From: Candidatus Bipolaricaulia bacterium | GTDB taxonomy: Bacteria; Bipolaricaulota; Bipolaricaulia; JBHIAT01 | Reading direction: 5' to 3' | DNA length: 16,884 bases | Assembly: GCA_046758705.1 (NCBI GenBank) | Contig: JBHIAT010000070.1 | Span: 1 to 16,884 of the forward strand | Shown: positions 1 to 16,884 of the stretch, one piece after another | Layout: every line of letters starts with the position of its first letter | Numbering within the stretch: position 1 is the first letter of the stretch | Made by a program: the position numbers and the translations under genes | Notes under the pieces: generated by a model | Database searches by the model: none | Told to the model about the DNA's origin: nothing | What the model saw: the letters and a program-made list of their open reading frames with translations, nothing else

Positions 1-239
1 CTCAGCATCCGCTCGCTGAGATCGATCGCGGTCATCCGGATCTCTTCGGGATAGTAAGGGATATTTTTCCCGGTGCCCACGCCAACCTCGAGCACCATCG
101 GCCCGCTCACTTGATTCCACAGCTGTTTACGCCAGCGGCGGAACGCAAACCGTTCGATGAGAAGTTCGGAGAGGTCGTAGATCGGGGCAACGCGGTCATA
201 GCGGTGTCGGGTGGTCGAGGTCGATTCGGGAGAACTCAC
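1..239 (-). CDS. Class I SAM-dependent methyltransferase, 5' part (runs off the left edge; not in the ORF track)
   Basis: Manual translation from GTG at 239: MSSPESTSTTRHRYDRVAPIYDLSELLIERFAFRRWRKQLWNQVSGPMVLEVGVGTGKNIPYYPEEIRMTAIDLSERML. Contains SAM motif I (VLEVGVGTG) and post-I (AIDLS). AAGGTG SD-like sequence upstream. Confidence 0.9.
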   Translation of the reverse strand, partial: MSSPESTSTTRHRYDRVAPIYDLSELLIERFAFRRWRKQLWNQVSGPMVLEVGVGTGKNIPYYPEEIRMTAIDLSERML

Positions 240-317
240 CAGTTATCACACCTTATCCGAATAAATTGTAGCGGATCCTTATCATTCTACACAAGATCAA
301 TAGGTAAACCTCTGTCC

Positions 318-346
318 TTGACAAACGGTCGATCGCGGCGTATAGT
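318..346 (+). promoter_or_regulatory. Sigma70-type promoter P1 (upstream of ccdA)
   Basis: TTGACA (318-323), 17-nt spacer, TATAGT (341-346). Confidence 0.85.
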
Positions 347-355
347 ATAGGTGAT

Positions 356-375
356 CCCACCCCTGGTGGGGTGGG
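356..375. promoter_or_regulatory. G/C-tract palindromic operator, copy 1 (CsoR/RcnR-family-like)
   Basis: CCCACCCC-TGGT-GGGGTGGG, a perfect 8-bp inverted repeat 9 nt after the -10 box. Recurs at 2021 and 9770 in the same promoter position. Confidence 0.8.
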
Positions 376-471
376 GCAAATGATCTCGTAAAGGTCACAA
401 AATGCGTTATCACCGGTAGATCTGGTCGTTATTTGTGTTCATCGGCATCGGCGTGCCCTGAGCAACAGGTT

Positions 472-1188
472 ATGAATCTAGAGCTGTTACCGTTTTCGTT
501 TTTCGCTGGGGTGGCCACGTTCTTTAGCCCCTGCTTTGGGGCGATGCTGCCCGCCTACATCTCAACCTATTTGGGCCGAGCGGACGTGGGAGCAGGCGCT
601 TGGTGGGCGCGCGGCGGACAGGGCTTGGCCTTGGGTGCCGTGGTCAGCGCGGGGTTTTTGACCAGCCTCGCCGGGCTGGGGATGCTCTTTGGCCTTATCG
701 GCTCAGCCATCGGGCGGTATCTGCCCTGGATTGCGGTGCTCATCGGTCTGTTCATCGTGATCATGGGAATTGTGATGCTGGTGCGCCCCTCATTTTCCCC
801 GTCGCTGGGTGGGGTGGCCGGTCGATGGCTTCGCCCCAAAGCGGGTCAGGGGTTGCGCTCGTTTTACCTCTACGGGATCGTGTACGCCATTTGCGCCGCG
901 GCGTGCACGTTGCCAATCTTTTTGTCCGTGATGATGCAAACGTTCATCAGCGGAAGCGTTTTCAACAGCTTGCTGAACTTTCTGGCCTATGGCTGGGGGA
1001 TGTCCGTTGTGATGCTTCTGTTTTCCATCCTGCTGGCCTACTCCAAAGGCGTGGTCTACAAACTGTTTGCCCCGATCACCCACTGGGTCCAACGGGCCAG
1101 CGGGGGGTTCATGATCCTGGCCGGAGGCTATGTGCTCTACTACCTGTTGATTTACGGGCGCTATCTGGATGAGCTGGTGGGGAGGTAG
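472..1188 (+). CDS. ccdA: Cytochrome c biogenesis CcdA / DsbD-type transmembrane electron transporter
   Basis: About six hydrophobic segments with two membrane Cys motifs (AGVATFFSPC..LPAY; AICAAACTLP). ATG 472 preferred over TTG 433. Adjacent to a TlpA-like gene. Confidence 0.88.
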   Translation: MNLELLPFSFFAGVATFFSPCFGAMLPAYISTYLGRADVGAGAWWARGGQGLALGAVVSAGFLTSLAGLGMLFGLIGSAIGRYLPWIAVLIGLFIVIMGIVMLVRPSFSPSLGGVAGRWLRPKAGQGLRSFYLYGIVYAICAAACTLPIFLSVMMQTFISGSVFNSLLNFLAYGWGMSVVMLLFSILLAYSKGVVYKLFAPITHWVQRASGGFMILAGGYVLYYLLIYGRYLDELVGR

Positions 1189-1196
1189 ATCCAAAG

Positions 1197-1850
1197 ATGA
1201 TCAAAAAGCTCCTTGTCTTCATGGTGGTGCTGCTAGGTCTAGGAGTAACGAGTTTGATCACCTACTCTTACTTCTTTATTGGTCGCAATCAGGACGCGTC
1301 TATCCGCGGGGAAACAGCGGTAAATTCCAGTGCACTGATTCTCCGTACCAGCCGGGGCATCTTTATCGATAAAGCTGCCGAAGTCAACGCTGATCTCGTT
1401 GCTCCCTACCCCGGATACCGTGCCCCGGACTTTGCCTTTGAAGATTTGGACGGGAACCTGGTGAGACTAAGCGATTTCCGAGGGAAGCCCGTGTTGTTGA
1501 ACTTCTGGGCAACGTGGTGTCCTCCGTGTCGCAAAGAGGTGCCGGACCTCCAGGCGTTTCATGAGCAGTATGGGGATAAGATCGTGCTGTTAGGAATCGA
1601 CTGGGGCGAGGACGAGGCAGAAGTGAACCGCTTCCTAAAGCGTTACGGGGCGACTTACACCAATCTGCTGGACAAGAACGGCCAATTCTTCGTGCTTTAC
1701 CAGTTGACGGGTCTGCCCACCTCATACTGGATCGATGACCAGGGTGTGATTCGCGGCCTGTGGCTGGGGGCAATGAGCCTGGATGACATGGTAGCTGGTT
1801 TCGAGAAAACGACGTATGCACTGGAAGAGGGGATTGATAAAGAGCGATGA
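1197..1850 (+). CDS. Membrane-anchored TlpA/ResA-family thiol-disulfide oxidoreductase
   Basis: N-terminal TM anchor; APDF..DLDG..VRLSDFRGKPVLLNFWATWCPPC thioredoxin motif; cis-Pro GLPTS; GGAGG SD upstream. Confidence 0.93.
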   Translation: MIKKLLVFMVVLLGLGVTSLITYSYFFIGRNQDASIRGETAVNSSALILRTSRGIFIDKAAEVNADLVAPYPGYRAPDFAFEDLDGNLVRLSDFRGKPVLLNFWATWCPPCRKEVPDLQAFHEQYGDKIVLLGIDWGEDEAEVNRFLKRYGATYTNLLDKNGQFFVLYQLTGLPTSYWIDDQGVIRGLWLGAMSLDDMVAGFEKTTYALEEGIDKER

Positions 1851-1982
1851 TGGAGGTTATCCAGTGGGACCCGGCTTTCCACGATTCGAGCATCACAATC
1901 ACGCTCCCGGTCTCTACGAAGGGTGGCGTGCTGTATCAAAGCAAGGACCGGAAAGATCCCGGAAACGGTTGAACCCGAATCT

Positions 1983-2011
1983 TTGACAGTTGACGGACCA
2001 TGTGGTATAAT
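1983..2011 (+). promoter_or_regulatory. Consensus sigma70-type promoter P2 (upstream of the Rieske gene)
   Basis: TTGACA (1983-1988), 17 nt, TATAAT (2006-2011), with extended -10 TGn. Confidence 0.9.
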
Positions 2012-2020
2012 GAGAGTAGG

Positions 2021-2040
2021 CCCACCCCTAGTGGGGTGGG
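2021..2040. promoter_or_regulatory. G/C-tract palindromic operator, copy 2
   Basis: CCCACCCC-TAGT-GGGGTGGG, 9 nt after the -10 box; 19/20 identical to copy 1. Confidence 0.8.
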
Positions 2041-2066
2041 TAATGGATGAAAGGGAGGGGCCCAAC

Positions 2067-2636
2067 ATGGCAAAGCTGCAGAAGAAACCGGAGCTGTTGT
2101 TGGGCAGTTCGAAACAGGTGCAGAGGATCACCCGCCGGCGGTTCTTCACCCACCTTGGTTTGGGATCGCTCACGTTGACCCTGGGGGCCGTTACAGCCGG
2201 GGGGGGCGGCCTGTTCTACCCCAAGATCACCTTTGAGTCCTCACCGGTCTTCTCCGCAGGCCAGCCCTCCGACTTTCAGATCGGAGACATCGGAGACATG
2301 GGGGACCGCCGTGTCTACATCTTCCGAGATGAATTAGGATTCCAGGCGATCTCCAATGTCTGCACTCATCTGGGCTGTAAGCCGCCGTGGAACTCTACCA
2401 GAAACCGGTTCGAATGTCCGTGTCACGGGAGCGTCTTCGCCCGGGACGGCGCTGTTATTAAGGGACCGGCGCCTCTGCCGCTGCCGTTCTTCCTGATGAC
2501 GCTGTCGGTCGACGGCCGACTGATAGTCGATAAGTCGGTCGACAAAGGCAGTTACTGGAAGGGGATCGATCACGGCATCTACCTGATCCCCGAGGGAAAG
2601 CTCGTGAACGACCGGGGGGAGCCGGTCGAGATTTAG
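2067..2636 (+). CDS. Rieske [2Fe-2S] protein, cytochrome bc/b6f (QcrA/PetC) type, with Tat-like signal anchor
   Basis: TRRRFF twin-arginine motif plus hydrophobic stretch; box I CTHLGC, box II CPCHGS; GPAPLPL. Start moved to ATG 2067 (SD AGGGAGG) because the tracked start 1923 lies upstream of P2. Confidence 0.92.
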   Translation: MAKLQKKPELLLGSSKQVQRITRRRFFTHLGLGSLTLTLGAVTAGGGGLFYPKITFESSPVFSAGQPSDFQIGDIGDMGDRRVYIFRDELGFQAISNVCTHLGCKPPWNSTRNRFECPCHGSVFARDGAVIKGPAPLPLPFFLMTLSVDGRLIVDKSVDKGSYWKGIDHGIYLIPEGKLVNDRGEPVEI

Positions 2637-2648
2637 CACAGGTCTGGT

Positions 2649-2685
2649 ACAGGAGGTTTCGTTAGAATTCTAACGGTCCGCCTGT
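2649..2685. repeat. Inverted repeat with a perfect 16-bp palindromic core (terminator-like hairpin or protein-binding site)
   Basis: CGTTAGAATTCTAACG (2660-2675) is its own reverse complement, flanked by ACAGG (2649-2653) and CCTGT (2681-2685). No U-tract follows. Confidence 0.6.
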
Positions 2686-2751
2686 GAGAAACGTTACAGC
2701 ATTCCGCCCCTCTATCCCTTATCCTTGTTGTAGCTGAAGGAGGTGTTGCTC

Positions 2752-2781
2752 ATGCGAGGTGATTGCCTTTGTCCACTCTAG
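2752..2781 (+). CDS. Putative leader peptide MRGDCLCPL (9 aa, 2 Cys)
   Basis: Perfect SD AAGGAGGT (2737-2744), 7-nt spacing, ATG CGA GGT GAT TGC CTT TGT CCA CTC TAG. Located in the leader of a sulfite-reduction operon. Confidence 0.55.
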   Translation: MRGDCLCPL

Positions 2782-2782
2782 T

Positions 2783-3002
2783 TCGGTTAAACTCGCCTTA
2801 ACCGATCTGATTTCCAGGGGTGCTGATCCCTATTTGGGAGAACTTTCCCTTTCCTATTCCCATCTTCTACTCTACGTAATTCACTGCCGTATCCGCACCT
2901 GTATCTGTACGGAGGCACTCGCCTAAGCGGGTGCCCACACTTGGATTTGGCCTTTGCCGCGATAGCGGGTTCTCCAGTTGATCTTTCGAACTCGGCGGCA
3001 AA
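2783..3002 (+). promoter_or_regulatory. Structured leader region with several stem-loops and a G-free pyrimidine-rich tract
   Basis: Stems TCGGTTAA/TTAACCGA (2783-2805), GGCACTCGC/GCGGGTGCC (2914-2935) and TTTGCCGC..CGGGTTC/GAACTCG-GCGGCAAA (2953-3002). No G between 2841 and 2875. Confidence 0.5.
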
Positions 3003-3039
3003 ATTCTACTCCTTTTATTCCTTGCAGGAGGTTATCGTG

Positions 3040-3318
3040 GTGGATCGAGAGCTCGATCTTAGCGGAGAGATCTGTCCATATACGTTTGTCAAGAGCAAAC
3101 TGGTCCTGGAGGAGCTGGAGGACGGTCAGATACTGAGGGTGTTTGTCGATTACGAACCGGCCTCACGGAGCGTCCCTCGGAGCATGACAGCCGAAGGCCA
3201 CCAGGTATTGGCGGTCGACAAAGTGGAGGACGGCTGGACCATCGTGGTCCAAAAGCGGGAGAGCGGCTTCGAGGGGACAAAGCGAATGGAGGAGGTATCC
3301 GGAAACGATGATCAGTAA
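3040..3318 (+). CDS. TusA/SirA-family sulfur carrier (sulfurtransferase)
   Basis: ELDLSGEICPYTFVKSKLVLEELEDGQILRVFVD is the TusA-fold signature with the persulfide Cys. GTG 3040 lies 7 nt after SD AGGAGGT (3026-3032); GTG 3037 is also in frame. Confidence 0.9.
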   Translation: MDRELDLSGEICPYTFVKSKLVLEELEDGQILRVFVDYEPASRSVPRSMTAEGHQVLAVDKVEDGWTIVVQKRESGFEGTKRMEEVSGNDDQ

Positions 3319-4891
3319 AGGATCGGATTGGGATCCGATCGAGACCCAGAAGGAGGTCAGGAGGTATGCGAGTCGGGGATTTGAAGCGCTCAGACGGGAG
3401 GGTGGGGAGGAGGCCTTCAACCGGGTCAAGCTGGCTGGACTCTACCCCCAGAGGCAAACGGGCTACTTCATGTTTCGAACCCGGGTGCCCGGCGGCATCC
3501 TGAAGCCCGGCCAGGCACGGGCCATCGGTGAGCTCGCCGATCGGTACGCACGTGCTCCCGACGACGAGGCGGGCGGGTTCGTGGACATCACCACCCGCCA
3601 GGACGTTCAGATGCACTGGATCAAGATCGAGAACCTCCCCCGACTGTGGGACCACTATGAGGCAGTGGGGCTGACCACGCTGCAGGCCTGCGGCAATTCA
3701 GTGCGCAACATCACCAGTTGCCCCATCGCCGGGCTGGATCGTGAAGAGCTGATCGATACGCGTCCCATCGTCCGAGAGATCACCGACTACTTCACCGGAA
3801 ACCGCCGATATGCGAACCTTCCCCGTAAGTTCAAGGTGAGCCTGACCGGCTGCCGGGAGAACTGCGCCAAGGCGGAGATCAACGACATCGGCTTCACGCC
3901 AGCGGTCCAGGGAGGGACGGTGGGATTCAACGTGCGTGTCGGCGGAGGGTTGAGCGACAGCCCGCGGATGGCCTCGGACCTCGACCTGTTCGTCCACCTA
4001 GAGCAGGTGCTCCCCCTGATCCGCGCCTGTGTCCAGTTGTTCACCGACCGGGGAAACTATCTGAACATGGCGGCTAACCGACTTCGCATCCTGGTAGGGA
4101 AGTGGAGTCCCAGGTGGTTCAGGGATGAATTGAAGAGGTACGCCGGATTTGCGTTCGAACCGGCGGGTGAGAATCGGATCGACCGGCAGCGCCTCGACCA
4201 CATGGGCGTCCACCGACAGAAACAGGCGGGGTTGAACTACGTCGGGTTGAACGTGCCGGTCGGCCGCATCCCCGGGGAAGACCTGGTGGAAATCGACCGA
4301 ATCGCCCGGAAGTACGGGAACGGCGAGATCCGATTGACCTCCGACCAAAATCTGATCATCCCGAACGTCCCCGATGATCGGCTCGAGCAACTCCTCGATG
4401 AACCCTTGCTTGAAAGCTATTGCCCTGATCCCAAGCCCTTTGCGCGGGGGGTGGTGGTCTGCCCAGGAAGCGAGTTCTGCAACTTTGGCATCATCGAGAC
4501 GAAAAACCGGGCAAAGCGGTGGGCAGAGTATCTGGATGAGCACCTTGACCTCGGCTCGGAGGTGATCCGTCTCCATCTGAGCGGATGCAAGGCGTCATGC
4601 GCCCAGCCGCAGATCGCTGACGTGGGCCTGAGGGGGGCGATTCACCGGACGATGACGGGCTCGGTGGAAGCGGTGGACGTCGGCCTCGGAGGATCGCTGG
4701 GCCGTGACGCGCGGTTCATCCGATGGGTAAAGGGATCGTCGCCTGCTGAGGAGATCCCTGAAGCGCTGAAACGGCTGGTTGAGCAATACATCGAGAGCAG
4801 GAGACCGGGAGAGCGGTTCTATCAGTTCTGCCGGCGCACGAGCATCGACCGGCTGAAGGGGATTCTCAATGGGAGGGATGATCCGGAATGA
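3308..4891 (+). CDS. Siroheme/[4Fe-4S] sulfite reductase, monomeric assimilatory (ferredoxin-NiR/SiR) type
   Basis: FMFRTRVPGG, DITTRQDVQMH, ACGNSVRNI, NLPRKFK, INDIG, PVGRI, IRLTSDQNL; cluster/siroheme ligands CPGSEFC and SGCKASC. The second Lys in LPRKFK favours sulfite over nitrite specificity. Confidence 0.9.
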   Translation: MISKGSDWDPIETQKEVRRYASRGFEALRREGGEEAFNRVKLAGLYPQRQTGYFMFRTRVPGGILKPGQARAIGELADRYARAPDDEAGGFVDITTRQDVQMHWIKIENLPRLWDHYEAVGLTTLQACGNSVRNITSCPIAGLDREELIDTRPIVREITDYFTGNRRYANLPRKFKVSLTGCRENCAKAEINDIGFTPAVQGGTVGFNVRVGGGLSDSPRMASDLDLFVHLEQVLPLIRACVQLFTDRGNYLNMAANRLRILVGKWSPRWFRDELKRYAGFAFEPAGENRIDRQRLDHMGVHRQKQAGLNYVGLNVPVGRIPGEDLVEIDRIARKYGNGEIRLTSDQNLIIPNVPDDRLEQLLDEPLLESYCPDPKPFARGVVVCPGSEFCNFGIIETKNRAKRWAEYLDEHLDLGSEVIRLHLSGCKASCAQPQIADVGLRGAIHRTMTGSVEAVDVGLGGSLGRDARFIRWVKGSSPAEEIPEALKRLVEQYIESRRPGERFYQFCRRTSIDRLKGILNGRDDPE

Positions 4892-6126
4892 TAAGCAAGT
4901 TCCAAGATATCCGGGAAGAGATCAGCGAGATCGAGGCGCTGCCCGGGAAGCGTTGGTTCAGAACCCTGGATGCCGCGGTCATTGAGGCGGATCGGTGCAT
5001 TCGGTGCGGCACCTGTGTGACAGCCTGTCCGTCGGGTTCGATCAGCATCGCCGAGGACGACCGTCCCACCCTGGTGAGGATGTGCACCGGCTGTTCGCGC
5101 TGCTGGGACTTCTGCCCACGGAGCGGACTGCGATATGAGAGCGTATGGCAGCTGATCGGGGACAGAGCCAATGCCGGAGGCCTCGGGACCGTCCAGACCG
5201 CCTACACAGCCCGGACGAAGTCGGAGCGCCTGCGGGCCAGCGCCCAAGATGGCGGTGTCATCACCACGATCCTCGAAACGCTGCTGACTGCCGAGGAGAA
5301 CGGGATCGATGGTGCCCTGATCGCGAAGCAGAGCCGCGATCGACCCTGGAAAGGGGAAGCGTTCTTGGCCACCACGGTCGAGGCGCTTCATCAGGGGGCA
5401 GGAAGCTTCTACAACCAGACGATGGCTCTTGGCTACCTTAACGAGCTCAACCGGGCCGACCTTCCCCCAGATCCCCGGATCGCGATCGTGGGCACCCCGT
5501 GTGAGATCGTGGGCATCAAGGCACTACAGCAGCACCCTTGGGAAGGATCCGCCGGGTGGCAGAAGAAGATAGACGCCGTCGTCTACACCATCGCGCTGAT
5601 GTGCACGAGAAACTTTGACTACGATCGACTGGCCTTCAAGCTCAAGCAACGGGATATCGAGCTGGAGGCGGTGGGTAAGATCGACGTTATCGAGGGGGAG
5701 CTACACCTGTACGACAAGCAGGGCGAGGTGATCCTCCAAGAGGACATCCGTCGGTTTCACGACGCCGCCCTAAGGGGATGCGACGAGTGTGGCGACTTCA
5801 CCGGGAAGGCTGCGGACATCACGGTTGGGAGCATCGGCAGCCGGACCGGTTACTCCAGTGTGCTCATCCGGACGAGCACTGGGGGGGTCGCCTGGGAAAT
5901 CGCCAAGCCTCTGCTGGACTATGGGGAGCTGGACGATCTTCAAGCCGTTGACAGGATTGAGCGGCGAAACGAAAGACGCGCGGTGCGGTTTCTCAGACGA
6001 TCGTTCGACCCCGATGCGTCACTCGATATCGGGGTCGAGGATCACCTGAAGGCCTATACCGACAGCGACAGAGGGCCCCAGCCGCTCAATCCCAACCGAG
6101 TTTATCAGTATGAGGAGGTGTGCTGA
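4888..6126 (+). CDS. Coenzyme F420 hydrogenase/dehydrogenase beta-subunit family (FrhB/FdhB/FpoF-like) protein with N-terminal 2x[4Fe-4S] domain
   Basis: CIRCGTCVTACP and CTGCSRCWDFCP ferredoxin motifs; AQDGGVIT, VGTPCEI, ALMCTRNF and GCDECGDF..ADITVGSIG FrhB motifs. ATGA overlap with the reductase stop. Confidence 0.9.
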   Translation: MISKFQDIREEISEIEALPGKRWFRTLDAAVIEADRCIRCGTCVTACPSGSISIAEDDRPTLVRMCTGCSRCWDFCPRSGLRYESVWQLIGDRANAGGLGTVQTAYTARTKSERLRASAQDGGVITTILETLLTAEENGIDGALIAKQSRDRPWKGEAFLATTVEALHQGAGSFYNQTMALGYLNELNRADLPPDPRIAIVGTPCEIVGIKALQQHPWEGSAGWQKKIDAVVYTIALMCTRNFDYDRLAFKLKQRDIELEAVGKIDVIEGELHLYDKQGEVILQEDIRRFHDAALRGCDECGDFTGKAADITVGSIGSRTGYSSVLIRTSTGGVAWEIAKPLLDYGELDDLQAVDRIERRNERRAVRFLRRSFDPDASLDIGVEDHLKAYTDSDRGPQPLNPNRVYQYEEVC

Positions 6127-6300
6127 GTGAGTCAGGAACACGAGTATCAAGAACAAGCCGAGCGGATACTCAGCAGTGTCAACTACTGCAGCGCGATCGA
6201 CATCGACCCTGCTGAATCCCTGGTGGAATGCCCTCAATGCGGTGAGCTGGCTTATGTCAAATTTTTGAACCGCTGTTTGAACTGTGATGAAACGAGCTAA
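6127..6300 (+). CDS. Small CPxCG-type zinc-finger/rubredoxin-like protein, 57 aa (not in the ORF track)
   Basis: SD GAGGAGGTG (6112-6120), GTG immediately after the upstream TGA. MSQEHEYQEQAERILSSVNYCSAIDIDPAESLVECPQCGELAYVKFLNRCLNCDETS has two CxxC pairs and fills the intergenic gap exactly. Confidence 0.75.
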   Translation: MSQEHEYQEQAERILSSVNYCSAIDIDPAESLVECPQCGELAYVKFLNRCLNCDETS

Positions 6301-7648
6301 AAAACTGGTCGTATTAGGGCTGGACGGCCTCCCCTTCTCCCTGCTGAACGAGGCGTTTGCCGCAGGAAGGCTGCCCAATCTTAAGCGGTTATCCCGGGAA
6401 GGGGTGTGGGCGCAGATGAATTCGGTGATCCCCACCGTTTCATCGGTTGCTTGGGCGACCTTTATGACCGGACAAAATCCCGCCCAACATGGCATATACG
6501 GCTTCGTGGAGCGCAGTGGACAGATGAAACGGTTCATCCCCACAGGAAGCGACATCAACGCCCAGACGCTTTGGGACCGGTTGAACCAGCTGGGAGTCAG
6601 GACCATCGTCATGAACGTTCCATTGACCTACCCGCCCAAACCGGTCAATGGAATATTGATTTCAGGGTTTCTCGGACCCAACCTTGACAGAATAACCTAT
6701 CCCCAAGAAGTGTCCATGTTACTGAAGAAGAAGGGGTATATCATCGATCCAGATCCCCGCAACGTGGTCACGGATAAAGACGGTTTTTTGAGCGAGATAT
6801 TCAAAGCGTTTCAGGCCAGAGCGGACGTCGCCCTTCACCTTTTAAGGGAAGAAGCGTGGGACTTCTTCATGTGCCACATTATGGAGACCGACCGGTTACA
6901 TCATTTCTTCTGGGACAGCAAGGACGATACGGGGGCCAAGTATCATCGTGGCTTTTGGAAGTTCTACAAGCGACTGGATGAGTTCATAGGGGGGTTGACG
7001 GCCGAGCTTCCCCAAGACACAGGATTGCTCATACTCTCTGACCATGGTTTCTGCGCGATCAAGGTAGAGGTCGACCTCAATGTCCATCTTCATCAATGTG
7101 GATTCTTAACGTTCAAAGCGTCGGCCCGCCATCTGGCTGACCTCGATCCGGGTTCCGTGGCTTATAGCCTGCCCCCGGGAAGAATCTACCTGAACTTGAA
7201 AGGGCGGGAGCAGCTGGGCTGGGTTGATCCGGACTCAGCCGATTATGAAAAATGGAGGGAAGAGATTGCCGCATCGTTGCTCGATCTTGCGGATCCAGAA
7301 AGCGGAGATAAGGTCATACAAAGGGTTCATCGCAGGGAAGCGCTCTACAAGGGTCTACATCTCAACTGGGCGGCGGATCTCATTGCCCATCCCCAGCGTG
7401 GCTATGATCTCAAGGCGGACATCCGCGCCGATGAACTTTTTAGCATCGGCCCCCGGATTGGCATGCATACGTACCGCGATGCCTGTCTGTTCATCAGGGG
7501 AGTGCAGATCGCTCCTCAAGCCCCTATCTCCATTGTCGATGTGACCCCGACGATCTTCGATCTGATGGGGCTACCTATCCCAGGAGACCTGGATGGCCGA
7601 AGTCTGCTGCCCCCATGTGAAAGCGGCAAACGCATCGGAGGATCGTAG
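6287..7648 (+). CDS. Alkaline phosphatase superfamily protein (type I phosphodiesterase/nucleotide pyrophosphatase family)
   Basis: VVLGLDG, PTVSSVAWATFMTG.NP..HGIYGF, ETDRLHH, ILSDHGF, GMH, SIVDVTPTI..DLDG. No signal peptide. ATG 6287 (GTG 6284 also in frame). Confidence 0.88.
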   Translation: MKRAKKLVVLGLDGLPFSLLNEAFAAGRLPNLKRLSREGVWAQMNSVIPTVSSVAWATFMTGQNPAQHGIYGFVERSGQMKRFIPTGSDINAQTLWDRLNQLGVRTIVMNVPLTYPPKPVNGILISGFLGPNLDRITYPQEVSMLLKKKGYIIDPDPRNVVTDKDGFLSEIFKAFQARADVALHLLREEAWDFFMCHIMETDRLHHFFWDSKDDTGAKYHRGFWKFYKRLDEFIGGLTAELPQDTGLLILSDHGFCAIKVEVDLNVHLHQCGFLTFKASARHLADLDPGSVAYSLPPGRIYLNLKGREQLGWVDPDSADYEKWREEIAASLLDLADPESGDKVIQRVHRREALYKGLHLNWAADLIAHPQRGYDLKADIRADELFSIGPRIGMHTYRDACLFIRGVQIAPQAPISIVDVTPTIFDLMGLPIPGDLDGRSLLPPCESGKRIGGS

Positions 7649-7672
7649 CCGGGCTGAAACGGAGCGAGCACC

Positions 7673-8395
7673 ATGGCAGGTATGGTCTACTTGGTGGGCG
7701 CTGGACCAGGTGATCCCGAGCTGATGACCTTGAAAGCACTCAAGGCGATCGAGGTCGCTGATGTGATCATCTACGACTCGCTTGTGGGGGCGAAGATCGT
7801 AGAGAATCTTTCTGAAGATGTCGAGTTAATCGCCTGTGGTAAGAGAGCACGCCCCAACCTAACTCAGGAATCGATCAATGAGTTGATGGCGAAGAAAGTC
7901 CGCGAAGGCAAGACGGTGGTTCGCTTGAAAGGCGGCGACCCGACCATCTTGGGCAGGCTCGGAGAGGAGATGGTGTTCTTACGGGAGCATGGTATCTCTT
8001 TCGAGGTCGTTCCAGGCATCACGTCTGCCATCGCCGCGCCGGTTGCGGCCGGCATCTCTCTGACCCACCGAGGTCTTGCCTCCAGCGTCGTCTTCCTCAC
8101 CGGCTATCAAGCCTCTGTCAGCAGTGCATTGGATTGGGAAAGCCTGGTTAAGTGCAATGGCACTTTGGTGATCCTGATGGGGGTAACCAGGTTGGAGGAG
8201 ATCACGCTGGAGTTAGTTCGGCATGGGATGAACGCAGATATGCCAGTGGCTATCGTTGAGAAGGCCATGCTGCCTGACCAGCGCGTGACCGTCGGCGAGT
8301 TGGGTACGATCGTGGAAGTTGCCAAGCTAAAGGGAGTTAGGCCTCCTGCGGTCTTGATTGTAGGTCAGGTCGTGTCCCTGGGAGTGCGGAGATAG
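7673..8395 (+). CDS. cobA: Uroporphyrinogen-III C-methyltransferase (SUMT)
   Basis: VYLVGAGPGDPELMTLKA, RLKGGDP, VVPGITSAIAAP..AGISLTHRG, LVILMG, PPAVLIVG. Confidence 0.95.
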   Translation: MAGMVYLVGAGPGDPELMTLKALKAIEVADVIIYDSLVGAKIVENLSEDVELIACGKRARPNLTQESINELMAKKVREGKTVVRLKGGDPTILGRLGEEMVFLREHGISFEVVPGITSAIAAPVAAGISLTHRGLASSVVFLTGYQASVSSALDWESLVKCNGTLVILMGVTRLEEITLELVRHGMNADMPVAIVEKAMLPDQRVTVGELGTIVEVAKLKGVRPPAVLIVGQVVSLGVRR

Positions 8396-8403
8396 ATTCT
8401 AGG

Positions 8404-9063
8404 ATGAACGGATACCGTGACAGCTACAGTTATTATCCGGTCGCCTTGAAGCTCAAGGATCGGGAGGTGGTGATCGTCGGCGGGAATGAGGAAGCGACGC
8501 GAAAGCTTCACTCGTTGCTCCCCTGCGAACCCAGGTTAACGGTGATAAGCCCTCAAGTCACCGGAGCTATTGCCCAATTGGCCAAAGCCGGCAAGTTGAG
8601 GCTGATCAAAAGGACCTATCGTCACGGTGACTTAGACGGGGCATTTATGGCCATCGTCTGCACCCCTGCCGTCAGCCAAGCACTACGAGCCGAGGCGGTG
8701 GAACGGAAGGTGTTGATTAACGTGTTGGATCAAGCTGAACTCCGTGATTACATTAACGTAGCCATGTTCTCACGGGATGGGCTCCAGATTGGGATCCACA
8801 CCTCAGGCAAGAGCGCGGCGCTCTCAAGGAGAATCAGGGAGAGGTTGGAGAGACAGCTCGGTGAGGAGTACGCCGCGCTCACCCAGTTACTGGGCGAAAT
8901 GAGACTCATCGTCAAGGGGATGATCAGGACTCCGGAACGGCGACGATCGTTTTGGCTTGGTGCTGTCAATGCCGAACTGTTGGAGAAGGTTGAGAACGGA
9001 CTCTCAATGGAGGCACTTAGGGAGGAGATACTGAGGAAGGCCAAGGGATACAGGGAAATATAG
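8404..9063 (+). CDS. Precorrin-2 dehydrogenase / sirohydrochlorin ferrochelatase (SirC/Met8p/CysG N-terminal type)
   Basis: YYPVALKL..VVIVGG....RK, LTVISP, INVLD, IGIHTSGKSAALSRRIRERLE; follows the SUMT gene. Confidence 0.88.
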   Translation: MNGYRDSYSYYPVALKLKDREVVIVGGNEEATRKLHSLLPCEPRLTVISPQVTGAIAQLAKAGKLRLIKRTYRHGDLDGAFMAIVCTPAVSQALRAEAVERKVLINVLDQAELRDYINVAMFSRDGLQIGIHTSGKSAALSRRIRERLERQLGEEYAALTQLLGEMRLIVKGMIRTPERRRSFWLGAVNAELLEKVENGLSMEALREEILRKAKGYREI

Positions 9064-9087
9064 GTCGGGAAGTTCAGCAAGCTATCG

Positions 9088-9582
9088 CTACCCTCCTTCA
9101 TGGAGGGCGTCGCTCATGAACTCCGAAATAGTCCCGTCCGATACAGCATAGATTTTAAATGCTTCCGTCTTCAGGCCGGGCATTCCTGGAGATCCCACAG
9201 GCATCCCCGGCAAAGCGATGCCATCAATATCCGGTTTTTCTGCCAAGAGCTTCTCTATGGCTTCAATGGGCACATGACCCTCGATAAAGTACCCTCCGAT
9301 GACCGAAGTGTGACAGCTTTGCATGTTCGGTGGGATCTGATATTTCTCCTTTATGGAAGATAGATTCCAGGTGTTGATCGCTTTAACCTGGAAACCTTGC
9401 TCCTCCAAATAGATCACATAATTATCACAACAGCCGCAATAGGGTGATTTATAGACCGTAACCTTGTTTTCATTGATTTCAGGAGCATCAGATGGTTCCT
9501 CCTGAGCCAATGAACTCCAAAACAGAAAGATGCCTGTCGCAAAAATGATGCCGATCAACGCCATCAATTTTCTGTTTTTCAT
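9088..9582 (-). CDS. DUF411 / CopG-like exported metal-binding protein
   Basis: Signal peptide; YKSPYCGCC, SCHT, IEGHVP and GIALPGMPVGSPGM motifs; SD AGGGAGG; divergent from copA. Confidence 0.9.
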   Translation of the reverse strand: MKNRKLMALIGIIFATGIFLFWSSLAQEEPSDAPEINENKVTVYKSPYCGCCDNYVIYLEEQGFQVKAINTWNLSSIKEKYQIPPNMQSCHTSVIGGYFIEGHVPIEAIEKLLAEKPDIDGIALPGMPVGSPGMPGLKTEAFKIYAVSDGTISEFMSDALHEGG

Positions 9583-9732
9583 CGGTCAACCCGCCTCCCT
9601 TAAGATATTCAGTTTTAATTTAATCCGTTCCAGGCCGATATGCAATGAGAAATATCACCTCCCGAAATGATATAAATCATCGGTGTATGCTGAAACGAGC
9701 GGCCGACCGGGCAAAGTTCAGGATACGGTCCC

Positions 9733-9761
9733 TTGACAACCGGCGGATCCTGTGGTATAGT
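9733..9761 (+). promoter_or_regulatory. Sigma70-type promoter P3 (upstream of copA)
   Basis: TTGACA (9733-9738), 17 nt, TATAGT (9756-9761), extended -10 TGn. Confidence 0.88.
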
Positions 9762-9769
9762 ATGTACGT

Positions 9770-9789
9770 CCCTCCCCTGGTGGGGGGGG
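9770..9789. promoter_or_regulatory. G/C-tract palindromic operator, copy 3
   Basis: CCCTCCCC-TGGT-GGGGGGGG, 8 nt after the -10 box; 18/20 identical to copy 1; directly upstream of copA. Confidence 0.78.
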
Positions 9790-9819
9790 GCTACTGAAAC
9801 ACCTGAGGAGGTGGCCGAG

Positions 9820-12486
9820 ATGGTCAAAGACCCCATCTGTGAGATGGAGATTGAAAAGGACCAGGCCGTGGCCTCCCACGTCTACCACGGTCAGACCTAT
9901 TACTTCTGCTCTCGCGCTTGTGAGGAGCAGTTCCTGGAGAAGCCGGAGTTCTACATAAAGCAATCCGAGTCGTCCGGATCTGCGACGACAGGGGTGAATC
10001 CTGATCAGCCTGGTCCGGTGCATGCCGAGCTGCCGCTGGCGGGCCTGGACTGCACGACCTGCGTTGTCACCGTGGAGCGCACTCTGCAGGAGGTTCCCGG
10101 CGTCCAACAGGCCCATGTCAACTTCCCAGCTGGCAAGGCCCACATCGTCTACGATCCGAAACAAACGGATCTGAAAGCCGCGACTCAAGCCATCAAGCGG
10201 GCCGGCTACGACGTGGGCGCGGCCGAGATGCGGGTGCGCATCGACAACTTGCATTGCGCCTCCTGCGTGCAGTTTATCGAAGAGACCCTGCTCAAGACGC
10301 CCGGGGTCCTGAGCGCGACAGTGAGTCCCGGCACGGAGACGGCGCTCATCCGCTATGTGCCTGACATGGTGAACTTCGAAGCTGTCAAGCAGGCGATCGA
10401 ATCGACGGGTTATACGATCGCTCATCGCATCGAAGCGGAGGAGCCACCGGATCAAGAGGCCACAGCTCGCGAGCGGGAGTACCGGCTGCTCATGAGTCGC
10501 TTCCTGTTCGCCGCCATCGTGTCGCTGCCGGTGCTCCTCACCGCTTACCCCGAGTACATCCCCGGGCTACGGGATCTGTCCAAGAGTACGATCCGGATCA
10601 TCTGGGGGGTTGATGCGCTACTCATACTGCCGGTGCTCGCCTGGTCGGGTCAACGCTTCTTCACCGGTGCCTGGGCGGCCTTCAAGCACCACAGCGCCGA
10701 CATGAACACGCTGATCGCCTTGGGCACTGGGGCAGCCTGGCTCTACTCTGTGGTGGCCATCGCCGTGCCTCAGGCCTTCCCTGAGGGCACAGCAGCTGAT
10801 CCGTTCTTCGATGTGGCCGCTGTGGTCATCGCGCTCGTCGTGCTAGGACAGGCTCTGGAAGTGCGAGCCAAGGGGCGCACGAGCGAGGCGATCAAGAAGC
10901 TCCTGGATCTGCAGGCCAAGACGGCCCGGGTGGTGCGCGACGGCCGGGAGATCGACATACCTGTTGAAGAGGTGCTGGTGGGGGACATCGTCGTCGTCCG
11001 CCCCGGCGAGAAGGTCCCGGTGGACGGCGCAGTCATCGAGGGGCACTCGTCGGTGGATGAGTCTATGATTACCGGTGAGCCCATCCCCGTTGAGAAGAAC
11101 CCGGACGACGAGGTGATCGGCGCGACGATCAACAAGACGGGGGCGTTCAAGTTCAGAGCCACCAAGGTCGGCAAGGACACGGCGCTGGCCCAGATCGTCC
11201 AGCTGGTGCAACAGGCACAGGGTACCAAGCCTCCGATCGCCCGTCTGGTCGACGTTGTCAGCAGCTACTTCGTCCCCGCAGTGATGATCATCGCGGTGTT
11301 GGCATTCGTGGCCTGGTTCAACCTTGGCCCGGACCCCCGACTGGCGTTCGCGCTGGTCGCGGCGGTGACAACGCTGGTGATCGCCTGCCCCTGCGCACTG
11401 GGGCTGGCCACACCGATGAGCATCATGGTGGGGGTGGGCAAGGCAGCTGAGCACGGAATCTTGATCCGCAACGGGGAAGCCCTGCAAAAGGCGTCGCAGC
11501 TCGATACGATCGTCTTGGACAAGACGGGCACGGTCACCAAGGGTAAGCCGGAACTGACCGACGTGATCGCGGTCGACGGCTATGCGGAAGATGAACTCCT
11601 CCGGCTGGCGGCCTCCGCTGAGCGTGGCAGCGAGCACCCGCTGGCGGAAGCCATCGTCGCGGACGCCAAGGCGCGGAAGCTGGAGCTGGCAGCCCCCACG
11701 GTCTTCAACGCCGTCCCCGGCCACGGGATCGAGACCGTGCTCGACAATCAGAAGGTGCTGTTGGGCAACGTCAAGCTCATGGAGCGCGAGAGTATGGACG
11801 TGGGCGGCTTAAACGAGACGGCTACGCACCTGTCGGATGAGGGCAAGACACCCATGTACATGGCCGTGGACGGCAAGCCCGCGGGTCTCATCGCCGTGGC
11901 GGATACGGTCAAGGAGGACTCCATCGCTGCGATCCGGGCTCTGCAAAAGTTGGGTCTGGAGGTCGTCATGTTGACCGGTGACAACCGACGCACAGCCGAG
12001 GCGATCGCGCGACAGGTGGGGATCCAGAGGGTGCTGGCAGAGGTGCTGCCCGAGGAGAAGGCGGCAGAGGTGCGCAAACTTCAGCTTGAGGGCCGGAAGG
12101 CCGGCATGGTGGGCGACGGGATCAACGATGCGCCCGCCTTGGCCCAGGCCGACGTGGGTTTCGCCATCGGCACAGGGACCGATGTGGCTATCGAGGCTGC
12201 AGACATCACGCTCGTGGGCGGCAGTCTGCGTGGGGTGGTCACGGCCATCGAGACCTCCAAGGCCACGATGCGCAACATCAAACAAAACCTCGTAGGTGCT
12301 TTCATCTACAACACGCTGGGCATCCCGGTGGCCGCGGGTGTCTTTTACCCGCTGTTTAGAATGCTGCTGAGCCCCCTTATCGCCGGAGGAGCCATGGCGT
12401 TCAGCAGCGTGACCGTCGTGAGTAACGCAAATCGTCTGCGAAGATTCCGACCCCAGCTCACAGGTGTAAAGGAGGATACGCCATGA
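9820..12486 (+). CDS. copA: Cu(I)-translocating P1B-1 ATPase with an N-terminal YHS domain and two HMA domains
   Basis: YHS ([20 protein letters not shown]), HMA LDCTTC and [32 protein letters not shown] and MAFSS. ATG 9820 follows SD GAGGAGGT. Confidence 0.96.
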
Positions 12487-12854
12487 TCACACAACTGCTG
12501 GTCAACGTTGTGGGGCTGCTGGCGATCGTTTGGATCGTCTGGTACTTCTGGATCTACAAGAAGCAGGGTGTGCTCGCGGCCGAGGCGGGCGAGGCACAAG
12601 AGGTGCGCATTCGGGTCAAGGGGGGTTACGACCCCGACGTCATTGTGGTCAAGGCTGGGAAGCCGATGCGCCTGCACTTCTTCCGCGAGGAGGAGGCTTC
12701 GTGCAGCGAGATGGTCGTCTTCCCGGACTTTGATCGATCGGAGAAGCTGCCGCCCTTCGAGACGGTGACGGTGGAACTCCTGCCGGAGAAGCCCGGAGAG
12801 TACGACTTTCACTGTCAGATGAACATGCTACGCGGCAAGCTCATCGTGGAGTGA
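12483..12854 (+). CDS. Membrane-anchored cupredoxin-domain protein (CupA-like copper chaperone)
   Basis: Single N-terminal [45 protein letters not shown] overlap with copA. Confidence 0.9.
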
Positions 12855-12864
12855 GAGAAAGATC

Positions 12865-13749
12865 GTGAGCACGCTCAAAGCGAAACCGACCGTCGGCTTG
12901 GCCCTGGGAGGGGGCGGCGCCCGGGGCTTTGCCCACATCGGTGTGCTGCGTGTCCTGACACAGCATGGAATTTCCATCGACTGTGTGGCAGGCACCAGCA
13001 TGGGAGCGGCCATCGGCGGCGCGTTCGTCTGCGGACGCGACATGAAGCAGCTGGCGGAGACGATCAAGGGGCTCGACCTCAAGGAGACGCTCAGCATCCC
13101 TGAGGGACTGACCAAGACCCTGCGGCGGCTCCTCGGCTGGGCGGCCTCCGAGTACCTGTTTCGGCGGGAGTGGCGCTCTCCCCCATCCGAATCGCAGGTG
13201 CACACACGCACGATGTGCGAGCTGTTCGCTCAATTCACCGGCGATACCCGGTTTGAGGATTTGCATATTCCGTTCACTGCCGTTGCCACCGACATTGACA
13301 CCGGTGAGCCGGTCTTCATCCAGGAAGGACTGATCTGCTGTGCAATCGAGGCGAGCGCCACCATCCCTGTCATCTACCACCCGGTGAAGCTTGGAGAACG
13401 GTATCTCGTTGACGGCGGCGGCGTCGACCTGGTGCCCATCGATGCCGCTATGGTGATGGGTGCCGATCGGATCATCGCCGTCGACGTCGGTACAATGTCG
13501 CTCGATGAGCCACACTCAACCTTGGAGATCGTCGTTCGGGTTGACCTCATGGCACGGCGCCAGCTGACCCACACCCAGGAGGCACTGGCTCGGGAACGGT
13601 TGGGGGAAGAACACCTGGTGGTACTCCGGCCGGATGTCCGGGGGATCGACTGGACCGCTTTCGATGATATCGACGATTGCATCATGGCCGGCGAGCAAGA
13701 AGCCCTAAAGCATCTCGAAGAGATCAAGCAACTCATCCAGTCGACCTGA
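12865..13749 (+). CDS. Patatin-like phospholipase
   Basis: LALGGGGARG, GTSMG (GxSxG), VATDI.TG, LVDGG. Confidence 0.93.
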   Translation: MSTLKAKPTVGLALGGGGARGFAHIGVLRVLTQHGISIDCVAGTSMGAAIGGAFVCGRDMKQLAETIKGLDLKETLSIPEGLTKTLRRLLGWAASEYLFRREWRSPPSESQVHTRTMCELFAQFTGDTRFEDLHIPFTAVATDIDTGEPVFIQEGLICCAIEASATIPVIYHPVKLGERYLVDGGGVDLVPIDAAMVMGADRIIAVDVGTMSLDEPHSTLEIVVRVDLMARRQLTHTQEALARERLGEEHLVVLRPDVRGIDWTAFDDIDDCIMAGEQEALKHLEEIKQLIQST

Positions 13750-13780
13750 GCTCGGTTCCAATGAAGCGGAGGCAGACAAG

Positions 13781-14560
13781 ATGAAAGATGAATCAATGGG
13801 CACGGCAAAAATCTCACATCGGGTCGCCGTCATCTCCGCTGGCGCAGCCCAGAAGCCGGGTGAGTCCCGCCTGGATCTGGTGAAGCAAAATGTCTCGATC
13901 TTCAGCCAGATCGTACCTCAGGTGGTTCACCACAACCCCAACGGCATCCTGCTCATTGCCACCAATCCGGTGGACGTGTTGACCTACGCTGCCTGGAAGC
14001 TTTCGGGGCTGCCAGCGCAGCAGATCATTGGCTCCGGCACCATTCTGGACACAGCCCGTTTCCGCTACCTGTTGAGCCAGCACTTCGGGGTCGACCCGCG
14101 CAGCGTGCACGCGCACATCATCGGCGAGCACGGCGATAGTGAAGTCCCGGTGTGGTCGCTGGCTAACATCGCCGGCATGCGATTGCCTGCCTTTTGCACT
14201 GCCCATGGGTTGGTTCACGACCAAGCAGCCATGGATGACATCTTCCGGCAGACCCGGGACGCTGCCTACCACATCATCGAGCGCAAGGGGGTCACCTACT
14301 ATGCTGTGGCAGCCGGACTGATGCGCATTGTGGAGGCCATCCTGCGAGACCAGAACACCGTGCTTTCGATCTCCAGTCTCGTCGATGAGGACTATTATGG
14401 CATCAGCGATCTCTGTCTGAGCCTGCCCACGGTGGCGGGTCGGAACGGTGTAGAACGGGTGCTGAGGTTAGAGCTGAGTCCACAGGAGATCGAAAGCCTA
14501 CGCCAATCGGCTGAAGTTCTGAAAACAACCCTGGCTCAATTGAATCTGGAGGGAACATGA
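13781..14560 (+). pseudogene. ldh: L-lactate dehydrogenase with apparent in-frame deletion of the N-terminal NAD-binding segment
   Basis: AGAAQKPGESRLDL, ATNPVD, GSGTILDTARFR and GEHGDS are intact, but the protein is only 259 aa and has no GxGxxG. The patatin stop is 31 nt upstream, so there is no room for the missing part. Confidence 0.75.
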
Positions 14561-15528
14561 AACGGATCGCTGTGTTGACCAGCGGGGGGGATGCTCCAGG
14601 CATGAACGCTGCCATCCGGGCCGTGGTGTGGACCGGCGTGGAAAAGGGTTGGGAAATTTTCGGCATCCGTCACGGTTATGTTGGCCTCATCTCTGGGAAC
14701 CTCGTTCCCCTGGGGGCTCGAGATGTGGGGGGCATCATTCAACAAGGTGGCACGATGCTGGGCAGCGCCCGCTGCCCTGAGTTCGAGACCGATGATGGAT
14801 GCCTGAAGGCACTGCGGATGCTTCACCGGCATCATATCGAGGGCCTGGTGGTCATCGGAGGCAATGGATCTCAGACCGGCGCCCATGCGCTGTCTCAGAT
14901 GGATTTTCCGGTGGTCGGTGTGGCCTCGACCATCGACAATGACCTTTACGGATCGGAGGTCACCATCGGGGTGGATACCGCTCTCAACATCACCCTGGAG
15001 GCGATCGATCGATTGAAGGTTACCGCCTCATCCCACCGACGAGCATTTCTTGTCGAAGTCATGGGGCGCGACTGCGGCTATCTGGCCCTGATTGCGGGCA
15101 TCACCGGTGGAGCCGAAGCAGTGATCATCCCCGAGATGAAGACAGACCCGGAAACGGTGGTCGCCGAGCTGCGTACTGCCTACGACCGAGGAAAGACCCA
15201 TGCTCTGGTGGTGGTTGCTGAAGGCGCCCGCTACAACGCTGAAGGGCTGGCCCGCTACTTCCAGGAACACCGTGAGCGGTTGGGCTTTGAGTTACGGCTG
15301 ACAACCCTGGGTCACGTGCAGCGGGGCGGTATACCCAGCGCTTTCGACCGGATGTTGGCCACCCGGCTGGGCACGGCGGCGACGGAGCATCTGGCCCAAG
15401 GCGGGTACGGCGTGCTGATGGGTTTGCTCAAAGGTGAGATCGCGACCACACCGCTGGCCGAGGTGATCGCCAACAAGAAACCGCTAGACCTGCGCCTGCT
15501 GGAGCTGGCACGCGTGCTGGCAAAATGA
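14557..15528 (+). CDS. pfkA: 6-phosphofructokinase (PfkA family)
   Basis: IAVLTSGGDAPGMNAAIRAV, GGTMLGSAR, GGNGS, TIDND, VEVMGR, LGHVQRGG; ATGA overlap with ldh. Confidence 0.95.
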   Translation: MKRIAVLTSGGDAPGMNAAIRAVVWTGVEKGWEIFGIRHGYVGLISGNLVPLGARDVGGIIQQGGTMLGSARCPEFETDDGCLKALRMLHRHHIEGLVVIGGNGSQTGAHALSQMDFPVVGVASTIDNDLYGSEVTIGVDTALNITLEAIDRLKVTASSHRRAFLVEVMGRDCGYLALIAGITGGAEAVIIPEMKTDPETVVAELRTAYDRGKTHALVVVAEGARYNAEGLARYFQEHRERLGFELRLTTLGHVQRGGIPSAFDRMLATRLGTAATEHLAQGGYGVLMGLLKGEIATTPLAEVIANKKPLDLRLLELARVLAK

Positions 15529-15556
15529 CCAAAACATTAAGATAGGAGAGAGAACC

Positions 15557-16600
15557 ATGACCACTCAAAACGTACATGTAGCCGTCAATGGCTACGGCGT
15601 CATCGGCAAGCGGGTCGCCGATGCCGTGCGGTTGCAACCTGATATGGAGCTCGTCGGCGTAGCCGACGTCGTCAGCGACTACCGGGTGAAGACCGCGGTA
15701 GTCCTCGGTTTGCCCGTCTACGTCTCGTTGCCGGAGAAGGCGGACGAGATGAACAGAGCCGGTATTCCGGTGGCAGGGACCCTGGATGACCTACTGCCCC
15801 AGGTAGACGTAGTGGTGGACTGTACACCTAAGGGTATCGGTGCCAGAAACCTGGAGCGCTATCGGACAGCTGGCGTGAAGGCCATCTTCCAAGGGGGTGA
15901 GAAGCACAGCCTGACAGGCCACTCCTTCGTGGCCCAGGTCAACTATGAGACAGCGCTGGGCCGAGATGCAACACGCGTTGTATCGTGCAACACCACCAGC
16001 ACGGTGCGTACCTTAACCGCCCTACGAGACGCTGACCTGTTGAAGAAGGCCCGGGGCGTGCTGGTGCGCCGCGCCACGGATCCCTGGGAGTCCGATCACA
16101 GCGGCATCATGAACACCGTGGTACCCGAGCCGCACATTCCCAGCCACCAGGGGCCGGACGCTCAGACCGTGGTGCCGGATCTGGACGTGATCACCCTGGC
16201 AGCCCAAGCAGCTCATACCCAGACACACAACCATTACTGGGTGGTCGAACTGACCCGCTCGGCCAGTCGCGAGGAGGTGCTTGACGCGTTCCGTGCTGCG
16301 CCACGCATCGCCCTCATCCGCGTGAGTGATGGCATCGTAGCCCTCAACAGCACCATCGAGTTGATGAAAGACCTGGGCCGACCTCGGGGCGACATGTGGG
16401 AAGTCGCCCTGTGGGAAGATGTGTTAACGGTGAACGGAAGCGAGGTCTACTACACCTATCAGGTCTACAACGAGGCCATCGTCGTCCCCGAGAGCGTGGA
16501 CGCGATTCGCGCCCTGACGGGTATCGTAGCGGACGGACGGGAATCCATCCGCATCACCGACGAGACCATGGGTATACGGCGTGACTTCCTGGTCCGTTGA
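15557..16600 (+). CDS. Type II (archaeal-type) glyceraldehyde-3-phosphate dehydrogenase
   Basis: VAVNGYGVIGKRVADAV, DVVVDCTPKGIG, AIFQGGEKH, RVVSCNTT, RRATDP, PSHQGPD and EAIVVPE: class II signatures, unlike bacterial GFGRIG/ASCTTN. Confidence 0.93.
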   Translation: MTTQNVHVAVNGYGVIGKRVADAVRLQPDMELVGVADVVSDYRVKTAVVLGLPVYVSLPEKADEMNRAGIPVAGTLDDLLPQVDVVVDCTPKGIGARNLERYRTAGVKAIFQGGEKHSLTGHSFVAQVNYETALGRDATRVVSCNTTSTVRTLTALRDADLLKKARGVLVRRATDPWESDHSGIMNTVVPEPHIPSHQGPDAQTVVPDLDVITLAAQAAHTQTHNHYWVVELTRSASREEVLDAFRAAPRIALIRVSDGIVALNSTIELMKDLGRPRGDMWEVALWEDVLTVNGSEVYYTYQVYNEAIVVPESVDAIRALTGIVADGRESIRITDETMGIRRDFLVR

Positions 16601-16642
16601 GGGGTGCAAAATGATGCGTCGATTCATCAGGAGGAGGCTGAG

Positions 16643-16884
16643 ATGAAGCCGATTCGTACCTTTACCGTCATTCCATCACTGCCGGCCCCACTGGAACGCC
16701 TGCGAGAACTGGCTTACAACCTGCACTGGGCCTGGAACCACGATGTCATCGAGCTGTTCCGTCGGCTCGATAGCGATCTGTGGGAGACGACGGGCCACAA
16801 TCCCGTTCTGATGCTGGGGACGATCGATCAGGCGCAGCTCAAAGCCGCCGCGGCCGATGAAGGGTTCCTGGCCCACCTGGAGCG
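16643..16884 (+). CDS. glgP: Alpha-glucan (glycogen) phosphorylase, 5' part (runs off the right edge; not in the ORF track)
   Basis: SD AGGAGGAGG; MKPIRTFTVIPSLPAPLERLRELAYNLHWAWNHDVIELFRRLDSDLWETTGHNPVLMLG matches the N-terminus of bacterial alpha-glucan phosphorylases. Confidence 0.9.
   Translation, partial: MKPIRTFTVIPSLPAPLERLRELAYNLHWAWNHDVIELFRRLDSDLWETTGHNPVLMLGTIDQAQLKAAAADEGFLAHLE

What the first reader, a model, noticed from the sequence alone, without database searches (positions are those of the whole stretch)
2737..2875. Candidate cysteine-sensing leader-peptide attenuator ahead of the sulfite reductase operon
Seen: perfect SD AAGGAGGT, 7 nt, then the ORF MRGDCLCPL* using both Cys codons (TGC, TGT). 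A perfect 8-bp hairpin starts 1 nt after the stop (2783-2805), followed by a 35-nt G-free C/T-rich tract (2841-2875) resembling a Rho-loading site. Known: Cys-rich leader ORFs attenuate sulfur/cysteine operons in Actinobacteria. Inference: ribosome stalling at the Cys codons under cysteine limitation changes folding or Rho access and turns on sulfite reduction. Caveat: there are only two Cys codons and they are not adjacent, so the peptide could instead be a CxC metal-binding micropeptide or a chance ORF.
Basis: partly seen in the sequence, partly recalled or inferred. Interest (0 to 1): 0.7.

Follow-up and report, generated by a model that had tools for sequence, protein, structure and literature searches.

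The report
Cysteine-sensing frameshift switch before sulfite reductase
The nine-codon mini-gene in front of the sulfite reductase genes carries the same "slip one base" signal that this bacterium uses to regulate release factor 2, but with a cysteine codon in place of the stop codon, so it most likely lets ribosomes change reading frame and turn on cysteine-making genes when cysteine is scarce.

Summary
The ORF MRGDCLCPL is very probably a cysteine sensor, but not a hairpin or Rho attenuator.

- **The cassette.** Its core, 2758-2772 (GGTGATTGCCTTTGT), matches this genome's own prfB (RF2) +1 frameshift cassette at 13 of 15 positions. It keeps the anti-SD-pairing GGTGAT, the 3-nt spacer and the slippery CTT_T. 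The UGA stop is replaced by Cys UGU.
- **Spread in the phylum.** The exact 15-mer lies in SD-ATG-led short ORFs in 20 of 184 genomes, mostly before cysteine synthase genes.
- **Reading frames.** The +1 frame stays open to the downstream start codon, or is the gene itself. Tandem cassettes are always spaced 1 mod 3.
- **Tryptophan versions.** Cassettes with Trp UGG precede trpE, a trpB-like gene and trpS.

Everything is computational. The step from frameshift to operon expression here is inferred. Two literature searches found no description, and a 2016 review says no natural example is known. Earlier notes of this scan reported poly-Cys leaders before sulfite reductase in other phyla and frameshift leaders before Asgard synthetase genes, none on this DNA.

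The parts
2676..2738 (+). Promoter-like element of a family with about 21 copies in this genome. It has the palindrome TGTGA-N6-TTACA at 2683-2698 and a -10-like TATCCT at 2720-2725. The predicted transcript start is near 2732.
   Evidence: nhmmer on the genome. Copies sit upstream of co-oriented genes. The start site is inferred from the geometry, not measured.
2737..2745 (+). Shine-Dalgarno sequence AAGGAGGTG of the short ORF.
   Evidence: Sequence. It is complementary to the 16S 3' end GGATCACCTCCTTTCTAA of this genome.
2752..2781 (+). Zero-frame short ORF MRGDCLCPL plus stop TAG.
   Evidence: In-frame SD-ATG short ORFs with the same core occur in 20 of 184 genomes of the phylum.
2758..2772 (+). 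Frameshift cassette GGTGATTGCCTTTGT. It consists of the internal SD-like GGTGAT (2758-2763), the spacer codon TGC (2764-2766), the slippery CTT_T (2767-2770) and the sensor Cys codon TGT (2770-2772).
   Evidence: The genome's own prfB carries GGTGATCGCCTTTGA at its recoding site. The exact 15-mer has 29 instances in the phylum, against 1 for the reversed-pattern control.
2771..2926 (+). +1 reading frame entered after the slip: 51 codons, then TAA at 2924-2926. It contains three Cys codons (2885, 2900, 2906).
   Evidence: ORF 2759..2926. Codons open after the core: zero frame 2, +1 frame 51, +2 frame 9. The ORF has no protein relatives among 1.84 billion representatives.
2783..2805 (+). It lies inside the +1 frame. 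Its extended base at 2780 lies 7 nt after the A-site codon.
   Evidence: A role as a pause or stimulator element is inference only, and the spacing is not conserved in the paralogous leader.
2841..2875 (+). G-free C/T tract, rut-like, inside the +1 frame. Positions 2862-2869 can pair with the short ORF's SD.
2914..2935 (+). 9-bp hairpin (-18 kcal/mol) whose loop holds the +1-frame stop TAA.
2941..3039 (+). Upstream extension of the tusA frame, open from TTG 2941, which is 17 nt after the first base of the +1 stop. It is a possible re-initiation point.
   Evidence: ORF 2941..3318. By analogy, relatives have the gene start 20 nt before to 14 nt after the +1 stop. Inference.
3026..3318 (+). tusA-like gene with SD AGGAGG at 3026-3031 and GTG at 3040. 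The SD is predicted to be mostly paired.
   Evidence: Pfam TusA 70.8 bits. SD unpaired probability 0.09.
3308..9063 (+). The regulated genes: sulfite reductase hemoprotein (3308-4891), FrhB-like Fe-S subunit (4888-6126), phosphodiesterase-like gene (6284-7648), uroporphyrinogen methylase (7673-8395) and the siroheme synthase N-domain (8404-9063).
   Evidence: Pfam and NCBIfam. The tusA/sir and sir/frhB junctions overlap.

Best explanation
The short ORF at 2752-2781 is the zero-frame ORF of a programmed +1 ribosomal frameshift switch that senses cysteinyl-tRNA.

The cassette works like the one that autoregulates release factor 2. When CUU (2767-2769) is in the P site, the internal SD-like GGUGAU, 3 nt upstream, pairs with the 16S 3' end. 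The A site then holds a slow codon. In prfB that codon is the stop UGA. Here it is the Cys wobble codon UGU.

With ample Cys-tRNA, UGU is read and the ribosome stops at UAG 2779. The remaining leader of about 260 nt stays untranslated, so the operon is poorly expressed: the tusA SD is sequestered, and a naked C-rich, G-poor tract is open to Rho.

When Cys-tRNA is scarce the A site stays empty and the peptidyl-tRNA slips from CUU to UUU. Translation then continues in the +1 frame for 51 codons, across the hairpins and the CU tract, to TAA 2924-2926.

That turns on tusA-sir-frhB and the siroheme genes in one or more of three ways: shielding the RNA from Rho, melting leader structure, or re-initiating at TTG 2941 or the tusA start.

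Shown by sequence: the cassette, its identity with prfB, the reading frames and the comparative pattern. Inferred: that the slip happens, that Cys-tRNA controls it, and how it reaches the operon.
For: 1. The genome's own prfB recoding site is GGTGATCGCCTTTGA, with RF2 continuing in the +1 frame. The window core matches it at 13 of 15 positions, differing in the spacer (T for C) and the last base. The commoner C-form of the leader core differs from prfB only in the last base. prfB of relatives has GG(T/G)GATCGCCTTTGA.

2. GGTGATC is complementary to the 16S 3' end.

3. The exact core GGTGATYGCCTTTGT occurs in 23 of 184 genomes of the phylum, 29 instances in all. The reversed-pattern control gives 1. 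25 instances, in 20 genomes, sit in leaders, and at most of them a short zero frame opened by an SD and ATG reads through the core. The other 4 are ordinary coding sequence. The flanks are not conserved, and the third codon positions of the core never vary.

4. After the core, the +1 frame is longer than the +2 frame in 23 of 26 leader instances (the 25 plus the variant on contig C64). It is shorter in 2, where +2 runs into cysK, and 1 runs off the contig.

5. The +1 stop lies 14 nt before to 14 nt after the cysteine synthase start in 8 loci. In G111, G112 and G115 the +1 frame is the 347-357 codon cysK-like ORF itself.

6. Four tandem core pairs are spaced 46, 46, 49 and 34 nt. All are 1 mod 3, so the +1 frame of core 1 is the zero frame of core 2.

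7. The A-site codon follows the pathway. UGU, or UGC in G108, precedes cysK-like genes, tusA-sir, SelD-related, DsrE-like and other genes. UGG precedes anthranilate synthase I in the +1 frame (G111), a TrpB-like enzyme (G034) and TrpRS in the +1 frame (G107).

8. A paralogous leader before the cysM-like gene on contig C64 aligns with the window leader: score 63.5 against shuffles of 36.8 +/- 5.4, with 0 of 500 reaching it. Its +1 stop overlaps that gene's SD.

9. In the review PMC5009743 (passages read), CUU_U is described as by far the most efficient RF2 shift site, a 5' SD stimulator is a major feature, and slow A-site codons favour +1 shifts.
Against: - There are no expression, Ribo-seq or protein data. 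No RNA run could be listed, and all the genomes are metagenome-assembled.
- The window leader has no close relative, so conservation of its own +1 frame cannot be tested.
- Here the +1 stop is 114 nt before the SD-led tusA start (GTG 3040), unlike the tight coupling seen at cysK genes. The output step is therefore open.
- The +1 frame itself holds three Cys codons, which would stall ribosomes again under severe starvation.
- The paralog on C64 has GTT_T instead of CTT_T and a single Cys codon.
- The Trp-type cassette was not found in 5 further genomes of family f7.
- The 15-mer also arises as ordinary coding sequence reading Val-Ile-Ala-Phe: 4 of 29 TGT instances, and about 9 of the 12 TGG/TGC hits.
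- Several downstream genes (SBP_bac_5 binding proteins, a methyltransferase, a RimK-like ligase) have no proven link to cysteine.
Confidence: 0.6

Rival explanations
1. This is a stalling attenuator without frameshifting. Ribosomes pausing at the Cys codons change RNA folding or Rho access and so relieve termination.
For: There are Cys codons in an SD-led leader ORF before a sulfite reductase operon. Rho is present. The tract is rut-like. There is precedent in Actinobacteria (10.1101/834739: abstract and sections 9-10 read; PMC1262725: passages read). Orthologous Actinomycetota operons carry Cys-rich leader ORFs.
Against: Folds with the ribosome at Cys5, at Cys7 or at the stop leave the downstream pairing and the tusA SD accessibility unchanged. 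The hairpin has no competing partner. This reading does not explain the nucleotide-level invariance of the core, its identity with prfB, the long open +1 frames, the 1 mod 3 spacing or the Trp versions.
Confidence: 0.12
2. There is no frameshift. The GTG inside the core is simply the start codon of the +1-frame ORFs (products starting Met-Ile-Ala-Phe), and the upstream ATG ORF is an overlapping upstream ORF that modulates this initiation.
For: In G111, G112, G115 and G107 the long ORFs (cysK-like, trpE, trpS) are open from that GTG. An ORF caller lists it as their first start.
Against: In the loci read, no SD lies at a working distance from that GTG, while the strong SD is placed 6-8 nt from the zero-frame ATG. 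The same GTG sits in prfB, where it is not a start. This reading gives no reason why the fifth codon should follow the pathway (TGT with cysteine genes, TGG with tryptophan genes), nor why tandem cores are spaced 1 mod 3.
Confidence: 0.08
3. The conserved core acts at the peptide level, either as a micropeptide or as an arrest peptide with the motif G-D-(R/C)-L-C. The reader's alternative of a CxC metal-binding peptide belongs here.
For: The motif is always read in the same frame from an SD-led ATG.
Against: The core shows no synonymous variation at all in 29 instances, while the flanks are free. ORF lengths range from 7 to 34 codons with unrelated N- and C-termini. The second Cys of the window's CxC is Arg in most relatives.
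Confidence: 0.05
4. This is a chance short ORF in a leader that is regulated by other means, namely the activator-type promoter and RNA structure.
For: Taken singly, the SD, the Cys count, the hairpin and the G-free run are within chance for this genome. The whole-leader fold has a z-score of only -1.44.
Against: The core recurs with an in-frame SD-ATG in 20 genomes and matches prfB. The paralogous leader alignment beats 500 of 500 shuffles.
Confidence: 0.03

Closest known systems
Autoregulatory +1 frameshift of bacterial release factor 2 (prfB)
   Same: Both have a short SD-led zero-frame ORF, an internal SD-like stimulator 3 nt before the slippery CUU_U, a slow A-site codon and continuation in the +1 frame. 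This genome's own prfB cassette shares 13 of 15 bases with the window core, and 14 of 15 with the commoner C-form. The features are as reviewed in PMC5009743 and PMC3711429 (passages read).
   Different: The A-site codon is a sense codon (Cys UGU/UGC, or Trp UGG in relatives) instead of UGA. The sensed quantity would therefore be an aminoacyl-tRNA, not a release factor. In this window the +1 product is a 51-codon leader ORF without relatives, not the functional protein. In some relatives it is the enzyme.
Hungry-codon +1 frameshifting (Gallant) and the yeast Ty1 site CUU_AGG_C
   Same: A CUU P-site codon slips +1 while the A site waits for a scarce tRNA (PMC5009743, passage read).
   Different: Ty1 uses a constitutively rare tRNA to set a product ratio. 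Laboratory hungry-codon shifts are errors. The review states that no natural starvation-specific use is known.
Mycobacterial polycysteine leaderless short ORFs (the 'Cys ribulon'; Canestrari et al., 10.1101/834739)
   Same: A short ORF with Cys codons at the 5' end of cysteine-metabolism operons reads Cys-tRNA supply through the ribosome.
   Different: Those ORFs are leaderless, have at least two consecutive Cys codons, and act by a stalled ribosome blocking an RBS-sequestering duplex. Here the ORF is SD-led, the Cys codons are not adjacent (only one is conserved), and a frameshift cassette is present.
Classical leader-peptide transcription attenuators (trpL, hisL, pheL) and Rho-dependent tna-type control
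   Same: A leader ORF carries codons for the end-product amino acid, and Rho may contribute through an untranslated C-rich tract.
   Different: No terminator/antiterminator alternative was found. In the zero frame the rut-like tract is out of reach of the stalled ribosome.
Earlier notes of this scan: frameshift leaders before Asgard ileS and leuS (e1-5655520, e1-5662491)
   Same: The same idea applies: a short upstream ORF built to slip +1 at a codon for the cognate amino acid.
   Different: Those are in archaea, use different shift sites, and have no reported identity with a prfB cassette. They are AI notes and were not checked here.

Membership tests
RF2 (prfB)-type programmed +1 frameshift cassette | Slippery P-site codon CUU followed by U | tested here: met
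   CTT_T at 2767-2770. The same is found in this genome's prfB and in all 29 exact phylum instances.
RF2 (prfB)-type programmed +1 frameshift cassette | Internal SD-like stimulator about 3 nt upstream of the shift codon, complementary to the 16S 3' end | tested here: met
   GGTGAT at 2758-2763 with a 3-nt spacer. The 16S 3' end is GGATCACCTCCTTTCTAA. prfB of this genome uses the same GGTGAT.
RF2 (prfB)-type programmed +1 frameshift cassette | A-site codon is the stop UGA, read by RF2 | tested here: not met
   The A-site codon is Cys TGT (2770-2772). This is the defining difference, so the element is a variant and not a member in the strict sense.
RF2 (prfB)-type programmed +1 frameshift cassette | Short zero-frame ORF with its own start, and a long open +1 frame after the site | tested here: met
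   SD-ATG ORF of 9 codons. After the core the +1 frame is open for 51 codons, against 2 (zero frame) and 9 (+2 frame).
RF2 (prfB)-type programmed +1 frameshift cassette | Frameshifting demonstrated and responsive to the sensed factor | not testable with these tools
   No RNA or ribosome data were available. No sequencing run was listed.
Mycobacterial polycysteine leaderless short-ORF attenuators | Leaderless start (transcript begins at the start codon) | tested here: not met
   A strong SD lies 6-7 nt upstream of the ATG. The transcript start predicted from the promoter-like family is near 2732, about 20 nt upstream.
Mycobacterial polycysteine leaderless short-ORF attenuators | At least two consecutive Cys codons | tested here: not met
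   The arrangement is Cys-Leu-Cys. Most relatives have a single Cys at this site.
Mycobacterial polycysteine leaderless short-ORF attenuators | RNA duplex that hides the downstream RBS and is blocked by the stalled ribosome | tested here: not met
   The tusA SD is predicted to be paired. However, its accessibility does not change with the ribosome placed at Cys5, Cys7 or the stop. This is thermodynamic modelling only.
Classical leader-peptide transcription attenuator | Intrinsic terminator with a mutually exclusive antiterminator overlapping the leader ORF | tested here: not met
   The hairpin at 2783-2805 is weak, with 3 GC pairs and a tail of 5 U in 8. No competing pairing was found.
Rho-dependent leader control | Rho gene present and a C-rich, G-poor untranslated tract in the leader | tested here: met
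   Rho_RNA_bind scores 119.5 bits on contig C32. Positions 2841-2910 have C25 and G6, in the top 0.54% of 70-nt windows. Function was not tested.

The most novel reading that the evidence does not exclude
This phylum has turned its RF2 frameshift cassette into a general, modular amino-acid sensor. Swapping the A-site stop for a sense codon makes synthesis of the cognate pathway depend on a hungry-codon +1 slip: Cys for cysK, sulfite reductase and sulfur-carrier genes; Trp for trpE, a trpB-like gene and trpS. In some genomes the enzyme itself can only be made through the slip, and for the cysK-like gene of G111, G112 and G115 through two slips in series, which would give a steep, squared response. 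This would be a natural example of starvation-driven frameshifting used for regulation.
Probability: 0.5. Interest if true: 0.92.

Novelty: new variant of a known kind. Interest (0 to 1): 0.85.

Why it matters
Programmed +1 frameshifting is known as a sensor of release factor 2 and of polyamines. Amino-acid supply is known to be read by ribosome stalling in leader peptides. A cassette that reads aminoacyl-tRNA supply by frameshifting would join these two textbook mechanisms. It would also answer a question left open in the recoding literature: the 2016 review PMC5009743 says of starvation-specific hungry-codon frameshifting that "no examples are known".

The element is short (15 nt plus a start) and modular, since the A-site codon sets the specificity. 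It is directly testable in reporter constructs.

There is also a practical consequence for annotation. Genes such as the cysK-like, trpE and trpS ORFs of some of these genomes would be miscalled, with a false GTG start inside the cassette.

Tried and rejected
- **Rfam.** The permissive search over 2300-3400 found no riboswitch or other family. The only hit was a chance one at E = 4.8 on the other strand.
- **Close relatives of the leader.** None was found in 40 relatives, in the species-representative genomes (best Sir identity 55%) or in metagenome contigs (best 51%). Sir was not found in the other 183 genomes of the phylum.
- **RNA evidence.** No RNA holder was listed.
- **Classical attenuator.** Rejected by the constrained folds.
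- **5' SD as an mRNA stabiliser of the RNase J type.** RNase J was not found above cut-off. An RNase E/G gene is present, so the idea was dropped.
- **Other leader peptides in this genome.** None was convincing: there were no His runs, and none of the Trp-, Phe-, Thr-, Ile- or Cys-rich candidates checked lay next to a cognate gene.
- **Leaders of cysH and sat on contig C15.** They are short, with no short ORF of note.
- **The 55-aa ORF at 2759-2926 as a protein gene.** It had 0 hits in 1.84 billion representatives.
- **Pattern hits that proved false.** L115, L117 and L121 lie in coding sequence. The own-genome hit on C2 is an ordinary ABC permease.
- **Trp-type cassette.** It was not found in 5 further f7 genomes.
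- **A badly designed pattern.** The pattern carried an arbitrary trailing base and missed the known G111 site. Its counts are not a survey.
- **Exact prfB 15-mer.** It occurs in only 4 of 61 relatives, one of which (G036) was not checked as prfB. Two genomes (G041, G068) seem to have prfB without this site.
- **Literature.** Searches found no description of a cysteine- or tryptophan-sensing frameshift. Paper supplements were closed and were not needed.
Full report
**1. Observation**

- The SD AAGGAGGT lies at 2737-2744. With G2745 it is a 9-nt complement of the 16S 3' end of this genome.
- ATG 2752 opens MRGDCLCPL, which ends at TAG 2779-2781.
- A perfect 8-bp hairpin lies at 2783-2805.
- A 35-nt G-free C/T tract lies at 2841-2875.

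The downstream genes are:
- a TusA-like gene, with GTG 3040 and SD at 3026-3031;
- an assimilatory-type sulfite/nitrite reductase hemoprotein;
- an FrhB-like Fe-S protein;
- a phosphodiesterase-like gene;
- two siroheme synthesis genes.

Rfam finds nothing in the 400-nt spacer.

Singly, the features are within chance for this genome.
- 42 of 1013 SD-led ORFs of 4-20 codons have two or more Cys.
- 30 of the 279 AAGGAGGT copies precede ORFs under 30 codons.
- There are 153 G-free runs of 35 nt or more.

**2. Where the transcript probably starts**

Window 2676-2738 belongs to a promoter-like family with about 21 copies in this genome. Each copy has a TGT(G/A)A-N6-T(C/T)ACA palindrome and, about 30 nt from its centre, a -10-like hexamer. 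In the window this is TATCCT at 2720-2725. Each copy lies upstream of a co-oriented gene.

This geometry puts the transcript start near 2732, about 20 nt before the ATG. The short ORF would then be the first thing translated. This is inferred, not measured. No RNA run could be listed.

**3. No close relatives, and a different Cys leader in the orthologous operon**

The genome is a 3.7-Mb metagenome-assembled genome. Its only relatives in the genome set are at class level.
- The leader DNA is not found in 40 relatives.
- Sir is not found in the other 183 genomes of the phylum.
- The best Sir relatives (50-57% identity), each with the FrhB-like partner, lie in an Actinomycetota lineage.

In that lineage the operon is cysH-sir-frhB. 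A stop-delimited frame carrying at least two Cys in its last 12 residues, around a shared R-C-S motif, ends about 50 nt before cysH in 20 of 27 evaluable loci. A first count with another criterion gave 14 of 28 loci, against 5 of 28 on the reverse-complement control.

In L004 a TTGACG-17-TAATAT promoter sits 7 nt before the ATG, which suggests a leaderless mRNA.

Two of these loci come from genomes flagged unpublished: L004/L064 from G184 and L073 from G220. Without them the count is 18 of 25.

This matches the kind known from mycobacteria (10.1101/834739: abstract and sections 9-10 read; PMC1262725: passages read). It shows that sir operons of this type are under Cys-leader control elsewhere, but it is not homologous to the window's ORF.

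**4. The stalling attenuator does not work on paper**

I folded the leader from 2732 with a ribosome footprint forced single-stranded at four positions: the start, Cys5, Cys7 and the stop.
- The tusA SD stays paired (unpaired probability 0.09-0.15) in all states.
- The hairpin at 2783-2805 has no competing partner.
- Only occupancy of the short ORF's own SD frees part of the CU tract (0.48 to 0.74).
- A ribosome stalled in the 9-codon frame ends 60 nt short of the CU tract.

**5. The turn: a conserved 15-nt core**

Looking at other sulfur genes of the same genome, I found a second leader with a related ORF. It lies on contig C64, before a cysM-like gene followed by a SelD-related sulfur protein. 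Its ORF is MTRGDRVCRPNSDSGPMR. It shares an SD, an ATG and then 16 of 20 identical bases with the window ORF. The two leaders align better than 500 of 500 dinucleotide shuffles (63.5 against 36.8 +/- 5.4).

Searching the phylum then gave two results.
- The peptide motif G-D-x-(L/V/I/M)-C occurs upstream of cysteine synthase-like genes in 7 of 30 loci.
- The exact 15-mer GGTGATYGCCTTTGT occurs in 23 of 184 genomes, 29 instances in all, against 1 hit for the reversed control.

25 of the 29 instances, in 20 genomes, lie in leaders. At most of them the core is read in frame by a short ORF of 7 to 34 codons opened by an SD and ATG. Examples are MAGDRLC, MKGDRLC, MRGDRLCRR and MCGDRLCRS. For some second copies of tandem pairs the script found no SD-led start of their own. 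The other four instances are ordinary coding sequence.

The flanks differ freely, yet not one third-codon position of the core varies. That points to a constraint on the RNA sequence itself.

**6. What the core is**

This genome's own prfB has, at its recoding site, GGTGATCGCCTTTGA. The zero frame ends in L-V-G-D-R-L-stop, and RF2 continues in the +1 frame. prfB of relatives has GG(T/G)GATCGCCTTTGA.

The leader core is therefore the phylum's RF2 +1 frameshift cassette. It has the SD-like GGUGAU that pairs with the 16S tail, a 3-nt spacer and the slippery CUU_U. The stop UGA is replaced by the Cys codon UGU. In G108 the Cys codon is UGC.

The review PMC5009743 (passages read) makes four relevant points.
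- CUU_U is by far the most efficient RF2 shift site.
- The 5' SD is a major stimulator.
- Slow A-site ("hungry") codons favour +1 shifts.
- Of starvation-specific use it says "no examples are known".

**7. Tests of the frameshift reading**

a) After the core, the +1 frame is longer than the +2 frame in 23 of 26 leader instances (the 25 plus the C64 variant). It is shorter in 2 (L157 and L158, where +2 runs into cysK), and 1 runs off its contig. In the window the open lengths are 2 codons (zero frame), 51 (+1) and 9 (+2).

b) The +1 stop falls at the downstream start. The start codon lies this far from the +1 stop:

| Locus | Start relative to +1 stop |
|---|---|
| L154, L157, L158, L160 (cysteine synthase) | 14 nt before |
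| L152, L155 (cysteine synthase) | 7 nt before |
| L161 (cysteine synthase) | 5 nt after |
| C64 (cysM-like; the stop overlaps its SD) | 14 nt after |
| G113 (ATP-grasp gene) | 20 nt before |
| G091 (DsrE-like gene) | 5 nt before |

c) In G111, G112 and G115 the +1 frame of a second core is the 347-357 codon cysK-like ORF itself. In G115 I saw no other in-frame start before the conserved domain.

d) The four tandem pairs are spaced 46, 46, 49 and 34 nt. All are 1 mod 3, so a slip at core 1 puts the ribosome in frame with core 2.

e) The A-site codon follows the pathway. I searched for the same cassette ending in TGG or TGC. Most hits are ordinary Val-Ile-Ala-Phe coding sequence. The three SD-ATG-led TGG (Trp) cases precede tryptophan genes:
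- Anthranilate synthase I, encoded in the +1 frame in G111. Chorismate_bind scores 296.8 bits, and there is no other start codon before the conserved part.
- A TrpB-like enzyme in G034, with NF009057 at 694.8 bits.
- Tryptophanyl-tRNA synthetase, encoded in the +1 frame in G107. TIGR00233 scores 315.4 bits against a cut-off of 176.75.

Negative results: the Trp form was not found in 5 other f7 genomes. An own-genome scan for looser cassettes gave only the window plus false hits.

**8. Model for this window**

With ample Cys-tRNA, the ribosome reads UGU and stops at 2781. The leader stays untranslated, the tusA SD stays paired, and the C-rich, G-poor tract is open to Rho, which the genome encodes.

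With scarce Cys-tRNA, CUU-tRNA slips to UUU. Translation then runs in the +1 frame from 2771 to TAA 2924-2926, in the loop of the -18 kcal/mol hairpin.

Three outputs are possible: shielding from Rho, melting of leader structure, and re-initiation at TTG 2941. That codon lies 17 nt after the stop and opens the tusA frame. tusA, sir and frhB overlap end to start, so coupling could carry on down the operon.

These last steps are inferred. Here the +1 stop is 114 nt from the SD-led tusA start, which is looser than at the cysK genes. The +1 frame also contains three Cys codons.

**9. Standing**

The cassette, its identity with prfB, the frames and the comparative pattern are read directly from sequence and counted with controls. 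Three things are inferred: that slipping occurs, that Cys-tRNA sets its rate, and how it switches this operon on.

Two literature searches found no description. The GeneTack survey PMC3711429 does not contain the word cysteine.

The scan's own notes hold poly-Cys leaders before sulfite reductase in other phyla and frameshift leaders before Asgard ileS and leuS. These are AI notes, not checked here, and none concerns this DNA.

Noticed in passing
window 2658-2741; own-genome contigs C12:12926, C12:20023, C22:8554, C30:2019, C30:1428, C76:15302, C56:4165, C90:10493, C126:3881, C24:11887 and others: A promoter-like element has about 21 copies in this genome. It consists of a CRP/FNR- or NtcA-like palindrome TGT(G/A)A-N6-T(C/T)ACA, conserved spacer bases (ATCC..GATCCCTTA) and a -10-like hexamer. 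The five best copies are about 80% alike over 75 nt. Downstream genes are mixed: thioredoxin, a HesB/IscA-like protein, a peptide-binding protein, an FGGY kinase, patatin and a cNMP-binding protein that may be the regulator itself.
   Followed up: partly
L195 (G111:C133), L207/L197 (G034:C26), L206 (G107:C24): The same RF2-like cassette occurs with the Trp codon TGG in the A site, inside SD-ATG short ORFs. These lie before anthranilate synthase I (+1 frame), a TrpB-like enzyme and tryptophanyl-tRNA synthetase (+1 frame). Automatic annotation would probably call a false GTG start inside the cassette.
   Followed up: partly
L167/L176 (G111), L168/L177 (G112), L118/L179 (G115), L169/L178 (G113): Two identical cassettes sit in tandem, spaced 1 mod 3. 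In three genomes the cysK-like ORF is reachable from the SD-led start only by two successive +1 slips, which would give a steep, squared response.
   Followed up: partly
L062-L091, L004 (relatives of G184; G184 and G220 are flagged unpublished): In an Actinomycetota lineage, cysH-sir-frhB operons carry a conserved, apparently leaderless leader ORF of about 30 codons with a Cys-rich end around an invariant R-C-S motif (20 of 27 loci). In L004 a CofE-like (F420 ligase) gene lies just upstream. Together with the FrhB-like partner, this hints at an F420-linked assimilatory sulfite reductase.
   Followed up: partly
window 3308-6126: The sulfite reductase with its FrhB-like partner was not found in the other 183 genomes of the phylum. 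Its nearest relatives (50-57% identity) are actinomycetotal, which suggests lateral acquisition. The leader, by contrast, is built from a phylum-typical cassette.
   Followed up: no
L164 (G092:C9), L172 (G157), L173 (G168), L194 (G108); window 2942-2960: Degenerate second copies of the core (for example ..GGTTGCCTTTGTC.. or ..GGTCGTCTTTGTCC..) follow the first cassette by 20-30 nt in several leaders. The window has a weak look-alike at 2942-2960, part of which pairs with 2995-3002.
   Followed up: no
own genome C22:8554-8750: One copy of the promoter-like element is followed by about 130 nt with long self-complementary arms and no obvious ORF. It may be a small RNA or a riboswitch. It was not scanned against Rfam.
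   Followed up: no
L163 (G091:C6), L170 (G011), L172/L194, L169 (G113): Cys-type cassettes also precede two SBP_bac_5 binding proteins, a UbiE-like methyltransferase and a RimK-like ATP-grasp ligase. If the sensor reading is right, these genes are candidates for roles in cysteine or sulfur acquisition.
   Followed up: no
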